A stretch of 64,000 nt of DNA from a virus (Duplodnaviria > Caudoviricetes). Positions 1 through 64,000 of the stretch are shown here, piece by piece (the stretch's first letter is position 1; every line of letters starts with the position of its first letter). Both the position numbers and the translations under genes were made by a program. The stretch is from IMG/VR virus record IMGVR_UViG_3300042892_002922, positions 96,001-160,000 of that record; one strand, 5' to 3'. Below the pieces are notes generated by a model. The model saw nothing but the letters and a program-made list of their open reading frames with translations, searched no databases and had not been told where the DNA came from.

Positions 1-1
1 T

Positions 2-193
2 TACGCGATATCCAGCTTTAACACTATTTTTTTTAGGTTTTCTAGGTCCACTATAATAAAATGTGATTGGATTTCTTGTGATAATAGCTTTTACAATCGG
101 TCTAGTTTTAGTCGTTTTAAGAATTGAACTATTTTCATAACCCTGTTTAACTTGTTCTTCTATTATCTCTGAAAAATATTCTTCAAGTGTCAT
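2..193 (-). CDS. 5' part of a probable WYL-domain protein (runs off the window start)
   Basis: Manual translation from ATG at 193: MTLEEYFSEIIEEQVKQGYENSSILKTTKTRPIVKAIITRNPITFYYSGPRKPKKNSVKAGYRV. 'KAI..R.PITFYY....G.R.' resembles the start of a WYL domain. It lies 1 nt downstream of the upstream ORF's stop. Confidence 0.5.
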   Translation of the reverse strand, partial: MTLEEYFSEIIEEQVKQGYENSSILKTTKTRPIVKAIITRNPITFYYSGPRKPKKNSVKAGYRV

Positions 194-194
194 A

Positions 195-848
195 TTAAAA
201 ATCTGGGTATCTTTTAGTTTCTCCGTAAGCATTTCTAGCGATACCACTAGTTCTTTCCTTGATATCTGTTAATGAACCTACACGACCATTATTTTCACCC
301 TTACCAAATTCATCACCATCAGAAATAGCATCGGGATTTGTACTATTATATTGGTTTTGATTACCGTATCGATTTTTACCGGTTAACGTTTTTCTTTCGT
401 TGATATCGGTTGACGAACCAACTTTACCATCAAACTCACCTTTACCTTTTTCATCACCATCAGATAACGCATTTCTGTTTACTGTGCTATAAAATCGATT
501 TTCATTATAACCATTTTTAGCTAATAGTTTTTCTCTTTCATTGATATCTGTTAAAGTACCGACACTACCATTGCTACCAATTTGACCTTTACCTTTTTCA
601 TCACCATCAGATAAAGCATTAATGTTTCCGGAATTATACGAGTTATTTTCATTATATGAGTTTTTCCCCACTAATTGTTTTCTTTCTATAATGTCTTTTG
701 AACTACCGATTTCATTTTTACCTTTTTCGTCACCATCTGAAACAGCATTTGGATGTTCCCTGTTGTATGCACCATTTTGATCATAAGGGTTTCTAGCTAA
801 ATGTTCTTTTCTTTGTTGTTCGGCAATAATTTCTAATTGTGTCGCCAT
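195..848 (-). CDS. Hypothetical protein made of about 4.5 tandem 43-49 aa repeats (NA[LVI]SDGDE[KF]GK core)
   Basis: 217-aa ORF. The SDGDExGK...DIxER...N.Y motif recurs four times, plus a partial fifth unit. Confidence 0.85.
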   Translation of the reverse strand: MATQLEIIAEQQRKEHLARNPYDQNGAYNREHPNAVSDGDEKGKNEIGSSKDIIERKQLVGKNSYNENNSYNSGNINALSDGDEKGKGQIGSNGSVGTLTDINEREKLLAKNGYNENRFYSTVNRNALSDGDEKGKGEFDGKVGSSTDINERKTLTGKNRYGNQNQYNSTNPDAISDGDEFGKGENNGRVGSLTDIKERTSGIARNAYGETKRYPDF

Positions 849-849
849 A

Positions 850-1320
850 TTAATAATTTATGATTTTTTTCATTCTGTTTATTTCCTCAAACAAAGCACT
901 AGCAACTGATTTCTCTGAATTACTTTTAATACCTAAATTAATTCCTTGAGGTTTTTTTGTATGTGTTTTTAAATGGGCATTTTTACGTTGTAGACCAGTG
1001 TTATTATTAATGTTTGCACTAGCATCTTTTTTATCTCTAACCAAATCTCTTTCTCCGTTTAAAAAGGTACTTGCCCACTTTTCCATAACGTCCCCACCAT
1101 AAAGGTTATATGTGGATTTTTCATTTACCTTATCCATTGTTTTTAAATCATGGATAATTCTCTTTAATTGACCATAAGTCACCTTACCGTCTGAAAGTAA
1201 TTTTTCCGCACGTTTTTTACCCTTTGAATTTGTATCATTTAAACCCGTTACAGCGTGTCTAATTTGATTCAATACATTTGGGGGTATTGTATATACGTTT
1301 GATTGTAATTTACTGTTCAT
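850..1320 (-). CDS. Hypothetical protein, possibly head-associated
   Basis: 156 aa. 'KRAEKLL...QLKRII...YNLYGGDVMEKWA' recalls the RA..L..KRM..LWGGD..W domain of phage head-associated proteins. C-terminus is LFEEINRMKKIINY. Confidence 0.6.
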   Translation of the reverse strand: MNSKLQSNVYTIPPNVLNQIRHAVTGLNDTNSKGKKRAEKLLSDGKVTYGQLKRIIHDLKTMDKVNEKSTYNLYGGDVMEKWASTFLNGERDLVRDKKDASANINNNTGLQRKNAHLKTHTKKPQGINLGIKSNSEKSVASALFEEINRMKKIINY

Positions 1321-2050
1321 TTTTAAGGTAATCTAAAATTTGATCTAAGTCAAGATTATTGTCCTCAATAGTGCTTTTTAATGAATTAAGTTGTTTTTGA
1401 ACTAATGGGTTCAATTCCTTCTTTTCATTATCTTTTTTAAGAACATCATTATTTGTGTTTTTTCTGTCCAAAGCTGTTTGAATATAATCTTCCATAAACT
1501 TTTTAGGATTCTCAACTAATCTAACTAATTCCTTTTCCCCAGGGATGTAACCCATAGCGGATAATCTTTCTTTAGCTTCCTCGTCTGATAATCCCAATTT
1601 TTTCGTAAAATGTTTATATGCTTCTTTATATGACTCATCATCTCCTAGGGTATCATCATATCCAAGTGATTTACTCATATTAGCTTCACCCCAAAATCTT
1701 TTTGGTGCTTGCACTGTACCAGCGATGCCGTACATACCCATCATTCTAAACCCTGTTGCGGCCGCTTGGTCAGTAGTGCTATTAGACCCGATAAACTTTG
1801 TTGACAAGTTACCATTTTTTTCGCCTCTTTTAATGTTACCCTTTTCATCCACCACCTCTTCAACATCCTGTTCCGCTTTTTCTGGTATTTTATCAAAATC
1901 AGTTTTGCTAGAAAATTCACTAGCCCATTTACCCCACTTTTTACGTTCTTTCTTGGGTATTGATTTATCCGACGCTTTTGCGTAGAACAATTTTTGTTGC
2001 TTTTTAGACGCAAATGTCTCCTCAATTACTTTTTTAAAAAAATGATTCAT
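1310..2050 (-). CDS. Hypothetical protein (charged, helical)
   Basis: 246-aa ORF, first of a tightly packed minus-strand operon, with a TATTTAT motif upstream at 2066-2072. Confidence 0.8.
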   Translation of the reverse strand: MNHFFKKVIEETFASKKQQKLFYAKASDKSIPKKERKKWGKWASEFSSKTDFDKIPEKAEQDVEEVVDEKGNIKRGEKNGNLSTKFIGSNSTTDQAAATGFRMMGMYGIAGTVQAPKRFWGEANMSKSLGYDDTLGDDESYKEAYKHFTKKLGLSDEEAKERLSAMGYIPGEKELVRLVENPKKFMEDYIQTALDRKNTNNDVLKKDNEKKELNPLVQKQLNSLKSTIEDNNLDLDQILDYLKNEQ

Positions 2051-2102
2051 TTAAATACTTTATTAATAAATATCAAATCATACGAAAGATATTTATAATA
2101 AC

Positions 2103-2726
2103 ATGAATAGTCAGAATATTTTAAAGTTTTATGGTTCCAGATTGGATATTAAGTTGGATAGTTCAGAGTTTTACGACTATGAGATATCTAAAGTTTCAGG
2201 TGATTATAACACAGATGTCCTAGATTTAGGTTCCCCAATTACATATACTGGGTTAACGATTGATGAAAGTTTAGCATTTTTTAGTTGTTCTAGAATCACA
2301 ATAACGTTAAGTGAATATAATAATACTGTAAATGACCCCAGCTACATATATTCTGGGATATCATTTACTTTGGACTATGATAATTTTGTAAATAATTTTG
2401 GTTCACCATATGAACACATAATTTTAAATAACCATATATACACGTACACAGGTATTACTGGGGAAACCCATTATTTTAGAATTACTCAGTTTAATCAGAA
2501 TTTAAACATTGACGACAACTTATATGATTATTTAACGGATAACCCAACACCTACCCCTACACCAACAATAACGTCAACATCAACACCAACACCAACAATA
2601 AGTGCAACACCATATCAAACACCAACATTAACCACGACACCAAACCAAACATTAACACCAACACCAACACCAACAACAAATACTAATGGATTAAATACGG
2701 TTTTTGTCTCTTATACAATTTTATAA
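2103..2726 (+). CDS. Putative virion-associated protein with C-terminal Pro/Thr linker
   Basis: 207 aa. Globular N-terminus, then a PTPTPT tract and a short terminal strand (TVFVSYTIL). The stop overlaps the next start (TAATG). Confidence 0.75.
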   Translation: MNSQNILKFYGSRLDIKLDSSEFYDYEISKVSGDYNTDVLDLGSPITYTGLTIDESLAFFSCSRITITLSEYNNTVNDPSYIYSGISFTLDYDNFVNNFGSPYEHIILNNHIYTYTGITGETHYFRITQFNQNLNIDDNLYDYLTDNPTPTPTPTITSTSTPTPTISATPYQTPTLTTTPNQTLTPTPTPTTNTNGLNTVFVSYTIL

Positions 2727-3958
2727 TGATGAATAGTACTATAAACGAAAAAATAAAAGAACTTTTTGAATCAACACCCAAGAACATTAGTGTTGCTTTT
2801 GGTAAAAAAACGATCGCAGGGGAATTAACCGGTGAACTCGCATTTATGTTTATGGTTCCAGAGAAATTACCATTATCTGAAATCCCAGAACATGAAATAT
2901 TACCATCAACTGTCGTTATTGGTGATGACACATATAAAACAGATGTTATTGAAGTTGGTGAAATAAAACTTATTGCTTGTGATTCAAGCACAAATTCTAG
3001 TTGTTATGGTTGGCAATCAACTCCACCGAGTAATCAAAATACAATCAGACCTATAAAAGGTGGTATTCAAATAAGTTCGCACAATAACTCATTAAATTAC
3101 CCTAGTTCTATTACTGTGGGAACATTGGGGTTTATAGCAATAGATACTGAAACATCCGCAATAGTAGGGGTTTCAAACAACCACGTTTTGGTTAAAAATG
3201 CGTTTTATACTGGTGAAAGAAATATAAATGGCGCAAGTATAGAAAATGAAATAGATGATAATGTGTATCAAAATGGATTTGACCATTCAACTGGTGGAAC
3301 GATTGGTAAAGTTATTAGATACGTTCCTTTAACCAAATCTGGGGTAAATCAAGTTGATGGTGCTTTGTTTGCAATATATTCAAATGTAATATCTAATTCA
3401 GAATCTTTTTTACAACATGGATTATCAATTTCAACATCGATGCCATTTGCATCAACTTCGGAGATAAATAATGCATTAGTTGGTGATTATCCTTTGGCTA
3501 GTTCTGGTAGAAGTACTGGGGCTAAAATGAACAGCCCATGTGGATTGGTCGTTAATTCTTTAGGTGCCATAACATATGTTGGTCCGTTTTATGATAATGG
3601 CGGATATGAAACGCCATTGTTTAATGATTTAATTGCGTTTAGTAGAGAAAATGCCGATTGTAACTATCCTATTTATCCAGGAGATTCTGGTTCAGGTTTA
3701 CTTGCTAATATTGATGGAACTTGGAAAATTATTGGGCTTTGTTTTGCCGGTAGTAACACAATGGGATACGCTTGTAGAATTGATCATGTGGCTTCACAAT
3801 TAGGAATACAATCTTGGGATGGTACATCAAAACCATTTATCGATATTAATTCAATAGATATAAAAGCAGTGCTTGGCACTTCAACAGATAAAACAATTGA
3901 TTGTAGTGGTACAACATATTGGCAAATGGGGTCAGCTAATAATACAAACTTTTGTTAA
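2726..3958 (+). CDS. Trypsin-like (S1, Nal1-type) serine protease with N-terminal pro-domain
   Basis: Catalytic triad motifs SNNHVL (His), VDGAL (Asp) and PGDSGSG (Ser), plus GTLG. The N-terminal 'AFGKK..G..T...F.V..K.P...I....I.....TDV.EVG' matches the Nal1-type N-domain pattern. Confidence 0.85.
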   Translation: MMNSTINEKIKELFESTPKNISVAFGKKTIAGELTGELAFMFMVPEKLPLSEIPEHEILPSTVVIGDDTYKTDVIEVGEIKLIACDSSTNSSCYGWQSTPPSNQNTIRPIKGGIQISSHNNSLNYPSSITVGTLGFIAIDTETSAIVGVSNNHVLVKNAFYTGERNINGASIENEIDDNVYQNGFDHSTGGTIGKVIRYVPLTKSGVNQVDGALFAIYSNVISNSESFLQHGLSISTSMPFASTSEINNALVGDYPLASSGRSTGAKMNSPCGLVVNSLGAITYVGPFYDNGGYETPLFNDLIAFSRENADCNYPIYPGDSGSGLLANIDGTWKIIGLCFAGSNTMGYACRIDHVASQLGIQSWDGTSKPFIDINSIDIKAVLGTSTDKTIDCSGTTYWQMGSANNTNFC

Positions 3959-3990
3959 TAAGATTGAAAAATAACTAATTATAATATAGA

Positions 3991-6390
3991 ATGCCATATA
4001 GTTTAGAATTTGAGGGGATTATTTTATCTGGGTTTAGTAAAACCGTAATCGATTGTTCACAAAAACTTGCGGACCCAAATAACTGTTGCCCAATAACTCC
4101 AAAACTTTCAAATAAACCGTGGGCATATAAATTTGATACAGGGGCAGGTAGTGATAATTGTGACCCAATCATTAAAAGAAGAACTGAAAAAGGTTGGACA
4201 TTAGATTTTATATTTAACAGAGAAAACTTAAGTTGGGTATTTGGCGGGGTATTTTATTATTTGGGTGTTAGAGGGGATAACGACCCAAATAACTATGCTG
4301 ATAATAATCTATCATTTCAATTTACCTCAGATAGAAAAATTAAGTGGGTTGCTCATCATTATTCTGGGTATTGTGCAACTGATTTAGGTTATCAAGAAGT
4401 TTTTTACACAGCTTCTGGTTTAACGCCGACAATTTGTACTACTGATGAAACAAAAGATTTTAACGTCACAATTACATTTGATAGATATAAACATTATACG
4501 GATTGTGACATAGAGAACGATGGGGGTTGGAATGATTTATTACCTGGACCACGTTTAATACCATATACCCCAACTGACACAGGGGTAACGTCTACACATA
4601 TTTCTACTGGATATTATTTAACAAATTCAACAGGATCAACACTTTCAGGTGAAACTGAAGTTTATGTATATACTGAAGAATTAAATAAAAAATGGGCTAA
4701 CGAAAGACAAAGAAGATTAGGTACGTTAAAAATTTATTTAAATGGTAGACCAATATACAAATTAGAAGATTGGGAAGAAGTTATACCATCAAGTAGAGGT
4801 GTTCAACCATTCATACAATCTTGGGGTGGTGGGACTGGTTTAATGAATAATATACATGCTGGAGTTTGTTGTTTTAACATGAAATCCATAAAATATTATG
4901 AAGAACCATTGGATTTTGTTCATGTTAGGCATAATTTTTTAACTAGATTGAATGATTATGATTTCTTTATTTGTGGTGGTACTTGTGATGATGATATAAG
5001 TGGTTTTGTTCCGGAACCAACATCTACTAGAACACCGACACCTACACCGACGGTCACTGCTAGTTCAACTAGTACACCTACGGCAACTCCTACCGCGACT
5101 CTTACGAGTACACCAACACCAACACCTACGGTCACTGCTAGTTCAACTAGTACACCTACACCTACGGCAACTCCTACCGCGACTCTTACGAGTACACCAA
5201 CACCTACACCAGCTTTAATTATACCAGAAAATGATTTCACATATGTGATTATTCCTGGTAATGATTTACTATATGTCATTATTCCAAATAATGATTTTAC
5301 TTATACATTAATACCAACTAACGATTTAACTAGTACAATAATACCTAACAGTGATTTAGAGTATTTGGTTCTACCATTAAACGATATTAATTATACATTA
5401 ATACCAAATACCGATTTAACATATACATTAATTCCAAATTCCGATTTAAGTTATTCATTATTACAACCATCACCAACCCCAACAAGTACACCTACACCAA
5501 CACCAACACCTACGGAGACAAGTACACCAACCCCAACTAATACACCAACACCTACGGAGACAAGTACACCAACTGAGACCAGTACACCAACAAGTACACC
5601 GACACCAACAATGGTTCCATATAACAAAATTGTTGACTTAAACATAAATGATTCAATATCATATTCTGGAAGTGGAACAACGGTTACGGACATTTTGGGT
5701 AACACAAATGCAAGTATAATTGGTTCACCATCATATCAAAATGATGGATGTACTTCGTCAATAGTGTTGAACGGTACCAGTCAATATATTTTAACCAACA
5801 CCTCAATTAATACACTTTATGATTCTACAGATACATCTATATTTCTTTGGGTTTATTTAACAGATAATGGTGTAATATTGAGTGAACAAGGTAGTGCTGT
5901 TTTAAACATTGGTTGGCACGATTCACAAATTGAAATGGTTAGTGGAACATTAAAGTTTAGTGTTTGGCCATATGGTAGTGAAATAACATCATCAATATCA
6001 ACACCTCTTAATAATTGGTACTATATTGGATTTGTACAGAACAATACAACTTTAACCGCATATGTAAATGGACAAAGTGCTGGTTCATCAACAGTTGTTA
6101 GAGAGGCACCGTACCAAAGTAGTAATGGTTTATATTATGCAATAGGTACCGCAGATAGTACGAACTTAGGTGATGGTACATATTCTGCATTGAAATTTGG
6201 TAGATTAGAAATATGGGATGGTGCGATTTCATCTTCAGATGTTTTACAGAACTATAATGATTCAGTAACCACTTGGATTTGTCCTACACCGACCCCAACC
6301 CCTACACCAACTATAAATCCAAGTTGTGATATCACATACAATATAGTGCCTTTTGATATGACTTGTGACATAACTTATAATATAATATAA
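3991..6390 (+). CDS. Multidomain putative virion protein: N-domain, PT linker, 8x10-aa repeat, PT linker, LamG/ConA-like domain, PT linker
   Basis: LamG-like motifs WYYIGFVQNNTTLTAYVNGQ and GRLEIWDGAISSSDVLQNYN at about 5620-6285. Thr/Pro tracts flank the domains. Confidence 0.8.
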   Translation: MPYSLEFEGIILSGFSKTVIDCSQKLADPNNCCPITPKLSNKPWAYKFDTGAGSDNCDPIIKRRTEKGWTLDFIFNRENLSWVFGGVFYYLGVRGDNDPNNYADNNLSFQFTSDRKIKWVAHHYSGYCATDLGYQEVFYTASGLTPTICTTDETKDFNVTITFDRYKHYTDCDIENDGGWNDLLPGPRLIPYTPTDTGVTSTHISTGYYLTNSTGSTLSGETEVYVYTEELNKKWANERQRRLGTLKIYLNGRPIYKLEDWEEVIPSSRGVQPFIQSWGGGTGLMNNIHAGVCCFNMKSIKYYEEPLDFVHVRHNFLTRLNDYDFFICGGTCDDDISGFVPEPTSTRTPTPTPTVTASSTSTPTATPTATLTSTPTPTPTVTASSTSTPTPTATPTATLTSTPTPTPALIIPENDFTYVIIPGNDLLYVIIPNNDFTYTLIPTNDLTSTIIPNSDLEYLVLPLNDINYTLIPNTDLTYTLIPNSDLSYSLLQPSPTPTSTPTPTPTPTETSTPTPTNTPTPTETSTPTETSTPTSTPTPTMVPYNKIVDLNINDSISYSGSGTTVTDILGNTNASIIGSPSYQNDGCTSSIVLNGTSQYILTNTSINTLYDSTDTSIFLWVYLTDNGVILSEQGSAVLNIGWHDSQIEMVSGTLKFSVWPYGSEITSSISTPLNNWYYIGFVQNNTTLTAYVNGQSAGSSTVVREAPYQSSNGLYYAIGTADSTNLGDGTYSALKFGRLEIWDGAISSSDVLQNYNDSVTTWICPTPTPTPTPTINPSCDITYNIVPFDMTCDITYNII
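5050..5204 (+). repeat. Near-perfect tandem duplication (78-nt unit; second copy has a 6-nt insertion) within a PT linker
   Basis: acggtcactgctagttcaactagtacacctac...gcgactcttacgagtacaccaacacc starts at 5050 and again at 5128. Confidence 0.9.
5218..5457 (+). repeat. Eight tandem 10-aa (30-nt) coding repeats, consensus [IL]IPxND[LF]TYx
   Basis: IIPENDFTYV IIPGNDLLYV IIPNNDFTYT LIPTNDLTST IIPNSDLEYL VLPLNDINYT LIPNTDLTYT LIPNSDLSYS. Confidence 0.9.
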
Positions 6391-6404
6391 AATAAAGATA
6401 TAAA

Positions 6405-7493
6405 ATGACAACAGTTCAAATATTAACAACAAACTATAGTGGTCAAACCGCCACAATCACATTTTCCCCGTGTAGTGGAGGAACTATAAATTTAGGTTCA
6501 CAAGTCATTCCTTACAATTATATAAGTGATAATTACTTAGGTGAATATTCGCTATATTTTGCGGATTTTAATCAAACCTGCACATTTAATGTTCCGTGTC
6601 CAACAGAAACTCCAACACCTACACCAACGGAAACTCCAACACCAACACCAACACCTACATCAACAGAAACTCCTACACCAACAACAACTCCAACCAATAC
6701 AGAAACCCCAACTAATACACCAACTCCAACTTCAACTGATTCGAGTTCAATAACTACATACACAATTTCAGGATGTACTAATCTAAATGTTTTAGTTGTC
6801 GATTTAGGACCAGGACTTATAGTTCCTGGAGATGTAAACTATTACACATTCACAGGAGCAACACCAAGTGGATGTTATTCAGTCATTGGTAAGATAAATG
6901 CTCCGATAGACGACGCGTTTACCACATCATTTGGAACTGGTGGATGTAATGATTGTGAGAGTACTTATATAACTCCAACCCCAACTCCTACGAGTACACC
7001 TACTCCAACATCAACAAATACCCCAACTCCTACGAGTACACCTACTCCAACACCTACATCAGGTCTTGTGGTAACAATTTTAGAGGTTGGTTCTGACGTT
7101 ATAATGTCAGGTTCCGGTTCTCTTAACCTAACAGGATTAATTGAAGGTTCAGTACAAACAGCCGGAGGTATTAACGGTACGTTGGGTTATTGGGTAATTG
7201 GTCAATCTAATCTATTTTTTGCTAGGAAATTTTTTGGAAATAATCTAAATGTTTACCCTAATAGTTTCGGTTCAGGATATACAGCACCAACATCATACTC
7301 GGGACAAACATTTGGTATTCAGGATGGGTCACTAGGTAAAGATATAATTTTACCGATAGGTTATACTTCAGGTAGTCCATTAAGTGGAACTGCAACGTTT
7401 GCAAATAAAACAATATCAGGTATGGGACTAACACCTGGTACTTATTTATATGATTGGGGAAGTGATTCGATAACATTACAAATCGGTTCTTAA
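6405..7493 (+). CDS. Multidomain putative virion protein: shared N-module, PT linker, Cys module, PT linker, C-terminal domain of the type found in PEP-CTERM surface proteins
   Basis: The N-terminal ~65 aa align with ORF 7564. C-terminus reads VTILEVGSDVIMSGSGSLNLTGL...LPIGYTSGSPLSGTATFANKTISGMGLTPGTYLYDWGSDSITLQIG. Confidence 0.75.
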   Translation: MTTVQILTTNYSGQTATITFSPCSGGTINLGSQVIPYNYISDNYLGEYSLYFADFNQTCTFNVPCPTETPTPTPTETPTPTPTPTSTETPTPTTTPTNTETPTNTPTPTSTDSSSITTYTISGCTNLNVLVVDLGPGLIVPGDVNYYTFTGATPSGCYSVIGKINAPIDDAFTTSFGTGGCNDCESTYITPTPTPTSTPTPTSTNTPTPTSTPTPTPTSGLVVTILEVGSDVIMSGSGSLNLTGLIEGSVQTAGGINGTLGYWVIGQSNLFFARKFFGNNLNVYPNSFGSGYTAPTSYSGQTFGIQDGSLGKDIILPIGYTSGSPLSGTATFANKTISGMGLTPGTYLYDWGSDSITLQIGS

Positions 7494-7563
7494 AAATAAA
7501 AAGTAACAAATAATAAAAGATACAACAGAATAAAGTATTTATAATAGACAAAAATAACAAACT

Positions 7564-9666
7564 ATGGCAGTAGGAGCAAGAATAACAAGTACACACCTGA
7601 GTGGTAAAACGGCAACAGTGACGTTTGTACCATATACAGGGGCAACATCGGGTACAACTCAAAACCTTGGAACTAAGGTAATCCCTTTCAATAACATCAC
7701 CACACACCCGTATGGTGTTTATAATTTATACTTTGCTGAATATGATTACACATACACGTTAACCATACCACAACCAGATGCAAGTGTTCAATCGTTTGTT
7801 TATCAAAATAGAATGGTTGGTTCTGACAACTACGGTGCTGCGTTTTTAAATTTTGATGTTTTAACCGCAGAAATTATTGACTTAGGTGTTGATACTAATG
7901 TATGGAATAATCAGAATATATATGTGTTAGATAATTCAGGTTATATGCACTATTTCACAGGTGTTGACGATGGTGATGATAGATTAGTGATATTCACAAA
8001 TGCCATTCACGAAGAAATTGGAAGATATAGTGGTACAACTAATGGTTATAGTGGTGACGATTTAGATGGTAAGTGGGTTACATTTGAAGATGTGGATAAT
8101 GGTGTGTTTACTTACTCAGATGGTGTGTCAGTATACACATACACTTGGAATCCAGATATATATAGTATCGATATTGAGTGGAATTATGATGCAACCACGT
8201 CCGATGGTACAATGATTATCGAAAAATGGGAAGTTGAACCTTTAAGTGGGTGGACATACAATGGACCGGGTACATCACACATAGTTAATCCAACTGACGG
8301 TACAACAACTTTATTTAAAACTTGGACAGATGGAACATACATTAGACATAAAATGACAAATTCATCTGATTTTATTGCTGTTTTAACTGAAACTCAAGGT
8401 TCCTCAAACGTGTACACTAATTTTGAAATATATAACACAAGTGGAACCATTTTAGAGACGGTTTCATTAACTGGTGCCACATATAGCAATTATAATGACC
8501 AATTTCACGGAACAAACAAATATACCATAATACTCTATGATAATGATAATGTAGACACACCATATAAAATAATAAGTTATAATGGTAACACATCAAACTT
8601 AATTGAAACATCACACGCTAGAGGTACAGGATATACAGAAAACAATATAGATGGAGATTCTGGTTTATATCCAGATAGTGATGGAAATGATGGTGGTGTT
8701 GTAATAACTTTTTATGACACTGATAATTGGAATAATTTTGGTTCAGATGTTACATACTGTGACATTATGTATATGTTCAATAATCAAACATCATTTAGTA
8801 CATATACATTCGCAAACAACGAACCAAAAACAATTAATACTTGGGGTCAATTAAGTGACATTTATAGAGTTCCGTGTGTAAATGGTGATGGTATTGCATC
8901 TATGTTAACCATTATGTCGGGTAGTACTCGTATAGAAAGTATGAATATTAGTGTATCTGGTGTTACTAATTTGAACTGGAATTCATTGGGTAATAGAACG
9001 GCTGTACAAATTATGACAAACAGTAATAATAACGTAACTTACAAATTAATTAACGAATTAGGTGTTGTAATTGATGAAATAAACGATTACGGTTTAATAT
9101 CAGCTTATGCATCAAGTATGTATTCTTTTGGTGAAACCGCCTATCTTACAATCAGAACGGATGGTGACCTTGGATTTTATGTATATAGTGGTAGTACTGG
9201 ATTTACCTCAACAGATTATTATAATGATTTAAGTTCAACAAATCAATATTCTTCAGGTACAGATAAGTACAATGGTGCAATGGTTTTATATAACACCGAC
9301 CAATTAGATTTTAGAGTGTTAACATCAACTGGAATAACTAATGAGTTTAGTTTCCCTGAGTATAATGATTTTGATATTTCAGTTGGTGAGAGCAAGTTTA
9401 TGTTTGTTTATAATGAAACTAACGGTGGTGTAACTAAAATAAGATTGTATAATTTTTCTGGAACACTATTAAACAGTGAAACAACAACTTGGACTAATGG
9501 TTGGGATGATACATATGGTGTTAAAGATAGATTTGTTGTTATGAACTATAATGGGGATGACACGGTTGAAGTTTATTTAGTTAGTGAAAATACTATTACA
9601 TCAGTAACAACTCAAGATTATAGTAGTGAACAATCTACGAATGATTGGGTTTATCAAAATGACTAA
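7564..9666 (+). CDS. Putative virion protein: shared N-module plus probable beta-propeller
   Basis: 700 aa and beta-rich, with blade-like repeats (FEIYNTSGTILETV, YKLINELGVVIDEI, IRLYNFSGTLLNSE). TATTTAT upstream at 7536-7542. Confidence 0.7.
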   Translation: MAVGARITSTHLSGKTATVTFVPYTGATSGTTQNLGTKVIPFNNITTHPYGVYNLYFAEYDYTYTLTIPQPDASVQSFVYQNRMVGSDNYGAAFLNFDVLTAEIIDLGVDTNVWNNQNIYVLDNSGYMHYFTGVDDGDDRLVIFTNAIHEEIGRYSGTTNGYSGDDLDGKWVTFEDVDNGVFTYSDGVSVYTYTWNPDIYSIDIEWNYDATTSDGTMIIEKWEVEPLSGWTYNGPGTSHIVNPTDGTTTLFKTWTDGTYIRHKMTNSSDFIAVLTETQGSSNVYTNFEIYNTSGTILETVSLTGATYSNYNDQFHGTNKYTIILYDNDNVDTPYKIISYNGNTSNLIETSHARGTGYTENNIDGDSGLYPDSDGNDGGVVITFYDTDNWNNFGSDVTYCDIMYMFNNQTSFSTYTFANNEPKTINTWGQLSDIYRVPCVNGDGIASMLTIMSGSTRIESMNISVSGVTNLNWNSLGNRTAVQIMTNSNNNVTYKLINELGVVIDEINDYGLISAYASSMYSFGETAYLTIRTDGDLGFYVYSGSTGFTSTDYYNDLSSTNQYSSGTDKYNGAMVLYNTDQLDFRVLTSTGITNEFSFPEYNDFDISVGESKFMFVYNETNGGVTKIRLYNFSGTLLNSETTTWTNGWDDTYGVKDRFVVMNYNGDDTVEVYLVSENTITSVTTQDYSSEQSTNDWVYQND

Positions 9667-9685
9667 AAATTAAAAAAAATAGATT

Positions 9686-9928
9686 ATGAAAATATTAGAT
9701 ATTGATGTTAAAGTCATCAAAGACAAACAAAAAATTAAAAGTTTTCAAAAAACTTTTAACACTAATGAACCATTAACGGTTGAACACATTAAAGGTGTTA
9801 TTAAAAATGAAATGGGATTTCCATTTGAAATAGTAAAAGAAGAATTTTACTGTAAGTCAAATGAATTAAAAAATGAAGATAACGCACCATTTAAATCAGG
9901 TAACGAATTTATTTTAACAATTAAGTAA
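9686..9928 (+). CDS. Small protein with ubiquitin-like (beta-grasp) sequence pattern and no C-terminal GG
   Basis: TVEHIKGVIKNEMGFP aligns by eye to ubiquitin TIENVKAKIQDKEGIP. The 80-aa size and strand pattern also fit. Confidence 0.5.
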   Translation: MKILDIDVKVIKDKQKIKSFQKTFNTNEPLTVEHIKGVIKNEMGFPFEIVKEEFYCKSNELKNEDNAPFKSGNEFILTIK

Positions 9929-10296
9929 TGGAATTTTTTATCAGACAAGGGGCAACAGACCCAATCCTTAAAATGAGATTGATTGATGACGGTAAAAACG
10001 ACAAGTCGTCCTTTAATGATCTATTGGAGAATTCTGACATAACATTTGAAATGTATGATGTTAAAACCGGTAATCCAGTTATTTTAAACGCAAATTGTTA
10101 TTTAACAACTAGAGACAAAAAATATAACCAAACAACCGATGAGTACTATATAACATATAGATTTACAACTCAACAAACAGATATTATTGGTAAGTATGAA
10201 GCTATTATATCAGTTCAATTTTTAGATACAAACTCAAGCCCGACAAACAAATTAATTTTACCAATTAGAGAAAAACTATACATTAACATTATTTAA
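9928..10296 (+). CDS. BppU N-terminal-like (baseplate upper / fibre attachment) domain protein
   Basis: 'FFIRQGATDPILKMRL...ITYRFT...TDIIGKYEAIISVQF' follows the BppU_N pattern (I.QGD...L...L; Y.F...DT...G.Y.AE). Confidence 0.55.
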   Translation: MEFFIRQGATDPILKMRLIDDGKNDKSSFNDLLENSDITFEMYDVKTGNPVILNANCYLTTRDKKYNQTTDEYYITYRFTTQQTDIIGKYEAIISVQFLDTNSSPTNKLILPIREKLYINII

Positions 10297-13196
10297 ATGT
10301 TTGTGGTGTGATAAGCATAATCATGCCCATTTGTTTCAATTATCTCCTCATCATCATTATTCTTAACACTTTCTGCTTGAAATGATACAACTTTTCTATT
10401 GTGTTCAACCCAGTTTTGGTCCACTAGTTGTAAGCTGTCCTCAACATACATAAAGAAAGGGTCTCTATTTATTTTATTCCAAAATAAAACTTCGCTATCT
10501 GATAGTGTCATTACTTCATCGTAACTATCTTGTCCGCCAGTTTTTAATGGAAATCCAGATGTTAATTCACATTGTAGTTTTGTAAAATATTGGCGATCCT
10601 TAGGGTCTTCAATTAAAATCGAGTCACGAATCTCAGGTTTAAACACCACTAACAATGGTTCAATCCTTTTGTTAAAGTTATTAATGTATCTAGCAACATT
10701 ATAATCACCAGTCATATTAGGATTATCCATTAAATCTTTTTCACTAATTCTATAGCAATTAATTTGAATGTAATCAGTTGGCATCGGTTTACCAAAAGCA
10801 AATTCATAATCCTCTTGTTGTTTTTTTGTTGCTTTTGTTATTTTTTGAACATCACCATCTGATTTTTTTACACCATTGTTTATGTAAAATATTGTTTCAC
10901 CCAAACCAGCAGGATAATTTTCTTTTAAAATTAATTCCATATGCGCTTGTCTAGCCATGGAACCACCAGATTTTGTTATCTTTTTAATATGTTTTCTATA
11001 ATCCTCAACACTTTGTTTTACACGAGATTTATTTGCAATCTTAGCTAAAGGTATTTTATTGTCAAACAACAATTCAAGTGTTTCATAATAATATTCTAAA
11101 AAACTATGCCCATCACCATTTAATAAGTAAACCAAACCAGTATCTAAAAATTCAACAACATATGTTTGTAATTTTTTTGATTTAATTGTATTCCCAGTAA
11201 GTTTTATTTTTTCTTTACCTTTCTTGATAAGTTTAATGATATAATTCTTTCTAGAAATATTAATACATGCAGGTGCGATATAATCAATATCTAAACTCAT
11301 TTCACCTCTCATAAAAATATCATTGAACTCAGCAGTATCCGCTTCAATTCCTTTGTATTCATTATCTAAATCAACCATCTCATTTAGACCGCGTCCAATA
11401 TATGTATGTTCATCAATATCTACAGGTGTCTCAAAGTTAACACCATCGGTATCCATTACTAGTGGTTTGTATCCTTTCTTTTCAAAAAACATAATCATCA
11501 TACGAAGGCATTGACGCCCAGTACAAGTAATTGTTTCACCCATATTCATATCACCCCAGGGGAAAACTTGGGGCGCAGATAATGAACCAAAATATGCATT
11601 AATAAAAATTTTAATCGGCAATTGTTTACGATCATACATTTCCGATTCGATTGGATTTGTATTTTTTAATTCGCCTGCTAATCTTTTATATTTTATACGA
11701 ATATTTCTAAAATATTTTAACATTGATTTTTGTACCCCCATAACATCACATTCGGGGAATACATCATAAACCAATTGAATTGATGGATATAGGGATGCGT
11801 AGTCAAATTTAACAATATTCTTAGAGTAACCAACGTTTAACAATCGAGACAATCCACCAGTAATAGCTCTTTTACTATCGCGCGCGGGGATTGATAAATT
11901 GTTTTCATATGACCAAGCCAACATTATAATTTTCCATAATGTTGCAGTACCCATTGTAGATATTCTTTCATATGTTGTAGGAACAACCTTGGAAAGTAAA
12001 AAAGATGCTTGGCTAAATGAGTCATCAACAACCATAGTTTCATACAAGTCATCGTCAAGATATTGTTCAACCACTCTTCGACCAGTCCATATTTCAAATT
12101 TACCTGGATATTTTTCTAAAAGACCATCCGTACCTTTGTCACCAATTTTTTTAAATCCGCCGGTTTTTGGGTTAACATAATACGATTCGTTTTCTAAATA
12201 AATTTTAGAAATAAATGCACCGTCAACATAAACACGATTTTCTTTTTCTTTCTCCAAATACGTGGTGATATATTTCAAACTCCAAGATTTGATTTCCGAA
12301 TTTATAGCTTGTGCCCTTCTGACTCCGTGAGCGATATCAATAACACTAAAACCCCATAACATAAATTGGTTATAAGGTTCAATCTCATTAGCCAACTTCA
12401 ACATCCCCTCTTTGATTTTTATTCCTTGCTTTTTATTGAAAATTTTTGTGTGCTCTTCAATATTAATTCCTAATATTTCCGCACGTTTTAATATAAATGG
12501 AAAGTCAAAAGATGCTGAGTTATAACCTCCAATAATTGTCGGTTTAATTTCGCCAATTATTCTGAAAAAATCCTCAATAGATTTCTTTTCACCGTCATCA
12601 CCAAACGCATCTAATGTTTTAGTGTATCCTCGATTATCTTTAATTCCAATAAGAATTATTTTACATTTTTCAGGTTCTAAACCTGTTGTCTCAATGTCAA
12701 ATACAAGTCGATGAACATCATTATAATCTTCAATACCCTTGAACAATCTTTTCTTTTTTTGAATTAAGAATTGTTCAACTGGTGTTAATATTGTAAAAGA
12801 TGATTTGTATTGTTCATCCCAAGGATTAATTCCACCTTCACGAAAAAACGCCATTAAGTTGGTATACGTTTTTAAACTTTTAACCAAATAGTTCAAACCA
12901 TCTTCTAACCTTTCGTTACCATGTGAATCTAATTTTTCAATTATAATCCCATGCTGACGCATTTTTGCTTTTTGTAATGATTTATTACCTTGATAAAAGT
13001 TGAAACCACTTAAATCACCCACCCAAAGAAATGGTGTGAGTGTGTCTGAAAGAATCATTTTACCCTTTTCAGGGTGCTGAATGATTTTAAAAATTGTGTT
13101 TGTTTTGTAATCGTATTCTAACCCAACAATATATTCTTCTGGGTCCGAACCGTTTAAGAAACTTTCGATTACTTCTTGTGATATTACCTCTGGCAT
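10293..13196 (-). CDS. Family B DNA polymerase with 3'-5' exonuclease
   Basis: ExoI FDIETTG, ExoII YNSASFDFPFI, ExoIII YLDDDL; polymerase motifs DYASLYPS, KIFINAYFG and MDTDG. Confidence 0.95.
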   Translation of the reverse strand: MPEVISQEVIESFLNGSDPEEYIVGLEYDYKTNTIFKIIQHPEKGKMILSDTLTPFLWVGDLSGFNFYQGNKSLQKAKMRQHGIIIEKLDSHGNERLEDGLNYLVKSLKTYTNLMAFFREGGINPWDEQYKSSFTILTPVEQFLIQKKKRLFKGIEDYNDVHRLVFDIETTGLEPEKCKIILIGIKDNRGYTKTLDAFGDDGEKKSIEDFFRIIGEIKPTIIGGYNSASFDFPFILKRAEILGINIEEHTKIFNKKQGIKIKEGMLKLANEIEPYNQFMLWGFSVIDIAHGVRRAQAINSEIKSWSLKYITTYLEKEKENRVYVDGAFISKIYLENESYYVNPKTGGFKKIGDKGTDGLLEKYPGKFEIWTGRRVVEQYLDDDLYETMVVDDSFSQASFLLSKVVPTTYERISTMGTATLWKIIMLAWSYENNLSIPARDSKRAITGGLSRLLNVGYSKNIVKFDYASLYPSIQLVYDVFPECDVMGVQKSMLKYFRNIRIKYKRLAGELKNTNPIESEMYDRKQLPIKIFINAYFGSLSAPQVFPWGDMNMGETITCTGRQCLRMMIMFFEKKGYKPLVMDTDGVNFETPVDIDEHTYIGRGLNEMVDLDNEYKGIEADTAEFNDIFMRGEMSLDIDYIAPACINISRKNYIIKLIKKGKEKIKLTGNTIKSKKLQTYVVEFLDTGLVYLLNGDGHSFLEYYYETLELLFDNKIPLAKIANKSRVKQSVEDYRKHIKKITKSGGSMARQAHMELILKENYPAGLGETIFYINNGVKKSDGDVQKITKATKKQQEDYEFAFGKPMPTDYIQINCYRISEKDLMDNPNMTGDYNVARYINNFNKRIEPLLVVFKPEIRDSILIEDPKDRQYFTKLQCELTSGFPLKTGGQDSYDEVMTLSDSEVLFWNKINRDPFFMYVEDSLQLVDQNWVEHNRKVVSFQAESVKNNDDEEIIETNGHDYAYHTTNI

Positions 13197-13257
13197 TTTT
13201 ATATATTAAAAGTGACACATTATACTCATATCGAATGATATGATTTGTCTTGAACTT

Positions 13258-13265
13258 CAAATATA
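13258..13265 (-). promoter_or_regulatory. Bacteroidota-type sigma70 -7 element (TATATTTG) upstream of the DNA polymerase
   Basis: Exact match to TAnnTTTG, about 60 nt upstream of the start codon, with a T-rich stretch further upstream. Confidence 0.55.
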
Positions 13266-13289
13266 CATAATTGTTCCTTAAATAAAAAA

Positions 13290-14405
13290 TTAGATTACGT
13301 TAATAGGTGCCGGCATTGCCCTATATTTTAATGCTTTGTTAAGATTTTCTGCCTCGTTACCCTTTCTTTCCATCATTTTGTCTGGGCGCAATCTTTCCAA
13401 TCTTTGCATTAATTCCTCGTTTAATTTTAATTTTTCGTCCTTTCCTTCTGTTAAAAGTGATTGATAATCAAGTGTTACTTCGCTATCTGGCACCTTTAAT
13501 GCACCAGAAAATTTACCATAAATTCTACCCAACGCTTCTTTAGAATAAGCGGTCGTATACTTTCTAACCCAGTTTTGTGCGGGTTTATTTAGTTCATCCC
13601 AAGCTAATTGTTCAACCATAACATCTGAAGGTAATTTTACAATACTTTTGTTGTCATCTATACAAGTATCTGGGTCGTTAAGATCATAGTACCAATACCA
13701 AACCTTATAATTCGTGGATGCTAATTTATTGAAATCGAATCTACCGCCTGGAACATTGTAAAGGTGAATGAATTTTTTACCTTCAGGACCTGCTGTAATT
13801 CTATATGTTAAATCACCGCCAATTAAACGGTTTTTAATATTTCTGTCTTGCATTCTAAGTAACAAGTCATATGCTGGTAGCATAAAATAAGAGCCCTGAG
13901 CACCTACCTGAGCAAATCCACCAATACCACCAAAACCAACGCCACCTAGTCCACCAAAACCACCTAAAAACGGATCAACAATTGAATCACTCAATTCTGG
14001 TCTGGTAAACCATAATAACTCATTTATTTCTCTACCAGCGGGGATTTCGTAAACCTGAACGTTTTCTTGAATATCAAAATAGTCCTTTTTAAGTATGTCT
14101 TTACCACCGGCCTGTAAACCAACGATTTTAGAATAAGCATGAGAATATTGTGTTTCAAAATTCATATCCCTAGTAGTAAACGCCCTTGTAAGTGACTGTG
14201 TATCAACGTCTAAACCAACCAATGATGACCATTGAGATTCAATTAACCAGTCGTGGACTAGTTGCTCATAGTCGTTAATTGATAATTCTAGGAACGTATC
14301 CATTTGTTCTTCCGTTAACTCAATACCTCTAACAGGCATACCTAAAAGGTGCAAAATCTGAGTATAAAGTTTTTCTTTTTCGGGGGCGCTAATAACTGTG
14401 CTCAT
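13290..14405 (-). CDS. Neck / head-tail adaptor protein (T4 gp13-like)
   Basis: N-terminal 'ILHLLGMPVRGIELTEEQMDTFLELSI' and C-terminal 'WVRKYTTAYSKEALG..GKF...V.L..L..EG..EK..L.EEL' are typical of gp13-like neck proteins. Confidence 0.75.
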   Translation of the reverse strand: MSTVISAPEKEKLYTQILHLLGMPVRGIELTEEQMDTFLELSINDYEQLVHDWLIESQWSSLVGLDVDTQSLTRAFTTRDMNFETQYSHAYSKIVGLQAGGKDILKKDYFDIQENVQVYEIPAGREINELLWFTRPELSDSIVDPFLGGFGGLGGVGFGGIGGFAQVGAQGSYFMLPAYDLLLRMQDRNIKNRLIGGDLTYRITAGPEGKKFIHLYNVPGGRFDFNKLASTNYKVWYWYYDLNDPDTCIDDNKSIVKLPSDVMVEQLAWDELNKPAQNWVRKYTTAYSKEALGRIYGKFSGALKVPDSEVTLDYQSLLTEGKDEKLKLNEELMQRLERLRPDKMMERKGNEAENLNKALKYRAMPAPINVI

Positions 14406-14455
14406 ACTTGTTTTATTTCTATAAATACCTTATTATTGGATAAATAAGTAAAAAT

Positions 14456-14668
14456 ATGAGCATATCAGAATATCTTTTTAACGCATTTAGTTATTGTGGG
14501 CAGAAAAACATCGATTTCCGATTAATCAATTCGGATTTAAAAGAAAACAAATACCATTTCGATGCTGAAAATAATTTAGTGACCGTAACCATAGGGGATT
14601 ACGATGATAAAGAATTTGTTAAAGTTTTAGAAGAAAACATGGAACAATTAAAACAGTCCTTTAAGTAG
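14456..14668 (+). CDS. Hypothetical protein
   Basis: 70-aa ORF in the gap between the neck and helicase genes; overlaps the helicase 3' end by 21 nt. Confidence 0.55.
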   Translation: MSISEYLFNAFSYCGQKNIDFRLINSDLKENKYHFDAENNLVTVTIGDYDDKEFVKVLEENMEQLKQSFK

Positions 14669-16390
14669 TTCAGAAGCGAAGGTATCACTGTATTCACCAT
14701 CACCCATAACCTGATCAATAACATTTTTCTTTTTTTGTAAGATGTTATAGATGTTCATTTCAATTGTATTCTCAAAAACTGGGTAATAAACCAACACCGA
14801 GTTTTTTTGACCATAACGGTATGCTCTATCCTCGGCTTGTGAATGGTGAGCTGGCACAAATGATAAGTCATTCATAATAACCCCTTCTGCGGCAGTAAGA
14901 GTAATACCAACACCACCAGCAATAATGTTAGAAATAAATATTTTTACCTTATCTTCATTTTGAAATCTATCAACACTATCCTGTCTTTTTTCTTTTGACA
15001 TTCTACCATCCAATATCACAGCATTTTTGCGGTATTTTTCATATAAAGTATCTAGTGTTGCGGTAAAATTTGTAAAAACAATAACTTTTTTACCTTGTTC
15101 AATAAATTTATCAATTAACTCACAAGTATACGGAATCTTCTCGATTGAAATCAATTGTCTAATTTTCATTAAACGATTAATAGTTACAGAAACACTTTCA
15201 TTCTTTTTACTTTCTTTTGAAATTCTCATAAACTCCTCAAGTTCGTCATCATAAAATGTGTTTTTTAGTTCGACAAAAATTGGTGTAATTATTTTTTCTG
15301 GTAAATCTAATATATCGGTTTTCATTCTACGCAGTATTAGATTTTTAGTTCTATCGCGCAATTCGTCCAAGTTACTAGCACCACTAGTGTTCCATATTTT
15401 TTTCATTCCAACATTAAATTGAAATCCTTTACAATAACGTCTAACATAACTTTGCCAGTTTAATGTTAAAGGTGAATTTGCGATTTTCAATAAGTTGAAA
15501 TAGTTAATAGGTCTAGAAGTCATTGGTGTTCCAGTCAATAACCAAACCTTAGGTATCTTATCTAGAATATCATTAAGTAATTTAGTTCTTTGCGCCGTTG
15601 AGTTTGAAATGTAATGCGCCTCATCAACAATTGCCAACTCAAACTTCTCATTCATTATTAATTTATACGCCTCACTATCTTCTGTGTTATCCGTCGTGTG
15701 GAAATTTTTAAGAATATCATAGTTGATTATATAGTAATCAAATGTGGACCCCCATTTCTTTCCTTCAATCAATAAAATTCTACGGTCGGTATAATTTTTA
15801 ATTTCTCTTTCCCAGTTAATTTTAAGAGATGCTGGACAAACAATTAATATTTTTTTAACCCCGCTTTCAATTGATGCAATTACGGCAGATGTTGTTTTAC
15901 CTAGACCCATATCATCAGCCAAGATAAAGCGGTCGTTAACTAATAGTTTTTCAATCGCTTCTTTTTGATGATTCATCGGAGGTCTAACAGAATATTTTTC
16001 ATAATCAATTACTCTGTTTAACTTTTTTTCTTCAGCCATTATTACCACCTTAGGTACCCATAACGCTTGTAGTTTCTCGGCGTCTAAAACTTTACCCCAT
16101 ATGTGGTACGCCTTATCTGATTCACACAATAACTTTTCAATCCAAATTTTTTCTGGGGGCTTAACCAATAGTTTATCTTCCATTAGTTTCTCACCAAAAG
16201 TTTGAACAATATTCACATATTTTCTAGCCACTTTAGGAACCACATTTTGATATTTTATAATATAATCAGCTTGTGTTCTTGTTAATTTATAGTTCTTGGT
16301 GTCAAGTAACTTTTTCTTCCAATCAAGGATTTGGTTATTTGACCCTTCATATATTGCTAGTATTTCTCGAGCTTCAATTTCTGGTAACAT
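14648..16390 (-). CDS. SNF2-family (SMARCAL1/HARP-like) DNA helicase/translocase
   Basis: LADDMGLGKT (Walker A), IVDEAH, LTGTP, GGVGITLT and QAEDRAYRYGQ. Confidence 0.92.
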   Translation of the reverse strand: MLPEIEAREILAIYEGSNNQILDWKKKLLDTKNYKLTRTQADYIIKYQNVVPKVARKYVNIVQTFGEKLMEDKLLVKPPEKIWIEKLLCESDKAYHIWGKVLDAEKLQALWVPKVVIMAEEKKLNRVIDYEKYSVRPPMNHQKEAIEKLLVNDRFILADDMGLGKTTSAVIASIESGVKKILIVCPASLKINWEREIKNYTDRRILLIEGKKWGSTFDYYIINYDILKNFHTTDNTEDSEAYKLIMNEKFELAIVDEAHYISNSTAQRTKLLNDILDKIPKVWLLTGTPMTSRPINYFNLLKIANSPLTLNWQSYVRRYCKGFQFNVGMKKIWNTSGASNLDELRDRTKNLILRRMKTDILDLPEKIITPIFVELKNTFYDDELEEFMRISKESKKNESVSVTINRLMKIRQLISIEKIPYTCELIDKFIEQGKKVIVFTNFTATLDTLYEKYRKNAVILDGRMSKEKRQDSVDRFQNEDKVKIFISNIIAGGVGITLTAAEGVIMNDLSFVPAHHSQAEDRAYRYGQKNSVLVYYPVFENTIEMNIYNILQKKKNVIDQVMGDGEYSDTFASELLKGLF

Positions 16391-16402
16391 AATCTTTATA
16401 TA

Positions 16403-16433
16403 GAAATATACGGAAAAACAAATACATTATAAA
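16403..16433 (-). promoter_or_regulatory. Possible Bacteroidota-type sigma70 promoter of the helicase (TTTA-N19-TATATTTC)
   Basis: Minus strand reads tttataatgtatttgtttttccgtatatttc: one mismatch to TAnnTTTG, with canonical spacing. Confidence 0.4.
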
Positions 16434-16446
16434 CTATTTATATTGT

Positions 16447-16959
16447 ATGGATAATAAACTACCAATAACTAGATTAAGTAAATTTTTCTCAAACGAGGAT
16501 TTTGATTTACAGATACAAATAGGTCAAGAATATTTGCACGGTGATCTTAACATGAAATTGGTCCTTTTTAGAGTTGATAGACAAAAAACAGATACCGATG
16601 GGGTTTATGGTGAGGTAGGTCTTGATGAAATCAAATATTTCCCACCAATCGAAGTTAACGCCTTGGTTCAAGTAGAAGCGTCTAAAAATAATTCATACAA
16701 AGCTGGTATGATGCGATATAATGAACCGGGTAATTTAACATTCTCAGTTTATATTAAGCATCTAAGTGAATTAGGGGTTGAAATTAAGTACGGTGATTAT
16801 ATTGGTTATCCAGAAACCGAAAATAAAATGCGTTACTATACTGTGACAAACGATGGTAAGGTAACATCTGATAACAAACATAACTTGTTTGGTTATAAGC
16901 CGTATTATCGCACAATAACTTGCGCGCCAGCACAGGAACAAGAATTTAGAGGAGTATAA
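16447..16959 (+). CDS. Head closure / neck protein (gp14-like)
   Basis: 170 aa, directly upstream of the terminator and sheath genes. 'D.VYGE....I.Y...V....L....I..GD.I' pattern of head-closure proteins. Confidence 0.6.
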   Translation: MDNKLPITRLSKFFSNEDFDLQIQIGQEYLHGDLNMKLVLFRVDRQKTDTDGVYGEVGLDEIKYFPPIEVNALVQVEASKNNSYKAGMMRYNEPGNLTFSVYIKHLSELGVEIKYGDYIGYPETENKMRYYTVTNDGKVTSDNKHNLFGYKPYYRTITCAPAQEQEFRGV

Positions 16960-16960
16960 A

Positions 16961-18196
16961 ATGGGAATACCAAAAAGAAAAAACGACATACAAATCTACA
17001 AAGGTAAAGAATTGACCGGTAGAAGACAGGAATTGTTAGATAAAATAACAAAGTCGGATACGTATTTACCTGACTCTATTCTACATGACGATTTAGATAT
17101 GGGTATGTTAGATTTTGTTAACACTAATTTTAAAGTTATTAGTGACGGTAAACCTATTCCAATTATTCCAAAAATTTTAACGATACAAAGATGGGCTCAG
17201 GTAATGAATACTTGGGAGTTTTCCGACGATGACGGTAATATGAAAATACCATTTATGGGTATCATAAGAAGACCTGATGTACAACCGGGAACAAATCCAT
17301 CAATACAAAGAACAATCCCAGAAAGATTACCTTTCCATTACGCAACAGTTGCTACTTGGAACGGCACACAAATGGGTGCAGACGTTTATAAGATACCACA
17401 GCCGGTCGCAGTGGACATTACATATGAGGTTACCATTATTTGTAACAAAATACGTGAACTAAACAGATTCAATAAAATTGTAATGCAAAAATTTGCATCT
17501 AGACAAGCGTATACAACGGTAAAAGGTCATTACATACCTATTTTACTAGATAAGGTTGAGGATAACTCTCCGATTGAACAAATTGATAATCGTAGATTTT
17601 ACTCGCAAAATTATCAATTTACTTTGTTAGGTTTATTAATTGACTCTGAAGAATTTGAGGTTAAGCCGGCCATTAGTAGAATGTTTCTATTAAATGAATT
17701 CATTGCAGGATCTAATTATCAAAAGAAATATATTAATAAAACAATAGAATTGACCGTTGTAACTTTCCCAGGGGATGGTTTGCAAAAACAATTTAGCGTT
17801 GGTGAGAGTATTGGTATTCTATTTAATGTTTCAATAAACGGTCTTTTACAAGAAAGAGATGTAGATTATTTCCATATCGCCGGAACATCTAAAATAACAT
17901 TTGTAGATGCTCCGTTTGAAAATAGTTTAATTGCAATAACATATTATAAAGGTAAAAATAGTGTATTCATAGATAGCTACGGTAAACCAATTCAAGTTTC
18001 CACAGAATATTACACTTACGATGGTTCAACCCTTGTTTTCGAATTATTGAATAATATTGACAGCATTGTTAGTTTAGATATTAACGGTCTTTTGGAAGAA
18101 GAGGGTGGCGGATTTGATATTAGTTCATCAAATGAAATAACTCTCAATTATTCCCCTGTGATTAATTCAAAAATTGGTGTGACATATCTACACTAA
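16961..18196 (+). CDS. Tail terminator / tail completion protein (gp15-like) with two C-terminal beta-sandwich repeats
   Basis: Position plus 'PQPVAVDITYEVTIIC...ELN.F...VMQ.F'. The C-terminus has two FxGDG/YDG...SINGLL.E...ITF/L...ITY repeats. Confidence 0.6.
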   Translation: MGIPKRKNDIQIYKGKELTGRRQELLDKITKSDTYLPDSILHDDLDMGMLDFVNTNFKVISDGKPIPIIPKILTIQRWAQVMNTWEFSDDDGNMKIPFMGIIRRPDVQPGTNPSIQRTIPERLPFHYATVATWNGTQMGADVYKIPQPVAVDITYEVTIICNKIRELNRFNKIVMQKFASRQAYTTVKGHYIPILLDKVEDNSPIEQIDNRRFYSQNYQFTLLGLLIDSEEFEVKPAISRMFLLNEFIAGSNYQKKYINKTIELTVVTFPGDGLQKQFSVGESIGILFNVSINGLLQERDVDYFHIAGTSKITFVDAPFENSLIAITYYKGKNSVFIDSYGKPIQVSTEYYTYDGSTLVFELLNNIDSIVSLDINGLLEEEGGGFDISSSNEITLNYSPVINSKIGVTYLH

Positions 18197-18351
18197 GATT
18201 CTCCGTAAATGTCCCTTTTTTTAGGTTTACAGGTTTCTTCTATTAATTTTTCTAAAAGTTTATAAATTTTTAATCCGTGTTTATCACAGTGGGTTTTAAC
18301 CATTTCGTGATGTTTATCACTTATTTTGACGTTTTTGGTTGTTGTTTTCAT
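18193..18351 (-). CDS. Ribbon-helix-helix DNA-binding protein (not in the ORF track)
   Basis: Manual translation: MKTTTKNVKISDKHHEMVKTHCDKHGLKIYKLLEKLIEETCKPKKRDIYGES*. Alternating beta strand, helix, Gly turn, helix. TATTTAT on the minus strand at 18360-18366. Confidence 0.7.
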   Translation of the reverse strand: MKTTTKNVKISDKHHEMVKTHCDKHGLKIYKLLEKLIEETCKPKKRDIYGES

Positions 18352-18358
18352 ATCTAAA

Positions 18359-18384
18359 GATAAATAACGATAAAAAAGGATAAA
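18359..18384. promoter_or_regulatory. Three GATAAA direct repeats at exact 10-bp spacing; candidate RHH operator
   Basis: GATAAA starts at 18359, 18369 and 18379, immediately upstream of the RHH start and overlapping its TATTTAT motif. Confidence 0.45.
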
Positions 18385-18477
18385 ATACTATCTAAGTAGT
18401 CAAAATCTTGGAAATCTTTGCTAAAAACAAAGATATTTATTTGATAAGAATAAAATAACTTAACCAAACATTTATCA

Positions 18478-21297
18478 ATGGCAAATTCAAACAGAGTTTT
18501 CGTTTCTCCGGGGGTCTACACTTCAGAGAAAGATTTAACATTCGTAGCGCAAAGTGTAGGGGTAACAACATTGGGTTTAGTAGGTGAAACTTTAAAAGGT
18601 CCAGCTTTCGAACCAATCTTGGTGTCTAATTTCGACGAATTCAAAACATATTTTGGTGGCACTTCACCCGCAAAAGACGGAAGTGATAACCCAAAATACG
18701 AGTTACCTTATGTAGCAAAATCATATTTACAAGAATCAAATCAGTTATTTGTAACCCGAGTATTGGGTTTAACTGGTTATAAACCAAACAGAACCTATGG
18801 TATTAAAACATTGGGTGGTATGGTTGTTGGAGACCTTGTAACAACAGGAACAACAACTGGAACAACAGTGGTTACCGCAAGTGGTATTACTGGTTCAACA
18901 TTTTATGCTGAACTTTCAGGAAAAACAGCATCTGATGGCGACTCAGTACCAGGATTTATCTTAGACCAATATAGTGGAAACACTAGTGGGAATACTGGTA
19001 ACTGGTTTACAATTGGAACTGTACCAACTGCTGCAACAAGTTCTTTAACTGGAACCACTGTTTCATCACCAATAGGTGCTAGTGCAACCAAAAACTGGTA
19101 TAACACATACTCAAACTTTACAAACAAGGTTTATTCATACCTATTCGTTTATAATCACGGAACAACATCATTTGATGTTACAAGATATGAATATAGCGCA
19201 ACTTTAGCAAATGACGGAAAAGTTGTTTGTTTGTTAAGGTCTAGAGGTTCATACATTTCGGAAGTATTAACACATAGAGTTACTGGTACAACATCGGTTC
19301 AAATTACTGGATCAGATATTGCATTAGATCCTTTATCAGAATTCACATTAACTGTTACAGACGTCGATGCTGATGTTAGAACATTTGATTGTAGTTTTGA
19401 CACTGCTTCAACAAAATATATTACAAAAGTTTTAGGTGTTGATGTTTTTGATAAAGAAAAAACGGTTAACCCAATATATGTTCACGAAGTTTATCCAAAT
19501 TTAATTAAAAATCTTTTCCAACAAGGTCAAATCAGAGGTTTAAATACTACTGAATATGTAAACGCAGAAGGAACAGATTTTGTACAACAATGGGATATGG
19601 CGGGTTCAAATTTAGTTGTTTCTGAAGTAAGAGGTGGTAACGTATTTGATTTATTTAGTTTCTTAACAATATCAGATGGTAACGCTTCTAATAATGAAGT
19701 TAAAATTACTATTCAAAATATTAATGTTGAAACTGGTGAATTTGATGTTTTAGTTCGTGATTTTTATGATTCAGACGAAAACCAAGTGGTTCTAGAGAAG
19801 TTCTCAAGATGTTCAATGAATCCGGATCTTCCAGGTTTCGTTGCTAAAAAAATTGGTACATCTGATGGTGAATATGAAATCAGAAGTAAATACGTTATGT
19901 TAGTATTGGCTGATAACGCGCCAGCAGACGCAATTCCAGCGGGTTTCAAAGGATGTACAACCAAAGATTCTATCGGAGGTTTAACATTTAAAACAAAATA
20001 CAATACAGCAGGTGAAACAATTTATTATAACACAGATGGTAGTGCGGAAATATCTAATGGAGATAAAGTTAAAAAAGTAACATTAGGTTTATCATCGCAA
20101 TCACATATTGGATATGACAAAGACATGTTCAAATTTAAGGGTGTTGGTGCTAATGAGGTAACATTTGGTTTTCACTTATCAACAAATGCCTCAACAATAA
20201 CTGACGCTAATGGAAATACAGTATATGAAACAACTGCATATGACTTTGAAGGTCAAACAGGTGTGGATAACCCATTAACAGGTATATCTTATTGTAAATT
20301 CACATTACCAGTATTTGGCGGATTTGATGGTTGGGATATCTACAGAAATGTTAGAACAAACACAGACGGATATATTTTTGGTAAAAACACATATTCAACC
20401 AATCACTCAACAAGTGGTGGTGTATTCAGTTCAACAGTTGGTAACTCAGATTATTACGCTTATTTAGAAGGTATTAATTCATTCTCTAATCCAGAAGCAG
20501 TAGATATTAATTTATTTGCAACTCCAGGTATCAATTGGTTAAACCACAGTTCTCTTGTAACTCAAGCTATTGATATGGTTGAGAATGATAGAGCGGATTC
20601 ATTATACATTATTAATGCACCAAACCACACAACAACAGCGGAAGTTGTTGATGATTTAGATAGTGTTAGTTTAGACACAAACTATTCAGCAACTTACTGG
20701 CCTTGGATTCAAGTAAGAGATACTGACAACGCAACTCAACTTTACTTACCACCAACAGGAGAAGTTGTTAAAAACATTGCATTAACCGATAATGTATCAT
20801 ATCCTTGGTTTGCAGTTGCAGGTTATTCAAGAGGTTTAGTTAACTCAATTAAAGCAGCTAAAAAATTAACATTAGATGATAGAGATGAATTATACAAAAA
20901 CAGAATTAACCCAATTGCGACATTCTCTGATACAGGTACAATTATTTGGGGTAACAAAACCTTACAAGTAAGAGAATCAGCATTAGATAGAATTAACGTA
21001 AGAAGATTGTTATTAAGAGCTAGAAAGTTGATTTCAGCAGTAGCAGTTAGATTATTGTTCGAACAAAATGATGATCAAGTAAGACAAGAATTCTTAAGTT
21101 TGGTTAACCCAATATTAGATTCTATTAAGAAAGAAAGAGGTTTGTATGATTTCCGCGTAGCGGTTTCTAACGACCCAGAAGACATTGATGCTAACACACT
21201 AAGAGGTAAGATTTACATTAAACCAACTAGATCATTAGAATTTATCGATGTAGAATTCATAATAACACCAACAGGTGCTTCTTTTGAAAATATATAA
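18478..21297 (+). CDS. Contractile tail sheath protein with large insertions
   Basis: N-terminal SPGVYTSEKD; C-terminal YSATYWPW, PWFAVAG..RG, LYKNRINPI, WGNKTL, RINVRRLL and IKPTRSLEFI. Confidence 0.95.
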   Translation: MANSNRVFVSPGVYTSEKDLTFVAQSVGVTTLGLVGETLKGPAFEPILVSNFDEFKTYFGGTSPAKDGSDNPKYELPYVAKSYLQESNQLFVTRVLGLTGYKPNRTYGIKTLGGMVVGDLVTTGTTTGTTVVTASGITGSTFYAELSGKTASDGDSVPGFILDQYSGNTSGNTGNWFTIGTVPTAATSSLTGTTVSSPIGASATKNWYNTYSNFTNKVYSYLFVYNHGTTSFDVTRYEYSATLANDGKVVCLLRSRGSYISEVLTHRVTGTTSVQITGSDIALDPLSEFTLTVTDVDADVRTFDCSFDTASTKYITKVLGVDVFDKEKTVNPIYVHEVYPNLIKNLFQQGQIRGLNTTEYVNAEGTDFVQQWDMAGSNLVVSEVRGGNVFDLFSFLTISDGNASNNEVKITIQNINVETGEFDVLVRDFYDSDENQVVLEKFSRCSMNPDLPGFVAKKIGTSDGEYEIRSKYVMLVLADNAPADAIPAGFKGCTTKDSIGGLTFKTKYNTAGETIYYNTDGSAEISNGDKVKKVTLGLSSQSHIGYDKDMFKFKGVGANEVTFGFHLSTNASTITDANGNTVYETTAYDFEGQTGVDNPLTGISYCKFTLPVFGGFDGWDIYRNVRTNTDGYIFGKNTYSTNHSTSGGVFSSTVGNSDYYAYLEGINSFSNPEAVDINLFATPGINWLNHSSLVTQAIDMVENDRADSLYIINAPNHTTTAEVVDDLDSVSLDTNYSATYWPWIQVRDTDNATQLYLPPTGEVVKNIALTDNVSYPWFAVAGYSRGLVNSIKAAKKLTLDDRDELYKNRINPIATFSDTGTIIWGNKTLQVRESALDRINVRRLLLRARKLISAVAVRLLFEQNDDQVRQEFLSLVNPILDSIKKERGLYDFRVAVSNDPEDIDANTLRGKIYIKPTRSLEFIDVEFIITPTGASFENI

Positions 21298-21317
21298 TAT
21301 TAATTAAAATAAAACAC

Positions 21318-21348
21318 AAATGGGGGGTAGACATAATATCCCCCATTT
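21318..21348. terminator. Intrinsic terminator-like hairpin after the sheath gene
   Basis: aaatggggg-N13-cccccattt inverted repeat followed by T-rich sequence. Confidence 0.7.
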
Positions 21349-21568
21349 TAATTTTTGATAGTGAAAAGAGATGATGTTTTTTAAAAATTTTATATTTTTT
21401 TCTCTATTTTTTAAGATTTGTTTGATATTTTTTTAATGTTTTATATAAGTGTTTGCAAAAAGCTACGGAAAAAAATCGACAAAACCAAGAAAACCCAAAA
21501 ATAAATTTATTTTAATTAGTGATATATTTATAATAAAGCAAATAAACTAAAAACAAATATAACAAAAA

Positions 21569-22057
21569 ATGGCGGATTTATTAATGAAAATGCCGGTTCC
21601 CTACGAACCAAAAAGAAAAAATAGATTTATCCTAAGATTTCCATCTACATTAGGTATAAATGAGTGGTACGTGACTTCAACATCTCGCCCATCAGCTAAA
21701 ATTAAATCTGTTGAAATACCTTTCTTAAACACCTCAACTTACGTTGCTGGTAGATTTGACTGGGAAGAAATTAAAGTTCAGTTTAAAGACCCGATTGGTC
21801 CTTCAGCAGCACAAGCACTTATGGAGTGGTTCCGCTTACACGCAGAATCAGTTACAGGTCGTATGGGTTATGCCGCAGGATATAAAAAAGATGTATACTT
21901 GGAAATGTTAGACCCAACAGGTGTTGTTGTTGAAAAGTGGTTATTAGAGGGTTGCTTCCTTACCAACTTAAACTTTGGTGATTTAGCATATTCTCAAGAT
22001 GAATTGGCAAGTATCGACTGTTCTTTAAGAATGGATAGATGCGTACTTATTTACTAG
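21569..22057 (+). CDS. Tail tube protein (gp19-like)
   Basis: 'YEPKRKNRFILRF...SRPS...VEIPFLN...YVAG...WEEI...W...Y.KD..LEMLDPTG.VVEKW.L.G.F'; directly follows the sheath gene. Confidence 0.9.
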   Translation: MADLLMKMPVPYEPKRKNRFILRFPSTLGINEWYVTSTSRPSAKIKSVEIPFLNTSTYVAGRFDWEEIKVQFKDPIGPSAAQALMEWFRLHAESVTGRMGYAAGYKKDVYLEMLDPTGVVVEKWLLEGCFLTNLNFGDLAYSQDELASIDCSLRMDRCVLIY

Positions 22058-22082
22058 TATTCTATACAATATATTGATATTC

Positions 22083-22138
22083 AATTCGTTAAGTCCAGTG
22101 TTCCACGTGAAATGCAGGATTTAACGAATTTTTTTTTA
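22083..22138 (+). terminator. Intrinsic terminator after the tube gene; loop contains a parS-like 16-mer
   Basis: aattcgttaagtcc ... ggatttaacgaatt stem (one G-U pair) followed by a T run. The loop contains TGTTCCACGTGAAATG at 22099-22114. Confidence 0.7.
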
Positions 22139-22176
22139 AACTTTACTTTAATGTACTTATAGTGTAAACTAGTATT

Positions 22177-22926
22177 ATGGAAAATTTTAACATAGACCCC
22201 TCAATTGCATACGACGTTGTGCAATTACCTTCGCAAGGACTATCATACACAAATAAGAAAAAATCCGTCAGGGTGGGTTATTTAACCGCTGCTGATGAGA
22301 ATGTATTGATGTCCCCCAACTTAATCAATGGCGAAGCCGTTATTGACGAATTATTAAGAAGAAAAATTCTTGATAGAGATTTAGACGTAAATGAACTTTT
22401 AGAAGAAGATAGACAAGCAATCTTAATTTTCTTGCGAAATACCGCATTTGGTACAATTTATAAGGTAAAAGCGGTTGACCCTAAAACAAGTGAAAATTTT
22501 GAACAGGATATTGATTTATCTAGTTTAAAGACAAAAGATTTTACTTTAAAAGCAAACGAAAATGATGAATATTCATATCATTTACCAATCTCTAAAAAAG
22601 ATATTACATTCAAATTCTTAACACAATTACAAGAAAATGAATTACTAACAATAAGAAATAAAACAACTGGTAAAGAAGTTTCTAATGTAATAACCAAACG
22701 ACTAGAAATGATGATTAAATCCATTGATGGGAATAAAGACCCAATGGCACTTTACCAATTCATTCAAACGATGCCAATTAAGGACTCTCAGGACTTTAAG
22801 AAATTCGTTTCAGATAATAAACCAGGATTAGATTTGTTTATTGATATAGCCGCCCCGTCAGGAGAAAAAGTCACAGTTGTTATTGACTTTGGGGTGGAGT
22901 TTTTTCGTCCTTTCTACGGATTATAA
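22177..22926 (+). CDS. Baseplate hub assembly / tail assembly chaperone (T4 gp26-like)
   Basis: 'YDVVQLPSQG..Y....V.V.YLTAADENVL' and C-terminal FGVEFFRP; located between tube and tape measure. Confidence 0.75.
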   Translation: MENFNIDPSIAYDVVQLPSQGLSYTNKKKSVRVGYLTAADENVLMSPNLINGEAVIDELLRRKILDRDLDVNELLEEDRQAILIFLRNTAFGTIYKVKAVDPKTSENFEQDIDLSSLKTKDFTLKANENDEYSYHLPISKKDITFKFLTQLQENELLTIRNKTTGKEVSNVITKRLEMMIKSIDGNKDPMALYQFIQTMPIKDSQDFKKFVSDNKPGLDLFIDIAAPSGEKVTVVIDFGVEFFRPFYGL

Positions 22927-22936
22927 GAAATATCAA

Positions 22937-23053
22937 ATGGATGAAATATTATTCTTGTTGAAAAACGGTTTTACGTATCAAGATGTATTAATGATTCCAG
23001 TACACGAAAGAAGAAATTTCGTTAGTTATTTATTTGACTTGCAAAATGGTTAA
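22937..23053 (+). CDS. Small tail-chaperone extension ORF (38 aa from its own ATG; frame open from 22850), probably also reached by +1 frameshift
   Basis: MDEILFLLKNGFTYQDVLMIPVHERRNFVSYLFDLQNG*. The 'Y..V..[MI]P..ER..F' pattern resembles the short ORFs that follow tail chaperones. Confidence 0.7.
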   Translation: MDEILFLLKNGFTYQDVLMIPVHERRNFVSYLFDLQNG

Positions 23054-23070
23054 TCTAATATTTATAGGTT

Positions 23071-25050
23071 ATGGGATTTAACAGCGCAATTGACGAATTA
23101 TTTAGTAGTAATGGTAGACGTGGTAATACGGATTTGCTTTCTTTTATGCAATCCAATACAACTAACTATAGTTCAAACAATGCACTAAAGCAAGACATTA
23201 ACGATGGTATATCGACTCTTCAAAACAAAATCAGAACGCTTACAGCATCTTCCGCTGCAACTGGCGCTGCTGCCGGTGGTGCTGGTGTTCTAGCAGCAAC
23301 ATCTGGTGCTGTTGGCAGTGTTGTTGGTAGAATATCGAGTTTGGCTGGTACTGCAATAGGTGGATTAGGTAATATTATTGTTAGTGGCGCTGAAAGTATA
23401 TTTAAAGACCAATTGAATGTTCAGAGAGATTTGCAATCCTCAGAAATTTCTGCACTACTTAAAACAGTTGCCACAAATGTGTTAAAACCCGTGGATCTTG
23501 TTAAAGGAGTAATTAGTTCACTGGCATCAAATGCTGGAGCATTAATTGCTGATGCATATGATAACGAAGCTAAAATGTTAACATCAATTTCACAAGCAGG
23601 TGGAATTATGGGCGATTTAGCTGGTGTTATGAAAGAGGAAATGTTAACGGCGGCAGAAGAAGCGGTTAAATTTGGTGTTTCAATTCAAGATGCGCGAGAC
23701 GCTTCAGCAGCATTAAGTAAAAATTCCGGACAAACAAAACTATATACAGCAGAAACAGTTGCAAATGCACTTAAGATTAGTAGTACATTAACGGATAGCG
23801 CAAAATCTATATTTGAAAATGCTGAGAATTTTAGAAATATTGGTTATGGGTTACAAGACGCAACTAAAATTATATTAAACGCTGGTAAAGCATCTTTAGC
23901 ACAAGGTTTAACAGCTAGGGAAACCACAAAAACATTAATGGCTAATTTAGGTAAACTAAATGAATACGGATTTAAAAATGGTGTTGCAGGTTTAACTCAA
24001 ATGGTTCAACAAGCACAATCACTAAAACTAAACATGGATAAAGTTTTTGTAGTTGCTGACAAAGTTTTTGAACCAGAAGGGGCTATTGATATGGCGGCTA
24101 AACTACAAATGATTGGTGGTGCTGCTGGTGACCTAGCTGACCCTATTAGAGCAATGTACGATGTTACCAATAATATGGAAGGCATACAAAGTTCAATCAT
24201 TGATTCAGCAAGAAGTTTAGCTGTGTTTGATGAAGCTCAAGGTCGTTTTGCTGTTACAGGTATCAACTTAAGAGTTGCAAAAGCTAGAGCAGATGCGCTA
24301 GGGATGACACTGGGGGAAATGTCGAGTTTAGCTATAAAAGCAGCAAACCAATTTGAGGTAATGAGTCAAATAGATATGTTTCCTCAATTCAAGGATGGTG
24401 ATCAAAAAGAGTTTATAAAAAATATGGCTCAAATTGGTTCAGGTGGAACAATTGGGTTTGAAATACCAAAAGAAATGCAACAATTCTTTGGTGGTCAGGC
24501 GTTTGTTGAATTATCAAATATGACTGGTGACCAAGTTGCCGCACTACAAAGATATCAAGAACAAATTGCTGGCGCTAGTTTGGAGGATTTGTCTAGAAGC
24601 CAATTTACCGTTCAAACACAAATGATGAGTGATATTAATAGCATTTATTTGTTATTACAAAACAATTTAAGAAGAGGTATTCGTGAAACTCAGGTTTATG
24701 ATTTATTAGATAAAGCTAAAACCGCATTAATGGACCCGAGTAACGGTCCTGCATTAGTTGAAGGCGCCACAGAAACCTTAAACAAAATTATGGGTATAAT
24801 ACCAGGTGGTGATAGTTTTAAGGGAAAATCTTATGAAAAACAACAGAAAGCAATACAAGATGAAATAGATAAAGCTAAAAGTAGACCTATTTCCGGAAAT
24901 GAAACAACATTTAATGTTAATCTAAAAATTTCGGGAGCCGATAACTATGCTAATTTACTAGCCACAACAATGCAAAAAGACCCATCAATGAAGGATCAGG
25001 TGGTTGCAGCAATAAATGAACCAATTAGGTCATATTTAGCAAATGCTTAA
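23071..25050 (+). CDS. Tape measure protein
   Basis: 659 aa, Ala/Gly/Leu-rich and helical, located after the chaperone locus. Confidence 0.75.
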   Translation: MGFNSAIDELFSSNGRRGNTDLLSFMQSNTTNYSSNNALKQDINDGISTLQNKIRTLTASSAATGAAAGGAGVLAATSGAVGSVVGRISSLAGTAIGGLGNIIVSGAESIFKDQLNVQRDLQSSEISALLKTVATNVLKPVDLVKGVISSLASNAGALIADAYDNEAKMLTSISQAGGIMGDLAGVMKEEMLTAAEEAVKFGVSIQDARDASAALSKNSGQTKLYTAETVANALKISSTLTDSAKSIFENAENFRNIGYGLQDATKIILNAGKASLAQGLTARETTKTLMANLGKLNEYGFKNGVAGLTQMVQQAQSLKLNMDKVFVVADKVFEPEGAIDMAAKLQMIGGAAGDLADPIRAMYDVTNNMEGIQSSIIDSARSLAVFDEAQGRFAVTGINLRVAKARADALGMTLGEMSSLAIKAANQFEVMSQIDMFPQFKDGDQKEFIKNMAQIGSGGTIGFEIPKEMQQFFGGQAFVELSNMTGDQVAALQRYQEQIAGASLEDLSRSQFTVQTQMMSDINSIYLLLQNNLRRGIRETQVYDLLDKAKTALMDPSNGPALVEGATETLNKIMGIIPGGDSFKGKSYEKQQKAIQDEIDKAKSRPISGNETTFNVNLKISGADNYANLLATTMQKDPSMKDQVVAAINEPIRSYLANA

Positions 25051-25090
25051 TTGGTTTTATAATAATATCTATTTATAGAATAAAGAATAG

Positions 25091-28000
25091 ATGCCAAGTT
25101 ACTTAGATTTTGATTCAACCAAAAAATTAAGAGATGCGATGTTAGCAAAGACATTAGTACAACCTAATGGACCGCAAACATTCACGTCTGGTAATTACTC
25201 TATTCAAAATACTTCAAATTTCGCAAACGTTGATCCAGGGGAAGTTTCAGATCAAAGACCTAAACTTTTATTAGACGCATCAAATAGCAACACATTTAAA
25301 CCAGAAATTTACGTTGTAAAGGAAAATATCGATGTTTTACCAAGAAGAGCAAATCTTGGTTTATATCCCTACTTTCAACGTGACCAAGACCATTCGTTAA
25401 TTAGTATATTAACAACGGACAAATATGATGATGAATCCGAATTATTTAAGTTCGCGGCATCAAATATTAAAACAGCAACAGAGGGACCAATACAGGCGAG
25501 AATTAGACAAAACTTATTAGCTAATACATTAAGTAAAGTTAGAATATTAGACGCACTAGCGGGTAACACAAATACAGCAATCGGTTTAATTTCAGGTAGA
25601 GAACCGTTAGTTGAAAAAAATTATAAAATTACTGTTGCTAAATCTTTGGCCGGTAAGGTAATTGATTTTGCACAAACAGTTGCGGGTGTAGAATTCCCTT
25701 GGAGTGAAATCCCTGGTGATTATTTAAGTAACCCAGCAAATCCGGTAAAATATAGACCAGAAGCAAGAACAGGATTAGGTAGAGCATTTCAAGATGTTAC
25801 AGGTGTGTTAGGTTCTTTAATTGGAATAGAAAGAAGACCAAAGCGCTCTAGAAAACCTTCGGATTTATTAATTGAATATATGGGTAACGGACAATTACAA
25901 ACATTGTACAATAACCTAACATTTTCAAAATATAAACCAGATTACACAACTACTGCTAGATCACAACAATCTAGTAAATTATTTAATTTCCCAAATCAAA
26001 TTGCACAGGGAATAAAAAACATTTTAGGTGTGGAAGCACCTAGGGGTAATGCATATATTGGTGATGATAGAGGTGAAGATGTGATGTATGCTATTTCGGA
26101 CTTTAATGATAGACCAGTAAGAAGTGGTTATTATCTTTCATTAATGTTTGATGAAACGGCAACTAAGTTATTTCATAAAGATAAGAATATATCGGATGGT
26201 GGACAAATAGGTGGTAAACTTACTTGGGTTAGTAGACAATCAAATGAAAAAATAAAAGGTGTTCATAATGCTGAATGGCAAAGTGAGGCATCAAGACATG
26301 CTGAAAGTTTATCTACGGCTTATGAATTTAGAGAGGATTCAATACTAGGTGAAACACAAAGATTACTTAATACATTACCAGAGAATGGTGGTGAAGCAAA
26401 AGGACACGTGGCAAATGCCATTGACCAAACAAGTAGAGTTTTTCGTGAAGGTGAGACAATGTTATCTAGAGGTTCTGCTATAAAATATATTGATAAATTT
26501 TCTGGCGAAGAAAGTGGTATTGAATATTGTCGTGTATGGACAAAAGACCGTTCATATATGAATTATTCTGACACAATGAAACGTACTGGTTTAATTAGAA
26601 ATTTTAAGGAAAGTGTAATGACAACTCCTTGGAATTTAAATATTGCCCCAATGTCAAACGGACAAAGAGGTAAAGACGCATTTAATGGTTCAACAAACAT
26701 TATTAATGGTCAGGCAAAAAAATATATGTTCTCAATAGAGAATTTAGCATGGAAAACATCAAACAAGCCGGGATTTACGTACAATGATTTACCATATTGT
26801 GAAAGAGGACCTAATGGTGGTAGAGTTATGTGGTTTCCACCATATGATTTAAAATTTCAAGAGACAAATACCGCAAACTGGGAAACAACTAAATTCATAG
26901 GTAGACCAGAACCCATATACACATATCAAAATGCGGAAAGAAGTGGTACTGTATCGTTTAAGGTTGTTGTCGATCACCCAAGTGTTTTAAACTTATTAGT
27001 TAAAAAACGTTTTGAGGGTATGTCTGATGAAGAATCGACAAACTACATCAATTCATTTTTTGCCGGTTGTGAGCAATTAGATTTCTATGATTTAATTAGA
27101 CGTTATGGTAATTTGGAATCCGAAGAAATTGAGATTATACAAATTTGGTTAAGTTATTATCGTGATGGTAAAACTAGCGACGATTATCTTAAACTAAAAT
27201 TTAAAAGAACTGCTGGTGAGATTGTGTCCACAAACCCTAATAACAGCGATGGGTTGTTACCTTATCAATCAGAACCATTTGACACTGGCGGTGCATCAGG
27301 ACAACCAGTATCGTTTGATGGTGACTTATATTTTAGAAACGACCAACCACATCCTCAAGATGGTTTATATGCTGATTCAGATTATGAGGCACAATATACT
27401 TCTTATGTGGCATTAAAGTCAACATATCAATCTAAATTAGCAACAGGTTTAGCAAGTATATTTGCAAGTAATTCGGCAAGCAATAAAAAAGATAGAAACA
27501 CATTATACAATAATGAAAACCCAGATCCTAGTGTTACAGGTAAAACAGTTACCGAACTAAATGAGGGTTTCACTAAATTAGACACAAATTATAATAAACT
27601 TAAAGATGCAACAGCCGCAATTAAAAAAGATATTGAAGCTAAAAAAATTAAAGAAGTAAAACTTGAAATGCAATCATCAACATCATTTGTTGCTGATGAA
27701 AAATATAATATTAAATTAGCGTTTAGAAGATCTGATAGCGTTGCAAAATACGTTTTAAAATCTATATCTAAAAGTGGTACTGTGCCTAGTTTTACGTGGA
27801 AAGCAACTCCAGCAGAATTAAAAAGTAATCCAGCACAAAGAACAGAAGAAATAACTATTTCTTTTAAAGATTTAGGATACAGTGATGATATACAAGGTAA
27901 TGTAATTATTAAATTCGTTATGTTAGGTGAAAACACAAAAAATAGTGATTGCGGTGGTCTTGATTGTCATGGTATTGAATTACTAAACACCTCAGGATTA

Positions 28001-29875
28001 AAAATCGCAGCGCCAATTACATTCTTATGTCGTCACACAAAAGTAAATTTAAATTATACTTCAGTTGATGAAACAGTAGAAAGTGAGGGGTTTGACCCAT
28101 ATGACAGTGAACCACTACAAGATTTTGGTAGTGAGCGTGTTTACCCACCAAAAATCGAGATTGATGTTGAAACCGATACTGTTAATAGAAAACCACCATT
28201 GGATGCGTTGAAATTAATAATAATGAAAATATTATCAGAATGTTTTTATTTTCAACAATTAGAGGAATCATCACCGTTAGCATATAGTGCCTTAAAGGAC
28301 AAATTAAAATATTTTCACCCAGCGTTCCATTCGATGACACCTGAGGGATTAAATTCTAGATTAACATTTTTACAACAATGTTTAAGACCTGGAGACACCA
28401 TCCCAATTAAGGATATTAGTGACATCATGAATCTAGATGCTAGAAATACAACTTTTGGTCCACCACCAATTTGTGTATTGAGAATTGGTGACTTTTATCA
28501 TTCAAAAGTTATTATTGGTAATATACAAATAAACTACGATGATGCGCCTTTAGATATGAATCCAGAGGGTATCGGTATTCAACCCATGATTGCCAACGTT
28601 ACGATGCAAATTAGTTTTATCGGCGGTCAAGGATTAAAAGAACCAGTTGCTAAGTTACAAAATGCATTGAGTTTTAACTTTTATGGAAACACTGAAGTTT
28701 ATGATCATCGCTCAACAGCAACTGAAGACAGAACGAAATTCAATATAGCTGAATTAACAAAAATTTTAGAATCAGCACCTAAAACACCTACAAAACCAAC
28801 AGTTAGTGAATCACCAAACAAACCAATTGATGGCACATATATTGGTTTACTAGAAGGAACTGATAAATTATCTTACTTACCATACGTTTTAGAACAAGGC
28901 GAGAATAGTATATTTGAATCTACAAAATTATACTTTGATAGTTTAAAAACGAAATATAATGAGTTATTGGTTATTAATGGACCATTGTTAATGCCATTAT
29001 TCATTTCACCAAATTATAGAAAAAAATATAAAATGGATGTAAATGATTCTGTTTCAACAACAACTGAAATTGAATTATTGGGGGTATATGATAGTAAAAC
29101 AGATTATTCAATATTGGTTAATAATTTTAATCAGGGATTAACTAAAAAAGTTAATAGTATTTCTAGCATAAGTACCTTTTTTGAATTTGATTCATTCTTA
29201 CAGGATTATAAAATTACTCAATCAGATTTAATTTTAAAGCAGTTTATTTTAGATTTAATTAAAACAAAAATATCTGATCTTGAGGGTGTTAAATTAACTG
29301 AGATAGAATCAGCAAGAAATAAAGTTGTCCAAATTTTTGATAAATTAAATTTTATTTTAAGTACAAATGGCAAGGACGGTAAAACAGATAAAGAAACTAT
29401 AACAGGAAAACAAGCAGCTAATTTTATACCTGCCGATTTTTACGATAGATATAAAAAGGTTATTACTTTCATACAAAAAGAACACCCTGAATCATTTACG
29501 AATGATTTAACCACAACTATTGATTTTATTTCAGTACATAATACAACATTACCTGATGATGTTTTTAAAGACCTTATTGGGTATTTTATAACTGAAGCGG
29601 ATATAACAAAATTAGAAACACTTTATAAGGATTCACCAGATACTCTTTTCTTTACTCCTAATATAATTTCTAAAATGAGTAAAAAAATGAAAAAATTGAT
29701 ACTCACAACTAAAGAAAAGAAAATTAAATTTAAACATCCAAATGTTAAAGATACAAATCCATTATTATATGCTATTACCGATGTAACATTAACGGGACCA
29801 GAAAATGAAAAATTAAAAAAAGTGCTAAACTCAAAAGATAATAGTAGTGGAGTTAAATTAAATTATTTAAGATGA
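25091..29875 (+). CDS. Large baseplate / tube-initiator protein with an internal OmpA-like domain
   Basis: Tube-initiator-like segments FPPYDLKFQETNTANW...IGRPEPIYTYQNAERSGTVSF and PPICVLRIGDFY..KVII.NI.I.YD. OmpA-like motifs LYFRND and YNIKLAFRRSDSV. Confidence 0.6.
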   Translation: MPSYLDFDSTKKLRDAMLAKTLVQPNGPQTFTSGNYSIQNTSNFANVDPGEVSDQRPKLLLDASNSNTFKPEIYVVKENIDVLPRRANLGLYPYFQRDQDHSLISILTTDKYDDESELFKFAASNIKTATEGPIQARIRQNLLANTLSKVRILDALAGNTNTAIGLISGREPLVEKNYKITVAKSLAGKVIDFAQTVAGVEFPWSEIPGDYLSNPANPVKYRPEARTGLGRAFQDVTGVLGSLIGIERRPKRSRKPSDLLIEYMGNGQLQTLYNNLTFSKYKPDYTTTARSQQSSKLFNFPNQIAQGIKNILGVEAPRGNAYIGDDRGEDVMYAISDFNDRPVRSGYYLSLMFDETATKLFHKDKNISDGGQIGGKLTWVSRQSNEKIKGVHNAEWQSEASRHAESLSTAYEFREDSILGETQRLLNTLPENGGEAKGHVANAIDQTSRVFREGETMLSRGSAIKYIDKFSGEESGIEYCRVWTKDRSYMNYSDTMKRTGLIRNFKESVMTTPWNLNIAPMSNGQRGKDAFNGSTNIINGQAKKYMFSIENLAWKTSNKPGFTYNDLPYCERGPNGGRVMWFPPYDLKFQETNTANWETTKFIGRPEPIYTYQNAERSGTVSFKVVVDHPSVLNLLVKKRFEGMSDEESTNYINSFFAGCEQLDFYDLIRRYGNLESEEIEIIQIWLSYYRDGKTSDDYLKLKFKRTAGEIVSTNPNNSDGLLPYQSEPFDTGGASGQPVSFDGDLYFRNDQPHPQDGLYADSDYEAQYTSYVALKSTYQSKLATGLASIFASNSASNKKDRNTLYNNENPDPSVTGKTVTELNEGFTKLDTNYNKLKDATAAIKKDIEAKKIKEVKLEMQSSTSFVADEKYNIKLAFRRSDSVAKYVLKSISKSGTVPSFTWKATPAELKSNPAQRTEEITISFKDLGYSDDIQGNVIIKFVMLGENTKNSDCGGLDCHGIELLNTSGLKIAAPITFLCRHTKVNLNYTSVDETVESEGFDPYDSEPLQDFGSERVYPPKIEIDVETDTVNRKPPLDALKLIIMKILSECFYFQQLEESSPLAYSALKDKLKYFHPAFHSMTPEGLNSRLTFLQQCLRPGDTIPIKDISDIMNLDARNTTFGPPPICVLRIGDFYHSKVIIGNIQINYDDAPLDMNPEGIGIQPMIANVTMQISFIGGQGLKEPVAKLQNALSFNFYGNTEVYDHRSTATEDRTKFNIAELTKILESAPKTPTKPTVSESPNKPIDGTYIGLLEGTDKLSYLPYVLEQGENSIFESTKLYFDSLKTKYNELLVINGPLLMPLFISPNYRKKYKMDVNDSVSTTTEIELLGVYDSKTDYSILVNNFNQGLTKKVNSISSISTFFEFDSFLQDYKITQSDLILKQFILDLIKTKISDLEGVKLTEIESARNKVVQIFDKLNFILSTNGKDGKTDKETITGKQAANFIPADFYDRYKKVITFIQKEHPESFTNDLTTTIDFISVHNTTLPDDVFKDLIGYFITEADITKLETLYKDSPDTLFFTPNIISKMSKKMKKLILTTKEKKIKFKHPNVKDTNPLLYAITDVTLTGPENEKLKKVLNSKDNSSGVKLNYLR

Positions 29876-30192
29876 ACCAATATTTTGACAGGTATCAATA
29901 TTTTGTAGAAGATGAAGAACACAAAATTGTTCCAGGTATTGAAATACCTGTTAAATCTAGTGACAAATATATCCAATACAGAAAAAATAAAGATAGATTA
30001 GATAAACTTTCACAAGAATTTTACAATTCACCCTTATTTGGTTGGATAATCATGATGGCAAACCCTAGTTCTGGTTCTATGGAGTTTGAAATTCCGGATA
30101 ATACTACAATAAGAATACCTTTTCCGCTAGTTAACACTTTACAAGATTATAAAAGAGGGGTAGAATTGTATAAACTATATTATGGCGAATAA
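29872..30192 (+). CDS. Baseplate wedge protein, LysM-like (T4 gp53 / P2 gpX type)
   Basis: 'DRLDKLSQEFYNSPLFGWIIMMANP...IPDNTTIRIP'. Confidence 0.75.
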   Translation: MNQYFDRYQYFVEDEEHKIVPGIEIPVKSSDKYIQYRKNKDRLDKLSQEFYNSPLFGWIIMMANPSSGSMEFEIPDNTTIRIPFPLVNTLQDYKRGVELYKLYYGE

Positions 30193-33100
30193 TAGAATCA
30201 GCATCAATGAAAACATACTTGTCAAAGTCGACCAACAAAACCTTGTTTATATCGACCCATCTAGTATTGTTGATAATGATGGTGAAATACATAGTAGATT
30301 GGTTGACCATGAAAACTTGGTCATGTATGTTAATCTAGAAGCCGATTTAGTTCCTAGAACAACTTTATTTTCTAACGGTGATGAAAACACAATGATTTCA
30401 ATTGCTGGCGGGGAATTAAATTTTTTACGTAATCAAAATGGTCAAAACTACGATACTAGTTGGACAGACGTTTTCACCCCAGCAGCTAATGATGCTTTAT
30501 CATCAAACGTAGATGTTCAAGAAAAAATATCTGACGGCTCTGGTCAAAGTTTCGGTTTTGAAAGTATTAATATTGTTACTAAAGGTGCAAACGCAATACC
30601 AGAGGTTAGTATTAATTTAATCGATGCTAGAGGTAAAACATTATTTGAATCACCCAAAAATTCACCATACCAAGCATTTTTTCATTTACCTTGGCCGATA
30701 TTTTATTTAACGGTAAAAGGGTATTACGGTAAAGCAATTCGTTATAGATTGCACATGGTTGATTTTAAAAGTAAGTTCAATGGTACATCCGGAAATTTTG
30801 AAATTACTACAAAATTTGTTGGTTCAACTTTTGCTTATTTAAACGACATATTATTACAAAATATTTTAGCTGCGCCATATATGTATATGGTCGAAAACTC
30901 TGAACCATATCGCGAAAACACAAAAACAGGTTTAATTGAGAAAAAAATATCTCAATCAACAAAGGGTTATTCTATCTTAAAATCGGTATACTCCGACTAT
31001 AAGAATAAAAAACTAATTCCAGAAAACTTTCCAATTAAAACATTAAGAGATTTAGTTATGACCGCAGAATCTGCGGAAAGATTATTGGAAACACAAATTT
31101 TTAAAAATGTTGTTGACTTTAAAGTTTTAGGTTCTGTTAAAGAGTATGAAAATATTATTACAGCTTTTCAAAAAGGTATTGATGCCTGGGGTAGGTCTTA
31201 TTTAAATTTAGGACAACCAGATAATCCGGAAAATGACGGTGTTGCATATTATCCATTGACAAAAGTTGCAAGTGAAGAAGATACCAAGGCGGGTAGTATT
31301 AGTTTAAGTAGTATAACGGGTACAACTAAAAATGCACTTAACAAGAAAATAAATGAATACAAAGAAAGAGCGTACAATAATCAAGCGTTTGGTGTCACTT
31401 TAGATAAAAACCTAATTAAAGATACCGGTATATCATTAAAAACAATAACATTTGATAGGGTTTTAAATAAAAGGTATTATAGTACAAAGGGCGGTAAAGT
31501 TAGTGTTGCGTTTGATATTTTGGTTAACGACATCAATGATATTAAAAACGAATTTGTTGCACAAAGAAATGAATTAGAAAACAAGTTGGAAACCAAAATG
31601 AATGAAATCATTGAAAACGATTCAGATTTAGGTATCGGGTTTAAACCAACAATCAGAAATATATTTGCCGTGATATGTGCTAATGCAGACACTTACATTC
31701 GTTTAATGAAAGATGTTCACGTTAAAGCAATTCAAAGTTCAAAAGAAAGACAATCAATACTAACAGCAAGAAGTATTGTAGATAACAAAAATGAGGGATT
31801 ATATCCTTGGCCACAAGTTAAGAAACAAATTAACGAAAACACGTCAACTTTAATGTATCCAGGCGACGCACAAATCGCAAATGGCATTAAAGCAAATGAC
31901 CCAATTATTTGGCCGGAAGTTGAATTTATTGAGACATACGAATCTGTTGCAACTAAAAGAGTTGATCCATTAACAAATAATGAAATTGATGTTAGTAAGT
32001 TAAATTACATATTCCCTAAAGATAATGATGATAGAGTTGTTAATAATATCTCAACATTATTTAACATATCAAATATGAAGGGATATAATGATAAAACAAT
32101 TAGTAATTTATTGTATGAAGTATATGAAAGAGGTTTTTATTCAACATCATATGAGTCATTTTCAACAGACGCTATTGTAGAATTAAGAGATAAGGAGTAT
32201 GAAACAATTGAGGGAGCGTTAAATAACGATCCTGATTTAAAAGCAATGTTAAGAGGTCCGATATATAAAGAATATCTTTTATCCGGAACCGCTGGGTATG
32301 AAAAATATTTAACAAGTTATTCTCCATTTGAAAGACACCCTTATTACAAAGACAAGATAGCAACTGTTGATTATTTAAAAGAGATAATTGAAAGAGATTT
32401 TAAAATTGAAGAATATGATAAAATTAGAAAAGTTGATTATACAGATGGTTCATATGACGCTTTAAAAAATAGTATAAAAAAATACGAGGTTCAAGAATAT
32501 CGATTTGAAGAATATCCGTTTGGTTCAACAACATATAAGAATTACTTAGGTAGAGCACTAAATGGTGACGATTTTAAGTTTAATGATATATTGTCAATAA
32601 ATTCAAATGATTCATTTATTAGTTCACCTATTGAACCTAAAATGTGGATTAATGACACGTATAAAGATAATTTATTTATAAATAAAATTGAATTAAGTGG
32701 AACTACTAGAAACATATTAAATACACCATATTTCCACAACCAAATATATTCTGACTTTTTTAAAGGTGGTAACGTAGGAAGATACTCTGGTTCAGCATAT
32801 CTTTTATTAAACTCATTACCATTTAAGGATTTAGATGATATTATAGAGTATAATGGTAATAGTAAAATATTAATGTCTAACCTTTTTAGAGAGGTTGGCG
32901 CATCGCATTTTATACCATACCATTTAATTTTAAAATGGGGGTCAATCTACCATAGATATAAAAAATATTTAACTGAAGGTGTTGATATAATTTCTGGTGT
33001 TACAAATTCAATTACATCTAGTAAATTTTTTGATAACACGTCAGGTACCACGTTTAATTATGGTGGTGATACAACATATGTTAGTGGATCAACAATTTAT

Positions 33101-35923
33101 ACAACTGGAACAACAAGTTCTTTCCCAGTAGAAACTGTTGGTTTTTACCCATTATATCAAGACATCTTTCATCAAGTGGTTAACGGATATGTTTATTTTT
33201 CACCAGGCACTACCACTGGAAATGAGAAAGCAGGGGATTTAGTTTTGAATAGTTCCGAAATGAAAACAAACTTTGCATCTGCTTATAGTTCTGGAGCTGT
33301 TAGAAAATTAACATCATTACCATATCAAAGTAATGGTATCACATTATCATTTATGGTGGACAATTCAATACTTTCATCAAGTAATGCAAACTATACTGTG
33401 TTACCTTCTTTTGGTGGAAATCAACTTAAGGATTTAGAAACTGATTACAAACAAATTGAACAAGATTCATTTAAATTAATTTGGGACCCAGAAAACGAAG
33501 ATTATCCAAATTATAGTGGGTTGACAATGCCAACATATGGTGAGAAATTTAAAACAATTACAACTAATGAATATTCGTTAAAAGGAAATAAAAGAAAGGT
33601 AATTGATTTGATGGCAACATTTAGCCCAAAAATGTTAGATGACTTTGAAGCCATGTTTTTAGAGTTCTCAACATTAAAATTAAACACAGACGGTAAAACA
33701 ACAACAACTAGTTACAAGCACAGTAATTTTCAAGAATTATTAAGGGAAATTGTTACATTAAAAAAAGCAAATGTAACAGCAACTGATTTTAATTCGATAA
33801 TAAAAGAACAAATAGTTGTATTAAAAAATATAACTGACGACATTTTAAAGAATGAAAACCTAGTTAAGTTAACAATTGGGAATGCAAAACAAATTGATAA
33901 TTACACATTATACGGTGCTGCTGGGTTAGTCAAAACATATTCAGATAATGATTTTGATGTTTCACAGGTTACTTCAGATAATTTAAATTTAATTAAATTA
34001 TATGTTGGTGAAGATATTGACGGGCATTATTTAGATTATTTCGCCACAACCAATGTTGAATTAAATGAGGAAAACATCTATTCACATAGATTACTAGCTA
34101 GAATATATGCGGGGTATTTAGCTAAGAACTTAGTGGATAACCCATCATATAACCCTACTGTAACAACCTTTAGAGCATATCTAAATGAGAATATAGTAAT
34201 CCCACAAGAAAAAAGATTTGATACATATTTTAATGGATTGATGTTGAAGGTTGGAAAATTACCAATCGACACAACGACTCCAGTAACGGTTTATAGAGGT
34301 TTTAATACCGACAAGACAACTAAATTAGAAACCTACAATTTCTTTAAATCGTTTAATGATAAATGGGTTTCTGGTAATTCATTAGGACAAAGAAATCTTT
34401 TGGAAGAATTTTTATTCTTAGATAGAGCTAATAAGGATATTGGCAACGAACTATACATGAGTTTGGATAGATTAAAACCATTGGCAGACCCAAGAAATGC
34501 AAATAAAAGTTTATTGGGTATGATTTCAATTTTAATTCAAGGTAATAATATTGACTTTAGACCATTACCGGCCTACGTTAATTTTTATGGTACAAACTTT
34601 TCTGACAAGAAAAGAATTACCCCATCCAAAAATCTTGCTAGAAATTTATTTGGAACATTTTTAGAAGTTGACTATCAAGAATCATCTCCTAAAATGATTT
34701 TACAATATATAGGACCATCATCAAAACACTTATCAATGGGTGAGGTTAGTCCAAAAAACAAATTTAAGAATGACGGTGCCGATATTCGTAATGTTAATAA
34801 AAATCCATTATTAGTTTCACAACAACTGTTTATGGATACAGATTTTAGTAAGTCAAATAGGGTTGTGGGTTTTGAGGTTAATTTTGGGGATCAAGCACAA
34901 AGTATGTTTAAAAACGTTTCGTTAAGTCAAGATTCTAAAACACCAACATCAGAAACATTCTTGGCGTATGAAAATTTAGGTAGGTCACAATCTGGTTCTA
35001 ACACATATCAAGTAGATGTTAATTTATTTGATTTGTATAGAACATATTCATACACATGTGAGGTTTCTTCTATGGGTAACGCTATGATACAACCAACAAT
35101 GTATTTTTATTTAAATAATATACCTATGTTTGAAGGTACATATTTTATCACCGAAGTTTCTCACAGTATTAAAGCGAATCAAATTGACACAACTTTTAAA
35201 GGCGCTAGAATACCCAACGATAATTTACCAAACATAAAGGATAGTTTTGTTGCGGCATATAGACCATTATTTGACAAAATATTAAAGGCCGCGTTTAAGA
35301 AAAAACAAGAAGCAAATGCTGTTACAACCACAACCAAGAGTGCAACGATAAACGGTAAAACTGTTGAATACGACTTAGGACCACTTAATGTTAATGGGGA
35401 AGTTGTGTTAAGTGAATCCGGATTCCTTTCAGGTATCCCATACAACGGTCAGAACGGTGAAAAATATATCCAATATGTTGAACACACAATTAACGGTGTT
35501 AAAGACAAGTGGCTACGTGCTAGAGTGGTTCAAATGGGTGGGCCGAACTACACATTACCTAACAACACAGAAATGACCGTTACAACAAAAGCTCAAAACA
35601 ACAATATTTTAACATTTGGCGACATTAATGAAAATATTGATTATTACTTCTCAACTAGATTCGATTTTTCAAACAAGTCAGCATCTGAGATATCAAATAT
35701 CAATATGATATTCTATAACCCATTTTTGGCTAAGAATACCACTGATACAGGTGTTCCAAATCCATTAAAAGTTCTACCTTCAATAAACTTTACAACTGGT
35801 CTGTTTTCTGGCGCGGTACATAATGGTTTACCAGATACAACTTATGGTATAGCAATGTCACCCCAATTAATGAGGAAGTTAAAAGTGCAAGACGGTTACG
35901 TTATTTATTTTAAGCCCGAATAG
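30182..35923 (+). CDS. Very large baseplate hub protein (gp27/late control D-like segment near the C-terminus)
   Basis: 1913 aa. 'YTCEVSSMGNAMIQPTMYFYLNNIPMFEGTYFITEVSHSI....DTTFKG' matches the hub C-terminal barrel pattern. It follows the LysM-like wedge gene. Confidence 0.65.
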   Translation: MANNRISINENILVKVDQQNLVYIDPSSIVDNDGEIHSRLVDHENLVMYVNLEADLVPRTTLFSNGDENTMISIAGGELNFLRNQNGQNYDTSWTDVFTPAANDALSSNVDVQEKISDGSGQSFGFESINIVTKGANAIPEVSINLIDARGKTLFESPKNSPYQAFFHLPWPIFYLTVKGYYGKAIRYRLHMVDFKSKFNGTSGNFEITTKFVGSTFAYLNDILLQNILAAPYMYMVENSEPYRENTKTGLIEKKISQSTKGYSILKSVYSDYKNKKLIPENFPIKTLRDLVMTAESAERLLETQIFKNVVDFKVLGSVKEYENIITAFQKGIDAWGRSYLNLGQPDNPENDGVAYYPLTKVASEEDTKAGSISLSSITGTTKNALNKKINEYKERAYNNQAFGVTLDKNLIKDTGISLKTITFDRVLNKRYYSTKGGKVSVAFDILVNDINDIKNEFVAQRNELENKLETKMNEIIENDSDLGIGFKPTIRNIFAVICANADTYIRLMKDVHVKAIQSSKERQSILTARSIVDNKNEGLYPWPQVKKQINENTSTLMYPGDAQIANGIKANDPIIWPEVEFIETYESVATKRVDPLTNNEIDVSKLNYIFPKDNDDRVVNNISTLFNISNMKGYNDKTISNLLYEVYERGFYSTSYESFSTDAIVELRDKEYETIEGALNNDPDLKAMLRGPIYKEYLLSGTAGYEKYLTSYSPFERHPYYKDKIATVDYLKEIIERDFKIEEYDKIRKVDYTDGSYDALKNSIKKYEVQEYRFEEYPFGSTTYKNYLGRALNGDDFKFNDILSINSNDSFISSPIEPKMWINDTYKDNLFINKIELSGTTRNILNTPYFHNQIYSDFFKGGNVGRYSGSAYLLLNSLPFKDLDDIIEYNGNSKILMSNLFREVGASHFIPYHLILKWGSIYHRYKKYLTEGVDIISGVTNSITSSKFFDNTSGTTFNYGGDTTYVSGSTIYTTGTTSSFPVETVGFYPLYQDIFHQVVNGYVYFSPGTTTGNEKAGDLVLNSSEMKTNFASAYSSGAVRKLTSLPYQSNGITLSFMVDNSILSSSNANYTVLPSFGGNQLKDLETDYKQIEQDSFKLIWDPENEDYPNYSGLTMPTYGEKFKTITTNEYSLKGNKRKVIDLMATFSPKMLDDFEAMFLEFSTLKLNTDGKTTTTSYKHSNFQELLREIVTLKKANVTATDFNSIIKEQIVVLKNITDDILKNENLVKLTIGNAKQIDNYTLYGAAGLVKTYSDNDFDVSQVTSDNLNLIKLYVGEDIDGHYLDYFATTNVELNEENIYSHRLLARIYAGYLAKNLVDNPSYNPTVTTFRAYLNENIVIPQEKRFDTYFNGLMLKVGKLPIDTTTPVTVYRGFNTDKTTKLETYNFFKSFNDKWVSGNSLGQRNLLEEFLFLDRANKDIGNELYMSLDRLKPLADPRNANKSLLGMISILIQGNNIDFRPLPAYVNFYGTNFSDKKRITPSKNLARNLFGTFLEVDYQESSPKMILQYIGPSSKHLSMGEVSPKNKFKNDGADIRNVNKNPLLVSQQLFMDTDFSKSNRVVGFEVNFGDQAQSMFKNVSLSQDSKTPTSETFLAYENLGRSQSGSNTYQVDVNLFDLYRTYSYTCEVSSMGNAMIQPTMYFYLNNIPMFEGTYFITEVSHSIKANQIDTTFKGARIPNDNLPNIKDSFVAAYRPLFDKILKAAFKKKQEANAVTTTTKSATINGKTVEYDLGPLNVNGEVVLSESGFLSGIPYNGQNGEKYIQYVEHTINGVKDKWLRARVVQMGGPNYTLPNNTEMTVTTKAQNNNILTFGDINENIDYYFSTRFDFSNKSASEISNINMIFYNPFLAKNTTDTGVPNPLKVLPSINFTTGLFSGAVHNGLPDTTYGIAMSPQLMRKLKVQDGYVIYFKPE

Positions 35924-35962
35924 TGAAAATTAAGATTTTTTAGATATTTATAAAATAAAGTT

Positions 35963-36163
35963 ATGGAAAATAATAGAAACAGTTCAATAGATCAGTTCTT
36001 AAATCCAAAAATGGTTAAAACCCAATCTGAGGATGGAAAAGAACAAGAGGTTTGTGACTTACAAACCGGGGAGTGTTATACAATTAAGTCAAAAGACGGT
36101 ATTGTTGAAAGAATAAATAAAAAATATATTACCGAAGACGGTAGACAATTATTACAAGATTAA
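35963..36163 (+). CDS. Hypothetical small protein
   Basis: 66 aa, with TATTTAT upstream at 35945-35951. Confidence 0.75.
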   Translation: MENNRNSSIDQFLNPKMVKTQSEDGKEQEVCDLQTGECYTIKSKDGIVERINKKYITEDGRQLLQD

Positions 36164-36167
36164 AATC

Positions 36168-36794
36168 ATGCTAGAAAAAAAACTCCTTGAAGAATTAAAC
36201 AGATTTAAAAGTATTAATAGAAATGCTTCAAATTTGAATGAACAGGAATTACCAGCGCCTCCACCACCAGCCGATCCTGCGGCGTCACTAACTCCAGCAC
36301 CAGAAGACGCTCCAGCAGCGGATTTAGGGGCACTTCCAGAAAATCCGGCGTTAGATGCTCCAGCAGCAGGCGGTGATACTGAAGAAGTCGATGTTACCGA
36401 ATTGGTTAACATGACAAAAAATATAAAAAATGACTTAGAATCGTCAAAAGGTGAAAATACCGCCGTTTTACAAAAAATGGATGACGCGTTCAGTAAGTTA
36501 GCTGATTTGGAAACAAAATTAGCGCAGATGGATCAGGTTTTATTAAAAATAGACGAATTAGGTTCTAAAATTGAATCAATGAAACCAACAACTCCACAAG
36601 AGAAATTGGAAATGCGTTCATTGGACTCATATCCTTTTAACCAAAAACCTAATGATTTTTTCTCAATGAAGCAAGCTGAAATGCAAGCATCAGGTAAAAA
36701 CGAATACGTTTTAACTAAAAATGACATTGAAAATTACTCTAAGGATGAAATAGCAAAAACATTCAACCCATTACAAGATGATACTCAATACTAG
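36168..36794 (+). CDS. Hypothetical acidic protein with Pro/Ala linker and coiled coil (possibly scaffold or internal head protein)
   Basis: N-terminal LLEELNRFK..LNEQ, a Pro/Ala-rich tract, and the heptad region MDDAFSKLADLETKLAQMDQVLLKIDEL. Confidence 0.7.
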   Translation: MLEKKLLEELNRFKSINRNASNLNEQELPAPPPPADPAASLTPAPEDAPAADLGALPENPALDAPAAGGDTEEVDVTELVNMTKNIKNDLESSKGENTAVLQKMDDAFSKLADLETKLAQMDQVLLKIDELGSKIESMKPTTPQEKLEMRSLDSYPFNQKPNDFFSMKQAEMQASGKNEYVLTKNDIENYSKDEIAKTFNPLQDDTQY

Positions 36795-37152
36795 TGTTCA
36801 AAAATTTTTAGAAATACAGGTCCAATTAAGAATATTACATTGGCAAACTAAAGGATATGCAAGACATATCGCATTTGGTAAAACATACTCAACATTAGAA
36901 GGTTTTATCGACACGTATGTTGAAACGGCTATGGGTAAACAAGGTAGATTTGTTTTGGAAGAGCAAGACAAGAATATTAGAATTGACAATTTAACGGATG
37001 TTAAAATTGTTGAATTTTTACAAAATATTAAAGGTTTTTTAATTTCATTAAGTAATGAATTAGAACCAACTAAAGATAGTGATTTGTTAAATATTAGAGA
37101 CGAAATGTTGGCAACAATAAACAAATTAGCTTACAAATTAACATTAGAATAA
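36778..37152 (+). CDS. Ferritin/Dps-like four-helix protein (DUF5856-type)
   Basis: LHWQT...RHIAFG..Y..L..FIDTYVE carries the His/His/Asp/Glu pattern of Dps-like metal sites. Confidence 0.65.
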   Translation: MILNTSVQKFLEIQVQLRILHWQTKGYARHIAFGKTYSTLEGFIDTYVETAMGKQGRFVLEEQDKNIRIDNLTDVKIVEFLQNIKGFLISLSNELEPTKDSDLLNIRDEMLATINKLAYKLTLE

Positions 37153-37164
37153 AATATATAGAAA

Positions 37165-37407
37165 ATGATATCAGGTTCATTAGCAACAACAAACACAGAT
37201 TCGACAAGAAGTTCATTATCATATGTGAATAATGTGATAACCGGCGCAACGTCTCAAGGACAGTACAATGCTTTTATTGACGAAAGAAGTATGGATGATA
37301 ATATGGCAAATGTGTTAAAAAACACTTATGGGTATAATGTCACTAAAAGAACGGATTCTATGGGTACTTTTGCGAACTACTTAATTAATTGGGGGGAACC
37401 TACCTAA
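37165..37407 (+). CDS. Hypothetical protein
   Basis: 80-aa ORF in operon context, followed by a terminator-like hairpin. Confidence 0.65.
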   Translation: MISGSLATTNTDSTRSSLSYVNNVITGATSQGQYNAFIDERSMDDNMANVLKNTYGYNVTKRTDSMGTFANYLINWGEPT

Positions 37408-37456
37408 GGTTCTAACACGCTATTTAGCTAAAAAAACGATTTTTATTAAAATAATT

Positions 37457-37485
37457 AACCTGGATTTTTTAATTCGGGTTTTTTT
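37457..37485 (+). terminator. Possible intrinsic terminator
   Basis: aacctgga-N8-ttcgggtt stem (two G-U pairs) followed by a T run. Confidence 0.5.
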
Positions 37486-37532
37486 ATTTATATTAGCTCA
37501 TAACAAAATTTATTCATTTAAAACGTAACATT

Positions 37533-38372
37533 ATGTCAGCATTAGATGCAATTCTCAACCAGTATGAGAAAAACAAACAACCAGCGGGAGCAGCCCAAAG
37601 AGTTAGTTCAGAAGAGAGATTGAAAAAGTATTTCGCACCCATCTTAACAAAAGGTGTGTCTTCTGGAGAAAAAAGAATCAGAATCATCCCAATGAAGGAT
37701 GGTACATCACCATTTAAAGAGGTATGGTTCCACGAAATCCAAGTGGATGGTAAGTGGGTTAAATTATATGACCCAGGAAAAAATGAAGGTAAGCGTTCAC
37801 CTTTAACCGAGGTAAACGAAGCACTTCGTAGCACAGGTAATGAAGCCGATAGAGAATTGGCTAAAAATTACAATCCTAAACGTTTTTATATCGTTAAAGT
37901 TATCGACAGAGATAATGAGCAAGACGGTGTTAAATTCTGGAGATTTAAGCACAACTCAAAAGGTGATGGTCCTCTAGATAAAATTGTGCCAATCATGCGC
38001 AATAAGGGCGATATTACAGACCCTAAAAATGGTCGTGACTTAGTTATTTCATTAACATTAACTAAGAAGCCAAGTGGCGGAGAATACACAACCATTTCAT
38101 CAATTTTCCCAGATGATGCTAGTCCAATCAGTACAAACGAAGGACAAGCAACAGAATGGTTAATGGATGATTTAACATGGGCAGACGCGTACTCTAAAAA
38201 GCCAGAAGAATATCTAGAAGGTGTTGCTAAGGGTTATACCCCAAAATGGAACACTGAAGAGAAGAAATGGGTTTATGGTGACGACGGACAAGTTGACTTG
38301 GGAGCGACTGAGACACAGAAATTAGTTGATCCACAAGACACTGATGAGGTAGACGAAGATTTACCGTTCTAA
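37533..38372 (+). CDS. Single-stranded DNA-binding protein (T4 gp32-like) with DEDLPF tail
   Basis: 'RIRIIP....PF.EVWFH.....W...Y...CP-like...RFYI.V......GVKFWRF...I..G.D..I' pattern; acidic C-terminus; adjacent to RecA. Confidence 0.8.
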   Translation: MSALDAILNQYEKNKQPAGAAQRVSSEERLKKYFAPILTKGVSSGEKRIRIIPMKDGTSPFKEVWFHEIQVDGKWVKLYDPGKNEGKRSPLTEVNEALRSTGNEADRELAKNYNPKRFYIVKVIDRDNEQDGVKFWRFKHNSKGDGPLDKIVPIMRNKGDITDPKNGRDLVISLTLTKKPSGGEYTTISSIFPDDASPISTNEGQATEWLMDDLTWADAYSKKPEEYLEGVAKGYTPKWNTEEKKWVYGDDGQVDLGATETQKLVDPQDTDEVDEDLPF

Positions 38373-38382
38373 TTAAGATGTT

Positions 38383-38432
38383 GAGGGCCCTTGTCAAATT
38401 TTAATCTAAGGGAGACAAGGGTCCCTCTTTTT
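38383..38432 (+). terminator. Intrinsic terminator-like hairpin after the SSB gene
   Basis: gagggcccttgtc ... gacaaggg(t)ccctc followed by TTTTT. Confidence 0.65.
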
Positions 38433-38445
38433 AAAAAAAAATATT

Positions 38446-39456
38446 ATGGCAATTAAGAAAAACGATTTTTCAGCAATAAAGAAAAAATTCTCAAAAGAGG
38501 CGTCATTTAAGCCAGATAGATTCTTTGATCTTGGTGACGCATTCTCAGACGCAGTAGGTATACCTGGACCAGCTATGGGGCATTTAAACATGCTTCTAGG
38601 GCATTCTGATACTGGTAAGACAACAGCATTGGTAAAAACGGCGGTAGATGCACAAAAGAAAGGTATATTACCAGTGTTTATCATTACAGAACAAAAATGG
38701 GATTTTCCACACGCAAAACTTATGGGTTTTGAAGTTGAAGAAAGCATTGACAAGGAAACTGGAGATAAGACATTTGATGGATTTTTCTTATTTAACAATC
38801 ACTTTGAATACATTGAACAAATTACTGATTATATTGGTGAATTATTAGATGCACAAGATAAAGGTGAATTGGATTACGATTTATGTTTCCTTTGGGATTC
38901 GGTAGGGTCAGTTCCATGTAAGATGACTTTTGATGGTAAAGGTGGTGCACAACATAACGCCAGAGTATTATCAGATAAAATTGGTCAAGGAATTAATCAA
39001 AGAATTTCAGGTTCAAGAAGAAGTGATAAGAAATTTACAAACACACTAATTATAGTAAACCAACCTTGGGTAGAGTTACCAGATAATCCATTTGGTCAAC
39101 CTAAAATTAAAGCTAAAGGTGGCGAAGCCATCTGGTTAAACTCAACATTAGTTTTCCGTTTTGGTAATGAAAAAAATGCCGGCACAACTAAGATTGCTAT
39201 CACTAAAGATGGTAGAAAAGTTAAAATGGCTGTAAGAACTAAAATCTCAATTATGAAAAACCACGTAAATGGTTTAGGATATGAGGATGGTAAGATTATT
39301 GTTACAGCACATGGTTTTATGCCGGGTAAGTCAGAACCAGAAGAGAAGAAAAGTATTGAAGAATACAAAAAAGATTATGGTAACTATATTAGTGAAAGAT
39401 TAGAAGTTAGTATTGACGAAATTTCTAAACTAAAAGTTGTCACAGAAGAGGAATAG
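38446..39456 (+). CDS. recA: RecA/UvsX-like recombinase
   Basis: Walker A GHSDTGKT, Walker B LWDSVGS, IIVNQ, and GGEAIW...S. Confidence 0.88.
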   Translation: MAIKKNDFSAIKKKFSKEASFKPDRFFDLGDAFSDAVGIPGPAMGHLNMLLGHSDTGKTTALVKTAVDAQKKGILPVFIITEQKWDFPHAKLMGFEVEESIDKETGDKTFDGFFLFNNHFEYIEQITDYIGELLDAQDKGELDYDLCFLWDSVGSVPCKMTFDGKGGAQHNARVLSDKIGQGINQRISGSRRSDKKFTNTLIIVNQPWVELPDNPFGQPKIKAKGGEAIWLNSTLVFRFGNEKNAGTTKIAITKDGRKVKMAVRTKISIMKNHVNGLGYEDGKIIVTAHGFMPGKSEPEEKKSIEEYKKDYGNYISERLEVSIDEISKLKVVTEEE

Positions 39457-39484
39457 TTTTTTAACATTATAATTTAAATTTTAA

Positions 39485-40498
39485 ATGTCTGTACTGCTTG
39501 TTGATGGTGACAATTTACTTACGATTGGTTTTTTTGGTGTCAAAAATTACTTCTATAAGGGAAAACATATTGGAGGAATTTATCATTTTCTCAATACTCT
39601 TAGAAAATCATTTGAGACATACCACCTAGACAAGATATGCGTTTTTTGGGATGGTGCCGACAGTGCCGCCACTCGGAAAAAAATTTACCACTTATACAAA
39701 GACACAAGAAGAAGTAACAGATGGACGGATGAAGCACAAAGTTCATACGGTTATCAAAGAGTTCGAATTAAACAATATCTAGAAGAGTTATACGTACGCC
39801 AAGGCGAATATCAAAATTGCGAATCAGATGATTGTATTGCCTATTATTCACAAAATTCACCCAAAGAGAAAAAAATCATCTATTCATCAGATAGGGATTT
39901 AGCACAATTAGTTTCAGTTGATACTGATTTATATAATCCAGCACATGGCAAAATATATAAACCAGGGGATAATATTGAATACGACCATGAAACAATCTTA
40001 ATTGAAAATGTTAAAATTGTAAAAATGCTGTGCGGAGACCCATCTGATAACATATTTGGTATTAGAAACTTAGGACTGAAAAGGATGATTGGGTTATTTC
40101 CTGAAATGCAAACAAAAATTTTAACACTTAACGAGGTTAGAACTAAAGCAGAAGAAATATGGCAAGTGGATAAACACAACAAAACCTTACAGAATTTACT
40201 TACTGGTGTTAGCAAATTAGGGGTACTAGGTGAAGAATTTTTCGAAACAAATGAAAAAATAGTTGATTTAACGGAACCAATATTAACTGATGATGCGAAA
40301 ACGCAAATACTTGACTTAATAAATGAAACATTGGATTCCGAAGGGCGATCATATAAAAATACTATGAAAATGATGATGGATGACGGGATGTTCACCGTAT
40401 TACCCAAACAAGAAGACGCCTGGATAAAATTTCTAAACCCCTTTCTGAGGTTAACCAGAAAAGAAAAAAATAAAAAAATAATAAAATTTAAAATTTAA
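39485..40498 (+). CDS. 5'-3' exonuclease / flap endonuclease (PolI N-terminal, T4 RNase H-like)
   Basis: LLVDGDNL, VFWDG, YK..R, ESDDCIA, SSDRDL.QL and GDPSDNI.G. Confidence 0.92.
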   Translation: MSVLLVDGDNLLTIGFFGVKNYFYKGKHIGGIYHFLNTLRKSFETYHLDKICVFWDGADSAATRKKIYHLYKDTRRSNRWTDEAQSSYGYQRVRIKQYLEELYVRQGEYQNCESDDCIAYYSQNSPKEKKIIYSSDRDLAQLVSVDTDLYNPAHGKIYKPGDNIEYDHETILIENVKIVKMLCGDPSDNIFGIRNLGLKRMIGLFPEMQTKILTLNEVRTKAEEIWQVDKHNKTLQNLLTGVSKLGVLGEEFFETNEKIVDLTEPILTDDAKTQILDLINETLDSEGRSYKNTMKMMMDDGMFTVLPKQEDAWIKFLNPFLRLTRKEKNKKIIKFKI

Positions 40499-40501
40499 AA
40501 C

Positions 40502-40945
40502 ATGAACATCCAAGAACAAAACAAATTTGAATTCCTTTTGACGTTGGACAATAACATCATCTGCCAAAGATTTTTTAATGTCCACGACTATAACCCAGTT
40601 AGTAGACGGTCTATGGACCTGCACTATTATATACAAGATATTTGTGTAGAAATTAGTGAGGATTTAAAAATAAAAAGTTCCAATTATTTGGTTGAAAATC
40701 AAAATTATATCCTGAATTCGACATACGTGGAAGACCCAAAAGAAACCGAAGAACAATACTTTTTGTTACAAGTGAAACAAGGTAACGATGTATTTATTGA
40801 AAGGATTTTCCTTGCGAGTGTGTTCCATCCAAAAGTGAGATACTCGGTTGACATTAGACCAAATTTGAGAAGAATTTTATCTGATTTAACTGACATAATG
40901 TCAAGAGAAGACCTAGAAACGGTATATCTACAGTATGAACTGTAA
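40502..40945 (+). CDS. Hypothetical protein
   Basis: 147-aa ORF within the replication operon. Confidence 0.8.
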   Translation: MNIQEQNKFEFLLTLDNNIICQRFFNVHDYNPVSRRSMDLHYYIQDICVEISEDLKIKSSNYLVENQNYILNSTYVEDPKETEEQYFLLQVKQGNDVFIERIFLASVFHPKVRYSVDIRPNLRRILSDLTDIMSREDLETVYLQYEL

Positions 40946-40981
40946 GATATAGTTATTTAATTTAATTTAAAAAAAAAGATT

Positions 40982-42367
40982 ATGTCGAAAGAAATGAATT
41001 TTGGTTATTTGGGTCCTAGATTCCAACAATCATTATTAAAAACAATTATTGAAGATAAAAAATTCGGTGATTCAATTGTTGAAGTTATCGAAAGCAACTA
41101 CTTTGATGGTGTGTATTTTAGAGTGATTATGGAACATATTAAAGAGTTGTATATAACCTTAAATTCAATACCAGCTTATGAAACTATTAAAAATAAAATT
41201 TTAATTGAAACAAAAGAAGGTTCATCGTCTTCTAAAGTTATTATTGACACATTAAGTGATATTCAAACTATAGAAATTAACGATGCATTGCACATTCAAG
41301 GCAGTGCCCTTAATTTCTGTAAACAACAAGTGTTAAAGAAAGCATTAAAAGAAGTTGAGGCGATAACTAATGACGGTGAATTTGAAGCATACAAAAGAAT
41401 TGAAAATATTATTCAAAAAGCACTACAGGTTGGTGTGATTGATCATGATATGACAGATATTTTTGACGATGTCATGTCGGCATTACAAAAAGATTGTAGA
41501 ACCGCTATACCAACAGGTGTTGTGGGCGTTGATAACTTATTAAAGGGTGGTCTAGGTAGAGGTGAGTTAGGTGTGGTATTAGCACCAACAGGTACTGGTA
41601 AAACAACGTTACTAACCAAGTTTGCGAACGCAGCGTTTAATAATGATTTTAATGTTGTTCAAATATTTTTTGAGGATAACGTCAATAATATTAAAAGAAA
41701 GCATTTTACAATTTGGTCTGGGATTGCGCCAGACGACCAAACAGAAGTTCCTGAAGAGGTTGAAAAAAGAGTTAATGAAGCCAAAGAAAGGTCTAAAGGT
41801 CAAATTAGGTTATTAAAATTACCTAGTGATTCTGTAACCGTTAGTGAAATTAAATCTAAATTAAGAAAGATGATTGCCGATGGTTTTAAAATAGATTTAT
41901 TAACACTGGACTATGTTGATTGTATTTCACCAGAAAGAAGTGCATTTGGTGAAGAATGGAAAGGTGAAGGTGCTATTATGAGACAATTGGAATCGATGAC
42001 TTCTGAGTTTGATATTGCAATCTGGACTGCAACACAAGGTAATAGAGAATCAATTAAAAGCGAAGTAGTTACAACGGACCAAATGGGTGGTTCTATTAAG
42101 AAAGCACAAATTGGTCACGTAGTTTTATCTATTGGTAAAACATTACAACAAAAAGAATTAAATTTGGCAACTCTTACATTGTTAAAATCTAGAGTTGGTA
42201 GAGATGGTGTTATATTTGATAACTGCCACTTTAACAATGAGTATTTAACGATTGATACTGATTCACAAAGCACTATGCTTGGTTTTGAACAAGACAAAGA
42301 AGAAAAAAACAAGCAAAGAATTAGAAAACTATTAGACGAGAAAACAAAAACTCGCGTAACTAACTAA
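40982..42367 (+). CDS. Replicative DnaB-like helicase (T4 gp41-like)
   Basis: Walker A APTGTGKT, LDYVD, WTATQGNR and KSR.G. Confidence 0.92.
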   Translation: MSKEMNFGYLGPRFQQSLLKTIIEDKKFGDSIVEVIESNYFDGVYFRVIMEHIKELYITLNSIPAYETIKNKILIETKEGSSSSKVIIDTLSDIQTIEINDALHIQGSALNFCKQQVLKKALKEVEAITNDGEFEAYKRIENIIQKALQVGVIDHDMTDIFDDVMSALQKDCRTAIPTGVVGVDNLLKGGLGRGELGVVLAPTGTGKTTLLTKFANAAFNNDFNVVQIFFEDNVNNIKRKHFTIWSGIAPDDQTEVPEEVEKRVNEAKERSKGQIRLLKLPSDSVTVSEIKSKLRKMIADGFKIDLLTLDYVDCISPERSAFGEEWKGEGAIMRQLESMTSEFDIAIWTATQGNRESIKSEVVTTDQMGGSIKKAQIGHVVLSIGKTLQQKELNLATLTLLKSRVGRDGVIFDNCHFNNEYLTIDTDSQSTMLGFEQDKEEKNKQRIRKLLDEKTKTRVTN

Positions 42368-42381
42368 AAAAACAATAAATT

Positions 42382-43356
42382 ATGGTAGAGAAAATTTTGG
42401 TTGAAAACCCAAACCGATTTGTTTTGTTCCCAATAGAACATGAGGATATTTGGAAATTGTACAAACAACAAGAAGCGTGTATTTGGACAGCAGAAGAGAT
42501 TGATTTAGGTCAAGATATTACTGACTGGGAGCATAAACTTAATAATGATGAACAACATTTTATTAAGAATGTGTTGGCATTTTTTGCGGCATCGGATGGT
42601 ATTGTTAATGAGAATTTAGCAATGAACTTCGTAAATGAGGTTCAATATACTGAAGCAAAATTTTTCTACGGATTTCAAATAATGATGGAAAATATCCATA
42701 GTGAAACATATTCATTATTGATTGACACATACATTAAAGATAGAGAAGAACAAATGCATCTTTTCCGTGCAGTAGATACAATCCCAGCAATTAAAAAGAA
42801 AGCTGATTGGGCTATTAAATGGATTAATTCTGAATCTTTTGTTGAAAGATTAGTTGCGTTTGCGGCTGTTGAAGGTATCTTTTTTTCGGGTTCATTTTGT
42901 TCTATCTTTTGGTTAAAAAAGAGAGGTCTAATGCCTGGATTAACATTCTCCAATGAATTAATTTCTAGAGACGAAGGTATGCATTGTGATTTTGCTTGTC
43001 ATTTATACAACAGTCATATTGAGAAAAAAATACCTGAAAAGAAACTTAAAGAAATCATTGTTAGCGCATTAGAAATTGAGAAGGAATTTATATTAGAGGC
43101 GTTACCTGTTAGATTAATCGGTATGAACTCAGATTTAATGTCTCAGTATCTTGAATTTGTCACAGACAGGTTATTAGTTGCTTTAGGTTGTTCTAAAGTA
43201 TACAACGTAGCGAATCCATTTGACTTCATGGAGAATATCGCTATTCAAGGTAAAACCAATTTCTTTGAAAAAAGAGTTGCTGAGTACCAAAAAGCAGGAG
43301 TACATAATAAAGCTGAAGAAGAACTTGACAGCGCATTTTCTGACATGGATTTTTAA
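42382..43356 (+). CDS. nrdB: Ribonucleotide reductase class Ia beta subunit
   Basis: [21 protein letters not shown] (radical Tyr), [15 protein letters not shown] and NFFEKRV.EY. Confidence 0.97.
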
Positions 43357-43367
43357 AATAATAAAAA

Positions 43368-45779
43368 ATGAAGGTAAAAAAAAGAAACGGTGAATTAGAA
43401 GAAATGAGATATGACAAAATTACTAAAAGAATTAGTGCCCTTTGTCATGACTTAAATTTGGAATATATTGACCCAACATACATCACTCTTAAAGTAACGC
43501 AAGGGATATATGATGGAATTAGTACATTAGAGTTAGATAAACTAGCGGCTGAAACCGCCGCATCAATGACAACAACTCATCCAGATTACGCAAAATTAGC
43601 TGGTAGAATTGCTGTTTCAAATTTACATAAATCAACACCAAATAAATTTTCACAATGTATTAAACAATTATATTCTTTCAATGAACCTAAAACTGGAAAA
43701 GAATCATCATTGATTTCAAAAAATCTATATGATTTTGTTTTGGAAAACAAAGAAGTAATTGACTCAGCGATTGATATCGAAAGGGATTTAGATTTTGATT
43801 TTTTTGGGATTAAAACTTTAGAAAGATCATACCTATTAAAGATTGGCGAAAAAATAGTTGAAAGACCACAGTATCTTTATATGCGAGTTGCTATGGGTAT
43901 TTGTAATGGTGATTTAGAAATGGGCTTAAGGATCTATGATGATTTGTCTACTCATTTATATACACACGCAACACCAACATTGTTTAATGCCGGAACACCA
44001 AAGGCACAAATGTCATCATGTTTCTTATTAGCGAATAAAGATGACAGTATCGAGGGGTTGTTTTCAACAATTAAAGACGTTGCACACATATCTAAATGGG
44101 CCGGTGGTATTGGATTACACGTTCACAATGTTAGAGCAAAGGGTGCGTATATAAAGGGTACAGGCGGTGAATCTGATGGCTTAATCCCTATGATGAAGAC
44201 ATACAATGAAATTGCTCGTTGGATTAATCAAGGTGGTAAACGTAAAGGTTCATTTGCAATTTATTTAGAACCTTGGCATTCAGACGTTTTTGAATTTATT
44301 GAATTAAGAAAAAATACTGGTAAAGAAGAGATGCGTGCTAGAGATTTATTTTTAGCAATGTGGACTCCAGATTTATTCATGAAGCGAGTTGAGGAAGATG
44401 GTGATTGGTCACTATTCACACCAGACGAAGCTCCAGGTTTATCTGATACATATGATACACCAGAAGAAAAGAACTTTACAAAATTATATGAACAATACGA
44501 ACAAGAAGGTAGAGCGCGTAAAGTTGTAAAGGCAAGAAAATTGATGGATAAGATTTTAGAAGCGCAAATGGAAACAGGTACACCTTACATGTTGTACAAA
44601 GACCCTGCAAATTATAAATCAAACCAAAAGAATTTAGGTACAATCAAGTCATCTAACTTATGTACTGAAATTATCGAATATTCATCTGCCGATGAACAAG
44701 CGGTTTGTAATTTAGCGTCAATCGCTTTACCAAAATATATTATTAATGGTGAGTTCAATCATGAATTATTATATGAAACTACTAAGCAAATTGTTAGGAA
44801 CTTAAACAATGTGATTGATTTAAATTATTACCCGACAGAAGAAACTAAACGTTCTAACTTTAGACACAGACCAGTAGGTTTAGGTATTCAAGGTTTAGCA
44901 GATATTTTCTGTTTGTTAGGTATTGCATTTGAAAGTGAATTGGCGGATAAAATCCAAGTGGAAATTTTTGAAACAATTTATTTTGCTGCACTAACATCTT
45001 CAATGGAGATAGCACAAAAAGAAGGTGCTTATGAAACATTTGAAGGATCACCTTTATCTCAAGGTATTTTACAATATCAAATGTGGGGTAAAACTGATAA
45101 GGACACTTCAGGTAGATGGGACTGGAAATCACTAAGAAAAGAAATCATCAAATTTGGTGTTAGAAACTCGTTATTAGTTGCACCTATGCCAACGGCATCT
45201 ACAGCACAAATTTTGGGTAACAATGAAGCGTTTGAACCATTCACAACAAATCTTTACTTGAGAAGAACTTTAAGTGGAGAATTTGTTGTAATTAACAAAC
45301 ATTTAGTAAAAGATTTATTAAAGATTGGTATGTGGAACGATACCATCAAAAATAAATTAATTATGGAAAATGGTTCTGTTCAAAATATCCCAGAAATTCC
45401 TACAGAATTAAAAGAGATATATAAAACCGTTTGGGAAATGTCACAAAAAAGAATTATCCAAATGGCTGCAAATCGCGCTGTTTATATTGACCAATCACAA
45501 TCTATGAATTTATTTATGGACAATGTGACAAAACCAAAATTATTGGCGGCACACATTTATGGTTGGAAAATGGGTTTAAAAACCGGAATGTATTATTTAA
45601 GAACTCGTTCAGCGGTAGATGCTATAAAAAGTTTAGGGGTGGATATTTCAGCCACAACACCAAAACCAGAACCAGTGCAAGCACAAACGACGAATTCAAT
45701 ACATTTTGAACAAAACGATGCAACCTTGACAGCAAAACCAGACGATTCACCATTTGAATGTGTTGGTTGTGGTTCATAA
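43368..45779 (+). CDS. nrdA: Ribonucleotide reductase class Ia alpha subunit with ATP cone
   Basis: N-terminal VKKRNG..E ATP cone, SSCF, SNLCTEI, VCNLAS, PTASTAQI, TGMYYLRT and C-terminal CVGC. Confidence 0.97.
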   Translation: MKVKKRNGELEEMRYDKITKRISALCHDLNLEYIDPTYITLKVTQGIYDGISTLELDKLAAETAASMTTTHPDYAKLAGRIAVSNLHKSTPNKFSQCIKQLYSFNEPKTGKESSLISKNLYDFVLENKEVIDSAIDIERDLDFDFFGIKTLERSYLLKIGEKIVERPQYLYMRVAMGICNGDLEMGLRIYDDLSTHLYTHATPTLFNAGTPKAQMSSCFLLANKDDSIEGLFSTIKDVAHISKWAGGIGLHVHNVRAKGAYIKGTGGESDGLIPMMKTYNEIARWINQGGKRKGSFAIYLEPWHSDVFEFIELRKNTGKEEMRARDLFLAMWTPDLFMKRVEEDGDWSLFTPDEAPGLSDTYDTPEEKNFTKLYEQYEQEGRARKVVKARKLMDKILEAQMETGTPYMLYKDPANYKSNQKNLGTIKSSNLCTEIIEYSSADEQAVCNLASIALPKYIINGEFNHELLYETTKQIVRNLNNVIDLNYYPTEETKRSNFRHRPVGLGIQGLADIFCLLGIAFESELADKIQVEIFETIYFAALTSSMEIAQKEGAYETFEGSPLSQGILQYQMWGKTDKDTSGRWDWKSLRKEIIKFGVRNSLLVAPMPTASTAQILGNNEAFEPFTTNLYLRRTLSGEFVVINKHLVKDLLKIGMWNDTIKNKLIMENGSVQNIPEIPTELKEIYKTVWEMSQKRIIQMAANRAVYIDQSQSMNLFMDNVTKPKLLAAHIYGWKMGLKTGMYYLRTRSAVDAIKSLGVDISATTPKPEPVQAQTTNSIHFEQNDATLTAKPDDSPFECVGCGS

Positions 45780-45810
45780 TATAATGGGTGGCACCTAAAA
45801 AGTCACAATT

Positions 45811-45847
45811 ATCGCGACATTTTTTAATAAAGTGTCGCGATTTTTTA
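45811..45847 (+). terminator. Intrinsic terminator after nrdA
   Basis: atcgcgacatttt / aaagtgtcgcgat 13-bp stem (one G-U pair) followed by a T run. Confidence 0.75.
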
Positions 45848-45883
45848 TTTATTACCATTTCGGTATTCTTTATATTTATTGGT

Positions 45884-46336
45884 ATGGCAACATCCTATGG
45901 TATAGATTTCCCATTTAGGGATAGTATGGTCGGTGACTTTGTTAGAATGACAAAAACCCCCGAGCAAGAGATTAGAGCGAATCTAATACACCTTATATTA
46001 ACAAAGAGGGGTACTAGATATTTTTTACCTGATTTTGGTACTAGAATTTATGAATATATTTTTGACCAAAATGATGTTATCACCTTTAACCATATTGAAG
46101 ACGAAATAAGAGAATCGGTAAAAAAATACATTCCAAATTTAGATATAAATTCAATAAAGGTTGTTAACGCTGAAAATGATCCAGATGAACAGGTTAGTGT
46201 TAGTGAAGATGAAGATAGTCGATTATTTAGAACATCTGATTCATCAAACAAACCTTATACAGCAAAAGTAAGAATTGATTATACAGTAAATAATGGGGCA
46301 TTTGGTTCAAGTGATTTTATAATTATTAACATATAA
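45884..46336 (+). CDS. Baseplate wedge protein gp25-like (start revised to 45884)
   Basis: MATSYGIDFPF...IRANL..LILTKRGTRYFLPDFGT.IYEYIF...I.E..KKYIP. The upstream in-frame extension overlaps the nrdA terminator, and TATTTAT lies just before 45884. Confidence 0.85.
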   Translation: MATSYGIDFPFRDSMVGDFVRMTKTPEQEIRANLIHLILTKRGTRYFLPDFGTRIYEYIFDQNDVITFNHIEDEIRESVKKYIPNLDINSIKVVNAENDPDEQVSVSEDEDSRLFRTSDSSNKPYTAKVRIDYTVNNGAFGSSDFIIINI

Positions 46337-46337
46337 G

Positions 46338-48167
46338 ATGAGTAAAAAAATATCGTACACGAATAGAGATTTCGCGGGAATTAGAGAAGAGTTAGTTAAT
46401 TTAACAAAAGATTACTATCCCGAATTAATTAAAAATACAAATGACGCATCAATATTTTCGGTGTCATTGGATTTAAATGCCGCTGTTGCGGATAACTTAC
46501 ATTACCATATAGATAGGGTTTGGCAAGAAACTATGCTGGACTTTGCTCAACAAAAACAATCATTATTTCATATAGCAAAAACATACGGAATTAGGGTTCC
46601 AGGTCAAAGACCGGCCGTTTCATTATGTGATTTTAGTATTAATGTACCAGTTAGAGGTGATAAGGATGATGAAAGATACGAAGGTATCTTAAGAGCTGGC
46701 GCTCAAGTGTCTGGGGGTGGTCAAATATTTGAAACAATTTCTGATATTGATTTTTCTAACCCATTTAATGACAGAGGAGAACCAAACAGATTAAAAATAC
46801 CAAATTCTGATGCCAATAATAAATTGATTTCATATACGATTACAAAAAGAGAAGCTGTTGTTAATGGTGTTACTAAAATTTTTAGAAGAGCAATCACGCA
46901 AAGAGACCAAAAACCATTCTTAAAACTCTATTTACCTGAAAAAAATGTTCTAGGAGTTACTTCAATTATACATAAAGAAGGAACGTCTTTCGGTGCTAAT
47001 CCAAATGCTTCTGAATTTATTAGTTCAACAAATAAATGGTATGAGGTTAAAACACTAATACAAGATAAAGTATTCATTAAAGACCCTACAAGCACTTCTG
47101 ACAAAAAGAATTTTGTTGCAGGTACAAATGTTAAGGTTTCAAATAAATTTATTACAGAATATACACCAGAAGGTTATTTCTCATTAACATTTGGTTCAGG
47201 TAATGTTGATCCATTAGATAATTTGGACAACTATATTACAAGTAATTTAAAGGTTAACCTAGGAACATATCTAAATAATATGTCAATGGGTACAATTCCT
47301 AAAGCAAACACAACCTTATTTGTAAAATATAGGATTGGTGGTGGTAAGGAAAGTAATCTAGGGGTTGGTGTTTTAACAACGGTAGAAAATGTTGATTTTG
47401 TGATGACGGGTCCTTTAAGTTCTATAAATAACCAAGTATCTCAATCATTACAAGTTACAAACGTAACACCGGCTGTGGGTGGGGCGGATCAACCAACTGT
47501 TGAGGAATTAAGAAATATGGTTGCATATAATTTCGCAGCACAAAACAGAGCAGTTACGCTTAATGACTATAAATCATTGATTGAAAATATGCCATCAACA
47601 TTCGGGGCTCCGGCCAAAGTTAATGTAATGGAAGAAAACAACAGAGTGAGAATTAAGTTATTATCATATGATGAGAATGGTAACTTAAGTGATACAGTTT
47701 CTAACACCCTAAAAAACAATATTTTAAATTACTTGTCGGAATATAGAATGATTAACGACTATTTGGATATTGTTAGTGGTGAGGTTATTGATATGGGTTT
47801 AGAAATCGATTTGGTGGTTGATAAAAACCAAAACCAAGCAGATTTATTAAGAGAAGCGATTACTAAAATAACAGCTTATTTCTCAATCGACAAACGTAAG
47901 ATGGGAGACCCATTATTTGTGGGTGATTTGCAAAAAGAAATCAATGATATTTCTGGTATTGTCAACGTGGTCAGTATTAGAGTTTTTAATAAAATTGGTG
48001 GAGAATATTCAACAGCACAGGTTGCTCAAGAGTCAAATCCTATAACAAAAGAAATTGTACAATCTGATTCAACCATATATATGAAAGCAAATCAGATATT
48101 TCAAATCAGATTTCCAAATAAAGATATTAAAATAAGAGTTAAAACCTTAGGTTCCACTACATACTAA
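46338..48167 (+). CDS. Baseplate wedge protein (T4 gp6 / baseplate J-like)
   Basis: Y..RDF..IR..L, GG.D....EE.R and QNRAVT..DY motifs; follows gp25. Confidence 0.88.
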   Translation: MSKKISYTNRDFAGIREELVNLTKDYYPELIKNTNDASIFSVSLDLNAAVADNLHYHIDRVWQETMLDFAQQKQSLFHIAKTYGIRVPGQRPAVSLCDFSINVPVRGDKDDERYEGILRAGAQVSGGGQIFETISDIDFSNPFNDRGEPNRLKIPNSDANNKLISYTITKREAVVNGVTKIFRRAITQRDQKPFLKLYLPEKNVLGVTSIIHKEGTSFGANPNASEFISSTNKWYEVKTLIQDKVFIKDPTSTSDKKNFVAGTNVKVSNKFITEYTPEGYFSLTFGSGNVDPLDNLDNYITSNLKVNLGTYLNNMSMGTIPKANTTLFVKYRIGGGKESNLGVGVLTTVENVDFVMTGPLSSINNQVSQSLQVTNVTPAVGGADQPTVEELRNMVAYNFAAQNRAVTLNDYKSLIENMPSTFGAPAKVNVMEENNRVRIKLLSYDENGNLSDTVSNTLKNNILNYLSEYRMINDYLDIVSGEVIDMGLEIDLVVDKNQNQADLLREAITKITAYFSIDKRKMGDPLFVGDLQKEINDISGIVNVVSIRVFNKIGGEYSTAQVAQESNPITKEIVQSDSTIYMKANQIFQIRFPNKDIKIRVKTLGSTTY

Positions 48168-48224
48168 TAGTTTTTTTACTTATATTCTACATTAGAAAAT
48201 CAGTAGGTTTCTATTTATATTAGT

Positions 48225-51200
48225 ATGGTTCAAAAACATAGAATTTTAACAAATGTTGGGAAGGATAAATTGGTTACTGTTGAATTACAACAGAAATTCG
48301 ATTTATTAGAGATACTTTCATTAAAATTTACTCAACAAGACACTTACGCATCATTGTGCGCCGACTATGGCGTTGTTTGTGGTAGAATATCAGTAAACAA
48401 CGGATTTGGTGTTCCTAATGCTAGAGTATCCATATTTGTTCCATTAGCCCAAGAAGACGAAGATGACCCAGTGGTATCAGCTTTATACCCATTTAAATCA
48501 GCACAAGATAAAAATGAGAACGGATATCGCTATAATCTACTTCCAGCAAGAAAACAACACGGCGGTCATGAACCAACAGGAACATTTCCAGACCAGACAG
48601 ATATTTTAACAAGAGAAGAAGTTCTAGAGGTATATGAGAAATATTACAAATATACTGTTAAAACAAATACTTCAGGCGATTTTATGATTTGGGGGGTACC
48701 CCTAGGTGAACAAACAATACATGTGGATGTTGATTTATCTGACATTGGTTGCTTCTCATTACGCCCAGATGATTTTTTAAGGAATGGTTATGGGGTTGAC
48801 CAATTTAAGTCAACATATCAGTTTAAACCAAGCGTAGATTTAGATTCACTACCACAAGTCGTTTCTTTTGATAGAACCGTTGAAGTTCACCCTTTCTGGG
48901 GAAATGTCGAACTATGCACTTTAGGAATTACTAGAAGCGACTTTGATTTGTCTAGTCAAGGGGTTAAAATACAACCAAAAGCATTTGTTATTGGTGGTTT
49001 ATTTACTGACAAGGATAGTAATGCAATTAATAAGAATTGCCAACCAAGAAGACAAATGGGTAGAAAGTGTGATTTGGTAACAGTTAATTCCACTATCGAA
49101 TCAATTAGATTTACAACACAGAGAGATTCAAGTAATCGACCAATATTAGAACTTATTGAAACAAAAGAAGATATTGACGAAAGTGGTTCATTCGTAATGC
49201 CAATTGAAATGAATATGGACTATGTCTATACAAATGAATTTGGTGAAAACGAGTTTACAAATGACCCAAACAAAGGTATTCCAACGTCAGCCATTTATAG
49301 AATGCGAATGTCTGTTAAGAACGAAACATTGGGTAGGGTTAGAACAACCGCAAGTTATCTTTTACCAAACATTAAAGAGTATAGTAACGACCAAATGAAA
49401 TCGTATGCGTGGTCAACCGAATATTCGGATTACCCCGCATCTGCTATGGGCGACATATTAAACAATGTCGACGGGTTTAATTACCCACAAGATTATTTCT
49501 ATAGATTTTCATATAATAAAGTTTATACTGTTTCATCTTTTCAAAGTTCATATTTTAGAAACGTACCATTCTCAACTGATAATTTCTTAGCAATTAAAGA
49601 AATTGTTCCAAGTGAAGAAGAAGATTGTACAAGTTCAGCAAATACATTCCCAGTTAACTTTGGTACTAAAAATGTAACTTTCACATTATTAATTGCTGAG
49701 GTTCTATTATTTTTAGAACATTTAATAAATCTATTAACATTGACGTTTACAAATTCTTTAGTGCGTTTATTATTTACAATTGGGGATGGTGCAGATTTTA
49801 GACCTATTAGACAATTAGCCAAAAGTATTAAAAAGGCAGCATTTAGAGCACAAGAAAATGGTCAAAGACGTTTATATCTAATAAACTATCCAGAATGTGA
49901 GGAATGTAACGGTGATGACACTTATGGCTCTGTTGTAAGCGGTACTGGAACTAGTAGTGATTATTGTTCAGTTGGTAGTGTAACAATAACTGGAGATTAT
50001 TTAGAAAATAGTAGAACGTTAAATGTGACATCATTAACATTTGCACCATCGTCAACAGGTAATTGTTCTGGCGAAGATTTAGATGCCTTAGGCGCCGCAT
50101 TAATTTCTGGCGGTACAGGTATTCTTTATTTTATAAATAATCAGTCAAATTATCTATTATCTAGTGTGACTTATGGAAACCAAAATTTAACCAATCAATT
50201 TTCGGGAACACCTGTTTTAGATATTAGCGGTAATACTATTAGTTATAGCAATATAACATTTGAAGATATAGAAGCATCATTAGGTGAACCAATATCATAC
50301 ACATTAACAATTAGAAGCGCAACAGAAAAAGAAGGTACAGACACATCAACATTAGTTCAATTAGAATCTGGTTGTGAATTATATGATACACCATATGATG
50401 AAAGTATTGTTAGCTGGTATTATCCAACAACCGGTTACACTAATTACAGTCAATCGGGTGTAATATCACCAGCAAGTTATAATGCTGGTACAACATCAGT
50501 TGTTGCAACAAACATTACCAATACCGGATATGGTGCAACAACAGATGCTTATACTTCAACACTTTCAGGTACAGACGATATTATTTTTTATCCTAGTTCA
50601 GGTGTTCCATTAGTTACATCTTTTGGTGGTGATTCCTATGAAAAATTTACCCGTAGTGGTATGTCTGAATTTGAAAATGGTGTTTTCACCATTGTCCCTG
50701 GATCCCAATCAACAAAAAGGGTTTGGGAGATACTGAGAGAATATCGAAGAAGAAAACGTGTTGGTAAACTTTTTTGTGGTGGTATCGTAAATTATTCATT
50801 TGTTGATAACTGGTTATCTGGTTCGTTATATTTCTTTGCATTTAAAGCTAAGAATAAAACATCAACAGATGCTGATTATTGTAAAGATATTATAAAATGG
50901 GCGCCAGATCAAAATATATTTTATTACAGATCATGCCCGTATAATCCTAGTACAAGTGCTTGGGGGGCAGGCGCTAGTTTATTTTTTACCAAAAAAAGAA
51001 TTAATCGCCCAACAACATTTGTTGATTTAGGTCCTAGAGATGAATTCATTAAAGAAATTTGCACTGACCCAAATTTAGACCCAAACTGTTCTGTTAGTAG
51101 ACAGATTGGTCCAACATCATATAAAAATTTTGGTGAACTGTTAGGGTTGGCAATTAACTATAGAATGGATGTTAGTAACAATGAACATGATATTAATAAT

Positions 51201-52100
51201 TTTTTTGATAATGAAGGATTTAAAGTAAACGGTATTAATAAGGTGTTGGATGGTGATATTATGCAATTAATATCCATTAATAATGAAGTTGGTATTGAAC
51301 CATTTGATTTACAAAGCCCAAAATATCTTGGGTATTCATATCAAGTATTAGATCCAGATGTATACCCTAGTGTGTTTAAAAACGGAACAAATGTGTATGG
51401 ACCATTACCAGTAACTTTTGAATTTGCTGAAGATGGCGAAAGACAAAGAGCTTGTTTAAATGAACCAACACATATTGCAAATGATGGTTTAACACTTGTG
51501 CAGGGTAGATTGACAGAATCGGCTCAACCAGTACCATTTTATTTATGGGAAAAAGGCGGAACCGGATTTGGACCACATAATGAAACAACGTTAGATAATC
51601 AACGATGGGATTATGGAAATGTTCAAGTACAACCTTTACAAGGAATGACTTATGGCTATAATTTAACATCGGCGGCGGATGATTCTTCTGACAAATATCT
51701 GTTATTACCAATGACATATACATTCTCTGGTTTAACTATTGGTGGTATTGATGTAACAACAACAGTTGAATTTGATGTGGTATCGTCATCTGATGGTCAC
51801 GCATCATATGATGGTGAGTATCCAGGATTTACTTATCTATATTATACTAGTGGTACTCAAATAGAACCAACAGCAGGAACACTATACACTAGATATGGTA
51901 CCGCTGGAACTTGGAATCAAGTTACTTGGGATGCTTCTATGGATTTTATAATTAGAAAAACACAAGATTATTATAGTAGTTCAAAACAGATTTTATCAAC
52001 ACCATTTTTATTTTATTTCGGTTTAAGACCAGGCAAAACCGGCTTGGATAAGTTTATTGAAAGATTTGGTCCGAAAGGAGCATTCCCATCAGCAGAATAA
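48225..52100 (+). CDS. Large putative baseplate/fibre structural protein
   Basis: 1291 aa. N-terminal carboxypeptidase-regulatory-like 'GVVCGRI....GVPNARVSIF', Cys-rich, with a Thr/Ser/Gly-rich middle. Follows the wedge genes. Confidence 0.65.
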   Translation: MVQKHRILTNVGKDKLVTVELQQKFDLLEILSLKFTQQDTYASLCADYGVVCGRISVNNGFGVPNARVSIFVPLAQEDEDDPVVSALYPFKSAQDKNENGYRYNLLPARKQHGGHEPTGTFPDQTDILTREEVLEVYEKYYKYTVKTNTSGDFMIWGVPLGEQTIHVDVDLSDIGCFSLRPDDFLRNGYGVDQFKSTYQFKPSVDLDSLPQVVSFDRTVEVHPFWGNVELCTLGITRSDFDLSSQGVKIQPKAFVIGGLFTDKDSNAINKNCQPRRQMGRKCDLVTVNSTIESIRFTTQRDSSNRPILELIETKEDIDESGSFVMPIEMNMDYVYTNEFGENEFTNDPNKGIPTSAIYRMRMSVKNETLGRVRTTASYLLPNIKEYSNDQMKSYAWSTEYSDYPASAMGDILNNVDGFNYPQDYFYRFSYNKVYTVSSFQSSYFRNVPFSTDNFLAIKEIVPSEEEDCTSSANTFPVNFGTKNVTFTLLIAEVLLFLEHLINLLTLTFTNSLVRLLFTIGDGADFRPIRQLAKSIKKAAFRAQENGQRRLYLINYPECEECNGDDTYGSVVSGTGTSSDYCSVGSVTITGDYLENSRTLNVTSLTFAPSSTGNCSGEDLDALGAALISGGTGILYFINNQSNYLLSSVTYGNQNLTNQFSGTPVLDISGNTISYSNITFEDIEASLGEPISYTLTIRSATEKEGTDTSTLVQLESGCELYDTPYDESIVSWYYPTTGYTNYSQSGVISPASYNAGTTSVVATNITNTGYGATTDAYTSTLSGTDDIIFYPSSGVPLVTSFGGDSYEKFTRSGMSEFENGVFTIVPGSQSTKRVWEILREYRRRKRVGKLFCGGIVNYSFVDNWLSGSLYFFAFKAKNKTSTDADYCKDIIKWAPDQNIFYYRSCPYNPSTSAWGAGASLFFTKKRINRPTTFVDLGPRDEFIKEICTDPNLDPNCSVSRQIGPTSYKNFGELLGLAINYRMDVSNNEHDINNFFDNEGFKVNGINKVLDGDIMQLISINNEVGIEPFDLQSPKYLGYSYQVLDPDVYPSVFKNGTNVYGPLPVTFEFAEDGERQRACLNEPTHIANDGLTLVQGRLTESAQPVPFYLWEKGGTGFGPHNETTLDNQRWDYGNVQVQPLQGMTYGYNLTSAADDSSDKYLLLPMTYTFSGLTIGGIDVTTTVEFDVVSSSDGHASYDGEYPGFTYLYYTSGTQIEPTAGTLYTRYGTAGTWNQVTWDASMDFIIRKTQDYYSSSKQILSTPFLFYFGLRPGKTGLDKFIERFGPKGAFPSAE

Positions 52101-53845
52101 TGGAAAAGAGACAAATTATATTACCAGAAAAGGAATACGCTAAAGCGCCAGAAAAAGATTTGGTGACTAAAATTGGTTTGAATACATCTGAAGAATTGTT
52201 AAGAGAAGGTGACAAAACAATATTATTGGATGTTCAAGAATTATTTGGTGAGGAGAGAAACGAAAGTCCTAAGTATAAAATATATGGTAAATTAAAAATG
52301 ATTTTTAGAAATCTATATTCTGGAACAACAGGATATGCAAAATTACAAAAGTCGTTATATCTAAATGGTGACGGAGCAACTGGTGCACAAAATGAAGGTT
52401 ACTTACCATATGATGAATTTGCTTTTTTAAGACGTGATTTATTGCGTGAAGTCATAACAGAGCCAGATGTAAATGCTGGAACTATGGGCACGTATAGTGG
52501 TTATGGCGTTAGCGTTACAGGAAACAATAACCATGCGTCAATATCAACTATGGACGCACCATACCATAACTGGAATTTATATCTTAGTTATGTTTATGGT
52601 TCTGACCCCGAATACCCTATTGCGTATACATTAACCGGCGGGGTAAAAACACCAAGTGGAAATAAAGCTAAACACGGAATACCGGCAAGAGTAACCGATA
52701 AAGGAAGTTATTATAAGTTAACAACACCAGTTCCTCACGGAATTGAACAAAAAGAATTTGTGGTTATTAATGGTACAGCACATTCAATTAAAAGTATTGG
52801 TGACGAGGTTTATGAATCTGAAAAGTATGTTATTAATGTTGATAAAACAGAATTAAGTGGAACTACCATTAGTGGTGTGATTATGATTAAAAGATGTTTA
52901 AGTGATAACGACGTAACAGGAACAACTTGTTCGTATTATGTACATAAACATAAAACACTTACAGATAATTCAGCTTATATAATGGATAAGGCAGGATTTG
53001 AAACGCCAATATTTGAGGATGAAAAAAAATTATTATTTGAAAATAGCGCGCAAGAAAACGATGTGTTAGTTGAGAAAAATAGAATGGAGTCAGTGATATT
53101 TGATTTTAGGGAACCATTTATTTTAACTGGTATTACTAACAATTTAGATTTTACACCAAGCGAAGTTTACTTGTCTGTTGTTTTTAAAAATGGCTCTGGA
53201 TATTTTGAATACCCACCAAAAGTGGGATATAAGTTTCACTTACATAATTCATGGGTTGATGAACACTTCAGCGGATCAACATCTAATGAAACCGGAATGT
53301 CTGGTCAAACATTTACAAGAACTCAAGGATCAGACACTTATACATTTAGTAGTGGAACAACATTACCAAAAGGCACTGTATTAATTGGTGCTTTTGTGGA
53401 ATATGACCCAGTTAATTTAAAAGAAAGAATTATTAGTGAATCTTTACATAAAATCACTAACCCAGTTTCAATATTCGACTTTAATCAAGATGATTCTGTT
53501 TATTATGTGGGTAATAGCGCACAAAATAAAATGGGGTTATATTATCAACCACATTATAGAATTAAATTAAGACAACTTTCGCCATATATTGAAACTTCAA
53601 ATACGGATAATATATATGATTTACCAGATAACGTACAATATTTTCCAAAAGAAGGTATTTGGAAATGGAGAGACGTTTATGACCACGGATATATCGATGA
53701 CGAAGGTAACGGAACAAATTTTCCATTTGTTAATGGTCAACATTATGTTATGCAAGATATTAATTTCTATATGAGAAATGAGAAGGAATATTTAAATAAA
53801 ACAAATGGCATTAGAGCGTTTGGTAAAAAGAAAACTATCTGTTAA
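52100..53845 (+). CDS. Putative structural protein
   Basis: 581-aa ORF, translationally coupled (TAATG) within the baseplate/fibre operon. Confidence 0.7.
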   Translation: MEKRQIILPEKEYAKAPEKDLVTKIGLNTSEELLREGDKTILLDVQELFGEERNESPKYKIYGKLKMIFRNLYSGTTGYAKLQKSLYLNGDGATGAQNEGYLPYDEFAFLRRDLLREVITEPDVNAGTMGTYSGYGVSVTGNNNHASISTMDAPYHNWNLYLSYVYGSDPEYPIAYTLTGGVKTPSGNKAKHGIPARVTDKGSYYKLTTPVPHGIEQKEFVVINGTAHSIKSIGDEVYESEKYVINVDKTELSGTTISGVIMIKRCLSDNDVTGTTCSYYVHKHKTLTDNSAYIMDKAGFETPIFEDEKKLLFENSAQENDVLVEKNRMESVIFDFREPFILTGITNNLDFTPSEVYLSVVFKNGSGYFEYPPKVGYKFHLHNSWVDEHFSGSTSNETGMSGQTFTRTQGSDTYTFSSGTTLPKGTVLIGAFVEYDPVNLKERIISESLHKITNPVSIFDFNQDDSVYYVGNSAQNKMGLYYQPHYRIKLRQLSPYIETSNTDNIYDLPDNVQYFPKEGIWKWRDVYDHGYIDDEGNGTNFPFVNGQHYVMQDINFYMRNEKEYLNKTNGIRAFGKKKTIC

Positions 53846-54603
53846 TGAAAATTTTAAAAACAACTGATGATTTTTATTTAAACATTCCACAATCCGTTGA
53901 TTTCAAAACTAATGCTGGTTGGGAAGAAAACTTTGCTAGTTATGAAAAAGAAACGATGAAAAAAATTATCAATCAAGTTGATAACTACGAAACGACCAGA
54001 TACATACATGAACCATATTTAAATTCAGGAATCAATCAAAGCGATATTTGGTTTTACTTTTATTTTTTAGACGCTAATAATGGGTATTCAAATGGTTTAG
54101 ATTATAATCTAGTTGGTATATCTCCAGAAGAGAATGCTATGTTATTAGCACATACTGTTAAGAGTTTCTTCAGAATAGAATTTTATAGCACACCAAAAAA
54201 GGAAACACAAAAATTAATATTTGCCAAAACATTATCATTACCATTAGGTCAAAAAGTATTCTATACCTCTTTAGGTGACTATATCCATGTTCCAGTTTTT
54301 ACTGGTAACAATTACAGGAATAGTGAAAACATGTACTTCTTTTGGTTCCAAGATAATTCCGTTTATTCTGGTGACACTTTTTACATTTCAGCTAGATTTT
54401 TTAATGCTGAGGATGGTTCAATTTTAAGTTTTTCCAATAAAAATATTATTGGATCAGAATTAAATCAAGATGATGACTTGTATTATGAAGTGCAAACAGA
54501 TATGACAAATCATTCATATGTTATTTATGAGTATGATGGTTCAACTGGATCTAGAAAGGGTTTAAGAACAACACCAATAAATTTTTATGAAATACCAGAA
54601 TAA
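53845..54603 (+). CDS. Putative structural protein
   Basis: 252-aa ORF, coupled to the preceding gene, aromatic and beta-rich. Confidence 0.7.
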   Translation: MKILKTTDDFYLNIPQSVDFKTNAGWEENFASYEKETMKKIINQVDNYETTRYIHEPYLNSGINQSDIWFYFYFLDANNGYSNGLDYNLVGISPEENAMLLAHTVKSFFRIEFYSTPKKETQKLIFAKTLSLPLGQKVFYTSLGDYIHVPVFTGNNYRNSENMYFFWFQDNSVYSGDTFYISARFFNAEDGSILSFSNKNIIGSELNQDDDLYYEVQTDMTNHSYVIYEYDGSTGSRKGLRTTPINFYEIPE

Positions 54604-55518
54604 ATGAATAAAAATCAATTTCAAATATTACAAAATACCGGAAAAACATTCAATGTGCCAATATTTTTAGAGGCAGATTTGGACGAGATGGGGGTAATGG
54701 TGGAATTTGATGGCGAATTAGAACAAATTGAACAGCTATGCAATTTTACTTATTCTGGAAATGGTAATGCAATTACAGTTTATAATACCGGAAGCACAAA
54801 TAGGTTAAAAAAACTTGTTGAAGCCGAATTTACAGTTGATTGGGGTGACGGTGCATTGTTAACCGGATTTACATTACTATCAAATACATCACACACATAT
54901 ACTAGTAGCGGTGAAAAAACAATAACAATAACAATGGATAGCCCCTGGGGTGTTCAAGAGGTTGAAAAAACAATACAGGTACCTTTGGTTAGCGGGTATA
55001 CCGGCACAAATGCATTAGGAACACTAACGTTTGATGTACCATATACAAGCATTACTGGAGTTACACAAGATTATTTGAACGATTATGATTATGCTACCGG
55101 ACATACGGGTACCACCACTTTCTTAGGTGTTGGAACTAGTAGAGTAGACGAATTAAAATTATATGGTTCAGGAAATTCATACAGTGGAATTACAACCGGA
55201 ACAACAACAGTTGAAGGTGAAACATACGCATATACAGGATACACATTAGATGGATTACAATATAAAGATTTATCTGATGGTTCTACATATATTTCTGGGA
55301 ACACGGCGTCATTTCAAATAGAATCAACAATAAACGCAATGTTAACCAGAAATGAACATTTTTTAGGGTTTATTGATGATCCTGTGATATATTCTGACAT
55401 TTTTGTTGAAAGAGGAAAGCAGGGTGTTTGCGAATATAACTTAAGATTAGGTGAAGTTGACAGTTTAGGTGAGTTAGAAGTGTATGGAAATGGATTTTTT
55501 ACAGTAAGAAAACAATAA
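54604..55518 (+). CDS. Putative structural protein with a PKD-like motif
   Basis: FTVDWGDG...SHTYTSSGEKTITITM is the PKD/Ig-like signature. Confidence 0.7.
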   Translation: MNKNQFQILQNTGKTFNVPIFLEADLDEMGVMVEFDGELEQIEQLCNFTYSGNGNAITVYNTGSTNRLKKLVEAEFTVDWGDGALLTGFTLLSNTSHTYTSSGEKTITITMDSPWGVQEVEKTIQVPLVSGYTGTNALGTLTFDVPYTSITGVTQDYLNDYDYATGHTGTTTFLGVGTSRVDELKLYGSGNSYSGITTGTTTVEGETYAYTGYTLDGLQYKDLSDGSTYISGNTASFQIESTINAMLTRNEHFLGFIDDPVIYSDIFVERGKQGVCEYNLRLGEVDSLGELEVYGNGFFTVRKQ

Positions 55519-55542
55519 AAATTATATTTATTATTAAAACAC

Positions 55543-56448
55543 ATGGCAGTAGGATCATACGGAATAGTTAGACCAGCAGACGCATCACCAGAAGATGTTG
55601 AAATCATCTACCATTATGCGGCGACAAGGTCGACAGATTCCACCCCAATCTTGAAAAAATTATCTGCAACAGATATTTTAACTCCAGTATATCATAATGA
55701 TAGTACAGGTGCTTCAAATGGTGTTGAAGTTTTAGGTGGTATGTACAATCTAAAATTAGAATCATCAGATTTCACAGATATTGGAATATATACATTACAT
55801 ATTAGACCTAAACAAATTAGAACATTAATAGCTGATTGTGGGGTTTTAGCGTCATTACCATCAGTTAGAGGTATTATTGTAGATTTAGGTAATATTGAAA
55901 CAGAGGATAGAAACAAGTTCACACCTCAAGGTCTAATTGGTCACAGAATTGAATATCTAGATGCTAATCACAAAAAAGTTCCTAATTTTTACCGAATAGT
56001 GACTTCTTCATTTTATTGTGAGCCAATCACATCTAATTTAACAAACTCGTCACAAAAAGCGATTCGTTATAGATACATTGATTCTGCTAGTAATTTAATG
56101 TTTTTGACGGTGACACCATCATCGTCTCCAGCAAACAGACCGAATACAATACCTTTTATTGGTCAGCCAAACCAAGAAATAATCATTACAAATACATACT
56201 TTAACCCAACAACAATTGAGGTTGAAATGGTTGAACATGATGCATCGACATTAGCACTTGCTCTTTATGGTAATCAAACTAAAGCAATTAATAGTGGTAT
56301 ATACAGCATATACAATAAAGAAAATAATATATACAAACAATTTAATCTTTACGAAGTTAAAGACGAATTTAATGAAACATTATATGAAGTTCGTGAAGAG
56401 AGAACAACTATTGATGAATCTTTAAACTTTGATGATATTACAGAATAA
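55543..56448 (+). CDS. Putative structural protein
   Basis: 301-aa ORF with TATTTAT upstream (55525-55531), coupled to the downstream giant gene. Confidence 0.7.
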
Positions 56449-59400
56449 TGGCAAAATATAAGGTACCAAGTCAAGCAACGAGCGGAAATCAAACATTTTC
56501 CGACAGTATTATCGGTAGTCAAATTACCGATGGAACTAGTCAATTGACCAATACCAATTTTGCTTTAGATAAAATCATACCAGAAAAAGATTCAAAATCG
56601 TTTAAAACTGCGCCGTTTTCGGATTTTTTAACATTAGAAGATTTAAAAATTGAAACAGAATCACCAACAACTGTTACACAGTCAACAGGTGAAAAAAGAC
56701 CAATCAAATTTAATGATTCTAAAGCAGATGCCGGAAAATCATTATATGGTTCATTAAGAGAAAGATTTAGAGTTTCAACAGCTAGGATTATTAATAATTT
56801 CCCAGCAGCACTTTTAGCAGATAGTACATCACCTGTTGGTGTTAACAAAAACACCGCTGAAAATATTGTTTACAATATAATTACAAATAGAACTACGTTT
56901 ACATTACAAACATCATTAATGTATAACCCATTAGATGTTGTTTTGGTTGAACCGACAGTTGTTGTTACTGGAGAAACGACAAATAGTATAAGAAATTTAT
57001 ATTCAGCATATAAAAAATATGCCGTTGATGTTAACAACACAACTTATACTGTAACAAAATATACGGAGCCAGATGTTAATAATGTTGTTGGGTTCGAAGT
57101 TATTGGTAAGCCATTTACTGGTTCAACATATACAAGTTCATATTTAATTCGCCCAAATAATGGCGTTGTCGAAGAGTTTTATATAGGGTTAGACGATTTA
57201 GAACAAACAATTTTAAATAGAGAAACACTACCAATATATAAGACAACGTTTCAAATACCTAGAGATACTTCCGGCGGAACAAAAACCGAAATTATTCCAG
57301 TTGAAGTTAATTGGCCAGTATCTAAAGACGGTTGGAATATTAGAATTGTTGGTTTAGAATACCAAAACTATATTGACACTGTTAACTCAATTGCGATTGA
57401 GGTAGATGAGTACAAATCTGATTTAATAATTAGATTTCTATCATCACCACAATTATTTGAATTTGATACAGATGACCAAAAAACCAATAAAATTTTCCAA
57501 TTATATGGTCAAAATTTTGATAAGGTTAAAAAATATATTGACAACATTGCATACATGCGTAATGTTAGTTATGATACCATCAATAACATACCAGATGTAT
57601 TCTTAAAAAACTTAGCAAACACGTTAGGTTTTAATACAATTAATATGTTTGATGAGAAAACATTACAAGATCAAATATATAACGCTTCAATTCAAACATA
57701 CGACGGGGTTTCAATAGGTAAAAACTTAGTTGAAGCAGAACTTGAATTTTATAGAAGAATTGTTGTTAACCTAGCACATATCTATAAATCTAAAGGTACT
57801 AGAAGTAGTTTAGATTTCTTTTTAAGGTTTATAGGTGCACCACCACAAATGGTAAAAATTGATGAGTTCGTTTATAACGTTGAATCAAGTTTACCTAGTT
57901 CAACAATTGAGCAAGATATCTTTGATGTTATGCAAGGCAACAAAGTCAATAAAACGTTAACCTTTAACACTACTGGTTACACATATGACATTGTTGAAGA
58001 AACGGCATCAACATCATTTAGTTCTAGAACCGATTTCCCTGTTGATGAAAATACTGGGTTACCAATATCACCAACAACAAATGATGAGAACGTGTTCTTC
58101 CAAATGGGTTCTGGTTGGTATGAGGAAACATTAGACCATAGATCATATGATGTTTTAGATGAAGCTAATTCAATTACAACAGGTAGAACTAAAACATTAA
58201 AAACCAAATCTAGAGAATTCACATATGGTGAGGACTTCTACAATTATTATAGAACATTACCAGGATTAGATTACGGTTATGAATTAAGAAGTAGTATTGA
58301 TAATGTTAAAGGACAAATAGTCGACGATTTAGATGCAACTAATTTAATATTAAATAGAAAAAATATAAACGTTTTCGTATCATCTTCAAAAGCAATTGAT
58401 TATGATATTTGGAGAAAATCACAAAACTTAACATTATCTTTTGGCACACTAGATGTTCAAACCGAGATTAGTTTTGCTGAGTATCTTGATAACGTATTAA
58501 AAAATCATATTAGAAATTCTCATGTAATAAAATACAAAAAGAATTACATCGCATTAGAAGAAATCTATCGTGAATACATTTCACATTCTGGTTTTACATC
58601 ATACGATTTTGTTAGTGTTTATGAATTTGTTGACAAGATGGGTCCTTATTGGCCTAACATCTTAAATCAAATTATTCCAGCAACAACTTTATGGTTAGGT
58701 GGTAACTTAACAGAGAATAATGTTTTCGGTAGACCAAAATATCAATACGTTAAACCATGTACCCCAACAGAGTTTGTTGATAATTTATATCCTGAATTTG
58801 AAACAGCTATTGAAGAGGATTTAGAAACTTTAATCGGTACTGAATCAAATTTAAGAGGTTTATTAAAACTTACGGGGGTAACATACCATTTAATTGTTGA
58901 CGTTGACGGAGTAGAATATACTGGAGACACTAAAGTTAATTTAACCGGTACCACACTATTTGATCAATTCACACCAAAAACTGGTTGCACTTCATTTGTG
59001 TCTGGAACATCTTATGCTCCACTTATTTGTGACTTTAAAGAATGGATTGGTTTAGATATTTCGACCATAAAAGTTTCTTGGAAAAATGCTTTATCAGATT
59101 TAATTGACCAGATTAATACAACACACACAAGAGATAGTGCAGGATGTATAACTGATTATATACCATATAGTGCAATTACATCAGGAGCAACATGTAATGT
59201 TGATTTACCAATATTATCTCATGAGTTTTTTGTTGACACTGACGGTATTGAAAAAGTTAAATTCTTTTCACAAAAAAACGCTGATGGTGTTTGTACAAAA
59301 CAAATTGATTTCTTCTTCTCTTCAGAATTTTTATATGAAGAGCCACCATGCATGCAAGTTTATGTTTCAACACCTTGCGACATATATGAAGAAGGTACCG

Positions 59401-62400
59401 AAGATTGTCGACTTAAAAGTGATGTTTACATTACAATTAGCGGAGCCACTAGAAATCAAGACGATGTAACTTCTTGGCCGGTTAACATATTTTATGATTG
59501 CGGAGAAAATGCCGAGAATTTCAACGAGAATATTAGTGGTTTAGAAATTCAACAAATTATTGGTGAGCCATGTATGTTTATCATACCAGACGTTTACGAA
59601 GATGGGGATATTGATGGTAATCCAATTGAATTATTATTTACAGACGCAGCAAACTGCGAACAAAAAATAAAAATTGAAGGTCTACAACTTAAAGTAGAGC
59701 ACGATCCATATCCACTAGGATATGGTAGATCACATACACAATTCTTTGAGTTAATTGGTACAAAAGACGCTTTAGTTTTATCAACAATGTCAGGTGTTAC
59801 TTTTTGTGACAACTACACTGGTTACACAATACAACCAAAAGTTCAATATCGCGAAACATTTAATTATGGTATTAAGCACGGGTCAATTGTGTTATCAGGT
59901 GCAACTGGTTTGATAAATGTTTCAGATAAATCAGCAGTTGACGCTGCGATTACCGCTGGTACCTTGATTAAAACTGAAATAGAAAATATAAGACCCGGTG
60001 ATTATATATTATCCGCAGATTTTAATCCATGCCCATTTGCCACAACAGATTTTAGAAACGTGGCAACAAATGGATACTCATTTAGTTTTACATATAAACT
60101 AATTCAAATAACAAATAAAGATTGTTTGGGTTCAGTTAAGAAGCATTTAATTAACAACCAATTTGAAGTTTTACCAACAACAGAATTAAGAATTTTGCGT
60201 GATGGTAATTTCACAAGTGCGTTTCCAGAAGATTTATTATTAAAAGAAACACCACCAGAAGAACCTTGTTGTGATGTTAATGCATCATATTATGACGGAT
60301 ACGCTGGGGATATGTTATTAGATCAGCTTGGTTTCCCAATTGAAGTTGAAACTGTTGAATTAGATTATTGCTCAAGAAGTATATTCTATCACTTGAACTG
60401 GAACGGTACAGGTGATGTGGTTCTTTTTAATGGTGACAATAACAAACAAATCTTATTATCATTCACACAAAATAAATTTGTTTCATTAAACTTTGATTTA
60501 GAACAATTATATGTAAATGGTTCTAACACAAACTATTTCCCTAGAGAAATGGGTATTGAGGATTGTGATAACACACCAGTTGTTGAATGTGGTGAAGTGT
60601 ATGTTGCACAAACAAGAACACCTACACCTACACCTACATTAACACCTACGGTAACACCAACAAAGACGCCAACAAGTACACCAACAAGTACGCCTACTCA
60701 AACTTTAACTAGCACACCAACTAGTACACCAACTAATACACCTACACTAGGTGTTACAAATACACCAACACAAACTGTAACTAGTACACCAACTAATACG
60801 CCTACGTTAACGTTAACGTCTACACCTACTTTAACACCAACTTTAACACCAACAAATACACCAACGTTAACCTTAACCGCTACACAAACACCTACGGCAA
60901 CAATTGAGTGTGATTTTAGTATTCAATATGTTGTAAATACTCCAACACCAACACCTACATCAACACAAACATTAACACCAACTAATACGCCTACGTTAAC
61001 GTTAACGTCTACACCAACCAATACCCCAACATTAACACCAACAGCGACTGTTGATTGTGATTTCGCAATTCAATACGTTGTTAATACACCAACGCCTACA
61101 CCAACTCAAACTTTAACTCAAACTCCGACGTTAACAGAAACGCCTACGAATACCCCAACATTAACGTTGACTAGTACACCTACAGAGACACCAACTCAAA
61201 CACCTACGTTAACACCTACGGCAACAATTGAGTGTGACTTTAGTATTCAATATGTTGTAAATACTCCAACACCAACACCTACACAAACCTTAACAACAAC
61301 ACCTACACAAACCCCAACTAATACTCCAACGGCAACCGTTGATTGTAATTTTGATTTTGATGTAATTGTTAACACACCAACACCTACACCGACTAGCACC
61401 CCAACTAATACTCCAACGTTAACACCAACTGAAACACCAACTAGCACTCCGACCAATACTCCGACTTTAACACCAACAGAGACACCTACATTAACACCGA
61501 CAGAGACGCCTACATTAACACCGACAGAGACGCCTACATTAACACCGACAGAGACACCTACATTAACACCAACACCGACTGTTGATTGTGATTTCGCAAT
61601 TCAATACGTTGTTAATACACCAACGCCTACACCTACACCAACTTTAACTGAAACTCCAACAAATACACCTACGTTAACCCCAACGGCTACTGTAGATTGT
61701 GCTTTTGATTTCGATGTAATTGTTAACACACCAACACCTACACCAACTAGCACCCCAACTAATACACCAACGTTAACTCCAACAGAGACACCGACTGAAA
61801 CGCCAACTAACACACCAACAGAGACACCAACAGAGACACCAACAGAGACACCTACTAATACGCCAACGTTAACACCTACACCGACTGTTGATTGTGACTT
61901 TAGTATACAATATATTGTTAATGACCCAACACCTACACCTACACCAACATTAACAGAAACACCGACTAATACACCTACAGAGACGCCAACATCAACACCT
62001 ACTGAAACACCTACATTAACCCCAACTAATACACCTACAGTAACTGTTGATTGTACTTTTGATTTTAATGTAATTGTTAATACCCCAACACCGACTCCAA
62101 CATCTACACCAACTAATACACCAACGTTAACTCCAACAGAGACACCGACTGAAACACCAACTAGTACTCCTACGTTAACGCCAACAGAGACACCTACTGA
62201 AACACCAACTAACACTCCGACACTAACGCCTACGCCAACAATTGATTGTGATTTCGCGATTCAATATATTGTTAACGACCCAACACCTACGCCTACATCA
62301 ACTCAAACGTTAACACCAACATTAACTGCAACACCAACTAATACACCTACATTAACATTAACGTCTACCCCAACGCCTACATTAGATTGTACATTTGAGG

Positions 62401-63152
62401 CATCATTCACTGAAATGATTGATGAAACACCAGGTGAAGGTGCACCGTGTTCTTCAGGTATGGATGTGGTATTCTTAGTTGATTATACAGGAAGTATGGG
62501 TAGCGCTATTAATGGAGTTAAATCATCAATTGCATCAATTGCAAGTACAATTCAAACAGAATCTAATAATAATTACAGATTAGGATTGGTTATTTTTGAT
62601 GAATATGGTGCGAGCAGTAATCCAAACTACAATAATGATTCAGGTTATTCATCATTACCTAGTGGTCAAAAATATATTAATATAAATTCCGTAGCAAATA
62701 GAAAACAAGTAATTACTGCAATGGAAAAAATGAGTACAAATAATATTTCGTCATTTACTACTCAATTAAATAAAATAAACAATGGAACATTTAGTATTGG
62801 TTCTGGGGGAGGTTCTCCCGAACCTAGTGATATGGGTGTTGATTTAGTTGCAACAAGTGATAAATCGGGGTATGAATATTTTGCCGGCACATTTAGAAGT
62901 AATGTATCTAAATTAATAATTTTAATTACAGACGCTCAACCAGGTGGTGACGATGACGCTTACAGTGCTACCGATGTTACATATGTTAATAGTTTAATAA
63001 CACCATTGTATAATCAAAATATTAAAGTGTTATTAATGACAACGGCACCTAATAACGTATTATATGACTTGGCAACTGGTACAAATGGTGCAACATATAG
63101 TGGATTTAGTGGGGCAAACATAATAACAGCAATACAAAACATATGTCCTTAA
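56448..63152 (+). CDS. Giant baseplate-anchored fibre protein: gp7/P2 gpI-like segment, Cys-rich region, ~600-aa Thr/Pro stalk with 10 Cys beads, C-terminal vWA domain
   Basis: [20 protein letters not shown] (gpI/gp7-like). vWA motifs from 62460: [18 protein letters not shown] and [10 protein letters not shown]. Confidence 0.8.
60610..62400 (+). repeat. Low-complexity Thr/Pro coding array punctuated by ten ~15-aa Cys-containing motifs
   Basis: ACACCAAC/ACACCTAC-rich DNA. Includes a 24-nt tandem repeat (acattaacaccgacagagacgcct, encoding TLTPTETP) near 61490-61570. Confidence 0.9.
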
Positions 63153-63165
63153 TATAGAATAAAAA

Positions 63166-64000
63166 ATGGCAAAAAAATATCACATATTAATAACAGGAGG
63201 CACTTCACAAGGACCGTATACGGTATATTATGATAGTGTAAATGTTTCTAATATTGCAACTTTATTTTCAAATAGTAATCCTGCTACGAATTTATCATAT
63301 AGTGATTTAACGACTAGTCCAGGAGTTTTAGTGTCGATGCCAGATTCTATTACAACAATAATTTTATATAACGATAGTTGTAATTCGGACATTACTTATA
63401 TTTTACCTACACCAATCCCAACACAAACACCAACTAATACACCTACAGAGACCCCAACAGCAACACCTACACCAACATTAACAGAAACACCGACAGCGAC
63501 ACCTACACCTACATTAACAGAAACACCGACAAACACACCTACGTTAACACCTACAGCAACAATTGATTGTGACTTTAGCATTCAATACGTTGTTAATACT
63601 GCAACACCAACACCTACACCTACACCTACATTAACACCTACGAATACGCCTACATTAACGTTGACAAGCACACCTACAGAGACGCCAACATCAACACCTA
63701 CTGAAACACCTACGTTAACCCCGACTGAAACACCTACGAATACGCCTACATTAACGTTGACAAGCACACCTACTAATACCCCAACTATTGATTGTAATTT
63801 TGCAATTCAATACGTTGTTAATACTGCAACACCAACACCAACTCCGACACCAACGTTAACACCTACGAATACACCTACATTAACGTTGACAAGTACACCT
63901 ACGGAAACACCAACAAACACACCTACAAACACACCTACATTAACCGCAACTAATACACCAACATTAACACCTACGCTAACACCTACGTTAACACCTACGG
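63166..64000 (+). CDS. 5' part of a further Thr/Pro-stalk virion protein (runs off the window end)
   Basis: Manual translation: [83 protein letters not shown]..., then PT tracts with [12 protein letters not shown] and [12 protein letters not shown] beads. Open to the end of the window. Confidence 0.85.

What the first reader, a model, noticed from the sequence alone, without database searches (positions are those of the whole stretch)
9686..9928. Phage ubiquitin-like protein lacking the conjugation diglycine
Seen: TVEHIKGVIKNEMGFP aligns without gaps to ubiquitin 22-37 (TIENVKAKIQDKEGIP), with T, E, K, I, G and P identical. It is preceded by two beta-strand-like segments and followed by FYCKSNEL and KSGNEFILTIK (compare IFAGKQL and QKESTLHLVLR). 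It ends without GG. Established: some bacterial anti-phage systems (Bil, type II CBASS E1/E2) use ubiquitin-like conjugation, and Bil modifies a phage tail protein. Inference: a non-conjugatable beta-grasp protein encoded next to fibre and baseplate-attachment genes could be a decoy for such machinery, or simply a structural adaptor.
Basis: partly seen in the sequence, partly recalled or inferred. Interest (0 to 1): 0.65.

Follow-up and report, generated by a model that had tools for sequence, protein, structure and literature searches.

The report
Ubiquitin-fold partner of a phage fibre protein
This 80-residue protein of an uncultured ~310-kb lake phage really has the ubiquitin (beta-grasp) shape but cannot be conjugated, and it is most likely a dedicated binding partner of the 700-residue fibre-like protein encoded just upstream, not a decoy for host defence enzymes.

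Summary
ORF 9686-9928 (+) is a real, conserved 80-aa gene. With an alignment, AlphaFold2 gives a confident beta-grasp model (pLDDT 92.6). All 50 best full-length structural matches are ubiquitin-superfold or beta-grasp domains (top Z 8.6). Every family member ends in "...[IVL]K", with no tail and no Gly. A 93%-complete relative genome has no E1, E2 or JAB match.

Nothing supports the decoy idea. The gene forms a two-gene module with the upstream 700-aa gene:
- About 40 contigs carry both genes, down to 23% and 32% identity, with no exception in either direction.
- The downstream gene varies, and relatives with a different fibre-like gene in that slot lack the 80-aa gene.
- Its identity tracks the 700-aa protein (Spearman 0.92), not the 122-aa protein or PolB (0.40, 0.46).
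- A co-fold supports binding: ipSAE 0.80 against 0.00 for the best of 3 controls.

Best reading: a non-covalent cognate partner (assembly cap or accessory subunit) of a fibre or decoration protein. That makes it a new variant of the familiar fibre-plus-small-partner cassette, here built on a ubiquitin fold. Interest is moderate. The scan has not met this protein on other DNA. The other phage UBLs it has noted include Gly-Gly-ended ones with E1, E2 or JAB partners, which is a different case.

The parts
9686..9928 (+). Gene for the 80-aa beta-grasp (ubiquitin-fold) protein. It ends ...FILTIK-stop, with no C-terminal tail and no Gly.
   Evidence: ORF. 95 homologues at 55-99% identity and more distant ones down to 23%. 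AF2 model m4ebb20cf6745, pLDDT 92.6. Beta-grasp fold matches.
9716..9760 (+). Codons 11-25: tip and second strand of the long b1-b2 hairpin, the largest predicted contact segment with the 700-aa protein.
   Evidence: Interface list of the co-fold: partner residues 1-3, 5, 7, 11-21, 23, 25, 44-46, 57-59, 69-72. This is a prediction only.
7564..9666 (+). Gene for the 700-aa fibre- or decoration-type protein, the proposed binding partner. Its N-terminal ~70 aa is a module shared with neighbouring variable genes. The body (about residues 75-700) is the part that always comes with the beta-grasp gene.
   Evidence: ORF. No Pfam, PHROG or PDB sequence match. N-module paralogue at 6414-6596. Strict co-occurrence with the 80-aa gene. 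Loci that share only the N-module lack the 80-aa gene (L079-L083). Co-fold.
9667..9685 (+). 19-nt A-rich spacer between the two genes. It has no promoter-like TATTTATA motif and no terminator, so the pair is probably one transcription unit (inference).
   Evidence: Sequence. Scans. The spacer is 12-41 nt in 13 relatives. One RNA-library contig (X20, 9635-9785) spans it with 32 letters on the upstream side. This is weak evidence, because DNA can be present in RNA libraries.
7535..7543 (+). GTATTTATA, a promoter-like motif 21 nt before the ATG of the 700-aa gene (inferred promoter of the pair).
   Evidence: The same core lies 10-45 nt upstream of same-strand gene starts at 2103, 14405(-), 16447, 21569, 23071, 25091, 37533 and 48225. 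Its raw count is not above shuffles, so only the positions are suggestive.
9928..10296 (+). 122-aa gene, overlapping the beta-grasp gene's stop (TAATG). It is a neighbour only and not part of the module.
   Evidence: At least 989 homologues against 95 for the 80-aa protein. It follows other fibre-like genes directly, with no 80-aa gene, in L004 and L007-L009. It is absent after the 80-aa gene in L034, L036, L037, L039 and L040. In L017 a 311-aa gene separates the two.

Best explanation
The 80-aa protein is a stand-alone ubiquitin-fold (beta-grasp) domain. It works non-covalently as the dedicated partner of the 700-aa fibre- or decoration-type protein encoded directly upstream.

The two genes are made together, probably from one late-type transcript. 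The beta-grasp protein is predicted to dock by one pole onto a face of the 700-aa protein's body. That pole consists of its N-terminus, the unusually long b1-b2 hairpin and the loops at residues 44-46, 57-59 and 69-72. The face it docks on is built from about 13 separate loops between residues 120 and 569, probably a repeated beta-rich (propeller-like) domain.

Its most likely role is that of the small cognate genes that follow phage fibre genes: it helps the large protein fold or assemble, or caps it, or it stays on as an accessory subunit.

Shown: the fold, the lack of a conjugatable end, the obligate two-gene linkage and the co-variation. Predicted in silico: the binding and the interface. 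Inferred: co-transcription, the propeller-like architecture of the partner, and the chaperone/cap or subunit role.
For: (1) Fold. AF2 gives pLDDT 92.6. VIA-align: all 50 listed matches are beta-grasp domains over residues 1-80, top kindlin-1 F0 with Z 8.6, rmsd 2.4 over 77 residues. Foldseek PDB, BFVD and the ESM Atlas agree. The Atlas model of the protein's own cluster matches at TM 0.78.

(2) Linkage, forward. Every locus found with the 80-aa protein that has upstream sequence carries a 700-aa homologue immediately upstream, at 35-97% identity. This includes L034, L036 and L037, where neither the 122-aa gene nor PolB follows, and the most distant relatives L039-L042.

(3) Linkage, reverse. 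Every locus found with the 700-aa protein whose 3' end is on the contig has a beta-grasp ORF 0-40 nt downstream, down to 32% identity. Loci that share only the N-terminal ~70-aa module have none.

(4) Relatives with a different protein in that slot lack the 80-aa gene (L004, L007-L009).

(5) Co-variation. Spearman 0.92 with the 700-aa protein (n=21), against 0.40 with the 122-aa protein and 0.46 with PolB. Example: L015 has 99% / 90% identity for the pair but 73% / 76% for the two downstream genes.

(6) Co-fold of the alignments A3 + A4. Score 0.80, best of 3 controls 0.00. In the tool's calibration 58 of 80 solved complexes and 2 of 110 mismatched pairs reached the mark; those counts hold only roughly because my own alignments were used. 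The runs agree in at least 75% of contacts and the partner's pLDDT is at least 83. No similar solved complex is known to me, and the 700-aa profile matches nothing in the PDB, so a pass from memory is unlikely.

(7) Context. The module sits among LamG, lectin and collagen-repeat genes.

(8) Precedent. Fibre plus cognate small chaperone modules are exchanged as units, and chaperone 'caps' with beta-hairpin extensions have been described (PMC10579305). A Ub-like domain acts in lambda tail assembly (TAPI; PMC1779556).
Against: - No experiment exists. The phage is uncultured, and the binding is a prediction.
- The predicted interface residues are less conserved than the rest of each protein: 0.53 vs 0.65 in the 700-aa protein and 0.45 vs 0.54 in the beta-grasp protein. 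This is expected for surface loops and fits a lineage-specific interface, but it gives the model no independent support.
- Gene linkage and co-variation show co-inheritance and a shared recombination unit, not physical contact. Many of the loci are related to each other, so the correlation overstates the number of independent events.
- That the 700-aa protein is a virion fibre or decoration protein is itself inferred from context. It has no family match. The propeller-like architecture rests on the scattered contact pattern, weak internal-repeat signals (best hhalign P 4.6e-4) and a motif chosen after looking at the sequence.
- Known fibre chaperone families do not have a beta-grasp fold, and none is matched.
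Confidence: 0.65

Rival explanations
1. Decoy or inhibitor of host ubiquitin-like conjugation defences (Bil, type II CBASS Cap2/Cap3). A non-conjugatable ubiquitin look-alike occupies the host E1, E2 or JAB enzymes.
For: The fold is ubiquitin-like. The end cannot be conjugated. The phage lineage has no E1, E2 or JAB of its own that the protein could serve. The gene is an accessory, present in only part of the lineage. Bil targets a phage tail-fibre protein (bioRxiv 10.1101/2023.09.04.556158).
Against: A free decoy has no reason to be tied to one structural gene. Yet the gene is never seen without the 700-aa gene, co-varies with it (rho 0.92), and lies 12-41 nt behind it with no promoter motif of its own. 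The Bil Ubl enters the E1 site through its C-terminal glycine tail, whereas this protein stops at the last strand, so it lacks the main E1 handle. There is no PADLOC match and no significant sequence likeness to any Ubl. The host and its defences are unknown.
Confidence: 0.05
2. Partner or adaptor of the downstream 122-aa protein (a BppU_N-like baseplate or fibre-attachment protein), as the TAATG overlap suggests.
For: The stop and start codons overlap in the window, and the 80-aa then 122-aa order recurs in many loci. The Atlas gives a weak lead to PF10651 BppU_N for the 122-aa protein, carried by 10% of one similar cluster.
Against: The 122-aa family is about ten times larger (at least 989 vs 95 hits). 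It follows other fibre-like genes directly, with no 80-aa gene, in L004 and L007-L009. The 80-aa gene is followed by other genes in L034, L036, L037, L039 and L040, and a 311-aa gene separates the two in L017. Identity correlates only weakly (rho 0.40).
Confidence: 0.04
3. The two genes are co-inherited but do not bind each other. The beta-grasp protein has some other job linked to the fibre cassette, for example binding a host surface or intracellular molecule, or regulation. It travels with the 700-aa gene only because they lie in one recombination unit.
For: Linkage and co-variation alone cannot separate binding from shared inheritance. Interface residues are not specially conserved. Beta-grasp domains bind very many kinds of ligand, as the range of matches shows.
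Against: The pairing survives changes of genomic context and divergence down to 23% / 32% identity without a single exception in about 40 contigs. That is hard to explain by hitch-hiking alone in a locus that recombines as freely as this one (variable neighbours, contig breaks, the L017 insertion). The co-fold score is 0.80 against 0.00 for the best of 3 controls.
Confidence: 0.2
4. A conjugatable or sulfur-carrier Ubl (ubiquitin, ThiS/MoaD or lambda TAPI type) that is processed to expose a reactive end.
For: The beta-grasp fold, with ThiS/MoaD and RnfH families among the Atlas fold neighbours. Lambda TAPI is a precedent for a Ub-like domain in tail assembly.
Against: The protein has no residues after the last strand, and the invariant last residue is Lys, not Gly. 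There is no C-terminal extension to trim. The 93%-complete relative genome has no JAB, Prok-JAB, ThiF or UQ_con match. TAPI has a conserved C-terminal Gly, a second domain and a JAB-bearing neighbour, and all three are absent here.
Confidence: 0.02

Closest known systems
Phage tail-fibre gene plus cognate small chaperone/cap gene modules (T4 gp37-gp38, lambda stf-tfa and Mu S-U from my own knowledge; Alteromonas phages A5/V22 from PMC10579305)
   Same: A small gene lies directly downstream of a large fibre or RBP-type gene. The pair is inherited and exchanged as a unit within a variable host-recognition locus. The small protein is predicted to bind the large one, and a beta-hairpin is a main contact element, comparable to the chaperone 'tentacle' in PMC10579305.
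   Different: There is no sequence match to any known chaperone family. The fold is a ubiquitin-type beta-grasp, which none of the fibre-chaperone papers retrieved mentions (0 occurrences of 'beta-grasp' or 'ubiquitin-like fold' in the 12 papers listed). The predicted docking site is a broad multi-loop face of the protein's body rather than a trimeric fibre tip. Dependence on the small protein for folding is untested.
Lambda/T1 tail assembly protein I (TAPI, gpI): the Ub-like beta-grasp domain of phage tail assembly (Iyer, Burroughs & Aravind 2006, PMC1779556)
   Same: A phage-encoded ubiquitin-fold domain placed next to the host-specificity or tail-tip gene and acting in tail assembly.
   Different: [quoted passage not shown] Here the protein is a bare 80-aa domain ending in Lys, the lineage has no JAB, and nothing links the two by sequence.
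Conjugatable bacterial and eukaryotic Ubls (ubiquitin, ISG15-like BilA, Bub Ubls)
   Same: The overall beta-grasp fold, and the helix signature T-[VI]-x-x-[LIV]-K-x-x-[IV] followed by P, with the Lys (K36, aligned with ubiquitin K27) invariant.
   Different: There is no flexible C-terminal tail, no Gly or Gly-Gly, no E1/E2/JAB partners and no significant sequence similarity. The b1-b2 hairpin is longer (11 + 12 residues), more like the superantigen, EAP and kindlin F0 type of beta-grasp.
Non-conjugated UBL domains used as protein-protein adaptors (kindlin/talin F0, HOIL-1L UBL, USP7 UBLs, Ras-binding domains)
   Same: These are the best structural matches (Z 6.5-8.6). They are ubiquitin-fold modules that work purely by non-covalent binding, which is the mode proposed here.
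   Different: They are eukaryotic domains inside larger proteins, and there is no evidence of common descent. Here the module is a separate phage gene product paired with a structural-type protein.

Membership tests
Beta-grasp (ubiquitin superfold), structural class | b-b-a-b-b(-b) order with a helix packed across a mixed sheet. Full-length superposition on known members. | tested here: met
   AF2 model: pLDDT 92.6, elements b2-12, b15-26, helix 32-43, b49-56, b59-61, b73-79. All 50 listed VIA-align matches are beta-grasp domains spanning residues 1-80, with Z 6.1-8.6 and rmsd 2.2-4.0. Foldseek PDB TM 0.5-0.67. Atlas and BFVD agree. The model is predicted, not solved.
Pfam ubiquitin family (PF00240), sequence membership | Score above the curated cut-off, or a significant profile match to ubiquitin or UBL sequences. 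| tested here: not met
   No PF00240 hit at E <= 1. Profile against PDB: UBLs only at E about 0.6. hhalign against ubiquitin: probability 3.8%, E 0.011.
Conjugatable Ubl (ubiquitin / ISG15 / BilA / ThiS / MoaD type) | A flexible C-terminal tail ending in Gly or Gly-Gly, or a longer precursor trimmed to one. | tested here: not met
   All members end ...[IVL]K directly after the last strand. K80 is invariant across 23-99% identity.
Conjugatable Ubl (ubiquitin / ISG15 / BilA / ThiS / MoaD type) | Associated E1 (ThiF), E2 or JAB genes. | tested here: not met
   None in the neighbourhood. No Prok-JAB, JAB, ThiF or UQ_con match in the 310,691-bp, 93%-complete relative genome G002, which carries a 99%-identical copy. 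Very divergent enzymes could be missed.
Lambda TAPI (gpI) family | An N-terminal Ub-like domain with a conserved terminal Gly, a Gly-rich linker and the TAPI-C domain, with TAPK (JAB/NlpC) and TAPJ as neighbours (PMC1779556). | tested here: not met
   A single 80-aa domain ending in Lys. No JAB in the lineage. No Pfam hit. The neighbours are unrelated genes.
Fibre/RBP plus cognate small partner cassette (a functional class, not a sequence family) | The small gene lies immediately downstream of the large fibre-type gene and is inherited with it. | tested here: met
   12-41 nt spacers. Co-occurrence in both directions without exception. Spearman 0.92.
Fibre/RBP plus cognate small partner cassette (a functional class, not a sequence family) | The small protein binds the large one. 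| tested here: inconclusive
   In silico only. Co-fold score 0.80, best of 3 controls 0.00. In the tool's calibration 58 of 80 solved complexes and 2 of 110 mismatched pairs reached the mark, which holds only roughly here because my own alignments were used. The runs agree in at least 75% of contacts and the partner's pLDDT is at least 83. The interface is not more conserved than the rest.
Fibre/RBP plus cognate small partner cassette (a functional class, not a sequence family) | The large protein is a virion fibre or receptor-binding protein, and the small one is needed for its folding or assembly. | not testable with these tools
   Context only: LamG, lectin and collagen-repeat neighbours and a shared N-terminal module. 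The phage is uncultured.
Known tail-fibre chaperone sequence families (e.g. Caudo_TAP) | A Pfam or PHROG match. | tested here: not met
   No Pfam family other than DUF7903 at E 0.15, and no PHROG at all, at E <= 1.
Barstar (the name one JGI record gives to P0002) | A match to the barstar family, and an alpha/beta fold with three parallel strands. | tested here: not met
   No Pfam barstar hit at E <= 1. The model is a beta-grasp, and no barstar appears among the fold matches listed.

The most novel reading that the evidence does not exclude
The bound ubiquitin-fold protein is a shield. By sitting non-covalently on the exposed face of a fibre protein, it would mimic or pre-empt the covalent Ubl tag that Bil-like host systems attach to phage tail fibres. 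Alternatively it would mask the surface those systems recognise. In this reading a phage uses a ubiquitin look-alike on its own virion protein as a counter-defence.
Probability: 0.05. Interest if true: 0.8.

Novelty: new variant of a known kind. Interest (0 to 1): 0.4.

Why it matters
Phage host-recognition genes often come with a small cognate helper gene. Those helpers matter for anyone who wants to express, engineer or model fibres and receptor-binding proteins. This case adds an unannotated helper family (no Pfam, PHROG or GenBank phage match) with a ubiquitin fold. It is widespread in freshwater jumbo-phage metagenomes and comes with a concrete, testable predicted interface.

It also serves as a caution for the current interest in phage ubiquitin-like proteins and Bil or CBASS defences. 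A stand-alone phage UBL without Gly-Gly need not be a decoy. Here gene linkage points to an ordinary non-covalent structural or assembly role. The lambda gpI precedent suggests that phage tail and fibre assembly has recruited ubiquitin-fold modules more than once.

Tried and rejected
- GenBank phage collection: no DNA or protein match.
- Pfam, PHROGs and PADLOC for the 80-aa protein: nothing useful.
- 'Barstar' label on P0002: rejected. There is no family hit and the fold is different.
- Long LRR-type repeat proteins (P0098-P0117; unit like GAPxxVGGDFYCxxNxLTSL) hit residues ~45-76 at E 1e-8 to 1e-3. I rejected these as relatives. The scores sum over 4-6 repeats, the match depends on the window's own FYCKSNEL where most homologues have FYYMS, and the region is b3-b4 of a compact domain.
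- G001, the nearest held record, is a 60-kb fragment without the gene and was uninformative.
- Fused forms: no longer protein matched the family profile. This is weak evidence because of the candidate cap.
- 700-aa protein: no PDB sequence match. Atlas feature scores were 0.81, which is chance level. Internal repeats were only weakly detectable. A blade-like motif occurs 4 times against 0.34 expected, but I chose it after looking at the sequence.
- Interface conservation did not support the co-fold.
- RNA libraries: contigs from two freshwater metatranscriptomes cover the 80-aa gene (X20 9635-9785 and 9811-9956; X22 9701-9999). Contigs cannot show a transcript, DNA can be present in RNA libraries, and the uncovered parts mean nothing. 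I therefore treat this only as a hint that the gene is expressed.
- No inverted repeats flank the inverted PolB segment.

Full report
WHAT IS THERE

Window 9686..9928 (+) is an 80-aa ORF with an ATG start and a TAA stop. It lies 19 nt after a 700-aa ORF (7564..9666). Its stop overlaps the start of a 122-aa ORF (TAATG; 9928..10296). That ORF in turn meets the end of a family-B DNA polymerase gene on the other strand (10293..13196).

The window is part of an uncultured freshwater myophage. It carries a tail sheath gene at 18478..21297, a T4 gp13-like gene in relatives and an SNF2 helicase. Relatives lie on contigs of 310-326 kb. The exact DNA occurs in many lake metagenomes.

IS THE GENE REAL?

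Yes. A word-indexed search found 95 proteins of almost always 80 aa at 55-99% identity. An exhaustive HMMER search added full-length relatives at 32-58%. Locus searches added more, down to 23%. None has a Pfam, PHROG or PADLOC family, and GenBank phages hold no match.

IS IT UBIQUITIN-LIKE?

By sequence alone the case is weak. The family profile finds BAG6, FAF1 and ubiquitin UBLs in the PDB at E about 0.6 only; they are 8 of the 10 top hits.

The fold is what decides it.
- A single-sequence AF2 run already gave b-b-a-b-b, but only one of its five models was confident.
- With a 28-sequence alignment all five models agree: pLDDT 90.6-92.6 and pTM 0.80.
- Foldseek against the PDB returns only beta-grasp proteins: superantigen C-domains, EapH1, HOIL-1L UBL and ubiquitin, with TM 0.5-0.67.
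- An aligner that does not depend on Foldseek lists 50 matches, all beta-grasp domains covering residues 1-80. The top one is the kindlin-1 F0 domain (Z 8.6, rmsd 2.4, 77 residues). USP7 UBLs, a trypanosome Ubl, Ras-binding domains, DWNN, Fubi, SUMO, MoaD and others follow. Z values of 6-8 are middling on that tool's scale. The uniformity of the list and the full-length coverage carry the argument.
- The ESM Atlas gives ubiquitin, ThiS/MoaD, RnfH and enterotoxin clusters, plus the protein's own cluster at TM 0.78.
- BFVD adds two uncharacterised proteins of uncultured caudoviruses with TM 0.79-0.83 at 14-15% identity.

The b1-b2 hairpin (11 + 12 residues) is longer than in ubiquitin.

Across the whole family only M1, K36 and the last residue K80 are invariant, and P46 and E48 nearly so. 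K36 is the residue aligned with ubiquitin K27.

CAN IT BE CONJUGATED?

No sign of it. Every member stops right after the last strand with ...[IVL]K. There is no tail, no Gly and nothing to trim. A 310,691-bp, 93%-complete relative genome carries a single, 99%-identical copy and has no match to Prok-JAB, JAB, ThiF or UQ_con.

WHAT DOES IT GO WITH?

This was the informative part.

The 122-aa neighbour belongs to a far larger family (at least 989 hits). In relatives L004 and L007-L009 it follows other fibre-like genes directly, with no 80-aa gene in between.

The 700-aa gene behaves differently. In every locus retrieved with the 80-aa protein that has upstream sequence, a homologue of the 700-aa protein (35-97% identity) lies immediately upstream. 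This includes L034, L036 and L037, where the downstream genes are different (in L036 the order is lectin-domain protein, 682-aa homologue, beta-grasp gene, collagen-repeat protein, glycosyltransferase). It also includes the four most distant relatives, L039-L042.

I then ran the reverse search with the 700-aa alignment. Every locus whose 3' end is on the contig has a beta-grasp ORF 0-40 nt downstream, down to 32% identity. Loci that share only the N-terminal ~70-aa module have none. In L017 a 311-aa fibre-like gene is inserted between the beta-grasp gene and the 122-aa gene, so the TAATG coupling is incidental.

Taken together, about 40 contigs carry the pair and no informative locus breaks the rule. 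Many of these contigs are related, so they are not 40 independent events.

Identity of the 80-aa protein to the window's copy tracks that of the 700-aa protein (Spearman 0.92, n=21). It does not track the 122-aa protein (0.40) or PolB (0.46). The recombination unit is therefore [700-aa + 80-aa].

DO THEY BIND?

I co-folded matched 14-row alignments of the two proteins. The score was 0.80 (runs 0.80, 0.84, 0.80) and the best of 3 controls scored 0.00. In the tool's calibration 58 of 80 solved complexes and 2 of 110 mismatched pairs reached the mark; those counts hold only roughly because I used my own alignments. The runs agree in at least 75% of contacts and the partner's pLDDT is at least 83. 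This supports binding but does not show it.

The contacts on the small protein are residues 1-3, 5, 7, 11-21, 23, 25, 44-46, 57-59 and 69-72, which together form one pole of the domain dominated by the hairpin. The contacts on the large protein are about 13 short segments between residues 120 and 569. That pattern fits a face built from many repeated loops.

A propeller-like body is plausible but unproven. Profile self-comparison is weak (best P 4.6e-4). A blade-like motif occurs 4 times against 0.34 expected, but I picked it after seeing the sequence. The PDB and the Atlas give nothing.

The interface residues are less conserved than the rest of each protein. That is normal for surface loops and fits a co-varying interface, but it is not independent support.

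EXPRESSION

A GTATTTATA motif lies 21 nt before the 700-aa start. The 19-nt spacer before the 80-aa gene has no such motif and no terminator, so co-transcription is likely. That is an inference.

Contigs from two freshwater RNA libraries cover the 80-aa gene, and one spans the 700-aa/80-aa junction. This is only a hint, because such contigs show neither a transcript nor the absence of DNA.

MECHANISM

Best reading, confidence about 0.65: a non-covalent, dedicated partner of the 700-aa fibre- or decoration-type protein. It is made together with that protein and docks its hairpin pole onto the body. I cannot decide whether it acts as an assembly helper or transient cap, or stays on as a subunit.

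This follows the logic of fibre plus cognate chaperone modules that are exchanged as units, including chaperone caps with beta-hairpin 'tentacles' (PMC10579305). A ubiquitin-like domain in tail assembly has a precedent in lambda TAPI. TAPI, however, has a terminal Gly, a second domain and a JAB-bearing neighbour (PMC1779556), and all three are absent here.

THE DECOY IDEA

Bil conjugates its Ubl to a phage central tail fibre, and the Ubl's C-terminal glycine enters the E1 active site (10.1101/2023.09.04.556158). The present protein lacks that tail. It is tied to one structural gene and has no promoter motif of its own. Nothing I found points to host enzymes. I give the free-decoy reading about 0.05. 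I give a more exotic variant, a bound shield on the fibre against Ubl tagging, about the same.

NOVELTY AND SCORE

This is a new, unannotated family with a known fold in a known kind of genetic arrangement, so I class it as a new variant of a known kind. It is useful for annotation and gives a clean hypothesis for a structural test, but it is not a surprise that changes a field. Interest 0.4.

The scan has noted other phage UBLs. Those followed up end in Gly or Gly-Gly and come with E1, E2 or JAB genes, so they are a different case. One unfollowed note describes another Gly-less stand-alone UBL, again read as a decoy. This protein was not found before on other DNA.

Noticed in passing
window 10293-13289 (PolB gene plus its ~93-nt upstream spacer): The PolB gene is inverted relative to most relatives. 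In L001-L010, L013, L015-L033 and L035 it runs in the same direction as the 122-aa gene, with a ~93-nt gap after that gene and a 4-nt convergent overlap with the gp13-like gene. In the window and in L011, L012 and L014 the gene and its upstream spacer are flipped, so that PolB's stop overlaps the 122-aa gene's stop (TTAA at 10293-10296). L011 and L012 share only 79% PolB identity with the window, so the flipped form is not confined to one strain. No long inverted repeats flank the segment.
   Followed up: partly
P0099 (73 aa): A metagenomic protein that joins the first 41 residues of the 122-aa protein to the last 32 residues of the beta-grasp protein at a shared 'FEM'. It is either an assembly chimera or a real rearrangement in the locus.
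   Followed up: no
window 7564-7770 and 6405-6600; L007-L009, L079-L083: The first ~70 residues of the 700-aa protein form a nearly invariant module (MAxGARIxSxNLSGKTATVTF...). It is shared with the adjacent 362-aa protein (46% over 65 aa) and with unrelated-bodied proteins of relatives (39-52%). It is probably a common virion-docking module carrying interchangeable bodies.
   Followed up: partly
L010, L019, L020, L022, L031, L035 (IMG/VR contigs); L017 1303-2238: Many metagenomic contigs end within about 130 nt upstream of the beta-grasp gene or inside it. Others show insertions in the locus: a 311-aa fibre-like gene in L017, and extra DNA before PolB in L022 and L035. This suggests population-level hypervariability of the fibre locus that breaks assemblies.
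   Followed up: partly
window 2089, 7535, 14420(-), 16434, 21524, 23058, 25069, 37484, 48211: xTATTTATA lies 10-45 nt upstream of many same-strand gene starts, which makes it a candidate phage promoter motif. Its total count is not above shuffles in this AT-rich DNA.
   Followed up: partly
window 9928-10296: The 122-aa protein belongs to a very large family of unannotated phage proteins (at least 989 hits at E <= 1e-3). It appears to be the constant last gene of the variable fibre locus. The only lead to a function is PF10651 BppU_N, carried by 10% of one similar Atlas cluster.
   Followed up: partly
BFVD entries A0A6J5RHD6 (92 aa) and A0A6J5Q1E3 (125 aa): Two uncharacterised proteins of uncultured caudoviruses have nearly the same predicted fold (TM 0.83 and 0.79) at 14-15% identity. 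Small phage beta-grasp proteins of this shape may therefore be more widespread than the sequence family. Two viral Atlas clusters (541 aa with fn3, and 454 aa) also contain a similar domain.
   Followed up: no
P0098-P0117: A family of short-repeat LRR-type proteins (unit about 23 aa, GAPxxVGGDFYCxxNxLTSL) matches residues 45-76 of the window's protein repeatedly. I judged this a chance resemblance inflated by repeat summing.
   Followed up: partly

Follow-up and report, generated by a model that had tools for sequence, protein, structure and literature searches.

How does a phage obtain a short and a long tail assembly chaperone from one gene when the open continuation of that gene lies in the +1 frame? 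Frameshifting at the tail chaperone locus is a hallmark of long-tailed phages; the shift is nearly always −1, and the T4-like phages are a noted exception. Shifts in the +1 direction are rare in bacteria. The locus considered here appears to join both cases: a chaperone of the gp26/gp51 family in the classical slot, and a +1 shift. It lies within a 64,000-nucleotide stretch of DNA (the window, positions 96,001 to 160,000 of IMG/VR record IMGVR_UViG_3300042892_002922) from a lake phage of the Caudoviricetes. An initial annotation, made from the sequence of the window, proposed that a T4 gp26-like protein and a short downstream ORF form a pair of the lambda G/GT type through a +1 (or −2) shift at the motif UUU_CGN.

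Gene layout and neighbours

The 249-aa ORF (22177-22926, plus strand) ends with the codons GAG (22897) TTT TTT CGT CCT TTC TAC GGA TTA TAA (22924-22926). The +1 frame is free of stops from 22850 to 23050 and closes with TAA at 23051-23053. With TTTC (22903-22906) read as a single step, the gene specifies a 291-aa joined product, ...GVEFF-VLSTDYKKYQMDE...LQNG. The −1 frame of the window shuts about 20 codons past the shift site. On re-reading the sequence, every detail that the initial annotation gave of this arrangement proved right: the end of the ORF, the +1 frame open from 22850 to the TAA at 23051, and products of 291 versus 249 residues; closure of the −1 frame within about 20 codons was seen too.

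Three possible starts are present in the +1 frame of the window: ATG 22937, TTG 22877, and TTG 22883. The TTG at 22877 opens a 58-aa ORF. The 38-aa ORF that begins at the ATG would be part of the long form, although separate initiation in the window's phage is possible.

The features of the locus are collected in Table 1. In 13 distinct related loci a tube ORF (80-99% identity) precedes the gp26-like gene, and the order of tube, gp26-like gene, and extension is maintained in related loci. The 659-aa ORF that follows is probably the tape measure, to judge from its position. It contains Gly/Ala-rich stretches and has no Pfam or PHROG match; tape-measure clusters (PF10145 and PF20155; scores 0.90-0.92) make up 98 of its 100 best named neighbours in a language-model comparison, a lead only. 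The gene in the corresponding position of Flavobacterium phage vB_FspM_immuto is annotated as tape measure, and BLASTP of the 659-aa ORF against that protein gave no match. The slot to which the gene had been assigned, between tail tube and tape measure, is upheld by the tube match on one side and by this probable tape measure on the other.

The window has a G+C content of 33% and contains no tRNA gene, and a Shine-Dalgarno-like motif is found for 1 of its 32 genes. Its DNA is present in many lake-water metagenomes. The sole metatranscriptome contig, which may derive from DNA, spans 22688-22838 and ends before the site.

Table 1. Features of the locus, in window coordinates
Feature	Position	Strand	Basis or remark
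Tail sheath gene	18478-21297		phrog_23, PF04984; upstream of tube gene
Tail tube gene, 162 aa	21569..22057	+	phrog_4542, E 8e-26; directly upstream of gp26-like gene
Short form, gp26-like tail assembly chaperone ORF (probable function), 249 aa	22177..22926	+	PF12322, phrog_150; 0 frame to TAA
Nucleotide-conservation island, TTTGGGG through T-run to 0-frame stop	22888..22926	+	Consensus of 53 distinct sequences
Proposed shift site, TTT TTT CGT	22900..22908	+	Bounded by +1-frame TAG and 0-frame stop in relatives
Extension of predicted long form in +1 frame, 48 codons and TAA	22907..23053	+	291-aa joined read; coding signature; stop-free
Predicted long form, 291 aa	22177-22905 joined to 22907-23050	+	+1 join
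38-aa ORF from window ATG	22937..23053	+	What a gene caller would predict; Met in 9/58 relatives
Probable tape measure protein, 659 aa	23071..25050	+	Inferred from position

A member of the gp26/gp51 family

The window gene is a member of the PF12322/phrog_150 family. The 249-aa ORF matches PF12322 (T4_baseplate) with 36.1 bits, above the curated cut-off of 24.5, over the whole domain (residues 27-243; profile positions 12-218 of 219), and matches phrog_150 with an E-value of 5.9e-10. The gp26-like identity first given to it is thereby confirmed. Both T4 gp26 (208 aa) and T4 gp51 (249 aa) match the same two profiles. Of the 282 positions of phrog_150, gp26 covers 14-235 and gp51 covers 13-280; the short form of the window covers 15-233 (40 bits), and the +1-joined form 15-269 (44.3 bits, a gain of 4.3 bits). 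The short form ends in ...VEFFRPFYGL, which coincides with the ...KEFFELL end of T4 gp26.

The extension itself points to gp51. A second family, phrog_634, corresponds to the C-terminal half of gp51 and is matched by 12 of 53 members of the extension family (best E 9.8e-8). Alignment with hhalign places the extension, weakly, on gp51 residues 218-244 (E 0.035). The window's own 50-aa extension, searched alone, has no family match. The profile coverage, the phrog_634 matches, and the hhalign placement together suggest that the short form is gp26-like and the long form gp51-like. The pair first proposed as G/GT-like is therefore refined to a probable gp26/gp51 pair, two forms from one gene.

Chaperone identity for this family is already published: gp26 and gp51 were named as T4's tail assembly chaperones by Vladimirov, Gautam and Davidson (2022, Virology 566:9), as summarised by citing papers. 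There is good reason, short of certainty, to regard the gene between tube and tape measure as a tail assembly chaperone of the gp26/gp51 family that is decoded in two ways. Structure prediction was uninformative. AlphaFold2 on the short form, with 9 sequences, gave a mean pLDDT of 59 and a pTM of 0.43, too poor for a fold search, and a complex prediction for the tail tube protein with the 50-aa extension scored 0.00, which is no evidence either way.

Conservation among close relatives

Two scans of IMG/VR provided about 100 loci from close relatives (56-99% protein identity), with 53-60 distinct sequences around the site. The string GGG GTN GAN TT(T/C) TTT CGY is present in all 60 distinct sequences, followed by CCY or, once, by TTT; the 0-frame stop falls at the identical codon in every one. 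The encoded C-terminus, FGVEFFRPF(Y/F)G(L/I/V)-stop, is invariant, with the variant FFRFFYGL in one relative, L087. Codon choice is likewise fixed. The Gly codon at the site is GGG in 60/60, as against 9% of Gly codons in the window genes, and another invariant Gly of the same gene uses all four codons among the relatives. The Arg codon is CGY in 60/60, and the window genes use CGT for 10% of Arg, CGC for 3% (together 13%), and AGA for 77%. The two Phe codons are TTT in 59/60 and 60/60, respectively. In three lake metagenome runs, many unrelated or divergent contigs match 22888-22925 only.

Beyond the 0-frame stop, it is the +1 frame that behaves as coding sequence. Over 35 codons in 58 distinct sequences it contains no stop, as against 2.9 stops per sequence in each of the other frames, so the +1 frame is open beyond chance. 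Variability by codon position over the same region (0.95/0.60/1.33 bits) follows a coding pattern, and 14 distinct extensions align in a conserved pattern. Between 53 and 58 of the 58 sequences retain each of the +1-read residues S5, Y8, K9, K10, and Q12, which all precede the ATG of the window. Position 13, Met in the window, is L in 28 of the 58 distinct relatives, I in 20, M in 9, and Y in 1. Two checks set by the initial annotation thus come out in its favour: TTT_CGN and an open +1 frame are conserved (as TTT_CGY, in 60/60 distinct close relatives), and protein-like conservation extends upstream of ATG 22937.

Some relatives also limit where the frame can change. In L013, L015, L045, L108, L110, L027, and L106 a TAG stands in the +1 frame one codon before the T-run. 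Between this upstream TAG and the 0-frame stop, only nine codons, the first of them at the T-run, are left in which the frame can change. Moreover, the first five of these relatives have no ATG, GTG, or TTG between the TAG and the conserved core.

No single-frame fusion was found among close relatives, and the best 120 of 3478 homologues all end at the shift site. One candidate for a natural single-frame fusion (P0130) was rejected; it comes from a 963-nt scaffold that has Ns and likely contains an indel.

A wider clade

By blastn the locus has no match among GenBank phages. A profile of the 14 distinct extensions was searched as protein against 1.84 billion representative sequences, and recovered 54 small proteins (32-158 aa) whose leaders are not conserved; conservation runs from FF onward. 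The DNA of five such proteins (L112-L116), along with that of Microcystis phage Mel-JY01, reads N TTT TTT TGG CCT. In these six distant loci the 0 frame encodes FFWP and stops a few codons on, and the +1 frame encodes FFGL(T/S)xxY(K/R). The run is T7 in all six, and T6 in 59/60 close relatives.

A pattern scan of IMG/VR for T7-GGCCT-N10-TATA found at least 120 loci; these were selected on the site, so that the count gauges spread and not conservation of the site. In 119 of the 120 matches listed, the start of the T-run and the end of a gp26-like ORF are 5-8 codons apart, and an extension continues in the +1 frame; 118 distinct extension sequences of 61-106 aa are represented among them. Among the matches listed, 111 distinct distant loci have enough flanking sequence to be scored for starts: 34 lack a canonical start, and 88 lack a start at or after the T-run. 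The −1 frame is shut after a median of 3 codons in this distant clade, again among the matches listed.

A similar layout occurs in Mel-JY01, in immuto, and in a 484-kb uncultured phage (LR756508). Altogether, independent metagenomes supplied over 170 distinct sequences with the layout, and GenBank three phage genomes. The slippery motif as first proposed, UUU_CGN, holds for the 60 close relatives; the wider family mostly has UUU_UUU_UGG instead.

A broader reading can be offered tentatively, at somewhat less than even odds. A +1 ribosomal frameshift on UUU_Y or CUU_U, with a hungry codon (CGY or UGG) next and no need of a stimulator, may be the ancestral and still dominant route to the gp26/gp51 pair in aquatic myoviruses of a very large clade (hosts including Flavobacterium and Microcystis; genomes to 484 kb; more than 3400 protein clusters), and the two-gene arrangement of T4 may be a derived duplication.

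How the frame may be changed

On the evidence of these sequences, recoding into the +1 frame is very probably programmed, and would supply a long and a short chaperone from one gene. It is most likely a +1 ribosomal slip at UUU_C; its direction, mechanism, and efficiency, and the role of each form, we infer. Most ribosomes would continue to the TAA at 22924 and make the 249-aa, gp26-like short form. A minority would shift +1 at UUU_UUU_C (22900-22906): with UUU (22903-22905) in the P site and a rare CGU waiting in the A site, tRNA-Phe would re-pair with UUC (22904-22906), so that GUC would be read next. The shifted ribosomes would run to the TAA at 23051 and make the 291-aa long form with its gp51-like C-terminal extension. 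By analogy with lambda G/GT, the part shared by the two forms may bind the tape measure, and the extension may recruit another tail component. The predicted tryptic junction peptide for a +1 shift, VTVVIDFGVEFFVLSTDYK, contains two Phe residues; a −2 shift, or an insertion of two U residues, would give three.

Lineages in which the T-run is broken are the most instructive. Only T3 remains in L087 (GAA TTC TTT CGC), in LR756508 (AAC TTT CTA), and in immuto (AGC TTT CTT TGG), and all three keep the two-frame layout. In each, the P-site tRNA can re-pair one base forward, from UUU to UUC or from CUU to UUU. More generally, the 0-frame UUU is followed by U or C throughout: UUU_C stands in 60/60 close relatives, in LR756508, and in immuto (where CUU_U is also possible), and UUU_U is the form of the T7 clade. 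Retention of UUU_C or CUU_U in the broken-run lineages favours a +1 shift over a −2 shift or transcriptional slippage. Sites of the form UUU_Ynn are +1-prone in bacteria, for example in Yersinia YopN-TyeA, and the +1 site of influenza A PA-X is UCC_UUU_CGU (PMC5009743). Because UUU_Ynn is +1-prone and the lineages fit, the favoured reading is a +1 slip with an A-site codon that would be slow to decode, CGY here and UGG or CUA in other lineages. One feature goes beyond this scheme: the first UUU of the T-run, kept in 59/60, is not required by a plain P-site slip on UUU_C. Its conservation could also reflect an E-site effect, a −2 shift, or transcriptional slippage.

The surroundings of the site were considered as possible stimulators. 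RNAalifold gave no consensus structure for the sequence that follows the site, and the window's own fold is at the level of shuffled sequence (z about +0.5). Upstream, a GGGG at 6-9 nt is strictly kept and ends 8 nt before the P-site codon. A weak hairpin that pairs GGGG with YCCY would enclose the shift site itself.

Two familiar mechanisms were set aside. A +1 shift of the RF2 (prfB) type does not fit: the A-site codon is a sense codon where RF2 has a stop, the GGGG is too distant for a Shine-Dalgarno-like stimulator of the RF2 kind, which stands 3 nt ahead of the shift codon, and Shine-Dalgarno-like motifs are scarce in the window, as noted above. A −1 shift of the lambda type on X_XXY_YYZ is likewise rejected: the −1 frame is shut, both in the window and in the distant clade, and the conserved open frame is the +1.

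Alternative explanations

The downstream ORF might instead be a separate gene, started at ATG 22937, at TTG 22877 or 22883, or by re-initiation after TAA 22924, and encoding a free protein of 38-58 aa. The ATG of the window does lie 8 nt past the stop, 18 of 53 close relatives have an ATG at some point ahead of the conserved core and 30 of 53 a TTG or GTG farther upstream in the +1 frame, and gene callers do predict such small proteins. Yet Met is rare at the window's position, as counted above, and the conserved residues S5 to Q12 precede it; a canonical start is absent from five distinct close relatives and from 34 of 111 distant ones (among the matches listed). The upstream TTGs are a by-product of the conserved 0-frame codons V-D-F-G, and the TAG severs them in several lineages. 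Among the predicted small proteins, conservation sets in at FF and does not include the leaders, and the homologous tail is fused in frame in T4 gp51. Two separate genes are therefore quite unlikely. It is extremely improbable that the layout is spurious, whether through sequencing error in the homopolymer or because a single ORF has decayed by a frameshift mutation. Homopolymer runs are indeed error-prone, and one 963-nt TARA scaffold (L111), with a frame change a few codons upstream, resembles an assembly error; but the layout, with its conserved 0-frame RPF(Y/F)G(L/I/V)-stop, recurs in the more than 170 distinct sequences and three GenBank phage genomes already mentioned. Furthermore, contigs from three lake metagenome runs of different studies, which may include the source sample, match the stretch without a difference or indel.

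The remaining alternatives accept one gene and two products, and differ in how the frame is changed. RNA polymerase might lose one U, or gain two, within the T6 or T7 run, so that some mRNAs encode the long form in a single frame. An rU:dA hybrid is prone to slippage (reviewed in PMC5009743), and the run is long in nearly all close relatives (T6 in 59/60) and in six distant loci (T7). Runs of six or seven bases are, however, short for polymerases of the bacterial type. Moreover, L087, LR756508, and immuto keep the layout with no homopolymer to slip on, and the strict conservation of the base and codon that follow the run (CGY or UGG, then CC) fits an effect in the A site. Transcriptional slippage is for these reasons unlikely. 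A −2 ribosomal shift would reach the same frame with one extra Phe (...EFFFVLS...), tRNA-Phe moving from UUU to UUU. The Mu tail chaperone uses such a shift, and perfect re-pairing is possible on both T6 and T7. Here again the broken runs count against it, with a non-cognate landing in L087 (UUC UUU), LR756508 (AAC UUU), and immuto (UUU CUU); −2 shifts are also rare, and the known cases need extra factors. A −2 shift is thus very unlikely. Of the two directions allowed in the initial annotation, recoding as such is supported and +1 is favoured, and the broken-run lineages speak against −2.

Relation to known systems

The T4 proteins gp26 and gp51 are the nearest counterparts: they belong to the same family, they are a short and a long form that share a common domain, and the tail of gp51 aligns, weakly, with the +1 extension of the window. 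The sequences have diverged far enough that BLASTP of the window protein against T4 proteins gave no match, identity being too low. The arrangement differs as well. In T4 the two are separate, divergently placed genes beside baseplate genes, and gene 25 directly follows gene 26, whereas the window has one gene between tube and tape measure and would need a +1 shift to make the long form. A paper that cites Vladimirov et al. describes T4-like phages as having a short gene and a longer fused gene in place of frameshifting (PMC10274946).

Chaperones of the lambda G/GT type are made by programmed frameshifting (Levin 1993; Xu, Hendrix and Duda 2004, 2013, 2014; summarised in PMC5009743). The likeness to the present locus is one of plan: the slot between the tube and tape-measure genes, a shift, here a proposed one, a few codons ahead of where the short ORF ends, a C-terminal extension on the long form, and two frames of which neither is dispensable in relatives. 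In the lambda type the short form binds the tape measure and the extension the tube protein, and neither form is present in virions. The direction differs, with −1 on a tandem slippery heptamer in lambda and a proposed +1, with the −1 frame closed, here. No sequence similarity to gpG families was detected; one of 53 extension members touched a chaperone PHROG, with E 0.03.

As for the proposed slip itself, PA-X, the amalgaviruses, and bacterial UUU_Ynn sites resemble the present site in a +1 shift on UUU_Y, with re-pairing of tRNA-Phe to UUC and no evident RNA stimulator. The match to PA-X extends to the C after UUU and to CGU as the A-site codon. Unlike PA-X, the present site would operate in bacterial or phage translation, the preceding codon is UUU rather than UCC, and the wider family has UUU_UGG or CUU_UGG.

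Shift sites in Listeria phage PSA are reportedly of the CCC type, beside a stop codon. That phage uses a +1 shift in its capsid and tail proteins (Zimmer 2003, as cited in PMC9024508), and the haloarchaeal myovirus HSTV-2 probably does so for its chaperone (PMC5009743). As proposed here, the +1 shift in both adds a C-terminal extension to a structural or assembly protein; the protein families are others, none of them gp26/gp51.

Implications

One gene in this phage very probably does the work of T4's genes 26 and 51, and the layout suggests a route by which those two genes may have originated. If the +1 route is indeed ancestral and still dominant, which we rate at slightly less than an even chance, no other +1 recoding event known from bacterial viruses would be as widespread, and current annotation misses it. 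The cultured relatives, whose hosts make little use of Shine-Dalgarno sites, offer a natural system in which to study +1 shifts.

The site is conserved in hundreds of distinct uncultured phages and in no fewer than two cultured ones. The GenBank entries of the latter present it as an 'intergenic' gap or a tiny hypothetical gene, an error that annotation pipelines could correct. A frameshift is marked in neither cultured record. For immuto, a 'baseplate hub subunit' is followed by a 112-nt 'gap', a 36-aa hypothetical protein, and then the 'tail tape measure protein'; for Mel-JY01, the region appears as two overlapping hypothetical proteins.

Three codons before the T-run at which the gp26-like tail assembly chaperone gene is proposed to shift into the +1 frame, all 60 distinct relatives use GGG, a rare glycine codon. 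This conserved codon sits in a region without +1-frame translation; it is absent in the distant T7-GGCC clade, the diverse relatives that carry TTT TTT TGG CCT at the shift site.

GenBank records of two cultured relatives treat the beginning of the +1 extension differently: as intergenic sequence in phage immuto, and as an overlapping hypothetical gene in phage Mel-JY01. In each case a frameshifted chaperone feature should probably be added to the record.

Coordinates of the upstream G-run and of the extension in cultured relatives
Feature	Coordinates	Source or detail
immuto extension start	L237:4027-4138 = NC_055915.1 150539-150650	Flavobacterium phage vB_FspM_immuto_2-6A
Mel-JY01 extension region	L029:3728-3964	Microcystis phage Mel-JY01
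GGGG	window 22888-22891	Gly codon GGG at 22891-22893

In two related contigs, the extension ORF (L115:903-1151 and L116:948-1196) yields its own database protein only when TGA codes for Trp; the gp26-like tail in the 0 frame likewise meets TGA in both. A stop codon may be recoded in some relative of this phage family. The database also holds an apparent natural fusion protein, P0130, which derives from L111, a 963-nt TARA scaffold whose gp26-like gene changes frame some eight codons upstream of the T-run. That gene also contains a run of Ns, and the fusion is probably an assembly error.

Contig depth over window positions 22878-22931, and only there, is 2- to 8-fold higher in three lake metagenome runs, since the ~38-nt site region is all that many divergent contigs share with the window; they differ from it on both flanks. 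The same lakes harbour several related phages together. A 151-nt contig from a freshwater metatranscriptome run is identical to window positions 22688-22838, within the gp26-like gene; it ends short of the shift site and could originate from library DNA.

Only one of 32 window genes (starts between 2103 and 63166) is preceded by a Shine-Dalgarno-like motif, and the sequence upstream of these 32 starts is A/T-rich. Both features fit a Bacteroidota-type host; one cultured relative infects Flavobacterium.
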